The translations under genes were made by a program, and so were the position numbers. DNA of 50,436 bases from Candidatus Omnitrophota bacterium (GTDB lineage Bacteria > Omnitrophota > Gorgyraeia > Gygaellales > Profunditerraquicolaceae): contig JAKQWZ010000016.1 in assembly GCA_029561735.1 (NCBI GenBank), positions 1 to 50,436 of the forward strand. The letters run 5' to 3'. Below, in pieces: positions 1 to 50,436 of this stretch (the stretch's first letter is position 1; each line of letters opens with the position of its first letter). The notes below the pieces were generated by a model. That model was not told where the DNA came from. It searched no databases and was given only the letters and a program-made list of their open reading frames with translations.

Positions 1-1048
1 GGCCCGCCATTGAACCGTCGCGCTCCGGGATGTAGCCCTTAAAACCCATACCCCCGGCCTCTTCTCCGCCTACCAGAATATCCTTTGTGTCCATTAAATT
101 GGAGATATACTTAAAGCCCACAGGCGTTTCATAAAGCTTCAGGCCCAGCTTTTCGGCAATATTATCCATCATATTTGAACCGACAATTGTCTTGACTAGT
201 CCGCCGGACATTTTCCTGTCCTGATGCAAATGCAGCGCCAGAAGCCCGAGGATCTTTTGCGGCGAAATAAACTCTCCTCCCGGAGCCACGCAGGCAATCC
301 GGTCAGCATCGCCGTCAAGGACAAGGCATATATCAAACTTCTCCTCTTTCATCTTTTTCATTGTCGCTTCCAGATTCTCTGCAACAGGCTCCGGCCTTAG
401 GCCACCAAAAGAAGGATTGATATCAGCGCGAGTAAATTCCAGTTTTATAGGACTCCCTTTTAATACTTGAGCAATAAATTTATCTCCGCTGCCGTGCATA
501 GAATCAACCAGCACTTTAAACCGGGAATTTTTCAATTTTCTGATATCAATATACGAACGCAGGAACCTGACATATTCTCCGGCAAAATCCTCTTTTATTA
601 TCCGCGCCTTTGGCTCAAGCCTGGTTTCGGTTATGGCATTTGCCATACGCTCAACTTCTTGAGTTATTTCAACGCCGGCAGCGCCGCCGGTAGCGGTCTT
701 GATCTTAATACCGTTATAATCAGCCGGATTATGGCTGGCAGTTATCATAACACCGGCAGTCTGGTTGTTATTTTTCACTTTAAAACTAAGCATCGGTGTT
801 GGCGTGGCATTATCCGCCAGCAAAACCTCAATATTGTTAGCTGAAAGTACTTCCGCCACAGCTTGAGCGTATTCCCTGGAAAGAAAGCGGGTATCAAAGC
901 CCACAGCCAGTTTTGCCGGTTTAGTCCGGGCATTAAAATAATCCGCAATTGCCTGCGCAACCCTGCGCACATTTTTAAAAGTAAAATTGTCGCTGATCAC
1001 GCCTCTCCAGCCGTCAGTGCCAAACTTGATTTCATTAGATTCCAGCAT
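1..1048 (-). CDS. Phosphoglucomutase/phosphomannomutase family protein (C-terminal part runs off the left window edge)
   Basis: Not in the ORF track. Manual translation from the ATG at 1048 gives MLESNEIKFGTDGWRGVISDNFTF, with the phosphoserine loop TASHNP (~725-742) and metal loop DGDADR (~299-316). Start overlaps the rpe end. Confidence 0.93.
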   Translation of the reverse strand, partial: MLESNEIKFGTDGWRGVISDNFTFKNVRRVAQAIADYFNARTKPAKLAVGFDTRFLSREYAQAVAEVLSANNIEVLLADNATPTPMLSFKVKNNNQTAGVMITASHNPADYNGIKIKTATGGAAGVEITQEVERMANAITETRLEPKARIIKEDFAGEYVRFLRSYIDIRKLKNSRFKVLVDSMHGSGDKFIAQVLKGSPIKLEFTRADINPSFGGLRPEPVAENLEATMKKMKEEKFDICLVLDGDADRIACVAPGGEFISPQKILGLLALHLHQDRKMSGGLVKTIVGSNMMDNIAEKLGLKLYETPVGFKYISNLMDTKDILVGGEEAGGMGFKGYIPERDGSMAG

Positions 1049-1682
1049 TTCTCATCCTTTCAATTGTAAATTTTGGTGTTTTTGATTTAAATAAGTACGA
1101 ACCGGAAACCAGTATACTTGCTCCGGCGTTAATAAGCCTGCCTGCTACTTCTTCGTTGATGCCTCCGTCAACCGAGATATCTCCTTTAAACTTTGACCTT
1201 AAATAAATTACCTTAGGAATTGAACTGGGAATAAATTTTTGGCCCCCAAAACCCGGATTAACCGACATGACCAACACAAAATCCAAAAAGGGCAGAAATT
1301 TATCAATTCTCTTTGCCGCAGTTGGCGGATTAAAAGAAATCCCTGCCTTAATGCCTTTTTTTCTTAAACCGGCTGCTATCTTTTTAAAACCATTAAGAGA
1401 AACTGTCTCTTCGTGTACTGTAATCATATCGCTTCCGGCTTCCACGAAACTGTCTACATATTTTTCCGGATGCTCAATCATTAAATGCACATCCAGCGGC
1501 AAGCAGGTGGATTTACGCAAACTTTGCACGACAACCGGACCGATGGTGATATTAGGCACAAAATGCCCGTCCATAACATCAATATGGAACAGGTCAGCTC
1601 CGGATTTTTCCATTCTTTTAAGTTCAGATTTAAGATCGCTGAAATCAGCGGAAAGTATGGATGGAGCGATTTTTATCTTCAT
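1035..1682 (-). CDS. rpe: Ribulose-phosphate 3-epimerase
   Basis: IAPSILSADF, HIDVMDGHFVPN, DVHLMI, MSVNPGFGGQ and VDGG motifs. Confidence 0.97.
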   Translation of the reverse strand: MKIKIAPSILSADFSDLKSELKRMEKSGADLFHIDVMDGHFVPNITIGPVVVQSLRKSTCLPLDVHLMIEHPEKYVDSFVEAGSDMITVHEETVSLNGFKKIAAGLRKKGIKAGISFNPPTAAKRIDKFLPFLDFVLVMSVNPGFGGQKFIPSSIPKVIYLRSKFKGDISVDGGINEEVAGRLINAGASILVSGSYLFKSKTPKFTIERMRNAGI

Positions 1683-2245
1683 TGATAAAGCCTTTTTTTA
1701 GCTATATATTTCTGGACCGCTTCCGGCACCAGGTACCTGAATGACCTCTTATGCTTTATTGCCAGCCTTATTTCAAAAGCCGATATATCAACTGCGCGTA
1801 TTGCCAGCGTCTTGATATACGAGGGAATCTTTTCCAGCGGATAACCCGGCCGCGTTGCTACGACAAACTTGACCATTCCGGTTATTTCATTCAAATCTTT
1901 CCAGTCATTCAGATAGGTCAAAAGGTCCGAACCGGTAATAAAATAAAGTTCGTCTTTGAAATACTTTTTTTTAAGCTGCTTTATCGTATCAATCGTATAA
2001 GAATAACCGGTACGCTTAATTTCAAGATCAGAAACCAGGAAAAACCTGTTGCCTTTGACAGCCAATTTAAGCAGTTTAAACCGTTCTTCCGCAGAAATTA
2101 TTTCTTCCGGCTCCTTATGCGGCGGAATATTCGTCGGGACAAAAATAATCCTGTCCAAAAACAGTTTCTCTCTCACTTCTTCAGCCAGAATCAAGTGGCC
2201 AATATGCACGGGGTTGAATGTGCCGCCTAAAATGCCGATCTTCAT
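1679..2245 (-). CDS. nadD: Nicotinate-nucleotide adenylyltransferase
   Basis: GGTFNPVHIGH (HxGH), SYTIDT and ISAFEIR motifs; follows proA as in the conserved cluster. Confidence 0.96.
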   Translation of the reverse strand: MKIGILGGTFNPVHIGHLILAEEVREKLFLDRIIFVPTNIPPHKEPEEIISAEERFKLLKLAVKGNRFFLVSDLEIKRTGYSYTIDTIKQLKKKYFKDELYFITGSDLLTYLNDWKDLNEITGMVKFVVATRPGYPLEKIPSYIKTLAIRAVDISAFEIRLAIKHKRSFRYLVPEAVQKYIAKKRLYQ

Positions 2246-3498
2246 TGCCGCACCTGGCCGTGCCCAAAAACCATAAATTTATAAGTTGTCAGCTCTTCAA
2301 GGGCCATAGGCCCGCGAGCATGTAATTTATCAGTGGAAATACCGATCTCTGCGCCCATGCCGAACTGATAACCGTCAGTAAACCTTGTTGAGGCATTTAC
2401 ATATACGCAGGCAGAATCAACTTTGCGCAGGAATTCAAGGGCATTATCATAATTTTCAGTAACTATACTGTCAGAATGATGCGAGCCGTAATTATTTATA
2501 TGTTCAATAGCGGACTGAAGCGTATCAACCACCTTAACCGATAAAGCCAGGCCCAGGTACTCCGTATAATAATCCTTCTCTGTGGCCAATTTTACATCTT
2601 TTACAATTTTTTTAGTCAAGGCACAGCCGCGGATCTGGACACCTGCCTCACGGAATTTCTTGATCATTCCCGGCAGGAAGCGCGCAGCAACATCGCGATG
2701 CACCAGCATGCTTTCCATTGCATTGCACACGCCCGGCCTCTGGACTTTGGCATTATAGCAGATATTCATTGCCATATTCAGGTCTGCCCACTCATCTATA
2801 AAAGTATGGCAGACGCCCTTGTAGTGCTTGATTACCGGGATAGTAGATAATTTCACAACCCTGTTAATCAGGCTTTCCCCCCCGCGCGGTATGACCAGGT
2901 CAATCAGGTCTTTTTGCTTTAATAGGATATCCACGGCTTTATGCTCGGGACGGGCAATCAGGCTGATAACGGATTCAGGTATACTATGCTTCTTCAGCAC
3001 TAAGCTGAGTATATTGAATATAGCCAGATTGGAATTCAATGCGTCGCTTCCGCCGCGCAGGATTACACAGTTTCCGGATTTGATACTTAACCCTATGCAA
3101 TCAGAAGTTACATTAGGCCGGGATTCATAAATTATGGCAATAACGCCTATGGGAGTACGTACTTTGTGGATCCACAAACCATTAGGCCTGCGCCATGCTT
3201 TTATAACCTCCCCTACCGGATCAGCAAGTTTGGTTAATTCAACCAAAGATTCAGCCATATCCGCAATCCGCTTATCTGACAAAGTAAGCCTGTCTATCAT
3301 AGCCGGCTGCATCTTGGCGCGCCGGGCCTTAAGAATATCTTTCTTGTTCGCCTTTAATAGCTGCGCCCGGCTGTCAATTAAAGCCGCAGCCATATCTTTG
3401 AGGATCCGGTTCTTATCTTCGGCTGAAAGCGTGACCATAAAGCGCGATGCGCTCTTGGCTCTTTTAGCTATTCCTGTAACTTCTTTTTTAAGTTCCAT
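2242..3498 (-). CDS. proA: Gamma-glutamyl phosphate reductase
   Basis: PIGVIAIIYESRPNVT, CNAMES, NASTRFTDG and GAEIGIST..HARGP motifs. Confidence 0.97.
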   Translation of the reverse strand: MELKKEVTGIAKRAKSASRFMVTLSAEDKNRILKDMAAALIDSRAQLLKANKKDILKARRAKMQPAMIDRLTLSDKRIADMAESLVELTKLADPVGEVIKAWRRPNGLWIHKVRTPIGVIAIIYESRPNVTSDCIGLSIKSGNCVILRGGSDALNSNLAIFNILSLVLKKHSIPESVISLIARPEHKAVDILLKQKDLIDLVIPRGGESLINRVVKLSTIPVIKHYKGVCHTFIDEWADLNMAMNICYNAKVQRPGVCNAMESMLVHRDVAARFLPGMIKKFREAGVQIRGCALTKKIVKDVKLATEKDYYTEYLGLALSVKVVDTLQSAIEHINNYGSHHSDSIVTENYDNALEFLRKVDSACVYVNASTRFTDGYQFGMGAEIGISTDKLHARGPMALEELTTYKFMVFGHGQVRQ

Positions 3499-3506
3499 AT
3501 CAACAC

Positions 3507-4580
3507 CTACATCAAAGCCAGATCATTGCAATGGATTATTTCTTTTTCAAAACGCCCGCCCTTGACTTTATCAAGCTGTTTGGAAGAAACAGCGACTTTA
3601 CCCCGGGCAATTTCATTTCCCTGTTTATCCGATATCACAATAACATCTCCGCAATCAAAATTCCCGCAAACCGAGACTACGCCGACAGACAACAGGCTTT
3701 TCTTATTTTGCAATGCGTTTCTCGCCCCGTCATCAATAATAATCTTTCCCCTTGGCTTGCTGCCAAAGGCAATCCAGCGCTTTCTTTCTGCCAGATACCC
3801 CTGCTTTGGCAGAAAAACAGTCCATAAGCCGCCGGACAAAGGATCTCCCGCAGCCTCGCAGATCAAACCGGAATTCTTCCCGTTCGCAATCACGCAGACA
3901 ACCCCTGAATCAACAGCAATTTTAGCTGCGTCAATTTTTGTAATCATGCCGCCGACGCATGTTTTCCTGGTTGTAGGGCACGCCAGCTGTTTTACCTGAA
4001 GGTTAATCTGGGGGACAACCCTGACTATTCTTTTGTCCTTGTCCAGCAAGCCGTCAACATCGGATAAAATAACCAGCAAATCAGCGGATACTAAGCTGGC
4101 TACCCGTGCTGACAACTGGTCATTATCGCCGAACCTGATCTCATCGGTAGATACAGTATCGTTTTCGTTGATAACAGGAACCACCCCTAGTTTTAAAAGA
4201 GTCAGAAGCGTATTTTTAGCATTAAGATAGCGGGTGCGGCCGGTAAAATCCTCCCAAGTAAGCAAGACTTGAGCGCAATTTTTCTTCTGTTCCTCTAGCA
4301 ATGACAGGTAATTTTCCATTAAAATATTCTGGCCGACAGCTGCAGCTGCCTGTAGAAATGGCAGGCCCTTGGGGCGGCAGTCCATCCCAAGGCGCAGCAT
4401 CCCCAAAGCTATGGCACCCGAAGAAACTATAATTACTTCTTTCCCGGAGTCAACCAGCTTATTGACTTCAAGCACAAGGCTTTTTAACAAGCCCCTGTTA
4501 AGCCCGTCGCTCTCAGAGCAAAACAGGCTTGAGCCGATCTTAATAACTATGCGGTTATAGGCTTTTTTTGATCCCTTCAA
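3507..4580 (-). CDS. proB: Glutamate 5-kinase with C-terminal PUA domain
   Basis: IKIGSS, VSSGAI, INENDTV, FGDNDQLSA and GGMITKI motifs. Confidence 0.97.
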   Translation of the reverse strand: MKGSKKAYNRIVIKIGSSLFCSESDGLNRGLLKSLVLEVNKLVDSGKEVIIVSSGAIALGMLRLGMDCRPKGLPFLQAAAAVGQNILMENYLSLLEEQKKNCAQVLLTWEDFTGRTRYLNAKNTLLTLLKLGVVPVINENDTVSTDEIRFGDNDQLSARVASLVSADLLVILSDVDGLLDKDKRIVRVVPQINLQVKQLACPTTRKTCVGGMITKIDAAKIAVDSGVVCVIANGKNSGLICEAAGDPLSGGLWTVFLPKQGYLAERKRWIAFGSKPRGKIIIDDGARNALQNKKSLLSVGVVSVCGNFDCGDVIVISDKQGNEIARGKVAVSSKQLDKVKGGRFEKEIIHCNDLALM

Positions 4581-5508
4581 TTAGCGCCTCCAGGCCGTCT
4601 TTATTCAAGGCCGATATAGCAAAGACTCTTTTACGCACTGCTTTTTTGAATTTTTTCAAGTTAAGCTTGGCGGTTTCAATATCCATTTTATTCGCAACAA
4701 TGAGCTGTTTCTTTGCCCCTACGGCTTTGCTGTAATTTTTCAATTCCGCGTTTATTGTCCGGTAGTCTTTTAGCGGGTCCCGCCCTTCAAATCCACCCAT
4801 GTCTATCATATGCAGAAGGATCTTGGTACGTTCAATGTGGCGCAGGAATTTATCTCCCAACCCCTTGCCAAAAGAAGAACCTTCAATCAATCCGGGAATA
4901 TCGGCAATAACAAAACTCTTTTCATTGTCCCGGACAACGCCCAAAACCGGTTCTTTAGTGGTAAAAGGGTACGCGGCAATTCTAGGATGGGCATTGGTAA
5001 TGCTGGAAATTAGCGTTGATTTTCCCGCATTGGGAAAACCGACCACCCCTACATCTGCCAGCACTTTCAGGTCAAAAAGAATATCTTTTTCTTCGCCGGC
5101 AATCCCGTCAGTAGCTTCATGATGGAAGGTATTTCCTCTGCCTCCCTTACCACCCCTGCATATAACAAATTCTTCTTTATCTTTATCCAGGTCGCGCAGT
5201 ATACAGCCTGTCCCCAAATCTTTAACTGTTGTGCCTACAGGAACGCGGATAATTAAATCTGCGCCGTCTTTACCTTTTTTCCGGTTACCTGAACCGTGCG
5301 CGCCGTCTTGGGCCCGGAAATCCCGGTTGTATTTAAAATCAAGCAGGCTGTAGAGGTTACGGTCAGCGCGGATAACAACGTCAGCGCCTTTTCCGCCAGC
5401 CCCTCCGTCGGGCACGCCCTCGCGGATATACTTATCCCGGTAAAAACTGCTGCATCCTCTTCCGCCGTGGCCTGCGCGGATATGAATTTTAGTGCTGTCA
5501 ATAAACAT
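4555..5508 (-). CDS. obgE: GTPase Obg/CgtA (short, 317 aa)
   Basis: MFID start, Gly-rich Obg fold, GFPNAGKST, YPFTT, DIPG and NKMD motifs. Confidence 0.96.
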   Translation of the reverse strand: MFIDSTKIHIRAGHGGRGCSSFYRDKYIREGVPDGGAGGKGADVVIRADRNLYSLLDFKYNRDFRAQDGAHGSGNRKKGKDGADLIIRVPVGTTVKDLGTGCILRDLDKDKEEFVICRGGKGGRGNTFHHEATDGIAGEEKDILFDLKVLADVGVVGFPNAGKSTLISSITNAHPRIAAYPFTTKEPVLGVVRDNEKSFVIADIPGLIEGSSFGKGLGDKFLRHIERTKILLHMIDMGGFEGRDPLKDYRTINAELKNYSKAVGAKKQLIVANKMDIETAKLNLKKFKKAVRKRVFAISALNKDGLEALIEGIKKSL

Positions 5509-5822
5509 CAGGCCAGCTCTATATCTTTGATTTTCAGCACAGTCAGCTTCTGACGATGGCCTTTTTTCCAGTGAGTATTCTTACGGCGTTTATACTTAAA
5601 GGATATCACTTTCGGCCCCTTGGACTGTTCCAAAACCGTTGCCACAACCTTTGCATCCTTGACAAAAGGCTGTCCGACCTCAACTTTCTTTTCCTTAGAA
5701 ACCAGCAGGACTTCTTTAATATTGATATCTTTTCCGGCTTTAGAATCCAGCTTCTCAACCTGGATTATATCACCTTTTTGAACATTGAACTGTTTTGCGC
5801 CAACCTCAATTATCGCATACAT
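5508..5822 (-). CDS. rplU: 50S ribosomal protein L21
   Basis: MYAIIEVGAKQFNV...KYKRRK...GHRQ; GGAGG Shine-Dalgarno upstream. Confidence 0.97.
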   Translation of the reverse strand: MYAIIEVGAKQFNVQKGDIIQVEKLDSKAGKDINIKEVLLVSKEKKVEVGQPFVKDAKVVATVLEQSKGPKVISFKYKRRKNTHWKKGHRQKLTVLKIKDIELA

Positions 5823-5867
5823 TTGTATTCCTCCTCTAATAGGATTTTGATTATCAGACAGGGTTAA

Positions 5868-5896
5868 ATTTTAACACACAAACACTACTGGGTCAA
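5868..5896 (-). promoter_or_regulatory. Sigma70-type promoter for rplU-obg-proB-proA-nadD-rpe-pgm
   Basis: Minus strand TTGACC-17 nt-TAAAAT, with TGn extended -10. Confidence 0.7.
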
Positions 5897-5913
5897 GAAT
5901 AAATAAGGGCAAA

Positions 5914-7353
5914 CTAGGAGATTTTGACGTCTTCTAAATGAAGGGCCGGATTGGGAATAAGGTTAATTTTTGTGCGGAATTTGCGCTCAATAGCATGTAA
6001 ATTAGCTTTATCCTTTAAAAGCTCATCAACTACCAGAGGATTAAGCATCAGGTTTGCCTGATGGAGGTTTTTGCCTTTTAAAAACCTTCTTAGCTCCTTT
6101 AAAGTAAATACCGACATAGTCAACGGAGACCTGACTTTTCCCTTGCCCTGGCAATAAGGGCAAGGCTGATACGAAATCATATGCACGGTCTTATGGATAC
6201 GCTCCCGGGTCATTTCCACAAGGCCGAACTTGGAAATCCCTAAAATATCGTATTTGGCCTTATCGTGGCTAAGCGCTTTTTTCAATACGCCCAGAAGCTG
6301 CCTGCGGTGCCCCTCTTTTTCCATATCTATAAAATCAATGACAATAATCCCTCCCAAATCCCGTAATTTCAACTGCCGGGCCACCTCTTCTGCTGCCTCG
6401 CAATTTACCTTAAAGGCCATCTCCTCCTGATTTATTTTTTTCTTAAAACCGCCGCTATTTACGTCAATGACCACAAGGCCTTCCGTAGGCTCAATGATTA
6501 TATAGGCCTTGGATTTCATGTAAACCCGGCTTTCGTAGATTTTGGATATCTGGCGCTCAACGTCTTTTTCCAGAAACAGGTCATCGCCGCGGTAAAATTC
6601 AACTTTACGCGCTAAATAACTAAGGAATGTGCGCATAAAACGCTGTATCCGGTAAAATTCCGGCTTTGAATCAACTATCAGTTTAGTGACATCTTCGGTA
6701 AAAGAATCCCTGATTGCCCGCAGGGTAAGGTCATATTCTTCATAAATTATTGCCGGCGCCTTAGAGCTTGTGACATTTTTTTCCATCCGCTGCCACAGCT
6801 TTAGCAAAAAATTGGCATCGCGCTGGATCTCTTGTTTTGACCTGTGGCTGGCTGCTGTGCGGACAATAAAACCAATACCCTTTGGCATCTTCACTTCTAA
6901 TAAAGCGCTTTTGAGCCTTTTGCGCTCCTCGTCCTCTTCGATCCTGCGCGAGATACCTACGTGCTCCTCCTGAGGCGTAAGCACTAAATATCTGCCGGCT
7001 AATCCGATATGGCAGGACAACCTCGGCCCCTTGGTGCCGAATGATTCTTTGACCACCTGCACCAAGACCTCTTCGCCTTTTTTTACTTCCTTAGGCTTCT
7101 GATTAGGCGTCCTGTCGCTTTCAAAAAGGTCTTCAATTTCAGAAAGGTATAAAAACCCTTTTTTGGGCATACCTATATCCACAAAAGCGGCATTTATCGA
7201 CGGAAGGACTGCTTCAATAATACCTTTATAGATATTCCCGACAATAGTCTTATCCTGAGGCCGTTCAATAGAATATTCTTCAATATTGCCGGAATTAACT
7301 ACGGCAACGCGCACTTCCTGCGGCTCTACATTAATTAAAATCTCTTTGGACAT
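5914..7353 (-). CDS. rng: Ribonuclease G (Rne/Rng family)
   Basis: S1 domain VGNIYKG...AAFVDIG, IDVNSG, GGIIVIDFIDM, CPYC Zn-link; no long C-terminal scaffold. Confidence 0.93.
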   Translation of the reverse strand: MSKEILINVEPQEVRVAVVNSGNIEEYSIERPQDKTIVGNIYKGIIEAVLPSINAAFVDIGMPKKGFLYLSEIEDLFESDRTPNQKPKEVKKGEEVLVQVVKESFGTKGPRLSCHIGLAGRYLVLTPQEEHVGISRRIEEDEERKRLKSALLEVKMPKGIGFIVRTAASHRSKQEIQRDANFLLKLWQRMEKNVTSSKAPAIIYEEYDLTLRAIRDSFTEDVTKLIVDSKPEFYRIQRFMRTFLSYLARKVEFYRGDDLFLEKDVERQISKIYESRVYMKSKAYIIIEPTEGLVVIDVNSGGFKKKINQEEMAFKVNCEAAEEVARQLKLRDLGGIIVIDFIDMEKEGHRRQLLGVLKKALSHDKAKYDILGISKFGLVEMTRERIHKTVHMISYQPCPYCQGKGKVRSPLTMSVFTLKELRRFLKGKNLHQANLMLNPLVVDELLKDKANLHAIERKFRTKINLIPNPALHLEDVKIS

Positions 7354-7360
7354 ATTCTCC

Positions 7361-7666
7361 TCAACTTAATCTGGCATCTTTGATAGCAATGCCATCCGGA
7401 AGCTGTTTTTGAAGGCTTGATATAAAATCTTCAGGCCGGATAAGCCGGTTGACTCCGGCTGTTGCTTCTTCGTGGCTGCTTTCAACACCTAATTTTAACG
7501 CTTTTTTTATGCTGAATTTAGGATGCGGGCTGAATCCTTCTGTAAGCTTTAACGGAATTTCTGCGCGTCGCATTGCCCGGGTAAAAAGCCGCATCAGGTC
7601 TAAATGCGATATATACTTAATATTCCCGGTTTTTGTAAATACGAAATCTATTTTAAAAAAATTCAT
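7361..7666 (-). CDS. TIGR03936/DUF2344 radical-SAM-linked family protein (short form)
   Basis: FTKTGNIKYISHLDLMRLF.RA.RRA..P...TEGFSPHPK...AL.LGVES signature. Confidence 0.85.
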   Translation of the reverse strand: MNFFKIDFVFTKTGNIKYISHLDLMRLFTRAMRRAEIPLKLTEGFSPHPKFSIKKALKLGVESSHEEATAGVNRLIRPEDFISSLQKQLPDGIAIKDARLS

Positions 7667-9471
7667 CTATTTTGCTTCTTTGTTGTAACTTTTATCGCGC
7701 CTTTCTGCACTGACTGTTCAAGGGCAAGAGACGCAAGCCTTGAGATCTCTTCAGGGGTAAGGTCATTATCCCTGACAATCCGGGCAGTAATAAAGATCAG
7801 TAAATCCTGTTTCTGGATATCATCTACCTGCCTTCTAAATGCCGCGCCTAAAAAGGGTATTTTGCTTAAATAGGGAATACCGATAGTTTCTTTAGACTTG
7901 ACATCTTTTAAGAGCCCGCCCAAAACCACGGTCTCGCCGTCCTTCATAAGTATCTGGGTTTGCGCTTCACGCACATCAATAATAGGGTAATCTACCGTAG
8001 AGGTGATGGCTGTAGTGCCTGTGCCCGAAACATTTCTTGCCGTAATGCTTGAGGTGCTGGAAGTGACGCTGGGATGTATTATCATGTTGATATAGCCGCC
8101 CTCATCGCTTACCTGCGGCACAACATTAAGTCTGATGCCGATTTCCTGATAATAATCTAAATTTTGCGTCTGCGTCGGCCCTTCGTTCTGCGAACCTGCA
8201 GTTACCGTCGAGCTCAAAATAGGCGTATGATAACCGACAAGAATAGCTGCCTCCTGATTATCCAGCGTCATAACCCGCGGCGCCGATAAAGTATTTGTGT
8301 GGGCATCCTGCTCTAAAGCATGCAGTATAACTTCAAATTGGGCTCCGCTTAATTTCTTAAACAAAATTTCCAAGCCCGCTTTATAAGGATAGGTACCCGG
8401 AAAAGTTGTAGTCCCTTCAATCGGGTTAAAAGCTCCGGGAGTAAATTCTGAGCCTAAATTCCTGCCGGCTATAGTCTTAGAGCCGGCAGCATTAAGGTCA
8501 AGGTCTCCCGGCGCTGTTGCATAACCGGAAGCTCCGGAAGAGCCAGTTCCCCAGTCAAACCCGATATCGGTTAATTTATCCCTGTTGACCTCCATAATCC
8601 GTGTTTCAATCAGGACCTGCTTGGGTTTTTTATCTATTTGAGGCAAAATTACGTTTTTAATCCGGTCTAAATTAGAAGCAGTATCAGTTATAACCAGTGT
8701 CTTTGATTTTACTGACGGCTCAAATTCGGCTTTGCGCGAAACCAGCTCCCCTGCGGCATTTCTTTCAATAGCGATTGTCTCCTGTTTCATAACATCGCCT
8801 TTTTCTTTTTCCAATATGGTCCCTGCCTTGGTGTCTTTGCCGATCTTAAATGAACCGAACTGCCAGCCTTTTTGCCCGCGGCTGTATAAGACAGATATTT
8901 TTCCCCGCGGCGAAAGCAAGGGGATCAGTATTTTTTCAGCATCTTGCGCGTCTAAAAATTTTAATTTTACGATCTCTGTCATCAAAGGCTCTTCGGCCTG
9001 GATTTTAGCGATGTTTTCCATGCGGGTTACCAGGATAATGTTGCCTTGCCTCTCTGAAGCATAACCGTATGATTTTAAAAGCACGCTTAAAGCCGTCTCC
9101 CATGGCACATCAGCCATACGGATTGTAACATTGCCGATAACATCAGGGGTCGTAACAATATTAACACCGGATTTAAAAGCAATTATCTTAAGGACATTGC
9201 GGATATCTGCGTCTTTAAAATCCATAGTGACGTTCTGCGATGAAGACAGGCTTTGCGGCACAGGCGCCGCCTGAAAAGCTGTTTCCGAATTTTCTTCCGC
9301 AATAGAAGGCTCAGGAACGCTGTTCTGAACCGGGGCTTCAGGTGACGCAGCCGGAGAGCTTTCCTTAACATCATCCTGTGCAATCGCACGCACTGATGAA
9401 AAAATATTAAACCCGGCTAACCCTAAGATTAACAAAGCACAAATTGATACCCTGGGTAAATGTATTTTCAC
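7663..9471 (-). CDS. pilQ: Type IV pilus secretin (PilQ-like), no AMIN domains
   Basis: Signal peptide, N0 domain (MDFKDADIRNVL...VPWETAL), QVLIETRIMEV, LSAPRVMTLDNQEA, GETVVLGGL, IPYLSKIPFLG; last gene of pilMNOPQ; GTG start with GGAGG. Confidence 0.9.
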   Translation of the reverse strand: MKIHLPRVSICALLILGLAGFNIFSSVRAIAQDDVKESSPAASPEAPVQNSVPEPSIAEENSETAFQAAPVPQSLSSSQNVTMDFKDADIRNVLKIIAFKSGVNIVTTPDVIGNVTIRMADVPWETALSVLLKSYGYASERQGNIILVTRMENIAKIQAEEPLMTEIVKLKFLDAQDAEKILIPLLSPRGKISVLYSRGQKGWQFGSFKIGKDTKAGTILEKEKGDVMKQETIAIERNAAGELVSRKAEFEPSVKSKTLVITDTASNLDRIKNVILPQIDKKPKQVLIETRIMEVNRDKLTDIGFDWGTGSSGASGYATAPGDLDLNAAGSKTIAGRNLGSEFTPGAFNPIEGTTTFPGTYPYKAGLEILFKKLSGAQFEVILHALEQDAHTNTLSAPRVMTLDNQEAAILVGYHTPILSSTVTAGSQNEGPTQTQNLDYYQEIGIRLNVVPQVSDEGGYINMIIHPSVTSSTSSITARNVSGTGTTAITSTVDYPIIDVREAQTQILMKDGETVVLGGLLKDVKSKETIGIPYLSKIPFLGAAFRRQVDDIQKQDLLIFITARIVRDNDLTPEEISRLASLALEQSVQKGAIKVTTKKQNR

Positions 9472-9836
9472 CGTTCCTCCTTATTCAATTCAATTTCTAG
9501 AGGTTCTCCGTCTTTTATTAAAATAACCTTATTATCCTCAATCTTTAAGACTTCAAAGCCATTTACATCATCACCGATTTTTACAACGTCACCATTAATC
9601 ATAGCATAAGAAACGCCATTTTCATCAAGAATTATTCCTTCCAGCGCTAAGCCGGTTACCCCACCTTCAGGCTGTACTTTGATCAGCCTGCCGTCTGTAG
9701 TTACTATCGGTATAAAAGGATCACGCCTGCCTTGCGAATTATATTTATATGCTGCAGTATCCTCGGCAGCTAAACCTAAACCGGTGATTAAAAGAATTGG
9801 AAGGAATATTAAATAAAATATTTTATTTTTTGACAT
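9468..9836 (-). CDS. PilP-like pilus alignment protein
   Basis: N-terminal hydrophobic segment, GRRDPF motif, LEGII...YAMING...IGD beta domain; lies between pilO and pilQ; no obvious lipobox Cys. Confidence 0.75.
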   Translation of the reverse strand: MSKNKIFYLIFLPILLITGLGLAAEDTAAYKYNSQGRRDPFIPIVTTDGRLIKVQPEGGVTGLALEGIILDENGVSYAMINGDVVKIGDDVNGFEVLKIEDNKVILIKDGEPLEIELNKEER

Positions 9837-10368
9837 AAATAATCATGGCCATGCTTACATTCTGGCGGAAAATATCCGACGCTGATGTTGTAACCTTAAA
9901 ACTTTCAATGTTTACAAACACGCCGCAATTTTCCAAATAATTAATAAATGTGCCCAGCGTATGGTAAGTGCTTGAGATTTCAATACTGATTTTTAAAGGT
10001 TTAACAGGTGATTTTGCCAGGGCCGCATCAACGCCGGCCTCAGACTGCTTAAACTGTGTCACTGTAACTCCGCTTTCATTAGCCATACTTTGAATCTGCT
10101 CCAGAAATTGCGTTACCGATTCTTCCTTTATAAAAGCCTGACGTTTGTTCAATAAGCCATTACTGGCTGCTTTCTGCGTCTGCATTGCTGCTAAATCCCG
10201 GTTTAATTTATCTATATCGGTTCTTAGTTTGGCAATTCCGGATTCTGAATCCGACAGGCTTTTAAACCCCGCTGAAATTACAAATGAAAAATCCATATAA
10301 AGTACTACCAGCCCAACCAAGCCGATCAATATTAGTTTCTTTTTATCTAAAGCAGTAAAATCAATCAT
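9823..10368 (-). CDS. pilO: PilO-like inner-membrane pilus assembly protein
   Basis: Single TM, coiled coil, ferredoxin-like C-terminus (YHTLGTFINYLE); operon position. Confidence 0.8.
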   Translation of the reverse strand: MIDFTALDKKKLILIGLVGLVVLYMDFSFVISAGFKSLSDSESGIAKLRTDIDKLNRDLAAMQTQKAASNGLLNKRQAFIKEESVTQFLEQIQSMANESGVTVTQFKQSEAGVDAALAKSPVKPLKISIEISSTYHTLGTFINYLENCGVFVNIESFKVTTSASDIFRQNVSMAMIIYVKK

Positions 10369-10946
10369 TTTGTTTTAGTCCGCAGGGTAAATACAAAATC
10401 TGCCACCTCGTATCCGCCGATAGTTTTTCTCTGGAGCGAGCTTATATCCATTTTGTCAAAATCCCGGCTAAACTGCTGATCTTTTTTAAGATCGTCAATA
10501 AATTTATTCAACAGCCCCATTTCCTGCTTATCCAGAGATAAAACTGAACCCTTTATGATTAATTCCTTGCGGTTAACGCTCATTTCGTTAAACCAGACTC
10601 CATAAGGAAGATTAAGGCTTAGTTTATTTAATTTCTCCGACCAAACCAGCGAAGATGCGATAAGCTGCTGCATAGCCTTATCACTGCCCATCGCAGAGGA
10701 AGACTCCTGCTTAAATACATCTATGGATTTTCTTTTTTGTTCCAAACCGGACCATTGGCTGTTAAGTGATTTAAGCTTTGCTGCTGCAGCTGTGCTGCGG
10801 ATCACAACATACAGGTTTAAAGCAGCCAGTACTATAACCCCAAAGATTACAGCAAAAGTAATTATCTTGTTCTGCGACGCAGCCAAGACACTTGTTTTTT
10901 TAACCTTGATTTTGAGTTCATCCGGCAATAGGTTTATTTCTATCAT
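10365..10946 (-). CDS. pilN: PilN pilus assembly protein
   Basis: N-terminal INLLP PilM-binding motif, TM, coiled coil, LPYGVWF. Confidence 0.9.
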   Translation of the reverse strand: MIEINLLPDELKIKVKKTSVLAASQNKIITFAVIFGVIVLAALNLYVVIRSTAAAAKLKSLNSQWSGLEQKRKSIDVFKQESSSAMGSDKAMQQLIASSLVWSEKLNKLSLNLPYGVWFNEMSVNRKELIIKGSVLSLDKQEMGLLNKFIDDLKKDQQFSRDFDKMDISSLQRKTIGGYEVADFVFTLRTKTK

Positions 10947-10950
10947 ATGT

Positions 10951-11973
10951 TCATGCCCTTAATGCTAAACCAAAAGCAACGGCAAATTGAGGGCTTAAGG
11001 CTTTAATCTTTGCCGTATCCAGGTCTTTTTGTATAACAACTTTAGCAAACGGATCCCAGCACTCCACTTCAACATCAAGCAGGCCGGATAACATCCCGTT
11101 CAAGCCGGGAAATAAACTTGTGCCGCCGCTTAAGTATATTTTTTTTATACTGGAAGCGCTCTGGCTTTCATAATAATCAAATGAAGTCCTTAATTCCGCG
11201 GCCAGTGCAGATAATACTGTTTCCATTATCTGGACGATCTTAGTAAGCCTTTCCTTATCGGGATTAAGCTTACATTGTTCGGCTGCGTTAATCTCAAGCT
11301 CCAATATCTCGGATATTTTCTGGGTAAAATTCTTTCCGGCAATATTTATATCGCGGCTTAAATGCGGAATCTGCCCTTCTAAAATGTTAAGGTTGGTCAC
11401 GGCATGGCCGATATTTATTAAGGCTACGGCCTGATGCTCGCCGGATTGGGCCTGCGGATAATTATGGACAAAGGCATTTACCAGAGCCAATGAATCCAGA
11501 TCAACGGCATTGACCTTTATCCCGGAATCAACAACTGACTTTAAGCGGACCGAAAGATAATCTTTTTTTACCGCCGCCAAAAGTACCATCATTTTATTAT
11601 CGGCTAAATCGGGCTTTAAAATTGAGCTGTCTATATTAACATCGTTGAGGGCAAAAGGAATATATTTCTGCGCTTCATACTTAAGCGCATTCTTTAAATC
11701 GTCAGCTCCCATTTTTAAAAAGTTAACATACCTAATTATGCTGGAAGCCCCGGAAACAGACAAAGTTGTGAACCGGGGCGGTTGGGCTTCAGTCAGTTTT
11801 TTTAGCACCGACGATAAATCAATCTGAACCGGTTCAAGCAAATAAGAAGAAAACTCAACCTTATCTTTGGAGTGTTTTAACCTGACAGCTTTAATAAACG
11901 CTGTCCCGATATCAATACCCAAAGAGTAGCCCTCTTTATTGCCGTTATTCTTTACCCCAAATAAATTCATCAT
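10951..11973 (-). CDS. pilM: PilM actin-like pilus assembly protein
   Basis: GIDIG, EAQKYIPF, LINIG, TSFDYY, YLSGG and AFGLALR motifs. Confidence 0.93.
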   Translation of the reverse strand: MMNLFGVKNNGNKEGYSLGIDIGTAFIKAVRLKHSKDKVEFSSYLLEPVQIDLSSVLKKLTEAQPPRFTTLSVSGASSIIRYVNFLKMGADDLKNALKYEAQKYIPFALNDVNIDSSILKPDLADNKMMVLLAAVKKDYLSVRLKSVVDSGIKVNAVDLDSLALVNAFVHNYPQAQSGEHQAVALINIGHAVTNLNILEGQIPHLSRDINIAGKNFTQKISEILELEINAAEQCKLNPDKERLTKIVQIMETVLSALAAELRTSFDYYESQSASSIKKIYLSGGTSLFPGLNGMLSGLLDVEVECWDPFAKVVIQKDLDTAKIKALSPQFAVAFGLALRA

Positions 11974-11997
11974 AAATAAAAACCGGGCACAGCCACA

Positions 11998-12432
11998 TTA
12001 TTTAACGGTTTCGTCACCCGGGCCTGCCTGCGAATCAGGGTTAGCTTTTATTGCTCCTGATTCATCAACGTAGAAATACCTTCCCTTTAACAGGCCGGTA
12101 GTAGTAGGATTGGCATTAAGCGTAAAATGATCCGGGTCAGCAAGGCTATACACAAACAAATAACCCTGTTTTCTTCCTTGAGCCAAAACAGGGTCAATAT
12201 ACGGAGGGTCCGAAGCCGGAAATGCCAGATCTATCAGGTCCGTTGGATAAGTCTGCTTAGCTATATGGTAAAGCTGGCAGGCATTTTCAACTGTCTTAAG
12301 GTTAGCGATTGCTGCGCTCTCATTTGCTACTATGCGCGAACGCAGTATGCTGGGCATTGCCAAGGTCAACAAGATTACAACAAGCCCCACTACAAGCATA
12401 ATCTCAACCAGAGTAAAACCTCTGTTTTTCAT
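11998..12432 (-). CDS. Type IV pilin (minor/paralogous)
   Basis: Start reassigned from the ORF track's 12513 to the ATG at 12432 (TAATG overlap with the upstream gene). Class III signal MKNRG|FTLVEIM; shares ANES..IA, GY.F and R.F..D..G.I with the major pilin. Confidence 0.88.
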   Translation of the reverse strand: MKNRGFTLVEIMLVVGLVVILLTLAMPSILRSRIVANESAAIANLKTVENACQLYHIAKQTYPTDLIDLAFPASDPPYIDPVLAQGRKQGYLFVYSLADPDHFTLNANPTTTGLLKGRYFYVDESGAIKANPDSQAGPGDETVK

Positions 12433-12851
12433 TATTCTTCCTTTCTGCAGTCCTGAGAAACATGCAGGCTGCCGGTAGAAACTTTGAATATCTTTTGCCC
12501 GGTTATATTGCATTTAACCGGAACAGCCGAACAGTTATACCCTAAAGAATCAAGCCGGTCGCAGGCATAATGATATCCTTTTATAGGGAATTGCTTGGTA
12601 TAATCCCTGTCTAAATATGAAGGCTCTGCAGTAACTAGGGCAGAAATACTGGAAGGAAAAAGGCCCTTATTGGCTTTTGAATAGCTTTCTAATGCGGCAG
12701 AGATAAGTTTTAGCGTTGCGGATGCGACTGTCTCATTATAACCGATATTAAGCCTGATTGCTTTTATCACAACAAACCTTAAAATAAAGGCGGAAACTGC
12801 TACAATCAGCATTATAACTACCAGGCTTTTAGCCTTATTATTTATTATCAT
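12432..12851 (-). CDS. Pilin-like protein with degenerate class III signal
   Basis: NKA|KSLVVIMLIV aligns to RRG|FTLVEIMIVV; NETVASATLKLISAALESY, FPSSISAL, PSYLD, KGY and AVP..TG..F align with the neighbouring pilins. Confidence 0.7.
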   Translation of the reverse strand: MIINNKAKSLVVIMLIVAVSAFILRFVVIKAIRLNIGYNETVASATLKLISAALESYSKANKGLFPSSISALVTAEPSYLDRDYTKQFPIKGYHYACDRLDSLGYNCSAVPVKCNITGQKIFKVSTGSLHVSQDCRKEE

Positions 12852-12886
12852 AAATTTACGTAAGTTCTTTTTATTCTATTGGTTAG

Positions 12887-12915
12887 ATTGTATCAAAAAT
12901 AAATAAGTTATGCAA
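12887..12915 (-). promoter_or_regulatory. Sigma70-type promoter for minor pilins-pilMNOPQ-DUF2344-rng
   Basis: Minus strand TTGCAT-17 nt-TACAAT with TGn; AT-rich upstream. Confidence 0.6.
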
Positions 12916-12933
12916 GAAAAATTATAAATAAAT

Positions 12934-12964
12934 AAAAAAGGGCGGGAAAAAATCCCGCCCTTTT
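12934..12964 (-). terminator. Intrinsic terminator after the major pilin
   Basis: AAAAGGGCGGGA-5 nt loop-TCCCGCCCTTTT hairpin; the minus strand continues into a T6 run. Confidence 0.9.
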
Positions 12965-12986
12965 CTTAAAAAACTACAGTTCTGAT

Positions 12987-13433
12987 TTATTGCAGTATAT
13001 CACCTGTACAAGCTGTTGCAGCTGCAGCAGTATAATTCGCAGCAGCACTGCGGATTACGCCTGTCTGGTCAGTGCAGAAGCTCCTGTTTCCTGTAGTGCC
13101 GCGGGTAACAGGATTAGCTACTGCCTGATAAGTATTGGCATCGCCTGCTAAGGTAAAGGTATAGCCTGATTTCACGCCACCGGTCACAAAACCAGTAACA
13201 TATGCAGGCGTTGCTGTTGTCAATGCATCCAGATCAGCCGGATACGTGGGGCTGGTCTGCGCAGCTCTGTATGTTTCAGCTGCTGAACTGATGGTCCTTA
13301 CTGTCGCAATCGCAGAAGACTCATTAGCAGTCAACCTTGCGCGCAGAAGTCCGGGAATAGCTATTGCCGCCAGCAAAGCTATGATAGCGACAACAATCAT
13401 AATCTCTACTAAGGTAAATCCTCTTCTCTTCAT
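12987..13433 (-). CDS. pilA: Type IV major pilin (candidate)
   Basis: MKRRG|FTLVEIMIVVAII prepilin motif, Pro22, C-terminal Cys pair, strong SD AAAGGAGGAGG, own promoter and terminator. Confidence 0.88.
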   Translation of the reverse strand: MKRRGFTLVEIMIVVAIIALLAAIAIPGLLRARLTANESSAIATVRTISSAAETYRAAQTSPTYPADLDALTTATPAYVTGFVTGGVKSGYTFTLAGDANTYQAVANPVTRGTTGNRSFCTDQTGVIRSAAANYTAAAATACTGDILQ

Positions 13434-13494
13434 CTTAAACCCTCCTCCTTTAGGTTTATACTCCTTATCTATCTATAAATACTTACTTTATAAA

Positions 13495-13523
13495 TTTATA
13501 ACATTACGGCCTTGCTTTGTCAA
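13495..13523 (-). promoter_or_regulatory. Sigma70-type promoter of the major pilin
   Basis: Minus strand TTGACA-17 nt-TATAAA with TGn. Confidence 0.65.
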
Positions 13524-13533
13524 GAGAAATTAT

Positions 13534-14472
13534 CTAGCCATTATCCCTAAACCATTCAATTGTCTTAAGTAAGCCCATTTCCAAGCTAATTTTCGGCTGC
13601 CAGTTTAACACCTTCTTAGCCAGGGTAATATCAGGCTTTCTCTGCTTTGGATCATCCACAGGAAGCCTTTTATAAATGATCCTGCTTTTAGCAGAACACA
13701 TTTTCAGCACCAACTTGGCAAACTGCAATATGGTAAATTCCCCCGGATTTCCCAGATTAACCGGCGTATGAATATGCGCATGCGATAACCTGTATATGCC
13801 ATCTATCAAATCCGATACATAGCAGAATGACCGGGTCTGCTGGCCGCTGCCATACACAGAAACAGGCAGCCCGTTCATGGCCTGATAAATAAAATTCGGC
13901 ACCACCCTTCCGTCATTAATACGCATCCTCGGGCCATAGGTATTAAATATCCTGACTATGCGGGTATCCAGTTTATGCACACGGTGATAAGCCATGGTAA
14001 TGGCCTCGGCAAAACGCTTTGCTTCATCATAGCAGCCCCGAAAACCAACAGGGTTAACATGCCCCCAATAAGTTTCAGGTTGAGGATGGACCAAAGGATC
14101 CCCGTAAACTTCCGATGTTGAAGCCAGCAAAAATGCCGACTTTTTATTTTTAGCCAGCCCCAAACAATTATGAGTGCCTAAAGAGCCGACCTTAAGCGTC
14201 TGAATAGGGAATTTTAGATAATCTTCCGGTGATGCCGGAGAGGCAAAATGCAGGATTAAATCAACTTTACCCTGCATCGAGATATATTTTGAAATATTAT
14301 GCTCTTTAAAGCGAAAATTCTTATCTTTAAGCAAGTGCCTGATATTCTGCAGTTTTCCGGTTATAAAATTGTCCAGACATATTACTTTATAATCATTCTG
14401 AATGAATTTATCGCATAGATGCGAGCCGATAAACCCTGCGCCGCCTGTAATTACAGCTATTTTCTTACGCAT
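13534..14472 (-). CDS. UDP-glucuronate decarboxylase (UDP-xylose synthase) family
   Basis: [45 protein letters not shown] and [10 protein letters not shown] motifs. Confidence 0.92.
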
Positions 14473-15395
14473 TTAAAATAATCCAATGTCCTTTTAAGCC
14501 CGTTAATAAAATCAACTTCCGGCTTATAGCCAAGGCCTTTTTCTATAAGCGAAAGGCTTGCTTTTGTCCGGAAAACATCCCCCGGCCTTTTATCAAGGAA
14601 AACCGGCTTTAATTTTTTCCCGGTTAACTTATTTAATATACTTACTAAATCTAATATGCTGTAATCTTTTCCGCCGGCTACATTATATACGCTGTTTACA
14701 GGTTTACTTTCTAAAGAAGCCAGTATATTGGCATTAACTACATTGCTTATATAGGTAAAATCGCGGGATTGCCTGCCTGTGCCGTAAATAGGCGGCCTTT
14801 TATTGCGGAACATACAATCAATAAACTTGGGGATGACCACAGCGTATTCATCGTCTAAAGACTGGCGGGGGCCAAAAACATTGAAATAACGCAGTGCTAC
14901 CGTAGTTATGCCGTAACGAAGGCTGAATATCTTGCAATAATATTCTCCGCAGAGCTTGGTCAGGGCATATGGGGAAATCGGCCCGGGCACAAAACATTCC
15001 TTTTCAGGAAAATCCTTTACATCGCCATATACCGAGCTGGATGAAGCAAAAACAAATGCCTTTACCTTATTCTTAACTGAGGCTTCTAGCATATTTAAAA
15101 TACCCTGAATATTTACATCATTATATTCTTGCGGGTTATTAAATGATTTCGGCACGCTCCTTAAAGCCGCCTGATGCAAAACATAATCAATGCCGCTTGT
15201 TGCCTTCAGGCAGGCGGATTTTGAGCGGATATCCGCCTTTATCAAATCAATCCTCTTTTTTGCCAGGGCAAGATTGGATGCCCGGCCGCTGGAAAAATTA
15301 TCCAACACCCTGACTTGGGCCCCTTTTTCCAATAAGGCGTCAACAATGTGCGAGCCTATAAATCCTGCGCCGCCGGTTACCAGGTATTTTTTCAT
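14457..15395 (-). CDS. NAD-dependent epimerase (WbpP/TviC-like UDP-HexNAc(A) 4-epimerase)
   Basis: [34 protein letters not shown] (YxxxK), [18 protein letters not shown]. Confidence 0.85.
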
Positions 15396-16699
15396 AGCCT
15401 TTTAATATTTAGGGATTTGTTTCCCGGGAATTTATTACGCGTATCAAAAACCAGTTTAGCGTGCCTGCTAATCAAAGCATAATCAATTGCGCTATGGTCA
15501 GTAGCTATAAGAACGCAATCAAACCCGGCAATAATTTCTTTGGTTAATTTAACTGATTTTAAATCCAGATTATATACCTTTAGATAGGGGATCAAGGGGT
15601 CATAATAAGAAACAAATGATTTTGCCCGGCGAAGTATTTCAATAATATCCAAAGCCGGGGATTTGCGTAAATCCTTTACATCTTTCTTATATGTAACGCC
15701 TACAACCAGGATACGCGCATTCTTTAAGCTTAATCCGGAGCGCGACAATTCCGCCTCCACCCTCTTAACCACATATCCGGGCATCCCGTTAATAGTATCC
15801 GAAGCCAACTTTATAAAACGGCTGCTAAAACCCTGATGTTTGGCTTTCCAGTACAAATAAAGCGGGTCTTTTGGTATGCAATGCCCGCCCACTCCGGGCC
15901 CGGGATAAAAAGGCATAAAGCCAAACGGCTTGGTCTTTGCCGCATTTATAACTTCGGAAATATCTATATTCATTTTATGCGACATCATGGCTAATTCATC
16001 AATAAGCCCGATATTGATCAAACGAAAGGTATTTTCAAGCAGCTTAACCATTTCAGCAACTCTTGCTGTGGACACAGGCACAACTTTATCAAATATATTT
16101 TTATACACCATGACAGTCAATTCAGTAGCCGCACGGTCTATGCCGCCGCAAACCTTGGGGATTTTCTTCAGTATAAAATTACTTCCCGGATCTATCCTTT
16201 CCGGGGAAAAACATAGATAAAAATCCTTTCCGTGCCTGCTGCCGTCGTTTTCCAGCATAGGCAGGATTACTTCTTCGGTAGTGCCGGGATAAGTCGTGCT
16301 TTCCAAAACAATCAATGCTTTTTCTTTCCTGTGTTTGGCTATAGATTTCACAGCTGAAGTAATATATGAGATGTTCGGCTGGTATTTATGCTTTAACGGA
16401 GTAGGCACGCAGATAAAAATAACATCTGCCTGCTTTAAAAGTACGAAGTTTGAAAATACCTGAATTTTTTTTGACTCAATAAGCTTTTTAATATCACTTG
16501 AGGGGACATCCGTAATGTAGGAAAGTTTCCCCTTAAGCTGGTTAATCCTGTCCTTATCCAAGTCTATACCCAAAACACTAAACCCTTTTTTAGCGAATTC
16601 TACTGCTAAAGGCAGGCCCACATAGCCTAAACCGACTACGGCGATCTTCAGCTTTTTTTTGACTGTTTTAACCTTAAAGCCTTTTAGGAAATTATCCAT
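15392..16699 (-). CDS. Nucleotide-sugar dehydrogenase (UDP-GlcNAc 6-dehydrogenase, WbpA/TviB-like)
   Basis: GLGYVGLPLA, CVPTP, ESTTYPGTT, SPERIDPG, KLLENTFR and GVGGHCIP motifs. Confidence 0.88.
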   Translation of the reverse strand: MDNFLKGFKVKTVKKKLKIAVVGLGYVGLPLAVEFAKKGFSVLGIDLDKDRINQLKGKLSYITDVPSSDIKKLIESKKIQVFSNFVLLKQADVIFICVPTPLKHKYQPNISYITSAVKSIAKHRKEKALIVLESTTYPGTTEEVILPMLENDGSRHGKDFYLCFSPERIDPGSNFILKKIPKVCGGIDRAATELTVMVYKNIFDKVVPVSTARVAEMVKLLENTFRLINIGLIDELAMMSHKMNIDISEVINAAKTKPFGFMPFYPGPGVGGHCIPKDPLYLYWKAKHQGFSSRFIKLASDTINGMPGYVVKRVEAELSRSGLSLKNARILVVGVTYKKDVKDLRKSPALDIIEILRRAKSFVSYYDPLIPYLKVYNLDLKSVKLTKEIIAGFDCVLIATDHSAIDYALISRHAKLVFDTRNKFPGNKSLNIKRL

Positions 16700-16705
16700 A
16701 GTTAT

Positions 16706-18010
16706 CTAATCTTTTGATTTTCTTCCGATGCTTTCGTAGGTAAATCCTAATTTACGCATTTCCTGCGGGTCGTAAATATTGCGGCCGTCTAAAATAACCG
16801 GGCGCTTAAGCAGTTTTTTTATCTTTAAGAAATCCAGCTCTTTAAATTCATCCCAATCCGTGAGGACCAGCAGGCAATCGCTGCCCTTAGAAGCGCTATA
16901 TGCGTCATTGCAAAAAGTAACTGTTTTATTAAGTGCGCCCGCAGCCTTTTTCATCGCTTTAGGGTCATAAACGCGCACCTTAGCGCCTTCTTTTTGTATT
17001 GCCCGGATAATATCAACTGCGGCGGAACTGCGGATGTCATCGGTATTAGGCTTAAATGAAACACCCAGAACAGCGATTGTCTTGCCCTTGATTATCCAAA
17101 GGGTATTTTTTATTTTCTCCAGAAAAAATTCCCTTTGCCGGCTGTTTATATTCCTTACCGCGGTAAGCAGGTCAAATTCATAGCCTAATTTTTCCGATAT
17201 GGCAATAAAAGCGTCTACATCTTTTGGGAAACACGACCCTCCATAACCCAGCCCGGCATTTAAGAAATCTTTTCCTATGCGACCATCAAGGCCCATCCCC
17301 AACGCTACCTTAGAGACATCAGCTCCCACTTTATCGCAGACCTGCGATACAGCATTGATAAAAGAAATCTTGGTGGCCAGGAATGAATTAGAGGCATGTT
17401 TTATTAATTCTGCGCTCTTAACATCAGTAATGAGGATCGGCGCCTTTAAGGGCTTATAAAGCGCAGTCAACAGCTCAGCGGCTTTTTTTGACTCAACCCC
17501 CAAAACAATCCTGTCCGGATGCATAAAATCATTGATTGCCTGCCCTTCTCTTAAGAATTCAGGGTTGGAAGCAACATCAAACTTGTGTTTCTTCCCGGCA
17601 TAAGCAGAAACAGTCTGTTTTACCCAAGCACCTGTCTCAACAGGAACCGTGGATTTTTCAACTATCAACCGGTAGCCGGACATATTCTTGGCTATTTTTC
17701 TGGCTACATTCTCTATACCGGTAAGGTCTGCTTCGCCGTTTTCCAAAGACGGAGTGCCTACAGTGATAAATATTATTTCTCCTGCATTAACCGCATCGGC
17801 AATGCTGGAAGTAAAATTTAACCGCTTTTTTTTAAGATTGCTCTTTATCAGCTCATCCAAGCCGGGCTCATATATAGGTATCAGGCCTTTTTTAAGGCAA
17901 GCAATCTTTTTAATGTCATTATCCGCGCAGACCACATGGTTTCCCAACTCGGCAAAACATGCCCCGGTAACCAAGCCGACATAACCTGAACCGATAATTG
18001 AAATATGCAT
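16706..18010 (-). CDS. ugd: UDP-glucose 6-dehydrogenase
   Basis: GSGYVGL, VGTP, KSTVP, SNPEFLREG, GYGGSCFPKD and FKPNTDD motifs. Confidence 0.95.
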   Translation of the reverse strand: MHISIIGSGYVGLVTGACFAELGNHVVCADNDIKKIACLKKGLIPIYEPGLDELIKSNLKKKRLNFTSSIADAVNAGEIIFITVGTPSLENGEADLTGIENVARKIAKNMSGYRLIVEKSTVPVETGAWVKQTVSAYAGKKHKFDVASNPEFLREGQAINDFMHPDRIVLGVESKKAAELLTALYKPLKAPILITDVKSAELIKHASNSFLATKISFINAVSQVCDKVGADVSKVALGMGLDGRIGKDFLNAGLGYGGSCFPKDVDAFIAISEKLGYEFDLLTAVRNINSRQREFFLEKIKNTLWIIKGKTIAVLGVSFKPNTDDIRSSAAVDIIRAIQKEGAKVRVYDPKAMKKAAGALNKTVTFCNDAYSASKGSDCLLVLTDWDEFKELDFLKIKKLLKRPVILDGRNIYDPQEMRKLGFTYESIGRKSKD

Positions 18011-18020
18011 AATTTCTCCG

Positions 18021-20228
18021 TTACGGATTTACCTGCGAGCCCGACTGAGGCTCTTTATAGCTCTGGTCAAATCCAAACTCAAGCTCTGGGAACGCCTTCA
18101 TCCTGAAAATCAGCCAGATAGTATTTCCTTCCCATTTCTTCCGGTTAAAAGTAAAATCCATTTGCCAGCAGTGCAGGTCGCGCGAAATAGTATACTCCTG
18201 CTCTCTTATGCCTCTGGGCAGCCCAGGCTGATGCCCGACATTCCTGCGCTGATACATTGAAAACCGCCACTTAGGATTAAGCCGCCAATTAAGATTAAAC
18301 GTTATTTCATTGCCGCCTTTTAATTGATACCTCTGGCCCAGCCCCACAGAGCGCTCCCTGCCCAAATCAAAATAAAGGTCATAATTAACGTCATTAAAGC
18401 TGTTGTACCCAACCGAATCCCGGGCGCCGGAATGCTTATAGTTTGCAGTTGACTCAAGCCTCATCCAGGAAAAAGGCAGCACCTTTAACTGGAAATAAAA
18501 ATCCTGAAAACTACTGCCTCTTTTTTCGCCGGTTTTCGGTTTAATATTATAACTTGTGGTCACCAGAAAATCGACTAAGTCAACACTTACCCCTTTTCTT
18601 TTGGTCTGCAGCTTATTCTGCAGCCCTATACTGACATAATGGCTGCCGGTGAGCGCATCCAGCCCGTCAAGCTGCTTCAGGTTACTGGCCGGTACCGTAG
18701 GGGTATGATTGTAATAATAATTTGCCGTCGGAGTAATAATATGCCTGAGGGCGTTGATATCAAGCCCGAAAATATTAGTTTTAACGTTAAAAACACGGTA
18801 GAATTTCGTGCTGATATCTGCTCCGGCTTTAAACATAGTGCGCACTACGTGAGATTGCCCGTTTGCTCCTTTGTCATAAACTGTCTCCTGGCTGCCTACA
18901 TTAGGCCTGAATTCAAAAATTGATACTTTTAGCGGATAAGAAAACTGGTTTACAGTATCAAAACGCGATACTGTTATATCTTTAGGCGATGCCTTGGAAT
19001 TATACACGCCCGAAGTCGTAGTGCTATTAAAATAAAAACGGCTGTTACCCATGCGCACATTAGGCATAGTGTATTTTAATTCAGGCATTTTGTTTTGCTG
19101 GTCAAACCAGTGGTTATTTCTCACCTGCATCAAAACGTCCAAAGCGGAATAGCTATAGGACTGGTGGAATAACGCATAGGTCAAAGGCTGCTCATCCCTC
19201 TCGTATTCTCTCTGGAAATAATCCCTTAAAAAACTGATTCCCGGGCCTTTTATTTTATTCTTCTGGTCGCTTATCTGATAATATTCCCCAACAATGTTGG
19301 TGCGCTCATTGATATCCCATTTATGCCTTAAGCGGGTAAAATATCTCTGGTAGTGTTTCGGGTCCGCAGGCAGACGGGTAGCTTCATCCTGCCTCTCCTG
19401 CGTATAATAAACTTTGAAGTCGCCTTTTCCGAAGAATTCCGTATCATAGTTAGCCAGAACGCCTCCGGCAGTGCCCAGCTTTGACCTGTAATCAAGCATA
19501 AGCAGGCCTTTTAAATTTTTGTTCAGGTTATACCGGTATGCCGACAATACGTACGCTCCCCAATCTTTGCTGCTTCCCGGGCTGATCGGCAGGCGCATCC
19601 ACGGATCATCAAAATTATGGTTATACTCCGGCATATAAAGCACAGGCGCTTTATTGACATACATAGTTGTATCAGTAAGGTTTACTTTTTTACCCGGGAA
19701 AAAATTAACCCTTCCGGTCATTAATTTATAATGCGGATCATCAAAGCTGCAGGTAGAAACATAACTGCGGCGGGCGATAAATTCATCAGGGCTGACTTTT
19801 TCCATCCTTTCGGCTTTACCAAAAAAAGGATTGGACATAAATTTAGCGTCATAGATAATCCCCGTTTTAGTAATAAAATTATAGGTAATCTTCTGGCCTT
19901 CAATAATGCCCTGTTTCTCGGCAAGGCGGACATTTCCTTCGGCGCGGCACTCTTTGGTCTGGGTGTTTACAACCAGTTTCTGACAGGTCAGCTTGGTATC
20001 TTTGAATATTATCTCTACATTGCCGGTTGCAATAGCTTCATTACTGGAAGCATCAAATTCAACAGTATCCCCGTTCAGGGTGATTGGCTGGGGAACTGGC
20101 TTGCTTACCGGCTTTTCTTCCTCTGCAGGGCAATTAAACGGGAAAATCCCGGATACTGCCATAATAAGAAAAAATATAACCAGTATTTTCCGGGAAAAGG
20201 CAAATATATTATATTTAATCTGCGGCAT
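18021..20228 (-). CDS. lptD: LPS-assembly protein LptD (OstA jellyroll plus beta-barrel)
   Basis: N-terminal hydrophobic signal, OstA-like ATGNVEI..AEGNVRL, STC..DDPHY, aromatic-rich barrel strands, C-terminal RDLHCW. Confidence 0.85.
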   Translation of the reverse strand: MPQIKYNIFAFSRKILVIFFLIMAVSGIFPFNCPAEEEKPVSKPVPQPITLNGDTVEFDASSNEAIATGNVEIIFKDTKLTCQKLVVNTQTKECRAEGNVRLAEKQGIIEGQKITYNFITKTGIIYDAKFMSNPFFGKAERMEKVSPDEFIARRSYVSTCSFDDPHYKLMTGRVNFFPGKKVNLTDTTMYVNKAPVLYMPEYNHNFDDPWMRLPISPGSSKDWGAYVLSAYRYNLNKNLKGLLMLDYRSKLGTAGGVLANYDTEFFGKGDFKVYYTQERQDEATRLPADPKHYQRYFTRLRHKWDINERTNIVGEYYQISDQKNKIKGPGISFLRDYFQREYERDEQPLTYALFHQSYSYSALDVLMQVRNNHWFDQQNKMPELKYTMPNVRMGNSRFYFNSTTTSGVYNSKASPKDITVSRFDTVNQFSYPLKVSIFEFRPNVGSQETVYDKGANGQSHVVRTMFKAGADISTKFYRVFNVKTNIFGLDINALRHIITPTANYYYNHTPTVPASNLKQLDGLDALTGSHYVSIGLQNKLQTKRKGVSVDLVDFLVTTSYNIKPKTGEKRGSSFQDFYFQLKVLPFSWMRLESTANYKHSGARDSVGYNSFNDVNYDLYFDLGRERSVGLGQRYQLKGGNEITFNLNWRLNPKWRFSMYQRRNVGHQPGLPRGIREQEYTISRDLHCWQMDFTFNRKKWEGNTIWLIFRMKAFPELEFGFDQSYKEPQSGSQVNP

Positions 20229-20873
20229 TTATTTGGGTATTTTTTTATGGTCTTCCAAAAATTTCTTGATCCCTATGTCTGTCAGCGGATGCCTGACAAG
20301 CTGCTCAATGACTGAAAACGGTATTGTGGCGATATCCGCACCCAACTTTGCCGCATCAACTACATGCAAAGGATTGCGCACAGACGCGACTATTATCCGG
20401 GTTTTAAAACCGTAGTTTGAATAAATCTTTTTTATATCCGCGATCAAATCCATTCCGCAGGAACCGGTGTCATCAATCCTGCCGATAAACGGCGAAACAT
20501 AATCCGCCCCTACCTTTGCCGCCAATAAAGCCTGGGCAGCAGAAAAACACAAAGTAACGTTGGTCTTAATGCCTTCGGCAGAAAGGATACTCACTGCCTT
20601 AAGCGCATCTTTGACTAAAGGTAATTTTATTACAATGTTATCGGATATCTTTGCCAGGCTTCTGGCTTCTTTTACCATACTCTCGGCGTCAAGGCCGATT
20701 ACTTCAGCGCTTACCGGGCCGCGGACCAGAGAAGTAATCTCCTTTAAGAGGGCGTCTGACTTTTTATTCTCCCGGGCAATAAGGCTGGGGTTAGTGGTTA
20801 CCCCGTCAACAATGCCAAACTCTGATGCCTCTTTAATTTCTTTGACATTAGCCGTATCAATAAAAAACTTCAT
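20229..20873 (-). CDS. tal: Transaldolase (small TalC/FSA family)
   Basis: FIDTAN, TTNPSL, Schiff-base KLP; SAEV (Glu) and YVSPF (Phe) favour transaldolase over FSA. Confidence 0.9.
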
Positions 20874-21796
20874 ACCGAGCTGCCCTCCCTGGCGAAAATT
20901 GCCGCACCGATCATCCCGGCATCACTGCCTAATTTAGCCCTGAGTATCTTAACCCGTTTAGCCTGCACGGGCATGGCCTGTTCTGAAACTACTTTTCTTA
21001 CTTTTTTAAATATCAGTTCGCCGGCTTCAGCTATGCCGCCGCCTATAACAATTTTTTCCAGGTTCAAAAGGTTCACAACCGCAACTAAGGCCCTGCCCAG
21101 GTATAAACCTACATCATCCCATATCTTTTGGGCTTTTTTATTGCCGTGGTTAGCCATCCTGCTCAATTCCTCCAGCGCGATCTTGCGGCCAAATTCCTTT
21201 TCTACTTTCTGCATAATCCGGTTATTGCCGATATAAGCTTCCAGGCAGGCAATCCCGCCGCAATTGCATTTCGGGCCAAAGATATTCACCGGTAAATGGC
21301 CCAGCTCTCCTGCGGCAAAACTGGAACCGCGGTATAATTTGTTTTGGATAATTATTCCTGCGCCTACCCCTGTGCCTAAAGTCAGGCACATAGCATTATC
21401 AGCGCCTTTTGCAGCACCCAGCCTGTATTCAGCCAGGCTCATCAGGTTTGCGTCATTATCAAGCCTTACCGGAATCCTGATTTTTTTCTCCAGTATTTTT
21501 TTTAAATTAACATTCTTCCAGCCCGGAATATTTGGAAAGAAATGCACCAGGCCTGCCTGCGCATCAACCGGGCCGGGAAGCCCGATGCCTACTGCGCATA
21601 CCTGCCTAAGATTTAATTTATTATCCGCCAGCACTATCCCTACGGAATCCGCAATGGCAGATATCAGCTGACTTCTTGCGGAATAATTCCGCGTACTTAA
21701 TATGCGCTTACTAATAATTTTATAATTCCGGTTTAAAAGGGAGATCTTCAGGTTGGTCCCCCCGAGATCTATCCCTATAACAAATTTGGCTGTCAT
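20870..21796 (-). CDS. ROK family sugar kinase (glucokinase-like)
   Basis: GIDLGGT, DNDAN, TLGTGVG, ELGH, CNCG...CLE; no N-terminal HTH. Confidence 0.92.
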
Positions 21797-21804
21797 AGTG
21801 AATT

Positions 21805-21833
21805 ATTTTATACGAAAGTGATTAGTATTGCAA
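21805..21833 (-). promoter_or_regulatory. Sigma70-type promoter for ROK-tal-lptD-UDP-sugar genes
   Basis: Minus strand TTGCAA-17 nt-TAAAAT; only 8 nt between the -10 and the ATG. Confidence 0.6.
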
Positions 21834-21849
21834 GAGATATGTGCGTGAT

Positions 21850-22860
21850 TTATTGGCCGCAGCAGCAGACTTTATTCTTTCCGGTTTGCTTAGCGCGGTA
21901 AAGCGCCTGATCCGCCTTTTCAATAATCGTCTGGATGCTTTTTCCGTCTTTCGGAAAAGCCGAAATTCCGATGCTGACCGCCACTCTCAAGTCTTCGTCA
22001 TAGACTTTTATCAGTTTATTTTCCACAGCCTGACGGATACGTTCTGCTGCAATCAAAGACTGTTCCCTGTCAGTTTCAGGCAGGATAAGAGAAAATTCTT
22101 CGCCGCCGTAGCGCCCGACAAGGTCGACCTGGCGGATATTCTCTTTTATGGCCCTTGCGATCTCCCGCAATACCGCATCTCCGACGAGATGGCCATAACG
22201 GTCATTGTAAGTTTTAAAATTATCAATATCCAGCATAAAAAACGAAAATGCATGCTTATATTTTTTAGAGCGCTCTAATTCCTCTTTTAGCCTTTCCAGA
22301 AAGTACCTGCGGCTGAATACCTGAGTCAGGCTGTCAGATATTGCCAGCTCCTGTACTTTTTTATAAAGCATGGCTCTTTTTATGCCTAAAAGGAACTGCT
22401 GCGCCAAGATATGAAATTTATTGATCTCGTTGGGATCCAGGCCGCTGACTGCCAGATAGCCAAGCTGGTTAGTATCAATCTTGAGCGGCAGCCTGACATA
22501 ATCCTGCTCTTCAGCCAGCTCGTCGCCGGGTTTGAGAAACCTGCAATCACGCACGCTCACATACTTATTTATCTCTTTACAAAAAGTCTGGAACACCTGC
22601 TCTTCGTCAAGCGTGCGGCAGATATTCTTAGTTATATCAAAAAGCGCCACTGTCTCTTCAACTATCCGTTCAAGGTCATTATTTATTTTCCTTAATTTAT
22701 CATTTTCACAACTTAGCTCCTCACAGACAGCGGCATCGCTTGAACGACCGGCATCAACAGCGCATACCCCTAAAGCAAGCATACGCTTGAGGTAAAGGAC
22801 CAGAAATAAAGTCAAAAGCACCAGAAGTATATTAAAAAAGGCGCTGGCCATATTAAACAC
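21850..22860 (-). CDS. Membrane-anchored diguanylate cyclase (TM-coiled coil-small GAF-like-GGDEF)
   Basis: DSLT, DIDNFK.YND.YGH..GD, RQVD I-site, GGEEF; start GTG 22860 or ATG 22851. Confidence 0.92.
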   Translation of the reverse strand: MFNMASAFFNILLVLLTLFLVLYLKRMLALGVCAVDAGRSSDAAVCEELSCENDKLRKINNDLERIVEETVALFDITKNICRTLDEEQVFQTFCKEINKYVSVRDCRFLKPGDELAEEQDYVRLPLKIDTNQLGYLAVSGLDPNEINKFHILAQQFLLGIKRAMLYKKVQELAISDSLTQVFSRRYFLERLKEELERSKKYKHAFSFFMLDIDNFKTYNDRYGHLVGDAVLREIARAIKENIRQVDLVGRYGGEEFSLILPETDREQSLIAAERIRQAVENKLIKVYDEDLRVAVSIGISAFPKDGKSIQTIIEKADQALYRAKQTGKNKVCCCGQ

Positions 22861-24196
22861 TGTTTACCCTGTTTCTTCCGCTTTGTTTTGCCGCATACAA
22901 AGCCTTGTCTGCCTGCAAAATTAATTCATTTCCTTCGGCTGCGTTTTCCGGAAAACTAGCCACTCCAATGGATACCGTCACCTGAGTCTCGTGCCTACGC
23001 AGCATTATTTTATTTTTCTCAATCTTTAAACGGATATCTTCGGCTATTTCCAAAGCAGCATTTTTCTGGCAGCGCGGCAAAATTACGCAAAACTCTTCTC
23101 CGCCAAACCTGCTTACAATCGGATTAAATTTTTTCAGCTGCTCCTCCAGCGCCCGGGCCAGCCGGATAAGAACAAGGTCTCCTGCAGTATGCCCGAACCT
23201 GTCGTTATAATCTTTAAAAAAATCAATATCCAGCATTAAAAGAGACAGGTTAGCGCTATCCCTTAAGGCCCGGGAACACTCTTCTTTAAGCCTCTCCATA
23301 AAGTAGCCCCTAACATAGAGCCGTGTCAGGCCGTCATGAATAGCAAGATCCTGCGTTTTCTGAAAAAGCTCTCCATTTTCAATTGCCACTGCCCCCAATT
23401 CGCATATAGTGGCCAAAAAACGCAGATCATCCTGAGAATAGAAATTAGGATGCTGGCTATCCAGCCTTAATATGCCTAAAAGCCGGTTTTCGCTTAAAAA
23501 AGGCGCGCTAATCAGCGATAAAACCGGCCGGACTGACTGGCCTTTTAACTTTTCCGGGTCAAAACGGAAATCTTTGCGCGCATCCTCTACAATCAGGGGG
23601 CTGTTATGCCTTAGCACCCAAAAATCAAAAATATCCCCTTCCTTGGCTTTAATAACAAGCGCTTCGTCTTCTTTTTTGGCGGTAAATACTTTTAACCGCT
23701 GAGAACGCTCGTCAACAAGATAAAGCACGCAAAGGCCTTTATTGCCCGAAATAAGCTTGAAAGCTAAATAACAAAGTTGTTCGGCGATTTTTTCAAGCGA
23801 TAAATTCTGGTTTATCTGCTCAATGATATCCTTAAGACTGTTATAACGGCTGGATTTACTCATGAGGATCTGCTGCTGCTTTCTCTGCTTAGCCATTTCT
23901 TCGGTAAGCAGGTTGATATTTTCATGCAGGTCCTGTTTATTTATTTCAATGCGGCACCGGCGCTGAAAGCTGGAATTTATCAGCATTATTGCGGCTGAAA
24001 AATTTATAAGGTAGAAAAAAAGCAGGGAAAAAACAGGGATAGGCCTTATGTAAAGGCTAAGCACTATGGGGATAACTATATAAAAAATCAGGATTGCCGC
24101 CAGATAGCAGATTATTCTTTGCTGCAGAGGAATTCTTTCTTGACGGGCTAAAATTTGATCAAGGTTATATGATAGTCTCTTCTGTATCCTTATCAA
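22853..24196 (-). CDS. Membrane-anchored GAF-GGDEF diguanylate cyclase
   Basis: Two TM segments, coiled coil, GAF (SLISAPF...GILRL...YSQDDL), DGLT, DIDFFK, GGEEF; start codon uncertain (TTG 24196). Confidence 0.9.
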   Translation of the reverse strand: MIRIQKRLSYNLDQILARQERIPLQQRIICYLAAILIFYIVIPIVLSLYIRPIPVFSLLFFYLINFSAAIMLINSSFQRRCRIEINKQDLHENINLLTEEMAKQRKQQQILMSKSSRYNSLKDIIEQINQNLSLEKIAEQLCYLAFKLISGNKGLCVLYLVDERSQRLKVFTAKKEDEALVIKAKEGDIFDFWVLRHNSPLIVEDARKDFRFDPEKLKGQSVRPVLSLISAPFLSENRLLGILRLDSQHPNFYSQDDLRFLATICELGAVAIENGELFQKTQDLAIHDGLTRLYVRGYFMERLKEECSRALRDSANLSLLMLDIDFFKDYNDRFGHTAGDLVLIRLARALEEQLKKFNPIVSRFGGEEFCVILPRCQKNAALEIAEDIRLKIEKNKIMLRRHETQVTVSIGVASFPENAAEGNELILQADKALYAAKQSGRNRVNSV

Positions 24197-25268
24197 AGAA
24201 GTGCACCTTGCTCATATCAAATACGACATCCATGTCCTGATTGACATTCGGCCGGTCGTGAGCTCCGACCCGGGCGATAAAAGTGTGCCTTCCGGTATTC
24301 AAATACAAGTAGACTTCCGAACCCATCGGCTCGGCTACTTCACAGGTGACCCTGACAATATTCTCGGCAGGCGCCTGCGAAACAAATAATTTGTCATAAA
24401 TATCTTCCGAACGTATGCCAAAAATAATATCCTTACCCAGATAAGGCTTGATCTTGGTTAACATATCTTCCACCAGCTTGACCTTTATCTTTCCTTCGTC
24501 AAAATAGATCCTGCCCTCTTTTTGGATAATCCTGCCGTTCATAAAATTCATCGGGGGAGACCCGATGAAACCGGCTACAAATTTATTCTTAGGGTAATCG
24601 TAGACCGTGATCGGATCTGCCAGCTGCTGTAACAGCCCGCCCTTCATTACGGCAATCCTGTCGCCCATAGTCATAGCTTCAGTCTGGTCATGGGTAACAT
24701 AAATAATAGTGGTCTGGAGCCTGATATGCAGTTTATGTATCTCGGTGCGCATCTGAACCCTTAACTTAGCGTCAAGGTTGCTCAAAGGCTCATCAAATAA
24801 AAATACCATAGGTTTTCTGACTATTGCCCTGCCTACAGCTACCCTTTGGCGTTCGCCTCCGGAAAGCTCTTTAGGCTTACGCGCTAAAAGGTGCTTAATT
24901 CCGAGTATGTCCGCAGCCTCATTAACGCGTAAAACAATTTCAGCTTTAGAATAGTGGCGTAATTTCAACGCAAAGGCCATGTTTTCAAAAACAGTCATAT
25001 GAGGATAAAGCGCATAATTCTGGAAAACCATGGCTATATCGCGGTCTTTGGCCGGGACATCATTCACAATTTTATCCCCGATATAAATCAACCCCTCGCT
25101 TATATCTTCTAGCCCGGCTATCATCCTTAATGTTGTGGATTTACCGCAACCTGAAGGGCCGACCAAAACCATAAATTCTTTATTTTGCACCCCTAAGCTC
25201 ACCCGGTTTACCGCGCGAACATTTCCAGGGTAAATCTTAGACACTTCCCGCAAACTTACTTGAGCCAT
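24165..25268 (-). CDS. Carbohydrate ABC transporter ATP-binding subunit (MalK/UgpC/MsmX type)
   Basis: GPSGCGKST, VFQNYALYPHM, LSGGERQR, DEPLSNLD, YVTHDQ, C-terminal TOBE/OB domain. Confidence 0.95.
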   Translation of the reverse strand: MAQVSLREVSKIYPGNVRAVNRVSLGVQNKEFMVLVGPSGCGKSTTLRMIAGLEDISEGLIYIGDKIVNDVPAKDRDIAMVFQNYALYPHMTVFENMAFALKLRHYSKAEIVLRVNEAADILGIKHLLARKPKELSGGERQRVAVGRAIVRKPMVFLFDEPLSNLDAKLRVQMRTEIHKLHIRLQTTIIYVTHDQTEAMTMGDRIAVMKGGLLQQLADPITVYDYPKNKFVAGFIGSPPMNFMNGRIIQKEGRIYFDEGKIKVKLVEDMLTKIKPYLGKDIIFGIRSEDIYDKLFVSQAPAENIVRVTCEVAEPMGSEVYLYLNTGRHTFIARVGAHDRPNVNQDMDVVFDMSKVHFFDKDTEETII

Positions 25269-25313
25269 CTAACCCTCTCTTATTAGTTAATTTCTGGATA
25301 ACAAAACGTTATT

Positions 25314-25341
25314 ATTATATCGCTTTAACTTAAATAGTCAA
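25314..25341 (-). promoter_or_regulatory. Sigma70-type promoter for ABC ATPase-DGC-DGC
   Basis: Minus strand TTGACT-16 nt-TATAAT, overlapping the accD 3' end. Confidence 0.6.
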
Positions 25342-26164
25342 GCAATTGGCTTATTGTATTTTTTAGATTCTTCCGGTGCACGATTTTATCAATCAGCCCG
25401 TGTTCCAGCAGGAATTCAGAACGCTGAAAACCATGGGGCAATTTCTGCCTTATGGTCTGCTCTATCACCCTTGGCCCGGTAAAACCTATCAGCGCTTTAG
25501 GCTCGGCAATGATAGCATCACCTATCCCGGCAAAAGACGCCATAATCCCGGCCATAGTAGGGTTGGTCAAAACCGAAATATACGCCAGGCCTGCTTTATT
25601 ATGATAGCTTAACGCAGCGCATGTCTTGGCCATCTGCATAAGGCTATACATCCCTTCATACATGCGCGCACCGCCACCGGAGCCGGAGACAATTACGACA
25701 GGTAATTTATTTTTAGTGGCATACTCAACAGCGCGGGTTATCTTCTCTCCTACCACAGACCCCATTGACCCCATAATAAAACGCGAATCAGTCACGGCCA
25801 AAACAATTTTTTTCCCTTCCAAGAGCCCCTCTGCGGTAACTACCGCATCCTTTAAGCCGGTAGCAGCCCTGTCCTGTTCAAGCTTTTCCTTATAGGTTTT
25901 TGGGCCTTTAAATTCAAGCGGGTCAGCCGATTTCATATCCTTGTCAAATTCGGCCATTGTATCTTTATCCAGCAGCATATTCACCCGCTCATATGAACCA
26001 AGCACAAAATGATAATTACATTTAGGGCAGACTTTGAAATTTTCCTCAAGCGTCTTATTAAAGAGTATCTCCGGGCACTCTTCGCATTTGGTCCAGAGCC
26101 CGTCAGGCATTTCTTTACGCCGTAATTTAACTACTGTGTATTTTTGCTTACCGAATAAAGCCAT
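25325..26164 (-). CDS. accD: Acetyl-CoA carboxylase carboxyltransferase beta subunit
   Basis: LWTKCEEC...CPKC Zn finger, GSMGSVVGEK, GGARMYEG, GFTGPRVIEQT, FQRSEFL. Confidence 0.96.
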   Translation of the reverse strand: MALFGKQKYTVVKLRRKEMPDGLWTKCEECPEILFNKTLEENFKVCPKCNYHFVLGSYERVNMLLDKDTMAEFDKDMKSADPLEFKGPKTYKEKLEQDRAATGLKDAVVTAEGLLEGKKIVLAVTDSRFIMGSMGSVVGEKITRAVEYATKNKLPVVIVSGSGGGARMYEGMYSLMQMAKTCAALSYHNKAGLAYISVLTNPTMAGIMASFAGIGDAIIAEPKALIGFTGPRVIEQTIRQKLPHGFQRSEFLLEHGLIDKIVHRKNLKNTISQLLDYLS

Positions 26165-26169
26165 AAACG

Positions 26170-27453
26170 CTATTCCTCGTCTAACCTGTTAATCACCAGC
26201 CCTGAAAGGACTTTAGGGTAAAAATATGTTGATTTGGGAGGCATGCGGCTTCCGGCAAGCGCCACATCAATTATCTGCTGCATTTTAACCGGATTCAGCA
26301 AAAAGCCGACGCTTGACTTGCTTGAGTCAACCCGGCGCTCAAGTTCATCGGGATCCTGTATAAATTCCACATTTTCTTTATTATCCAGCCCGAGCCCGAG
26401 AATAGAATCTAAAATTAAATGATTGAGTATAGAGACATCCAGCCAACGGTATACCGCAGGCCTGTCCGGCATCATCTTTTCAAGCGTTTTAATATTTTTC
26501 AAACGTAGCAGCCAGTATTTCTTATCCTTATAAAACCCAATAAGGTGTTCGGAACGGCCGCCTTTCTCCATAAGAAAGAAAAACTTAGATTTGTCTTTGA
26601 TTTCTTCTAAATCAAAAAATTCTTTTACTCTGGATTTAAATAATTCAATATCAAATTTGGACGGCAGTTTCACTAGGCGGTGGATAGGCAAGATAGTCAG
26701 GCCTAACGCATGGTCGCTGGTAAAATAACAGAGCACATAATTAAACGGCTCGTTGCCGTCCGATCCACTATACTTTTGCTTCATTAGATCCCTGTAGGCG
26801 CACCCTACTTCATAACGGTGGTGGCCGTCAGCAATAAAAACATCTTCGGCATCAACAGATGAGGTAATTTGTTTAATCAACTCAGGCGAATCTATCCTCC
26901 AAAGTTTGTGCCCAACGCCTTCGCTATCAACAATATCAATAAAGGGGCGCGATTGAGCGGCTAGGGATTTATAGGTCCTTGGAATAATCCGTTTCTGGTC
27001 CTGAAAAACCGCGAATATCGGGCTTAGGTTGGCCTTTACGGCTTTTACCAGCTTAAGCCTGTCTTCCTTAGCCTCTGAACGGGTATTTTCATGCGCAAAT
27101 ACCCGCGAATTATTTTCTTCCAGTTTTAAACGGGCGATAAAGCCTACCCGGGTCTTTTTTTCGCCTTTTACCTTATACTGCTGCTCATAAAAATAAATTG
27201 CCGGCTGCGTCTCCTGTATCAAAATATTTTTTTTCTTCCATTCATTAAATAATTCCGCGGCCTTGCGGTATTTATCTTCGTTGTCTGCGGCTTTGCTAAG
27301 CAGGATATGGATGAAATTTTCCGTACTCATCTTACGGTACTTTTCCTGCTGCTGGGCCGAGATAACGTCATATGGAGGGCAGACAACTTCGGCAAGGTCT
27401 TTGACTGTATCCTGATTATAGACAACAGCCCTAAACGGTTTTATTTTTGTCAT
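26170..27453 (-). CDS. DUF1015 family protein
   Basis: IKPFRA, CPPYDVIS, HENT, NLSPIF, IADGHHRYE, PIHR and MPPKSTYFYPK motifs. Confidence 0.9.
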   Translation of the reverse strand: MTKIKPFRAVVYNQDTVKDLAEVVCPPYDVISAQQQEKYRKMSTENFIHILLSKAADNEDKYRKAAELFNEWKKKNILIQETQPAIYFYEQQYKVKGEKKTRVGFIARLKLEENNSRVFAHENTRSEAKEDRLKLVKAVKANLSPIFAVFQDQKRIIPRTYKSLAAQSRPFIDIVDSEGVGHKLWRIDSPELIKQITSSVDAEDVFIADGHHRYEVGCAYRDLMKQKYSGSDGNEPFNYVLCYFTSDHALGLTILPIHRLVKLPSKFDIELFKSRVKEFFDLEEIKDKSKFFFLMEKGGRSEHLIGFYKDKKYWLLRLKNIKTLEKMMPDRPAVYRWLDVSILNHLILDSILGLGLDNKENVEFIQDPDELERRVDSSKSSVGFLLNPVKMQQIIDVALAGSRMPPKSTYFYPKVLSGLVINRLDEE

Positions 27454-27454
27454 A

Positions 27455-27709
27455 TTATTTTTTATGCGGGCAGGAATTACAGCCGTCCTTTGTTTTTGAA
27501 CATGATGGCGGGGCTACGGATGCAGGCTGCTTACGATAATCCGTAGCATAAAAACCCGAGCCTTTAAATATAAGGCCTGAGCCGCTGCTTATCAGGCGCT
27601 TGACCTTCTTATGGCATCTAGGGCACTTCTCCAGCGGTTTATCAGTCATCCTTTGAAAAGCTTCAAACTGATTTCCGCAATGCGGGCATTCATATTCATA
27701 AGTCGGCAT
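27455..27709 (-). CDS. FmdB-family zinc-ribbon protein
   Basis: MPTYEYECPHC...CPRC...FKGSGFYATDY with extra C-terminal Cys cluster; AAGGAG SD. Confidence 0.92.
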   Translation of the reverse strand: MPTYEYECPHCGNQFEAFQRMTDKPLEKCPRCHKKVKRLISSGSGLIFKGSGFYATDYRKQPASVAPPSCSKTKDGCNSCPHKK

Positions 27710-27725
27710 AAACTATACTCCTTAA

Positions 27726-28886
27726 TTATCTGAATTTTTTCTTTATCTTTTCACTAAAACTTTCCATGCCTGCCTGTTCTCCGCTGGCCCGGGCAAATTC
27801 TTCAATTAACCTGCGCTGTTCGGAATTAAGGCGGGACGGAATATCCACATTGACCCTGACTAATTCATCTCCGGGCTCTGCGCCATGGACATCAGGCATC
27901 CCTTTGCTTTTTAAGCGAAAAACCTTTCCCGGCTGGGTTCCCGCAGGGATCTTCATCCTGACATGGCCGCTTAAAGTAGGCACATCCACTTCAGACCCCA
28001 AAACAGCTTTAGAAAGGCTGATATTAATTTCCGTAAGTATATCATTTCCGTCACGATGATACAAGGGGTTTGGCCTGACCTCAACTATCACATAAAGGTC
28101 CCCTCTACCGGCAGTACCTGCTTCGCCTTCGCCCCTTACGCGTAAACTGGAGCCGTTATCAACTCCCTGAGGGATTTTAACCTTTATTTTACGGGTAACT
28201 TTTTCCCGGCCCTGGCCGTTACATTCAGGGCAAGGTGTCTGAATAATCATGCCCTCGCCGCCGCATCTGTGGCAAGTCTGGACCATCTGAAAGAAGCCAT
28301 TGGAGGCAACACTGCGGCCTGCCCCTTTACACTGAGGACAGGTAATCTTCTTGCTGCCCGGTTTTGCGCCGCTGCCCGAGCACATAGAACAAGTCTCATA
28401 ACGCGGGACACTAATAGTCATTTCAGTGCCGCGAAAAGCTTCTTCTAAAGACAAAGAAACTGATATCTCCAAATCCCTTCCCCGGCGCTGCCTGCCAGCC
28501 TGCCTTGACCGGCCGGACCTGCCTCCAAAATCAAACCCCAGATCAGAAAAAATCTCATCAAATATCCCGCCGCCCAACCCGTAATCACCCATACCCTGAA
28601 AAACACTGTTAAAATCAGCATTCTTAAAGATATCTTCCTGTGCATAGCGCTGATCAATTCCGGAATGCCCGTATTGATCGTATAATGCTCGCTTCTGGCT
28701 GTCAGAAAGTACGGCATAGGCTTCTGAAATTTCTTTAAATTTTTCTTCGGCTTCCTTTTTTTGTTCGTGCGGGACGCGGTCAGGGTGATAGCGCAAAGCC
28801 AACTCGCGATAAGATTTCCTGATCTCATCCAGAGAAGAACTCTTCTTTACCCCAAGAATTTCATAATAGTCGCGCTTAGTAGTCAC
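27726..28886 (-). CDS. dnaJ: Chaperone DnaJ
   Basis: J domain with HPD, G/F region, four CxxCxGxG repeats; GTG start overlaps the dnaK stop. Confidence 0.97.
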
Positions 28887-30802
28887 TATTTTTTATCGTC
28901 TTCTTCCTTAAACTCCGCATCAATCACATCATCTTTCTTTTCCGAGCCGCCTTCTTGCTTTGCCCCTTGCCCTTCATCCTTCGCGCCTGCCTGACCTTGC
29001 TGCTGGCCCTGTTGTTTAGCAGATGCCTGCTTGTATATTTCTTCGGCTAATTTATGCGAGGCCTTGGTTAATTCATCCATACATTTTTTTATACTGGCAA
29101 TATTCTTATCTTTGATTGCGGCCTTCAGGTCGTTTAATTTCGCCTCAATATCGCCGCGCTCTGACTGGCTGACTTTCTCGCCATAGTCTTTCAGGGATTT
29201 TTCAGTAGCATAGGCAAGATTATCCGCCTGATTAACCAGCTCTACTTCTTCTTTGCGCTTCGCATCTTCAGTGGCGAATTTCTCTGCATTCTTCACCATA
29301 TTATCAATTTCTTCTTTTGAAAGCTTGTGCGGAGCGGTTATTTTAATAGACTGCTCTTTTCCGGTGCCCAGGTCTTTAGCTGAAACGTGGACTATTCCGT
29401 TGGCGTCAATATCAAAGGCGACTTCAATCTGCGGGACTCCACGCGGGGCCGCAGGAATACCCACCAAATCAAATCTGCCAAGCTCTACGTTATCGTCTGC
29501 CATCGGGCGTTCGCCTTGCAGTACCCGGATTGTAACCGCGGTCTGATTATCGGCTGCAGTGGAAAATACCTGGCTTTTTCTGGTAGGTATGGTGGTATTC
29601 CTGTCAATCAGTTTTGTGCTGACTCCGCCGAGAGTTTCAATGCCCAGCGACAAAGGAGTAACATCCAGAAGAAGCACATCTTTGACATCACCTTTAATAA
29701 TCGCCGCTTGTATGGCTGCACCTAAAGCCACGCATTCCATAGGGTCAACGCCTCGTTCAATCTTTTTGCCAAAATAATCCTCAACGAATTTCTGGACTAT
29801 AGGCATGCGCGTAGGCCCGCCCACCATAATAATCTTATCAATGCCCTTGTCCGCAAACTCAATCCCTTCTTTACTAAAGGAATCTTTAGCATCCTTAAGC
29901 GCTCTTTCTAAGGGAGCGCGGCATCTTTCAATGATCGGGGAAACCAGTTCTTCCAATTTTGCCCGGTTTATAGGCATAGTTAGATGCTTCGGCCCGGTAG
30001 CATCAGCAGTAATAAAAGGAAGGTTGATATCCGTTGAGAGAGTGCTGGAAAGCTCAACTTTGGCTTTTTCCGCTGCTTCGCGCAGGCGCTGCATTGCCAT
30101 CTTATCATTTTTCAGGTCAATACCCGTATCGCGTTTAAACTGGTTGGCGATATAATCAATAAGCACATTGTCCATGTCTGTGCCGCCCAGCTGAGTATCG
30201 CCGCTGGTTGCCATTACTTTAAAGCCGCCTTCTTTCCACATTTCCATGATTGTAACGTCAAGGGTGCCGCCGCCGAAATCAAAAACAAGGATCTTTAATT
30301 CTTTTCCGGCTTTTTCCAAACCATAAGCAAGGCATGCCGCTGTCGGTTCATTGATTATCCTTAAGACCTTTAACCCGGCTATCTCGCCTGCATCCTTAGT
30401 TGCGGTCCTTTGGTTGTCGTCAAAATATGCCGGACAGGTTATAACCACTTCTTCAACCTTGTCCCCCAGATACGCCTCGGCATCCTGTTTTATTTTCTGC
30501 AGTATAAATGCAGATATCTGCTGAGGAGTGTATTCTTTACCGTAGATTTTAAAAAGATGATCAGTGCCCATCTTACGCTTAGCAGCCTGAATCGTCCCTT
30601 CAGCATTTATTGCCGCCTGGCGCCTTGCCGGCTCCCCTACAAGCTTCTGTCCGTCTTTAGTAAAAGCGACATACGAAGGAAACGCCTTTCCCGAAGCCAC
30701 CCCTGCACCTTCTGCCGAAGGGATTATTACCGGCCTACCGCCTTCCATAACAGCTGCTGCAGAATTTGAAGTACCCAAATCAATTCCTATAACCTTAGCC
30801 AT
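28886..30802 (-). CDS. dnaK: Chaperone DnaK (Hsp70)
   Basis: [54 protein letters not shown] tail. Confidence 0.98.
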
Positions 30803-30816
30803 GCTGCACCTCCTGT

Positions 30817-31368
30817 TTATTTTTTGTCAGTATTTCTTTTAGAAACCTTTACCTTTGCAGTCCTTATTACCCGGTCATTCATTAAATAGCCTTTTTGCAA
30901 CTCCTCCACAATCGTATGCTCAGGCCTAGCATCATCATCAACCTGCATAAGCGCCTCATGAAAATTAGGGTCAAAGATCTTTCCCTGTGCTTCAATAGGC
31001 TTGACTCCGTAATTTTTAAGCATATCGTAGAGATGCGCCAGGATCATCTCCACCCCTTTTAAGAACACCGGCAGGTCTTCCTGCTTTGACTCTGCCAAAG
31101 AAACTGCCCGCTCAAGGTCATCAAGTATATTCAGCAATTCAACGATTATGCCTTCATTGGCAAACCTGATAAAATCCTGCCTGTCTTTCTCTGTGCGCTT
31201 ACGGTTATTTTCCAAATCTGCCTGCATGCGCAGCATCTTATCCCAATACTCGTTGGCCTTTTGCGCTGATTCCTTAAGCTCAAGATACTCGCTTTCTTTG
31301 ATAGTTACGACCTTGGAATTATTCGCCTGATGTGCATGATGATTTTTTGGATTTTCTGTATTCGGCAT
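30817..31368 (-). CDS. grpE: Nucleotide exchange factor GrpE
   Basis: [24 protein letters not shown] and QKGY...RVIRTAKV motifs. Confidence 0.96.
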
Positions 31369-31369
31369 A

Positions 31370-32104
31370 TTAAATATCCTTTAATGTAATTGACAGGACA
31401 TCCGAGGCATATTCCAAAGTGGGAATAATGTGCCCGTATTCCATTCGGGTCGGGCCTAAAACAGCCAGCCTGCCCAAAGGCTTATCTTTTATATAATAGG
31501 TTGAAACAACCAGCGAACAATCCTCTATTTCCCTGCACTCAAGTTCCTCTCCAATAAGAATATTAATCTTCTTCTCAAAATCCTGATTTATAATTTCAAG
31601 GAATTTCTGCTTCTCCTCCAGTAATTTAATCAGGAGCCTGATACGTTTGGCATCGTGGAATTCCGGCTGGGCAAGAATAAAACTTAAACCCTTATACAAA
31701 AACCTGTCCTGGCGCTCAAGGTCCGAGACTATACTGGCGTAATGGGTAATCTGCGAAACAAGATTGGAAGTAACATCCAGTATCTCATCTATCTGGCCGG
31801 TGCCTTTTTTAAGCCGGCTGGAAATTGATTCTTTATCCGCATCCAGCAGTTCCATCTGGTCCGCAAGATAATTCACATAAAAACGGTAGCCTTTTTGCGT
31901 GGGGATCCTGCCTCCCGAAGTATAGGGATGCGTCAGATACCCTGCATCTTCCAGCTCCGAAAAGATATTCCTGATTGTAGCGCTACTTAAATTAAAGCTG
32001 CGGCTCATATCCTGCGACGAAACCGGTTCGGCATCCTTAATATAACGGCTGATCGTCTTGACCAGGACCGCATTTCTGCGCGCAGAATGATCAATATTTT
32101 TCAC
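31370..32104 (-). CDS. hrcA: Heat-inducible transcription repressor HrcA (short, 244 aa)
   Basis: wHTH EPVSS...SSATIRN..LE..GYL.HPYTSGGRIPT.KGYR; QPEF; C-terminal VLGPTRMEY; CIRCE immediately upstream. Confidence 0.92.
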   Translation of the reverse strand: MKNIDHSARRNAVLVKTISRYIKDAEPVSSQDMSRSFNLSSATIRNIFSELEDAGYLTHPYTSGGRIPTQKGYRFYVNYLADQMELLDADKESISSRLKKGTGQIDEILDVTSNLVSQITHYASIVSDLERQDRFLYKGLSFILAQPEFHDAKRIRLLIKLLEEKQKFLEIINQDFEKKINILIGEELECREIEDCSLVVSTYYIKDKPLGRLAVLGPTRMEYGHIIPTLEYASDVLSITLKDI

Positions 32105-32122
32105 CTTATACTTCTCCTTAAA

Positions 32123-32149
32123 TTAGCACTCTCACCTTAAGAGTGCGAA
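32123..32149. promoter_or_regulatory. CIRCE operator (HrcA binding site)
   Basis: TTAGCACTC-N9-GAGTGCGAA, one mismatch to the consensus TTAGCACTC-N9-GAGTGCTAA; lies between the promoter and the hrcA SD. Confidence 0.95.
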
Positions 32150-32154
32150 GATTA

Positions 32155-32182
32155 ATTTTAACATAAAATACTTTTTTGTCAA
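32155..32182 (-). promoter_or_regulatory. Sigma70-type promoter of the hrcA-dnaK operon
   Basis: Minus strand TTGACA-16 nt-TAAAAT with TGn, directly upstream of CIRCE. Confidence 0.75.
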
Positions 32183-32198
32183 CTAAGAAAATACTTGA

Positions 32199-33461
32199 TC
32201 AATTAATTTTTATTATATCTTTATCCTGCATAATCTTATCCGCTAAAAGACGGGAAATAGTTAATTTTATTTCAATCCCTTTATCAGTATACTGTATATC
32301 ATCAACCCTTGCCTGGCGGTAAAACAGCCCTACCAGGTCCATCCGCGAATGCGGAATATGGATATGCAGTTTTTGAGTACGCTCTCCGAACGCATCAGCG
32401 ATCCGGTTTAACAGTAAATCAAGGCTAATGCCTTTTTTTGCTGAAATGGCAATTGAATTGGGAAAATCCTCTATAAGCCTGCTGATCCATGCCTGATCGT
32501 CTATCAGGTCAATCTTATTTAACGCAATTATGGACGGCTTCTGGCCAACACCAAGCTCATCAAGGACTACCTGCACTGACTTGGCATAATCATGGACCCT
32601 TGGGTTGCTGGCATCCAGAACATGGATAAGCAGGTCTGATCCCACTGTTTCTTCCAAAGTGGCCTTAAAAGCTTCAATCAAGTTATGCGGAAGGTCATGT
32701 AAAAAACCTACAGTATCCGAAAGAACAGCATTTTCTCCGTCAGGCAAAGTTATGCTTTTTGACAAAGGATCCAAAGTAGTAAAAAGGCTGTTCTCAACAA
32801 TCTGGCCGGCGCGCGTAAGGGCATTCAAAAGAGTAGATTTTCCAGCATTAGTATAACCTACCAAAGCAACCTGCGGGATAGAATTTTCTTTGCGTCTTTT
32901 ACGTATCGTATCCCGGTGTTGAGACATGCTTTTAAGGTCATTTTTTAATTTATCCAGCTTCTCCCTTATCCGCCTGCGGTCAATTTCCAACGCCTGCTCA
33001 CCCGGGCCGCTGGTGCCTATGCCGCCTCCGGTACGCGAAAGAATAAGCCCTTTTCCGATCAAGCGGGGCAGTAAATACTGCAATTGAGCAAGCTCAACCT
33101 GAAGCTTTCCTTCCGGGGATTTAGCCCTGCGGGCAAAAATGTCCAGAATCAGCTGCGTGCGGTCTATGGTCTTTTTTCCGATTACATCTTCAAGGTTTCG
33201 CTGCTGGGTGCCGGAAAGTTCGCAACTGAATATTACCACATCTAAATTCTCTTCCTGGCATATAAAAGCGATTTCTTCGGCCTTTCCCCTGCCGATCATA
33301 AAATTCGGGGTAGGCCTGTCCCTGACGCAGCTGATATGGTCAACCACTTCAACAGAACAAGCGCCGGAAAGTTCTTCCAGCTCAACTGCGGTATCCTCTA
33401 TTGACCAGCCTTCTTTTTTATCAACAGTAAAACCAACTGTAACTAAGAGAGCTCTTTCCAT
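32199..33461 (-). CDS. hflX: Ribosome-splitting GTPase HflX
   Basis: LILDIFARRA, GGIGT.GPGE, GYTNAGKST, LFTTLDP, DTVGF and NKID motifs. Confidence 0.96.
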   Translation of the reverse strand: MERALLVTVGFTVDKKEGWSIEDTAVELEELSGACSVEVVDHISCVRDRPTPNFMIGRGKAEEIAFICQEENLDVVIFSCELSGTQQRNLEDVIGKKTIDRTQLILDIFARRAKSPEGKLQVELAQLQYLLPRLIGKGLILSRTGGGIGTSGPGEQALEIDRRRIREKLDKLKNDLKSMSQHRDTIRKRRKENSIPQVALVGYTNAGKSTLLNALTRAGQIVENSLFTTLDPLSKSITLPDGENAVLSDTVGFLHDLPHNLIEAFKATLEETVGSDLLIHVLDASNPRVHDYAKSVQVVLDELGVGQKPSIIALNKIDLIDDQAWISRLIEDFPNSIAISAKKGISLDLLLNRIADAFGERTQKLHIHIPHSRMDLVGLFYRQARVDDIQYTDKGIEIKLTISRLLADKIMQDKDIIKIN

Positions 33462-34360
33462 AAATTTTTGGCTATTTCCTTTGGTGTTTCGCTGCCTTTA
33501 ATACTCAACCATTTTATCCTCGGGTCTTTCCTGAACCAGGTCAATTGCCGCTTAGCATAATGACGGGTATTCAACTTCATTCTGGCCTTTGCCTCTTCCA
33601 GCGGGTATTCCCCTTTTATATAACCCTTTACTTCTTTTATGCCTATGGCATAAGAAGCGCTTCTGTTCAGGCGTTTTTTTAACAAGTTTTTTACTTCTTT
33701 GATTACACCCTCATCAAACATCCTCTCCACTCTTGAGTTTATCCTCTGATATAAAACATGGCGGTCCGGATTAATGCAAAATGCCCTTATATCATAATCT
33801 TTGCACAGTCCTGATCTTTGCCGCTGTAATAAAGAAATAGGCTTTCCTGTTGTTTCCAGAACCTCTAAAGCGCGGATAATCCGCTTCAGGTCATTCGGAT
33901 GAATCTTTACTGCGGCATCAGGGTCAACATTCATTAACTTTTTGTACAATTTCATGCTTCCGTATTTTTCTGCCTGCGAATAGAGCTTTTTAACTATTTT
34001 TGCATCCCGCGCGCCGGCTTCAAACAACCCGTTTATCAATGCAGACATATATAAACCCGTACCCCCGACAAATACCGGTACCCTGCCCTTAGTTATAATC
34101 TGATTGATTGCCTTTAAGGCAAGCTTGCGGTATTGAAAGGCATCAAAATCCTTACCCGGGTCAATTTCGTCTATCAAATAATGCTTAACCCCCTTGCGCG
34201 CAGATTTAAGAGGTTTTGATGTAAGGATATCCATGCCTTTATAGACTTGCATGGAATCGCAGGATATGATATCCCCATTAATCTTTTTTGCCAAAATAAC
34301 TGCAGCCTCAGATTTGCCTGCTGCAGTAGGCCCAACAATAAAAATAATCTTTTTTTTCAT
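33443..34360 (-). CDS. miaA: tRNA dimethylallyltransferase
   Basis: GPTAAGKS, DSMQVY, VGGTGLY, RIIRALEV and YAKRQLTWF motifs. Confidence 0.97.
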   Translation of the reverse strand: MKKKIIFIVGPTAAGKSEAAVILAKKINGDIISCDSMQVYKGMDILTSKPLKSARKGVKHYLIDEIDPGKDFDAFQYRKLALKAINQIITKGRVPVFVGGTGLYMSALINGLFEAGARDAKIVKKLYSQAEKYGSMKLYKKLMNVDPDAAVKIHPNDLKRIIRALEVLETTGKPISLLQRQRSGLCKDYDIRAFCINPDRHVLYQRINSRVERMFDEGVIKEVKNLLKKRLNRSASYAIGIKEVKGYIKGEYPLEEAKARMKLNTRHYAKRQLTWFRKDPRIKWLSIKGSETPKEIAKNLWKELS

Positions 34361-34363
34361 TAT

Positions 34364-36214
34364 CTATAGGGCAGAGAGCTCCAGGCGGATTATTTCAATG
34401 TCTAATTTACGCCAGCGGTTAATGTATTTAAGCGCTAAGTTAAACTGATCTCTTGCCTCTTGCCTTTGATTTAACGCCGCATAAGCCATACCCAGCTCAA
34501 AATGCGAGTTAAAATCATAAGGATCCAGAGAAACAGCTTTTAAAAGCACCTCTCTGGCTTCAGCAAACCGCAATTGCTGATTATAAATAAGGCCGAGATT
34601 ATAATAAGCATCTGCACAAAGCGGGCTGAATTTAGCGGCTTTGCGGTAATATTGTATAGCCTCATTAAATTTACCGAGCTTATAATTGATAAGCCCCTGC
34701 CGTAAAAACACCCGCCGGTTATAAGGCTTCAAAAGATATGCCTTCTCAAGTTCTGCCATCGCAGCTGAATAATCAGAATTATTTTCTAAAACCAAGGCAT
34801 TACTCATCCTTGCTTCAAATGCAGCCGAGTTAGCGTCCTGTTTAACTGAAAAAGCAAAAATCCTTCCATAGCTTGTTATAATAAAAACGCCGATCCAAAT
34901 AAGGCAAAGAATTTTAAAACCTCTCCAATTCCTGGCCCGGATATAATATACAAACTTTTCTATTGCCGCTGCGGCAAAGATCATAAATACCGGAATCAGC
35001 ATAAGCCTGTACCTTGCAGACACAAAGAATATGGCGATCCCAAGGCTAAAGGAGCCGATATAAAGGTAAAGCAGGAAATTTTTCTTAAAATCTTTTAACC
35101 CGATAAACAAGCCGATAAAAACAAAAGGCAGTATGTATGCCAGGTCCTTGAAAAGCACCTTAAGAACAGCGGATTCAGGCAAAACAAGGGCATACTCAAT
35201 ATCGTGCACATGCTCTTTAGGGCCTAATACCATCAGGAATTTTTTAATAAATTTACTCATAAACTCAAACGGCTCATTCCGGGCATAATCCAGCGACTTA
35301 TGCATCCAGAATGAGCTGACCTCTGAAGTTTTCAGGTTCCTGCCGGTTACTGCCTGCGCAATGATCCTGCTGTCGCGGAACATATCCTCCTGATTCGGAG
35401 TTATATCATCCGGCAAGAAAAAGACACCGGTGCTTTGCGGGTTATTTCCGGCGTAAAAATTGATCCCCAGATTACCGGCAATAGGGACAAAATCTTTTTC
35501 CGAGATATAATTCTTTAAAGCGGTTACTGCTATAATCATAAAAAATCCGCAGAGGAAGATTACAAACTTTCGGACAACCGGAAAAGTTTTTTTCTTTGCC
35601 TGGAAAAGTATTAAACCAACGGCCGGTATGCCGAATAAAACAATGCTGGCCTGGGTAATTGCGCAGATACCCAGGAAAATTCCGCAAATAAACACCCTCC
35701 TGCCGGAAGGATTACCGGAAATCTTAAACAAATACAGCAAGAATAAAGAATTTAATACAAGGGACAGGCTCGTATACATAACCAGCCCGTCATAGAAAAT
35801 AAACAGGCCGTACAGCAGGCACAATATGGCAGCTAAACCAGAAATAAAATTATTAAAAAATTTTCTGGCTATAAAAAAAACTAATATACAATTAAGGCAA
35901 CCAAGGATAAACTGGACAAAAAAGATTAAAGCCAGATTAGTGCCAAAGGCCTTAAACCATGCGCCCAGGCAATACGCATAAAGGGGCCATTTCATAAAAG
36001 ACAAGTATCCAAAATAATCTCCCGCAGCTACATCTTTGCCCCAGTTATAATAAGCGCTGCTGTCAGAGTTTTCTAATACGGGAAAGAACTTTAAGCTCAT
36101 CAACTCAGACAAATAAGCCATCCTTAAGCCAAAGCCTATGGCAAAAATAATGACCAAAAAAATAATAATTCTGGGAGTTAACCTTATCAATCTATCCGTA
36201 TCTGGCTGCATCAT
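34364..36214 (-). CDS. GT-C fold membrane glycosyltransferase (ArnT/PMT-like) with C-terminal TPR repeats
   Basis: ~11-12 TM segments, periplasmic D-S..Y..W loop, P.Y.Y, GINFYAGNN, RYRL motif; C-terminal TPRs (AYYNLGLIY, HFELGMAY). Confidence 0.8.
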   Translation of the reverse strand: MMQPDTDRLIRLTPRIIIFLVIIFAIGFGLRMAYLSELMSLKFFPVLENSDSSAYYNWGKDVAAGDYFGYLSFMKWPLYAYCLGAWFKAFGTNLALIFFVQFILGCLNCILVFFIARKFFNNFISGLAAILCLLYGLFIFYDGLVMYTSLSLVLNSLFLLYLFKISGNPSGRRVFICGIFLGICAITQASIVLFGIPAVGLILFQAKKKTFPVVRKFVIFLCGFFMIIAVTALKNYISEKDFVPIAGNLGINFYAGNNPQSTGVFFLPDDITPNQEDMFRDSRIIAQAVTGRNLKTSEVSSFWMHKSLDYARNEPFEFMSKFIKKFLMVLGPKEHVHDIEYALVLPESAVLKVLFKDLAYILPFVFIGLFIGLKDFKKNFLLYLYIGSFSLGIAIFFVSARYRLMLIPVFMIFAAAAIEKFVYYIRARNWRGFKILCLIWIGVFIITSYGRIFAFSVKQDANSAAFEARMSNALVLENNSDYSAAMAELEKAYLLKPYNRRVFLRQGLINYKLGKFNEAIQYYRKAAKFSPLCADAYYNLGLIYNQQLRFAEAREVLLKAVSLDPYDFNSHFELGMAYAALNQRQEARDQFNLALKYINRWRKLDIEIIRLELSAL

Positions 36215-37329
36215 TGCCCTTTTAAGCTGTTACAGGCCTGCTTTTGCAGGTCTAATAGTTGCCTGTGCCTGTTTTCTTTTACTTTAAGCGGCACATCGTC
36301 AGAAACTTTTTCCGCCGCGGTATTAGGCCGCGGCGAATATTTAAAAAGGTATGCCGCATTAAAGCGCATCTCCCTTAAAAGCCCGGAAGTAAGTTGGAAA
36401 TCCTCATCAGTCTCGCCGGGAAAACCGACAATTATATCGGTTGAAATCAGCCCATCTTTGACTATTTGACGGTAATCCTTAACCAAGCCCATAAAATACT
36501 CTCTGGTATAACCGCGGTTCATGCCCTTTAAAATCTTATTTGATCCTGACTGCAAAGGCAAATGCAGCTGCTTTTTAAGTTTATCCAGCCCTCTGATGGC
36601 CTGAAAAAGCTCTTTGCATGTATCCTTGGGATGAGAAGTCATAAAAGTGAATTCCTTAAGGCCTTTAATTAAATTAACCTTATTTAATAATCCAGTAAAG
36701 TCAAGGCCATCGCTTTGAAAGGAATTGACGTTTTGGCCTAAAAGCGTAATGCTGGTTATGCCATTTTCAATTGACTGTTCTATTTCTTTTAAGATATCAA
36801 AGGGCCTGCGGTGCCTCAAAGGGCCGCGCACATAAGGGACAATGCAATAAGAGCAAAAATTTGAGCAGCCTTCGGATATTATGACAAATGCGTGGTCTCT
36901 ATGTGAATGAAATCCGGTATGATATATGCCATCCGGCCTGTTTTCTCCATCTGACTCCCAAATTTTTACCTCATATAGCCCTTTATTTGAAAGCTTAACA
37001 ATTATTTCCGGAATTTTATGAATATCCTGCGGCCCAACCACAAAACTGACATTCGGCGCTTTTTCAAATATTTTTTCTTTGTAATTGCGCGCCATACATC
37101 CCACAACGCCTACTATTTTATCCTTGTAAACTCCTAATTGCGACCATACCTTATCTTCGGCATGCTGCCTGACTGAACAGGTATTTAGAATCACAACATC
37201 AGCCTCTTTATGGCTATTAACCGGTTTATATCCTTCCCTGATTAAGAGCCCGGTAATAATATCCGAGTCCCTCTCATTCATCTGGCAGCCGAATGTACGG
37301 ATGAATACCTTCTTTTTTTCTATTCTCAT
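36211..37329 (-). CDS. miaB: tRNA methylthiotransferase MiaB lacking the C-terminal TRAM domain
   Basis: TFGCQMNERDS, NTCSVR, GCMA, CSNFCSYC, LLGQNVN, TSHP, STDIIVGFPGET, YSPRP; only 372 aa. Confidence 0.9.
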   Translation of the reverse strand: MRIEKKKVFIRTFGCQMNERDSDIITGLLIREGYKPVNSHKEADVVILNTCSVRQHAEDKVWSQLGVYKDKIVGVVGCMARNYKEKIFEKAPNVSFVVGPQDIHKIPEIIVKLSNKGLYEVKIWESDGENRPDGIYHTGFHSHRDHAFVIISEGCSNFCSYCIVPYVRGPLRHRRPFDILKEIEQSIENGITSITLLGQNVNSFQSDGLDFTGLLNKVNLIKGLKEFTFMTSHPKDTCKELFQAIRGLDKLKKQLHLPLQSGSNKILKGMNRGYTREYFMGLVKDYRQIVKDGLISTDIIVGFPGETDEDFQLTSGLLREMRFNAAYLFKYSPRPNTAAEKVSDDVPLKVKENRHRQLLDLQKQACNSLKGQ

Positions 37330-37351
37330 AACAAAGAGTTATTTAATTGTG

Positions 37352-38119
37352 TTATTTAACCGCAACAACTAACATCTCAAAATTATCCGGTGTCAGTTTA
37401 TCATTTCTTGAGTATGAGCCGAGCTTCACGCCAAAAATATCAATCTTTTTGAATCCGAGCGTATTTAAAAGCCACGTGATCTCGCTAGGGACGTAATAAC
37501 GCTCGTTGCACTTAAGCTCCCTTTTATTGCCGGAATCATCCTCAAAAACAACAGTGTTATGATCACGGAAAGTCATCAGGTCAAAAGAGCACTCCTTACA
37601 CTGGGATTGGCCTTGTTTCCCAGCCGACTTATAGAAGTCATTGACAGAATGGAATAGCGGGAATAATCCGTTTAATGCAGTGAAAATAAGTTTGCCGTTA
37701 TTTTTAAGCGCCTTTGTTGCTTCTTTAAGTATCTCAAAGTTCATCTGGTCTGTTTCCATAAGAGAAAAACCGCCTTCGCAAAGCATGATAGCCAGATCAA
37801 ATTCGTTCTCAAAGGGAAGCTTTCGCGCGTCATGCCGGTAAAAATCAACCGCCACACCCGCTGCTTTGGCTTTCTCCCGCGCTCGGGCAAGCTGTGACTC
37901 GGAAAGGTCAATGCCGGTCACCGTATACCCTCTTTTAGCCAGCTCAATAGCATGACGGCCGGTACCACAACCGATATCAATTACTTTTAAGGCCTTATCG
38001 CGATTAATCTCCTGTTCAATAAAATCACACTCGCCCACAGTCCCCTGAACAAAGCATTCCTGGTCATATTTACGGGCATAGTTCTCAAATAAAGACTCGT
38101 ACCATCTTTTCATAATCAA
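37352..38119 (-). CDS. Class I SAM-dependent methyltransferase
   Basis: VIDIGCGTGRH, GIDLS and DAR.LPF...FD motifs. Confidence 0.9.
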   Translation of the reverse strand: MIMKRWYESLFENYARKYDQECFVQGTVGECDFIEQEINRDKALKVIDIGCGTGRHAIELAKRGYTVTGIDLSESQLARAREKAKAAGVAVDFYRHDARKLPFENEFDLAIMLCEGGFSLMETDQMNFEILKEATKALKNNGKLIFTALNGLFPLFHSVNDFYKSAGKQGQSQCKECSFDLMTFRDHNTVVFEDDSGNKRELKCNERYYVPSEITWLLNTLGFKKIDIFGVKLGSYSRNDKLTPDNFEMLVVAVK

Positions 38120-38172
38120 CCTCTCTTCTGGATAAATTTAATGGAATTAAATTTAACTGCTTAAAAAATAAA

Positions 38173-39333
38173 TTAAAATCCTATTTTAGGCAGGTAACTC
38201 CACAACCTATTTCGGGGGTATAAAGAACAACACCTTGAGCAAAAGTTAAAAACTTTTACTTTCTTTAATTTCTTCCTGAATCCGGTATATTTCTGCCCGT
38301 TCCAGATATCCATAAAGGGTGTTTGGCGGATATTCCCCATCTTGACGCTGATAGAACAAGGATAAACATTGCCGTACGGGTCAAGCCTTGCAGTATACCA
38401 GGGGTAAAAGCATTTATTTACGAAGAAAAAATCAGGACGGTTAAACCATTTATAGATATCGCCTTTCTTCTTAAATTCAACCGAAACCGGTTGTTTCAAT
38501 CTCCTGCTCAATTCCAAAGCCCGGGCTGTTTCCTTATAAAATATATCCGCATCAACCCCGGATATTGATTTATCCAAAACATGGTTTTCCGGCTTAATAA
38601 AATTTTCGCCGGCAAACGCCGCCTTTAAACTTGATATCTTTTCAGGGGAAGAGAAAAATACCGGGCTTATGTGCAAACTTATATTTTTTTCCTTGCTAAT
38701 CTTAACAAGTTCCGAAAAATTATCCTGATTTATTGTGGATACGGCACAGGCAAAAGAAATTGCCGGGCGCGTTTTGGACTGCCTTATTTTTTCTTCGGAT
38801 ATATAACTGACCGCCTTCATCAGCGGCTCATAAACTTTCGCGCCTCTTATAAGGTCATGGATGTCCCCGGCTGCATCCAAAGAGAAGGTTGCTGAATGCA
38901 CTCCTAATTCAACTAATCGCCGCGCGATTTCAGGGGTAATTAAGGCCCCATTTGATGTAAAATGGATATTCAGAGCGTTATCCCGCGCTGCTTTTATAAT
39001 ATCTAAAACATCCGGGCGTAAAAAAATCTCTCCGCCGGTTAAATTGACTGTTTTTATTTTATTAATTTTAAAATCAGAGAAAAGTTTTTTATACTCATCT
39101 AAAGTTAATTCTGTATTTTCTCTGGAAAGGCGTAGTGCCTGCTCGCCTCCGGACGTATGTATTCCGTATAACGGGCACATCTGACATCTGCAGTTACATC
39201 CATATGTAAGCTCTATAGTAACCTGTTTGGGCGCGCCTGACCTGCCTGCGCCAAAAACATAATAGCCATAAAAACTCATGGCATCTAATATCCTGCGGGC
39301 TACCGCCCGTATTAAATAAAAATACTTGTGCAT
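38173..39333 (-). CDS. Radical SAM protein with SPASM/Twitch domain
   Basis: ELT..CNCRCQMC, TGGE, TSNG, SLDA; C-terminal CFYPW...PYGNVYPC...GNI...IWNG...CSRC. Confidence 0.9.
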   Translation of the reverse strand: MHKYFYLIRAVARRILDAMSFYGYYVFGAGRSGAPKQVTIELTYGCNCRCQMCPLYGIHTSGGEQALRLSRENTELTLDEYKKLFSDFKINKIKTVNLTGGEIFLRPDVLDIIKAARDNALNIHFTSNGALITPEIARRLVELGVHSATFSLDAAGDIHDLIRGAKVYEPLMKAVSYISEEKIRQSKTRPAISFACAVSTINQDNFSELVKISKEKNISLHISPVFFSSPEKISSLKAAFAGENFIKPENHVLDKSISGVDADIFYKETARALELSRRLKQPVSVEFKKKGDIYKWFNRPDFFFVNKCFYPWYTARLDPYGNVYPCSISVKMGNIRQTPFMDIWNGQKYTGFRKKLKKVKVFNFCSRCCSLYPRNRLWSYLPKIGF

Positions 39334-39357
39334 TAATGCCCCTTGATATCAATTATA

Positions 39358-39398
39358 AATAATTGACCCCTGCCCTCTAACACGAAGGCAGGGGTCAA
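39358..39398 (-). terminator. Intrinsic terminator-like hairpin after the TM-helix gene
   Basis: Perfect 12-bp stem TTGACCCCTGCC (39363-39374) / GGCAGGGGTCAA (39387-39398); the minus strand continues TTATTTAT. Confidence 0.75.
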
Positions 39399-39419
39399 GG
39401 TGAGTCAATAAAACCGCAT

Positions 39420-40100
39420 TTATTTCTTTTTCAGCTTATCCAGAAAATCAGATACGCTCTTGGAGGCTATGCCCTGGCACCCAAAGCCAAAAGCCAAAGC
39501 CACTGCCAAACCGATTGAGCCTAAAGCAATAGAGATTACCAGTTTAATAATCTCAGCTCCTATCTGCAGCTGCTCAAGCGCTATAGCTATCGCAAACACC
39601 ATTACAATGATCTGGACTATCTTACTTAAGAGATTTGCCTGCGATATGCCGGCATTGACTGCCGATGCCTGGACTATGTTCTTAAGCAATACTGAGATGA
39701 ACATCGCCAAAATAAGGATAAATATCGCTGCAATAATATTCGGTACATACAATACAACCTTGTTCAGCAGGTCAGCGGCTACCGTTAAACCAACCGCATT
39801 AACCGCCACAATGAACGTCAGAAGTAAGCCGATCCAATAAGCAATAACGCCAAGAAGCTCGGAAAGTGAATATGGAACTCCGCCTTTGGCAAGAAGCTTA
39901 TCCAGCTCAATACGGTCTGACAGCTCATCAAGTTTGACCGCTCTCAGGACTTTCGTGACCACTGTTTTAATTATCCCGGAGATAACCCAACCAATCAGAA
40001 GTATTATAATCACAAGCAGGATATTGACTAAGAATTGCCCCACCTGAGCTAATACTGTCCTGGCCGGCTCTAACAACACTACGAACTGATTACCCATCAT
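39420..40100 (-). CDS. CmpX-like / MscS N-terminal TM-helix repeat membrane protein
   Basis: Two conserved TM-helix repeats (LVNILLVIIILLIGW; VPNIIAAIFIL), ALEQLQI, LAVALAFGFG; no cytoplasmic MscS beta domain; SD AAGGAGGTGG. Confidence 0.8.
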   Translation of the reverse strand: MMGNQFVVLLEPARTVLAQVGQFLVNILLVIIILLIGWVISGIIKTVVTKVLRAVKLDELSDRIELDKLLAKGGVPYSLSELLGVIAYWIGLLLTFIVAVNAVGLTVAADLLNKVVLYVPNIIAAIFILILAMFISVLLKNIVQASAVNAGISQANLLSKIVQIIVMVFAIAIALEQLQIGAEIIKLVISIALGSIGLAVALAFGFGCQGIASKSVSDFLDKLKKK

Positions 40101-40135
40101 CCACCTCCTTTGTTTAGTTTATGAAGGCTTACATA

Positions 40136-40164
40136 ACTCTATCATAAACATTGAGTTATGTCAA
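40136..40164 (-). promoter_or_regulatory. Sigma70-type promoter of the TM-helix gene
   Basis: Minus strand TTGACA-17 nt-TAGAGT with TGn. Confidence 0.65.
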
Positions 40165-40174
40165 GAAATTTTTG

Positions 40175-40651
40175 CTATTTTAACCACTTTTTCCGGAGTT
40201 CCTCGTTTATATTATGGGCTTGCGTATAAGTCAGGCTGGATTGCGACTTATCTGCCTGCGAAACCTTATTTTCAGGCTTTTTAAGAAAGTCTTCTACGCC
40301 TTTGGCCTGCGCGCGGCACTGCCGGGCAAAGAAACAGATCTCTTTATCGTTGCTGACAACAACCACATTCTTTGTGTCTTCAGCTTTCTCCAGTATGTCT
40401 TTGATTTTCTGGTCAGCGGTTATATCGCAGGAAAAAATAACCTCAAAATTACTATGTTCATAGGTAAACGGCGAATAAGGCGGGTATCCGTCAAAAATAA
40501 CAATTACACGGTTGCTTTTACTGCCACATATTCCATTCAGCCTTATATACTCAAGAAGGTTGATACGGCAATCAGCATTCTTTGCAGCTAACTTGCGGAA
40601 GCTATCGTTGTTGACGAGATTGTAGCCGTCGATTACGTACCGTAAAGACAT
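40175..40651 (-). CDS. NYN-domain (YacP/Rae1-like) ribonuclease
   Basis: IDGYNL, VIFDG, TADQKI and VVSND acidic catalytic motifs. Confidence 0.88.
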   Translation of the reverse strand: MSLRYVIDGYNLVNNDSFRKLAAKNADCRINLLEYIRLNGICGSKSNRVIVIFDGYPPYSPFTYEHSNFEVIFSCDITADQKIKDILEKAEDTKNVVVVSNDKEICFFARQCRAQAKGVEDFLKKPENKVSQADKSQSSLTYTQAHNINEELRKKWLK

Positions 40652-41579
40652 AGTAGATCAATCCTCCGGCTATTCCGGTGATGAGGATAAACGAAAAATT
40701 TACCAGACTCATTGCAAAGGCCAAGTCTTTAGCTACACCGGCTTTGCCAAAAAAGTATATCGTAATTGCATCGCGCAGGCCCAGGCCGCCGATAGAAATC
40801 GGCAGCATGCTTACCGCGCCTATAATAGGTATATAGACAAAGAAATATATAAGTTTTAATTTCAGGCCCATGGAAGCGGCTATCAGATAAAACATTATCG
40901 GTCCGGTCATTTGCACCAGTAATGAAAAGATTATATTATTAACAATTACTTTTTTATTGTGTTTGAAAATATGTATTTCGTGATGCAGGTCTTTTATATA
41001 CCCCCTTATCCTGCTGGCCCTGCCTGCCTGAAGGAACGCGCTGATTTTAGAATAAATCCGCGTATTATATAACACCAGTAAACCTAAGATTAAAATGACA
41101 GTGATTAAAACAACCGAGACTATAACGCTGGTATTTTCAATCAAATGCCCGCCGATGATAACCGCAAACAGCGCTATTAAAACAAGCCCGACATAGCCGC
41201 TTATCCTGTCCAGCAAAACCGTAGCCACAACTTCCCTGGAACGGTTGGTATGGCGGGAAAGGTCAATTGCCCGCATCATATCTCCGCCTATGGTAGAGGG
41301 AAGGAACAGATTAAAAAACATGCCTCCGGCAAAAGACACCAATACCCGGCGCAGGGACAAGTGCATTTTGGCTGCCTTAAGCAGCATATTCCAGCGCAAG
41401 ACGCAGAAGATATTACCCAGCTGGAACATCAAAAAACCTACGAACAACAGCACTTTATCCGAGCGGCGCAGCACATCAAAAAGCATATTCTTGTCTACCT
41501 GCCGGAACAGGTAATACAAGATGGCAATACTAATGGCAATACGCAGCAGTATTGATAATATTTTTTTTATTATTTCCAT
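40602..41579 (-). CDS. Lysylphosphatidylglycerol synthase TM / UPF0104 flippase-like membrane protein
   Basis: RW..LL, GMFFNLFLPSTIGGD..R, LLDR and LPISIGGLGLRD motifs. Confidence 0.88.
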   Translation of the reverse strand: MEIIKKILSILLRIAISIAILYYLFRQVDKNMLFDVLRRSDKVLLFVGFLMFQLGNIFCVLRWNMLLKAAKMHLSLRRVLVSFAGGMFFNLFLPSTIGGDMMRAIDLSRHTNRSREVVATVLLDRISGYVGLVLIALFAVIIGGHLIENTSVIVSVVLITVILILGLLVLYNTRIYSKISAFLQAGRASRIRGYIKDLHHEIHIFKHNKKVIVNNIIFSLLVQMTGPIMFYLIAASMGLKLKLIYFFVYIPIIGAVSMLPISIGGLGLRDAITIYFFGKAGVAKDLAFAMSLVNFSFILITGIAGGLIYYVFTVRNRRLQSRQQR

Positions 41580-42469
41580 CAGAGGTTCTTTCCGGTCAGC
41601 AGCCTATAGCTTTCCAGGTATTTGGAAGTGGTTTTTTCAACTATTTCTTTTGGCAGGCGCGGGGCCGGCGGAGTCTTATCCCAGTCGCAGGTCTCCAGAT
41701 AATCCCGCACAAACTGCTTATCAAAACTGGGCTGCCCTGCTGCAGGCCTATACTGGTCCTTGGGCCAGAAACGCGAGGAGTCCGGAGTAAGCACTTCATC
41801 TATAATGATTATCTTGCCGTCGTCAATGCCAAACTCAAATTTAGTATCGGCGATTATGATCCCGCGTTTTAAGGCGTATTCGGCTGCCTTGTTATAAACT
41901 GCAATGCTATAATCTTTGATCTTGCCGGCGGTTTCTTTACCTAATTTATTTTCAACATACCCCTGATCAACGTTTTCATCATGCCCCACATCGGCTTTAG
42001 TAGTCGGCGTAAAAATCGGCTCAGGCAATTTATCCGATTCCTTTAACCCGGCAGGAAGTTTGATCCCGCATATAGACTGGCTATTCTTATATTCTTTCCA
42101 CCCTGAACCGGATAGATACCCCCTGACTACGCATTCAACCGGCAATGCCCTGGTTTTTTTAACCAGCATAGAGCGGCCGGATAAAATATCCGAATATTTC
42201 TGTAATTCTTGGGGATAATCCTTAATAACAGATGTGATAAAGTGATTCGGCAGGGCATCTTTTAAGAGCCCGAACCAGAAAACAGATAAAGCCGTCAGGA
42301 CCCTGCCTTTAAAAGGGATGCCATCGGATAAAACCACATCAAAACAGGATATGCGGTCAGTGGAAACAATTAATAATTTATCGCCCAGATCATATACGTC
42401 GCGGACTTTTCCGCGCCTGAAAAGCTTCAGGTCATTAAATTCAGTGGTTAGCAGGACTTTTTCTTCCAT
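41579..42469 (-). CDS. purC: SAICAR synthetase
   Basis: [57 protein letters not shown]. Confidence 0.97.
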
Positions 42470-44253
42470 TAAGATTTTAAACGGCCCAGCAATGCGTCAA
42501 ATTCCTGCCAAAGTTCCGGCGGCAGGCCTTTTTTGAATTTTCTATAAAATTTCTTAATCTCTTTGGCCTCGCCCAGCCAGGATTTTTTATCAATCTCAAA
42601 TAATTTTTCAAATGCCCCTGCTGACAATTTCAGCCCGGTCAAATCAAGGTCTTGCGGCCTGGGGATATAGCCTATGGGGGTCTTAATACTGTCAATATTG
42701 TTAAAACAGCGCTGCAGCACCCATTCCAATACTCTTAGATTCTCGCCGAACCCCGGCCATAAGAAACGCCCCTTATCATCGGTCTTGAACCAGTTTACAT
42801 GAAAAATACGCGGGGCTTTGCGCATTCCTTTGCCCATATCCAGCCAATGCCTGAAATATACCGCCATATTATAGCCGCAGAAAGGTATCATCGCCATGGG
42901 GTCGCGCCTGACCTGCCCGATTTTGCCTACTTGCGCAGCAGTTAGCTCTGATGCCATGGTTGATCCGACAAAAACACCGTGCTGCCAGTTAAAAGATTCG
43001 TAGACCAACGGCGCCAGATGCGCCCTTTTCCCGCCGAATATTATTGCTGATATCGGTACTCCGTGGTGCTGTTCCAGCCTGAAAGATGCTGTTGGGCAAT
43101 TTGCAATCGGAGCAGTAAAACGGCTGTTAGGATGCGCGGCCTTGACCGGCTCTCCATGTTCATCAACCGTTCCCGGGCGCCAAGACCTGCCCTGCCAGTC
43201 TATGCCGTATTCCGGAGCTGTTTCATCAGCACCTTCCCACCAGACTGTTCCGTCCGGTTTTAATAATACGTTGGTATAAATAGTATCTTTTTTTATGGTA
43301 GTTACCATATTCGGGTTAGTCTTGGAATTTGTCCCCGGAGCAACCCCGAAAAATCCTGCCTCCGGATTAATTGCCCAGAGAGCACCGTCTGAATCAACAC
43401 GCATCCAGGCAATATCATCGCCTACTGTCCAAATACGGTATCCTTTCTTCTTCAGGCCTTCAGGCGGCACAAGCATAGCAAGATTGGTCTTGCCGCAGGC
43501 GCTGGGAAAAGCTGCTGCAATATAGCCAATACGGCCGCTGGGATCCTCTATACCCATGATCAGCATATGCTCGGCAAACCAATGCTCTTTTTTGGCAAGA
43601 AAACTTGCAATACGCAACGAAAGGCATTTTTTGCCCAAGAGCACATTCCCGCCATAACCGGAACCGACGCTCCAGATAGTGTTGTCCTCGGGAAAATGCA
43701 GGATCAGCCTTTTATTTATATCCAGATCAGCCTTAGAATGCAGGCACCTGGTAAAATCATCTTCTATTTCTAGCTGCCTTAATACGGATTCCCCTGCACG
43801 GGTCATAATCATCATATTGGCAACTACATAACGCGAATCTGTCAATTCCACCCCGATCTTGCTGAAATCCGAGCCTACCGGGCCCATGGAAAAAGGGATT
43901 ACATACATTGTCCTGCCCCGCATTGAGCCTTTAAAAATCTCCCGGGCTTTTGCGTAAGCAATACGCGGCTGCATCCAATTATTATTCGGGCCGGCATCTT
44001 TTTTCTTTTTTGTGCAAATAAAAGTCAGGTGTTCCGTACGCGCCACGTCATTAACGGCTGTGCGATGCAGAAAACATCCCGGAAGTTTTTTCTGATTTAA
44101 AGGGATAAGCTCTCCTGAAGTTATTGCCTCTTCTTCTATCTTTCTTTTCTGCTCTGCGCTCCCGTCAATCCAGACAATATCATCCGGCTGGCACAGCCGC
44201 GCCATCTTATTTACCCAATTAACCAGTTTTTTATTTGACGTAGGATATTTCAT
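42469..44253 (-). CDS. pckG: Phosphoenolpyruvate carboxykinase (GTP)
   Basis: [46 protein letters not shown] and RRDPMAM motifs. Confidence 0.97.
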
Positions 44254-44256
44254 ATT

Positions 44257-45195
44257 TTAATTATTTAATAGATATTTATGCGCAGACGCTGCTGCTACAG
44301 CCCCGTCACCGCATGCAGTTATTACCTGATATAAACTTTTGCTGCGGCAATCGCCGCAGGCGAATATCCCTTCCCGGGAACCCCTTAATTCCCGGTCAGT
44401 GATTATAAAGCCCGTATCGTCTAATTTCAACAAATCTTTTACTATATTGGTGTCCGGCCTTATCCCGACAAAGACAAATACCCCGTTACAATGGCATTGC
44501 GAAATTTCTCCTGATTTCAAATTTTTGAACTTTACCAAATCCACTTTATCTACGCCGCATATCTCTTCAATAACAGTAGACATCATAAATTCTATTTTCG
44601 GATTGGCCCTGGCTTTTTCTACGATTATTTCGGAAGCGCGAAACAAATCCCGTCTATGCACCAGGCGGACAGTCTTGGCATATGAGCTTAAGAATAACGC
44701 TTCTTCTATTGCCCTGTCCCCGCCTCCCACCACAACTATATCTTTGCCCTTATATAACGGGCCGTCGCAGGTCCCGCAATAAGAAACCCCCCGGCCGATA
44801 AATTTCTCTTCGCCTAAAACGCCGATACGTTTTGACTGGGCGCCCGTAGCAATAATAATACTGCGGGTCTCGTAACGGTTTTCGCTGCTGTTAACGGCAT
44901 AGATGACAGGGGTGGAACCGGAAACAGGCTCAATAGAATTAACTTCTTCATAAATTACTTCTATGCCTAATTCCCTGCCCTGCTGATGCATCCTGTCCAT
45001 CAACTCATGCGTAACCACTCCTCCGGGAAATCCGGGAAAATTATCAATCATCGGAGACAAAACAATCTGCCCGCCTACGCTCATTTTTTCAAACATCTGC
45101 GTAGCCAGCTTATACCTGGCGCAATAAAGCGCGGCTGTAAGCCCGGCAGGGCCTGCGCCGATAATAATCACATCATGTACGAACGAGCTGCCCAT
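44257..45195 (-). CDS. trxB: Thioredoxin reductase
   Basis: GAGPAG, IATG, GVSYCGTCDG, GGGD.A.EEA, HRRD, FACGD; start reassigned to ATG 45195 (MGSSF). Confidence 0.92.
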   Translation of the reverse strand: MGSSFVHDVIIIGAGPAGLTAALYCARYKLATQMFEKMSVGGQIVLSPMIDNFPGFPGGVVTHELMDRMHQQGRELGIEVIYEEVNSIEPVSGSTPVIYAVNSSENRYETRSIIIATGAQSKRIGVLGEEKFIGRGVSYCGTCDGPLYKGKDIVVVGGGDRAIEEALFLSSYAKTVRLVHRRDLFRASEIIVEKARANPKIEFMMSTVIEEICGVDKVDLVKFKNLKSGEISQCHCNGVFVFVGIRPDTNIVKDLLKLDDTGFIITDRELRGSREGIFACGDCRSKSLYQVITACGDGAVAAASAHKYLLNN

Positions 45196-46030
45196 AGATT
45201 TCCTCTGCCTGATAAGAACTGCGCACAAGCGGCCCGGATAAACAGGCCCTAAAGCCCATCTTAATTGCTTTTTCCTTCAAAGATTCAAATTCCTGCGGCG
45301 ATATAAATTCTTTTACCTGATAATGCTCTTTATCCGGAGCAAGATACTGGCCAAAAGTTATAATGTCGCAACCGGCAACACGCAGGTCTTCCATTGCCGC
45401 AAGCAGTTCAAAAAGCGTTTCTCCCATTCCCAGCATAATTGAAGATTTAGACAATAAGCCCCTGCTATGCTTTTTAACCGAAGATAACAGCCTTAAAGAA
45501 ATATCATAATCAGCCCCGGGCCGCACAACAGGATACAAACGGCGCACTGTTTCTATATTATGGGCCAGGACTTGCGGCCCTGAATCTATTACTGTCTTTA
45601 AAGCGGCCTCGCTGCCTTTGAAATCCGGTATCAAAACCTCTATTATAATGCCGCTGCAATAATGCTTTATCAGTTTTATTGTCCGCTCATATATCTGCGC
45701 TCCGCCATCAGGCAGGTCATCGCGGGTTACCGAAGTAAGCACTACATACTTAATCCCAAGCCGCCTGATTTCTTTCGCTACCCTCAGCGGCTCTTCTGTA
45801 TCCAGCGGCAAAACCTTATCCGGGGATTTTTTTATTGCGCAGAACGCGCAAGAACGCGTACAGGTATCCCCGAGAATCATGACTGTGAGCCGGTTTTTTT
45901 CAAGACAGGCTGAAAAATTCGGGCAATGCGCCTCTTCACAGACTGTATTAATCTTTATTTCTTTTAACCGGCAACGCGCCTTACTACTGATAATATCCTG
46001 CCTGAACCATTGTGGCAAAGTCTTTGTCAT
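45173..46030 (-). CDS. lipA: Lipoyl synthase
   Basis: CEEAHCPNFSAC, CTRSCAFC, TSVTRDDL, HNIETV, GQYL and VRSSY motifs. Confidence 0.96.
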   Translation of the reverse strand: MTKTLPQWFRQDIISSKARCRLKEIKINTVCEEAHCPNFSACLEKNRLTVMILGDTCTRSCAFCAIKKSPDKVLPLDTEEPLRVAKEIRRLGIKYVVLTSVTRDDLPDGGAQIYERTIKLIKHYCSGIIIEVLIPDFKGSEAALKTVIDSGPQVLAHNIETVRRLYPVVRPGADYDISLRLLSSVKKHSRGLLSKSSIMLGMGETLFELLAAMEDLRVAGCDIITFGQYLAPDKEHYQVKEFISPQEFESLKEKAIKMGFRACLSGPLVRSSYQAEEIYGQLVRT

Positions 46031-46052
46031 TTACTCAAGGCTTCCTGCTCAA

Positions 46053-46601
46053 CTACAGCTGCAATTTACAGGACTTTTCTTCCTGCCTGTCTAAATATTC
46101 GTTTTTTACTTTTTTCTTCAATGACTCCAGCTTTTTCTTGATCTTTATTTTTTCAATAAATCCGGCGTAATCAGCTATTACCCTGCCCTTTAAATGGTCT
46201 ATCTCATGCTGTAACACGCATGCCAAAAGGCCTTGAGCCTGGATTGTCTGCGGTTTGCCTGTTTCATCTAAGAAATGCACGCAAACTTCCTGTGCGCGCC
46301 TGACTTTAACGCAGACTCCGGGTATGCTTAAACATCCTTCCTGATTAACCTGCGAACCGCTGCGCTTAGCAATCCGGGGATTAACCATTTTATACAATCC
46401 GGTGCCGATATCAGCGACTATTAATGCGTCTTCTACGGCTACTTGCGAAGACGCCAGCCCCACTCCGTTATCAGCATACATAAGCCTGCTCATCTGGCTT
46501 AAGACATGCCTGTGATATTCAGTCACTTTATCCACCGGCTTAGCTTTCTTTCTTAAAGCCGGGTCCCCATAAAGCCTAATCTTTAATTCGGTTTTTATCA
46601 T
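46053..46601 (-). CDS. def: Peptide deformylase
   Basis: GVGLA..Q, EGCLS and QHEIDHL motifs. Confidence 0.95.
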
Positions 46602-46926
46602 CTACTTTTATTATTTTTGGCTTAATAGCTGTGCAATCGCTTTCACCGGCAATCATATAACAAACAATTATGATTTCATCGCCGATGCAGGCGCCGCGTG
46701 CCGCAGCGCCATTAAGGCAGATTATTCCGGAACCCGCCTTTCCTTCAATAGCATAAGTTTCAATACGCAAACCTGTGTTAACATTGAATACTTCAACTTT
46801 TTCTCCGGGAAGTATATCGGCTGACTTCATCAATTTTGAATCAATGGTAATGCTTCCCTCGTAATAAAGGTTCGCCTCGGTTACTCTGGCGCGGTGAATT
46901 TTTGATTTTAACATTGTCCTGAACAT
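46576..46926 (-). CDS. panD: Aspartate 1-decarboxylase
   Basis: KSKIHRA, Y.G|SITID autocleavage site, R.ETY, LNGAAAR. Confidence 0.97.
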
Positions 46927-46930
46927 TTTA

Positions 46931-47986
46931 TTAACCCCCGATTATGTTATAAGTCTGGCGCGCAATCATCAGCTCTTCGTTTGTCTTAATCACTAAAATC
47001 CGGGGCTTTTTCCTGCACAAAGAAAAAATACCCTTGCAAATCCTGTCACGGATAGTTTTCTGGTTTTCACCTATCCCCCCGGTAAAGACTACAGCATCGC
47101 AACCGGACATCGCAGCGGTGTATGCGCCGATATATTTTTTTATCCTGTAAATAAAAATATTTATGGCCAGCCTTGCGCGTTTATTTCCCTGCCGGGATTT
47201 TAGCTCCAACACACGCATGTCATTGCTTACCCCGGAGATGCCTTTTAGGCCGCTGTCTTTATTCAGGATCCTGTCCATTGTATCCGAATCAAGCTTTTCT
47301 TTGCGCATTATATGCGTAATCAGCGCCGGATCCGTATCCCCGCAGCGGGTGCCCATTACCAGCCCTTCCAAAGGAGTAAAACCCATGCTGGTATCAATTG
47401 ACCTGCCTTTATCCACCGCTGTAATGCTACAGCCGTTGCCCAGATGGCAAGTTATTATTTTTAATTTATTTAGCGGCTTCTTTAAAAGCTTAGCTGCCTC
47501 TTGAGAGACGTAATTATGGCTGGTGCCGTGGAAACCGAATTTTCTTATGCTGTGTTTTTTATAATAATCATACGGCAGGCCGTAAATATAGGCGTAATCC
47601 GGCAAAGTTTGATGAAATGCCGTATCAAAAACAGCCACCTGCGCAATCCCGGGCAATAAACGCGAACAGGCAGTAATGCCGGCAAGATTAGCCGGGTTAT
47701 GCAAAGGCGCTATTGTTGAACAGACCTTTATCTCTTTAATAACTTTTTTATTAATTAAAACCGGGTGGGTAAATTTTTCCGCTCCGTGGACTACGCGGTG
47801 GCCGACAGCATCAACATGGCCCATGTTTTCCAATACTATCTTTAATCCTGAATAATGGTCTTTTACAGATGAGCCCTTTTCTCCGATATGCTCAATAACG
47901 CCTTTCTTAAGCTGAATGCTGGAAGGCATGTCAAAAAGACGGTATTTTATAGAGGAACTGCCTGAATTAATTACCAGTATATTCAT
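46931..47986 (-). CDS. ackA: Acetate kinase (compact, ~351 aa)
   Basis: Start reassigned to ATG 47986 ([14 protein letters not shown]); [39 protein letters not shown]. Confidence 0.96.
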
Positions 47987-47988
47987 AA

Positions 47989-48918
47989 TTACTGCGCCCT
48001 GATAGCGGTTACTGCCACGCAATCCACTATATCTTCCGGAATGCATCCGCGGGACAGATCGCTGCACGGCCTGTTCATGCCCATCATAATCGGCCCGATT
48101 GCCCGGGCATTACTCAAGCGCTGGACAAGCTTATAACTGATATTGCCGGCTTCCAGGTTAGGAAAAATCAGGACATTAGCCCTGCCTTTTAAAGGGCTGT
48201 CAGGATATTTTATTTGCGCCACCTCCGGGACAATGGCCGCGTCAACCTGTATTTCGCCGTACATAAGCACTTCCGGAGATAATGTTTTGGCTAAACGCAG
48301 AGCCTCGGTAATTTTTTCAACCAGCCTGCCCTTTGCCGAGCCATGAGTAGAATAACTTAAAAACGCAACGCGGGGCTGAAAATCCAAAACTTTCTTTGCC
48401 AATTCAGCTGCTGAAACTGAAATAGAGGCCAATTGCCTTGATGTCGGATCAGGCACTATACCGCAATCAGCAAATACAAAAGCCCCCTGCTCGCCCAGTT
48501 TTGATTCCGGGACAACCATAATAAAACAACTACAGGCAGTGCCCAGCCGCTCAACAACACCCAAACAGCGCAGAGCTGCCCTGGCCATCTCGGGCGTTGT
48601 ATGCGATGCCCCGGCCACAAAACCGTCAGCTTTTCCTTCGCGCGTCATCATCGCAGCGTAATACAGGTTATCTTCAAAGATATTTTTCACAGCGTCTAAA
48701 TCCAGGCCCTTAGCTTTATTCATATCATAAAACTGCTGGACATACCTGTCTTTATCCGCCTCTACGATTTTATCCTTGGTAAGCAGAATAACATTAGCAA
48801 TCTTTTCTTTTTCAATAATCTTTGCTGCTTCAATAGTGCGGCGGTCCTCATATTCAGGTAGGACAATAGTCTTTATATTGGAACGCGCTTTAGCCCTTAT
48901 TTTTTCAATGATATCCAT
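47989..48918 (-). CDS. pta: Phosphate acetyltransferase (short class I)
   Basis: IVLPE, FADC...PDP, LSYST.GS, GEIQVDAA, FPNLEAGNISYK and DLSRG motifs. Confidence 0.95.
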   Translation of the reverse strand: MDIIEKIRAKARSNIKTIVLPEYEDRRTIEAAKIIEKEKIANVILLTKDKIVEADKDRYVQQFYDMNKAKGLDLDAVKNIFEDNLYYAAMMTREGKADGFVAGASHTTPEMARAALRCLGVVERLGTACSCFIMVVPESKLGEQGAFVFADCGIVPDPTSRQLASISVSAAELAKKVLDFQPRVAFLSYSTHGSAKGRLVEKITEALRLAKTLSPEVLMYGEIQVDAAIVPEVAQIKYPDSPLKGRANVLIFPNLEAGNISYKLVQRLSNARAIGPIMMGMNRPCSDLSRGCIPEDIVDCVAVTAIRAQ

Positions 48919-48927
48919 TTGCCCCTC

Positions 48928-50016
48928 TTATATGCCTTTTAAAATTGATTTTAAATCCACATGGTCCTTAATAAGTTTTATGGCTGTGCTCACTTTTACT
49001 TCATCACGGGGACGGATCTTAACAGTCAGATCATGTATAGCCGCAGTCACGGTATAGGTATCTTCTTTTGCCCAAAGTACCGGTATAGAAGATTTACTCA
49101 ATAGGTTCATTACCGAAGGAAACGGCGTAATATCTCCTGTCAGGACCAGCCCGGAAATCTTCAACTTTTGCTTATCTGCATCTTTAAAGCACCCCAAAGC
49201 CGCGACAATAACATCTTCCCTGTCTCCGGGGGTTATCAAAAAACAGCCGTCAGTGATATACCGGACGGCATCTTCCGGTTTCATTGCGCCGACGATAATA
49301 CGGGAAATCGGGTTCTCTATGTAATCCTGCCCGAATAAAAGCTCATAACCGGCCTCGTCCAAAATCTGGCCAACCGTAGGCCTGGCCATCATCGGATTAT
49401 AAGGAATAACGCCTAAGACTTTAAGGCCTTTTCTTTCAAGGCCTTTTCTGACCATTCGGCTGATCCGGTCAAACTTATCCGGGAGTATCTTGTTAACGAT
49501 AACTCCAAGGACCTTAACGCCTTCTTTTTCAAATAACGCTTTATTGAGCATTATCTCGTCTATCGGCCTGCCTACTCCGCCGGATGAGATAATTATTGCC
49601 TTGGCCCCGAGCAATCTGGCCACATACGCATTTGAGTGGTCAAACACCGAACCTACGCCGGCATGCCCTGTTCCCTCAATGATCACCAGCTGCTGCCTGC
49701 GCGCTACGCGCCGGTATGACTGCCTGATGCGGTTAGAGATGGATTTCTTATCCGGCCTTGAGATATATTTCTCGGTAAATCCTTTTTCTACCGCAATCGG
49801 GCTCATATCTTTAAGCCCGGAATGTATCCCGCATACTTTCTCTATAAGCACTGAATCTTCGTCGATCTTCAGGCCATCTTCCTCAAGATAACGCTGGCCT
49901 ATAGGCTTGATAAAAGCAACGCGTTTGAATTTTTTTTGAAAATTACAGATCAACCCTAAAGAAACCGTAGTCTTGCCGTCATTCTGCTTTGTGGCGGCAA
50001 TAAATATTTTTTTCAT
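48928..50016 (-). CDS. AAA_26/DRTGG protein homologous to the N-terminal regulatory half of long Pta
   Basis: P-loop DGKTT, FIKPIG, IEGTGH, VNK, IVGAM, ITPGDREDV (DRTGG), DTYT. Confidence 0.88.
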   Translation of the reverse strand: MKKIFIAATKQNDGKTTVSLGLICNFQKKFKRVAFIKPIGQRYLEEDGLKIDEDSVLIEKVCGIHSGLKDMSPIAVEKGFTEKYISRPDKKSISNRIRQSYRRVARRQQLVIIEGTGHAGVGSVFDHSNAYVARLLGAKAIIISSGGVGRPIDEIMLNKALFEKEGVKVLGVIVNKILPDKFDRISRMVRKGLERKGLKVLGVIPYNPMMARPTVGQILDEAGYELLFGQDYIENPISRIIVGAMKPEDAVRYITDGCFLITPGDREDVIVAALGCFKDADKQKLKISGLVLTGDITPFPSVMNLLSKSSIPVLWAKEDTYTVTAAIHDLTVKIRPRDEVKVSTAIKLIKDHVDLKSILKGI

Positions 50017-50019
50017 CTT

Positions 50020-50334
50020 TTATAGATGAGAATCAATCTTCTTCTTTAATTCAGCCTTGCTTATTGCGCCCACCACCTGGCCATGGACTTTTCCCTGCTT
50101 AAAAAACATAAGCGTAGGTATTGACATTATTCCGTAATGAGTAGCGATTTTAGGGCTTTCATCTATATTTACCTTGCATACCTTTATTTTTTTGGCATAC
50201 TCTTTTGCCGCATCTTCGATAAAAGGCGTGATCATTTTACACGGGCCGCACCAAGGGGCCCAAAAATCCACCAAAACCGGAAGGGCAGACTCTAGTACTT
50301 CTTTCTTAAAATTTTCATCGGTTAAATTGACCAT
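50020..50334 (-). CDS. trxA: Thioredoxin
   Basis: VDFWAPWCGPC, SIPTL. Confidence 0.97.
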   Translation of the reverse strand: MVNLTDENFKKEVLESALPVLVDFWAPWCGPCKMITPFIEDAAKEYAKKIKVCKVNIDESPKIATHYGIMSIPTLMFFKQGKVHGQVVGAISKAELKKKIDSHL

Positions 50335-50385
50335 TTCTATTCTTCTCCGTTGTTTTAAATGAAGTTATAAGAAATACAGACACTT

Positions 50386-50414
50386 ACATTACCACAGGCA
50401 TAACGTTTTTTCAA
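50386..50414 (-). promoter_or_regulatory. Sigma70-type promoter for the trxA-led operon
   Basis: Minus strand TTGAAA-17 nt-TAATGT with TGn. Confidence 0.55.
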
Positions 50415-50436
50415 GGAAAAATGCGCTAAAACTTCG

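Follow-up and report, generated by a model that had tools for sequence, protein, structure and literature searches.

We analyzed a stretch of 50,436 nucleotides (below, the window) from an Omnitrophota MAG. It carries the genes of the DnaK chaperone system as one operon, in the order CIRCE-hrcA-grpE-dnaK-dnaJ. The features of the locus, listed by rising coordinate, are the following (S-type denotes the DnaK subfamily defined below, and canonical denotes the DnaKs outside it, those of the E. coli type and those that group with them).

27455..27709, minus strand: small Zn-ribbon protein, the conserved last gene of the cluster (Pfam Zn_ribbon_8, 63.8 bits)
27726..28886, minus strand: dnaJ, type I with Zn-finger domain, native Omnitrophota type (Pfam DnaJ, DnaJ_CXXCXGXG and DnaJ_C)
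28886..30802, minus strand: dnaK, S-type subfamily, 638 aa (ORF call, profile searches, structure alignments, tree and motif counts)
29726..29746, minus strand: DPMECVA motif, subfamily signature, residues 353-359 (DPME[CAS]VA in 64/74 S-type and 0/118 canonical sequences)
29801..29821, minus strand: GGPTRMP motif, subfamily signature, residues 328-334 (69/74 S-type and 0/118 canonical sequences)
30560..30565, minus strand: site at which an insert-bearing DnaK/Hsp70 has 21-23 further residues, residues 80-81 (structure alignment and spacing)
30692..30706, minus strand: 5-residue insertion AGVAS, residues 33-37, directly after Gly32 (a gap in every solved DnaK shown)
30817..31368, minus strand: grpE nucleotide-exchange factor, native Omnitrophota type (Pfam GrpE, 169.9 bits)
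31370..32104, minus strand: hrcA repressor, short form, 244 aa (Pfam HrcA, 109.7 bits; TIGR00331, 215.5 bits, cut-off 197.2)
32123..32149, no strand: CIRCE inverted repeat and putative HrcA operator, located upstream of hrcA (1 mismatch to the 9-N9-9 consensus; chance expectation 0.01 matches)
32199..33461, minus strand: hflX GTPase, upstream synteny anchor (Pfam GTP-bdg_N, GTP-bdg_M, MMR_HSR1 and HflX_C)

The operon and its host genome

A preliminary description of this DNA had placed the DnaK in a bacterial HrcA/CIRCE system, and the single-mismatch CIRCE element and an hrcA product scoring above the TIGR00331 cut-off bear this out. HrcA is predicted to bind CIRCE and to repress the operon until heat shock. 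CIRCE-like sites were found upstream of 16/20 S-type and 7/11 canonical operons of the same class, and in 16/21 of the insert-less bacterial loci. Among Elusimicrobiota loci, CIRCE was found in 1/27, an uninformative count, as most of these loci, like those with 1.5-kb flanks, end before the hrcA promoter. In many related loci, whichever their DnaK type, the gene hflX lies before hrcA, and the Zn-ribbon gene follows dnaJ in S-type and canonical loci as well as in those of other Omnitrophota classes.

The genome encodes a secretin (positions 7663-9471 of the window, 148.3 bits) and, elsewhere, BamA (225.5 bits) and LpxC (302.8 bits), which together support an outer membrane. The preliminary description had drawn the same conclusion from a secretin and an lptD gene; the secretin stands, and the lptD assignment is weakly supported. 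The corresponding open reading frame (18021-20228) had no Pfam match at 1e-5 and gave only sub-threshold NCBIfam matches, to a CT351-family barrel and of the LptA/LptC-like kind. The Pfam LptD model found nothing in the genome, and it should be noted that this model matches only 2/14 control genomes.

If the contig were chimeric or contaminated, the dnaK would be foreign to this genome, an explanation to which we assign negligible probability. We found no support for it. The same gene lies in the same operon in 20/21 of the S-type Omnitrophota genomes fetched, and the arrangement recurs in 4 NCBI-labelled loci; three further contigs encode proteins that are 99-100% identical; and GC content (0.445-0.472, compared to a range of 0.407-0.472 across the window) shows no anomaly. 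Moreover, this DnaK is the only full-length Hsp70 of its genome, which is 82% complete; a search for a second, canonical dnaK, as the preliminary description had proposed, found none in that assembly.

The DnaK of the window belongs to a distinct subfamily

The dnaK product matches Pfam HSP70 (PF00012) over profile positions 1-598 of 599, i.e., at full length, with 738.7 bits, and exceeds the cut-offs of TIGR02350 (870.4 bits, cut-off 822.55) and NF001413 (879.2 bits, cut-off 648). The gene probably encodes a working Hsp70 chaperone, with normal function predicted in concert with the native GrpE and DnaJ. The preliminary description was attached to positions 30517-30802, i.e., to residues 1-95, and had stated that the protein lacks the segment of about 23 residues typical of Gram-negative DnaKs. 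This is indeed the case: the insert of 21-23 residues found in the N-terminal ATPase domain of the canonical Gram-negative class is absent. The alignment to the insert-less solved DnaKs 6w6e_I and 2v7y_A passes without a gap across [19 protein letters not shown]. That to the mitochondrial Hsp70 9qid_A is interrupted at query residue 80, where residues 94-116 of the chain, 23 in all, have no counterpart in the window DnaK. The spacing from GIDLGT to NEPTA is 145 in the window DnaK versus 161-165 in insert-bearing DnaKs.

Residues 33-37 are extra in the window DnaK and have a counterpart in no solved DnaK aligned. The segment 31-43, [13 protein letters not shown], spans this insertion between AEG and GK-x-FPS. 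In E. coli DnaK, residues 28-33 of the nucleotide-binding domain are described as forming an interface with the GrpE beta-bundle (PMC10825016); the insertion, which follows Gly32, thus falls in the GrpE-contacting loop of that protein. The motif GTSNSAA occupies residues 10-16. The unusual N-terminus, GGPTRMP and DPMECVA, which the preliminary description had assigned to one and the same type, are thus all present, and neither GGPTRMP nor DPME[CAS]VA occurs in any of the canonical sequences compared.

The window DnaK is a member of a distinct subfamily, which we call S-type, set apart from all canonical DnaKs. The split received support of 100/100 in the careful tree and SH-aLRT values of 99 to 100 in quick trees (all trees were computed under LG+G4), from an alignment in which motif and indel columns were retained. 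S-type proteins lack the 23-residue insert, have 4-5 residues added after Gly32, and carry GTSNSAA, GGPTRMP and DPMECVA. Motifs were counted over the 192 full-length DnaKs collected (74 S-type and 118 canonical). The insertion of 4-5 residues is present in 74/74 S-type and 0/118 canonical sequences, although this feature also helped define the class; GTSNSAA was found in 73/74 S-type sequences and recorded in no canonical one.

The subfamily occurs in archaea (Thermoplasmatota, Nitrososphaerota, Bathyarchaeia, Methanobacterium and Micrarchaeota) and in bacteria: in 31/31 of the Elusimicrobiota sequences checked, 7/151 Patescibacteria and 42/117 Omnitrophota. None of the 61 Elusimicrobiota genomes has a match above 765 bits, and all 31 of the sequences read are S-type. 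The likeness to DnaKs of Thermoplasmatales and Thaumarchaeota, which the preliminary description had pointed out, was confirmed: the second-best representative of the 50%-identity clusters, P0122 (794 bits, 60% identity), counts Ferroplasma, Acidiplasma, Picrophilus and Thermoplasma among its named relatives, and the named Nitrososphaerota loci share the same DnaK features. The label "monoderm-type", used in the same description, is imprecise. The missing insert is shared with Firmicutes and Actinobacteria, in which the order hrcA-grpE-dnaK-dnaJ with CIRCE is typical as well; their DnaKs, however, cluster with the canonical ones, and the Gly32 insertion, GGPTRMP and DPMECVA are found in 0/22 of them. 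We rejected a Firmicutes/Actinobacteria-type identity, since the window DnaK lies across the 100/100 split from the DnaKs of Bacillota, Actinomycetota and Armatimonadota. Branching with canonical diderm DnaKs, named in the preliminary description as the result that would speak against it, was not seen, the same split separating the two.

Two DnaK types share one operon slot in Omnitrophota

DnaK was found in 117/121 Omnitrophota genomes. In 65 of the 117 it scores 876-923 bits, the canonical range, and the insert was present in 32/32 of the sequences read; in another 42 it scores 663-766 bits, and 22/22 of those read, the window included, are S-type. The remaining DnaKs are 3 probably canonical proteins and 7 fragments. 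The phylum as a whole is thus not an S-type lineage. The S-type was found in 8/8 genomes of the window's family, in 32/48 other genomes of its class and in 2/65 genomes of other classes, and both types are represented in the phylum, in a single class and even in a single family-level group. No genome among the 117 with DnaK combines the two; G022 has a second copy, which is HscA-like. In most Omnitrophota S-type proteins the insertion is 5 residues long (AGVAS or TTVGG).

Within the window's class, canonical and S-type dnaK occupy one and the same operon slot. The order hflX-hrcA-grpE-dnaK-dnaJ-Zn-ribbon was found with S-type dnaK in loci L113-L133 and with canonical dnaK in L084, L086, L087, L098, L105 and L138. 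Other Omnitrophota classes have hrcA-grpE-dnaJ together and dnaK elsewhere.

The flanking genes do not follow the DnaK type. In the trees of HrcA, GrpE and DnaJ, which are quick trees, and in that of their concatenate, sequences group by Omnitrophota family and not by DnaK type, as they do in the RpoB tree. GrpE proteins from S-type and canonical Omnitrophota form one group (SH-aLRT 96); DnaJ and HrcA proteins of the two types are intermixed and sorted by family, and the S-type genome G053 stands beside canonical genomes of family f3 in both the HrcA and the DnaJ tree. On the flank tree at least 5 changes of DnaK type are needed. Two operons are recombinant: in G053, grpE and dnaK are f6-like, and in G099, dnaK and dnaJ are f1-like. 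The grouping of the flanks by family, together with these two operons, indicates that the replacement affected only dnaK, in an operon that is otherwise native.

Origin of the S-type gene

In the careful tree, Omnitrophota and Elusimicrobiota S-type DnaKs form one clade (98/95), within which the Omnitrophota sequences are monophyletic (100/99) and sister to the sampled Elusimicrobiota (85/82), rather than nested among them; this position does not pin down a donor. The three S-type groups form a trichotomy in the DnaK tree. The AU test did not reject a monophyletic archaeal S-type (p-AU 0.11) and gave a borderline value (p-AU 0.04) for a single clade of all bacterial S-type sequences; neither outcome settles the direction of transfer. 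Within the insert-bearing clade, the canonical DnaKs of Omnitrophota come out as a single group (98/96 in the careful tree, 91 in the quick tree). Divergence of the S-type in place, from a canonical Omnitrophota DnaK, was rejected: forcing the two Omnitrophota types into one group costs 334 lnL (p-AU 5e-6).

In the RpoB tree, the basal Omnitrophota families f24, f23 and f17 are canonical, as is the crown of the other main clade (15/15), and 5 changes of DnaK type are needed. The S-type thus looks acquired, and the canonical type was probably ancestral in Omnitrophota; this polarity is derived from one marker, RpoB, in a quick LG+G4 tree with one deep node at SH-aLRT 83. The topology of the S-type DnaK tree disagrees with that of RpoB: f1 is placed with f2 and f8, and f22, a member of a different class, falls inside the window's class. 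Polarizing by co-chaperones was tried and rejected as unstable. Archaeal DnaJ was placed inside Omnitrophota DnaJ with SH-aLRT 98, and this placement was gone when Elusimicrobiota, Patescibacteria and other Omnitrophota classes were added, the archaeal sequences then standing elsewhere with weak support (71). In the GrpE tree (192 columns), one archaeal sequence lies inside the Omnitrophota group and the others have no firm placement.

The explanation that we favor, with a probability of roughly 0.65, is that a foreign S-type dnaK replaced the native canonical gene in the operon, came from a relative of Elusimicrobiota, and then spread by recombination. The S-type would be a foreign allele in Omnitrophota: it would have displaced the insert-bearing dnaK of the phylum at the same place in the CIRCE/HrcA-controlled hrcA-grpE-dnaK-dnaJ operon, while the co-chaperone and repressor genes remained native. 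Entry would have been into one Omnitrophota class, most likely from a relative of Elusimicrobiota, a phylum with the S-type in every genome sampled, and the later spread among Omnitrophota lineages would have proceeded by recombination within the conserved operon. The sister position of the Elusimicrobiota sequences points to such an Elusimicrobiota-like donor.

The same clade could also reflect common descent, since Elusimicrobia and Omnitrophica appear as sibling phyla in a published tree of 16 ribosomal proteins (bootstrap 89). The S-type might then be ancestral to an Elusimicrobiota-Omnitrophota stock and have been kept by the lineage of the window, with the canonical type later entering Omnitrophota and taking its place in most lineages, and with archaea as recipients from the stock. 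The 98/95 clade mirrors the published sibling relationship; every Elusimicrobiota sequence read is S-type and lies within hrcA-grpE-dnaK(-dnaJ); the separation of dnaK from hrcA-grpE-dnaJ in other classes is expected if the in-operon copy was lost after a second had arrived; archaeal S-type monophyly is not rejected; and published work derives archaeal DnaK from bacteria, naming no donor for this group. We nevertheless consider this history unlikely: the basal families f24, f23 and f17 are canonical, the canonical Omnitrophota DnaKs are monophyletic, as expected of vertical inheritance, the S-type tree is at odds with RpoB as a proxy for the species, at least 6 type changes are required on the RpoB tree versus 5 with a canonical root, and the nesting of archaeal DnaJ in Omnitrophota vanished on addition of taxa. 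The related proposal in the preliminary description, that this lineage is related to the donor of the archaeal clade, fares in a similar way: the archaeal monophyly test and the trichotomy of the S-type groups leave room for it, whereas the basal canonical lineages oppose simple retention of an ancestral, donor-like gene.

It is improbable that an early Omnitrophota ancestor carried two dnaK copies, one of each type, with different lineages losing one or the other. Each type is monophyletic within Omnitrophota, and the types are mutually exclusive and patchy, with 5 changes on either the flank or the RpoB tree, as such losses could produce; however, not one of the 117 genomes holds both, a single operon slot is common to both types, and the conflict between the S-type tree and RpoB, together with the two recombinant operons, speaks for exchange. 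About as improbable is a direct acquisition of a grpE-dnaK-dnaJ set from an archaeon and its placement under a bacterial repressor. Many S-type lineages are archaeal, and a published tree nests the DnaK of Elusimicrobium minutum among archaea, which was read as a transfer from archaea to bacteria (PMC3564930). On our trees, however, the sister group is Elusimicrobiota and no archaeal group, GrpE, DnaJ and HrcA are native and common to canonical-type relatives, and these relatives have the same operon order with CIRCE. The archaeal kinship claimed in the preliminary description therefore holds at the level of the subfamily, shared with Thermoplasmatales and Nitrososphaerota, and not as a direct take-over; its suggestion that the genes were re-acquired together from archaea is contradicted by the flanking genes, which mix by family across DnaK types and leave only dnaK as foreign.

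Relation to known systems

The kind of case is already known, with Elusimicrobium as the published precedent: the DnaK of Elusimicrobium minutum is reported to lack the insert of 21-23 residues (Gupta 2011, PMC3133647) and to cluster with those of archaea (Petitjean et al. 2012, PMC3564930). A text search of the literature combining Omnitrophota, DnaK and Elusimicrobia found, in the portions of text covered, no treatment of DnaK or Hsp70, and the strings Omnitroph, Elusimicrob, HrcA and insert are all absent from a 2026 survey of the archaeal KJE system. Compared to the window DnaK, the DnaKs of Elusimicrobiota are alike in being insert-less, in their S-type motifs and in the order hrcA-grpE-dnaK, and are sister to its clade; they differ in an insertion of 4 residues, where most Omnitrophota copies have 5, and in that Elusimicrobiota have the S-type in every sampled genome, whereas Omnitrophota alternate between S-type and canonical. 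Archaeal S-type DnaKs share about 60% identity (Thermoplasmatales representative), the insertion after AEG, GTSNSAA, GGPTRMP, DPMECVA and the order grpE-dnaK-dnaJ; unlike the window gene, they belong to other branches of the subfamily, and their loci have an adjacent hrcA in 0/10 cases and CIRCE in 0/9 of those with enough upstream sequence to be scanned. The canonical, E. coli-type DnaKs share the domain plan and the co-chaperones of the window DnaK and, within the window's class, also its operon slot under CIRCE/HrcA, but they carry the 21-23-residue insert, lack the Gly32 insertion, read GG[ST]TR[IM]P and NPDE[AV]VA at the signature positions, and lie across the 100/100 split.

The Hsp70 insert has been described as a rare and stable marker that parts the classical Gram-negative phyla from others (Gupta 2011, PMC3133647). 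Both insert states are found here at one chromosomal position within a phylum, a class and a family, so that in this case the marker tracks gene exchange and not descent. Given that the S-type is present in every Elusimicrobiota genome sampled, the published case of a single Elusimicrobium as recipient from archaea deserves to be reopened, and the question of which lineage donated the main archaeal DnaK group becomes open to testing. It is conceivable, though doubtful, that the S-type arose in the bacterial stock of Elusimicrobiota and that the DnaK systems of Thermoplasmatota, Nitrososphaerota, Bathyarchaeia, Methanobacteriales and Micrarchaeota descend from it. If true, this would reverse the published archaea-to-Elusimicrobium polarity, would identify, for the first time, the bacterial source of the largest group of archaeal DnaKs, and would make the gene of the window a close relative of the donor allele. 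On the favored reading, a central and highly connected chaperone can be replaced alone, with its GrpE, DnaJ and HrcA partners staying native. The locus is thereby a natural test case for co-chaperone compatibility, the incoming DnaK having additional residues in what is, in E. coli, the GrpE-contacting loop.

The heat-shock operon of the window

The genes around dnaK were identified with Pfam models, and hrcA and dnaK also scored above the curated NCBIfam cut-offs:

32199-33461, minus strand, hflX
32123-32149, CIRCE repeat with 1 mismatch (chance expectation, 0.01 matches)
31370-32104, minus strand, hrcA
30817-31368, minus strand, grpE
28886-30802, minus strand, dnaK (638 aa)
27726-28886, minus strand, dnaJ
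27455-27709, minus strand, small Zn-ribbon gene

The GC content near dnaK (0.445-0.472) is inside the range of the window (0.407-0.472). The corresponding genome is a 1.23-Mb assembly, 82% complete, in which no second full-length Hsp70 was detected (the sole other match scored 45.6 bits). The best 120 database relatives of this DnaK are 85-100% identical to it, and their organism-naming sources are all Candidatus Omnitrophota or Omnitrophica, with the single exception of a "bacterium". It should be noted that HrcA (31370-32104) has just 244 aa, compared to 338 positions in the family model, which it matches in two stretches, and Pfam recognizes its winged-helix part weakly (22.8 bits); in related Omnitrophota, HrcA frames are about 250-350 aa long.

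The diderm nature of the host, claimed in the preliminary description, is backed by a secretin encoded in the window and, in other parts of the genome, by BamA and LpxC. The lptD call made there is less secure: the 735-aa ORF at 18021-20228, possibly a divergent LptD, belongs to no Pfam family, and its matches to LptA/LptC-like domains and to the CT351 family of chlamydial outer-membrane barrels stay below threshold. An insert-less DnaK in an outer-membrane bacterium is already known from Elusimicrobium, and the Omnitrophota gene is a further case; Gupta (2011; PMC3133647) counts Elusimicrobium, Negativicutes, Fusobacteria, Synergistetes and Thermotogae among the bacteria that have an outer membrane and lack the Hsp70 insert.

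A separate DnaK subfamily

Insert-less solved DnaKs align unbroken with the window DnaK around residue 80, and the alignment of mitochondrial Hsp70 skips 23 chain residues near this position. None of the solved DnaKs shown has an equivalent of residues 33-37, and the motifs GTSNSAA, GGPTRMP and DPMECVA are present. We denote as S-type the DnaKs without the 23-residue insert that carry a 4-5-residue insertion after Gly32 and, typically, the signature motifs, and as canonical all others, either insert-bearing or insert-less. GGPTRMP was found in 69 of 74 S-type and DPME[CAS]VA in 64 of 74 S-type sequences, with neither motif in 118 canonical DnaKs. The solved-structure alignments and the motif check confirm what had been noticed originally, i.e., the missing 23-residue segment, GGPTRMP and DPMECVA.

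In a search of 1.84 billion cluster representatives with the window DnaK, the best two, P0121 (883.5 bits) and P0122 (794.0 bits), were followed by a fused four-stretch match (683.0 bits) and by the next full-length match, P0124 (662.9 bits). Both P0121 and P0122 lack the insert and have the 4-5-residue insertion after AEG, two features shared by 8 more among the 150 representatives listed; the named relatives of P0122 are Ferroplasma, Acidiplasma, Picrophilus, Thermoplasma and Thermoplasmatota. Scanning one genome per species gave at least 600 matching stretches; 599 were confirmed, and the best 80 of these 599 comprised 18 S-type, 22 insert-less canonical and 40 insert-bearing DnaKs. Among these best 80, ten S-type loci are archaeal (Bathyarchaeia, Methanobacterium, Micrarchaeota, Nitrososphaerota and Methanomethylophilaceae) and eight are labelled bacterial (Elusimicrobiales, four Omnitrophota, one Patescibacteria, one "Planctomycetales" and one Ectothiorhodospiraceae).

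Every tree separated the S-type sequences from canonical DnaKs of all kinds, Bacillota and Actinomycetota included, with SH-aLRT of 99 and 100 in quick trees and 100/100 in a careful tree (60 rows, LG+G4, ultrafast bootstrap/SH-aLRT); therefore, the label "monoderm-type", applied to this DnaK before, does not fit.

Two bacterial-labelled loci deserve comment. The "uncultured Planctomycetales bacterium" record (L016) has a single DnaK, and its DnaK, HrcA, GrpE and DnaJ are all nested among Omnitrophota, beside family-level group f18, so that its taxonomic label or binning looks doubtful. The Ectothiorhodospiraceae MAG (L018, genome G124; 4.1 Mb, gammaproteobacterial) has a canonical DnaK (883 bits) and an HscA-like copy. 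In addition, an S-type dnaK-dnaJ pair, accompanied by neither grpE nor hrcA, lies on a 17-kb contig. This pair branches among archaeal S-type sequences, beside Bathyarchaeia in quick trees, and reflects either recent acquisition or mis-binning of the contig.

Two DnaK types in one operon slot

DnaK was present in 117 of 121 sampled Omnitrophota genomes. Scored with the Pfam model, 65 of the 117 reached 876-923 bits, with the insert in all 32 sequences read, and 42 reached 663-766 bits, with S-type features in all 22 read, the window counted; the remainder were three probably canonical DnaKs and seven fragments. Both types occurred together in none of the 117 genomes (in G022, the additional copy resembles HscA). 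The S-type is found in all 8 genomes of the window's family, in 32 of 48 in the rest of the class, and in only 2 of 65 in other classes; within the window's class, canonical DnaK occurs in groups f3 (5 of 6 genomes), f9, f10 and f17. The same pattern holds in Patescibacteria, with 7 S-type genomes out of 151, the next 23 sequences read being insert-bearing (22) or truncated (1), and the DnaJ of S-type and insert-bearing members mixed in the tree. Our literature search, within the sources available, returned no published description of such alternation in one phylum and one operon slot; the paper that it retrieved on these phyla mentions neither DnaK nor Hsp70 in the text covered.

The order hflX-hrcA-grpE-dnaK-dnaJ-Zn-ribbon is common to S-type and canonical genomes of the window's class, with upstream CIRCE-like sites at 16/20 S-type and 7/11 canonical loci. 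Other Omnitrophota classes have hrcA-grpE-dnaJ(-Zn-ribbon) and a canonical dnaK elsewhere; at loci L204-L207 of these classes, there is no dnaK between grpE and dnaJ, and the canonical dnaK stands alone in another part of the genome. The ten archaeal S-type loci among the best 80 of 599 are arranged as grpE-dnaK(-dnaJ), with an adjacent hrcA in none of the ten and CIRCE in none of the nine that could be scanned.

In the HrcA, GrpE and DnaJ trees and their concatenate, Omnitrophota are sorted by family and not by DnaK type, and the flank tree requires at least five changes of type. G053, the only S-type genome in f3, falls inside f3 by RpoB, HrcA and DnaJ, and its GrpE (95) and DnaK (95/78) pair with f6. 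G099 (f19) joins f2/f4 by RpoB, HrcA and GrpE, and f1 by DnaK and DnaJ. These two genomes and the family-wise flank trees therefore indicate that dnaK, at times with one neighbor, was exchanged by recombination within a conserved operon. The operon of G053 (L118) is thus a recombinant, the 5 other sampled f3 genomes being canonical, and that of G099 (L131) is a second one, with different breakpoints. Of the original interpretation, an archaeal-type DnaK under bacterial control, the archaeal kinship of DnaK and the bacterial HrcA/CIRCE context are retained; the co-chaperones and HrcA follow the Omnitrophota family.

Source of the S-type allele

In the careful tree, Omnitrophota S-type sequences form a single clade (100/99), sister to Elusimicrobiota (98/95); together, they make a trichotomy with the main archaeal group (90/92) and with a group of Patescibacteria, P0121 and Methanomethylophilaceae (93/92). 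Canonical Omnitrophota DnaKs form one group (98/96) within the insert-bearing clade, and a single clade of both Omnitrophota types was rejected (p-AU 5e-6). All 61 Elusimicrobiota genomes have DnaK, with no score above 765 bits, and all 31 sequences read were S-type, arranged hrcA-grpE-dnaK(-dnaJ); we found no published description of this uniformity in the literature accessible to our search.

As a species proxy, we used a single-marker tree, that of RpoB, built from 55 rows by quick search and with one deep node at 83. Here, Omnitrophota are monophyletic (95), and f24, at their base, is canonical; f22 is the sole exception in an otherwise canonical main clade, the basal f17 of the window's class is canonical, and five changes of DnaK type are required. 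The S-type DnaK tree conflicts with RpoB: it joins f1 to f2 and f8 and places f22 inside the window's class. The most economical account is that canonical DnaK would be the ancestral state of Omnitrophota, that the S-type would have entered from an Elusimicrobiota-like source, and that it would later have spread by recombination. We assign a probability of about 0.65 to replacement of the native dnaK in place by an Elusimicrobiota-like S-type allele. Common descent may instead account for the S-type in both phyla, because a published tree of 16 ribosomal proteins makes Elusimicrobia sibling to Desantisbacteria and Omnitrophica (bootstrap 89).

As to whether bacteria or archaea had the S-type earlier, archaeal monophyly was not rejected (p-AU 0.11) and bacterial monophyly was borderline (p-AU 0.04). 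According to Petitjean et al. (2012; PMC3564930), the DnaK of Elusimicrobium minutum is nested among archaeal sequences, which was read as archaea-to-bacteria transfer, and the bacterial donors of archaeal groups could not be named. The available part of a 2026 survey of the archaeal KJE system does not mention Omnitrophota, Elusimicrobia, HrcA or an insert.

Two observations concern DnaJ. Nesting of archaeal DnaJ within Omnitrophota (98 in an early tree) vanished with added taxa and was set aside. The DnaJ of one Elusimicrobiota subgroup (L143-L149, 6 rows) is nested in an Omnitrophota DnaJ group (99), with two other Elusimicrobiota DnaJs elsewhere; this hints that Elusimicrobiota and Omnitrophota have exchanged further heat-shock genes.

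Predicted function and GrpE contact

Judging by its family, the window DnaK is probably the general Hsp70 of the cell, working with native GrpE and DnaJ, and HrcA at CIRCE would repress the operon until heat shock. E. coli DnaK (2kho_A, 1-601) aligns to residues 1-588 of the window DnaK and starts in register, which puts the insertion behind Gly32. NBD segment 28-33 is, according to PMC10825016, an interface with the GrpE beta-bundle, and the insertion after Gly32 (E. coli numbering) is therefore located at this GrpE-contacting segment. The change in the contact loop seems to be tolerated, because closely related GrpEs serve both S-type and canonical DnaKs.
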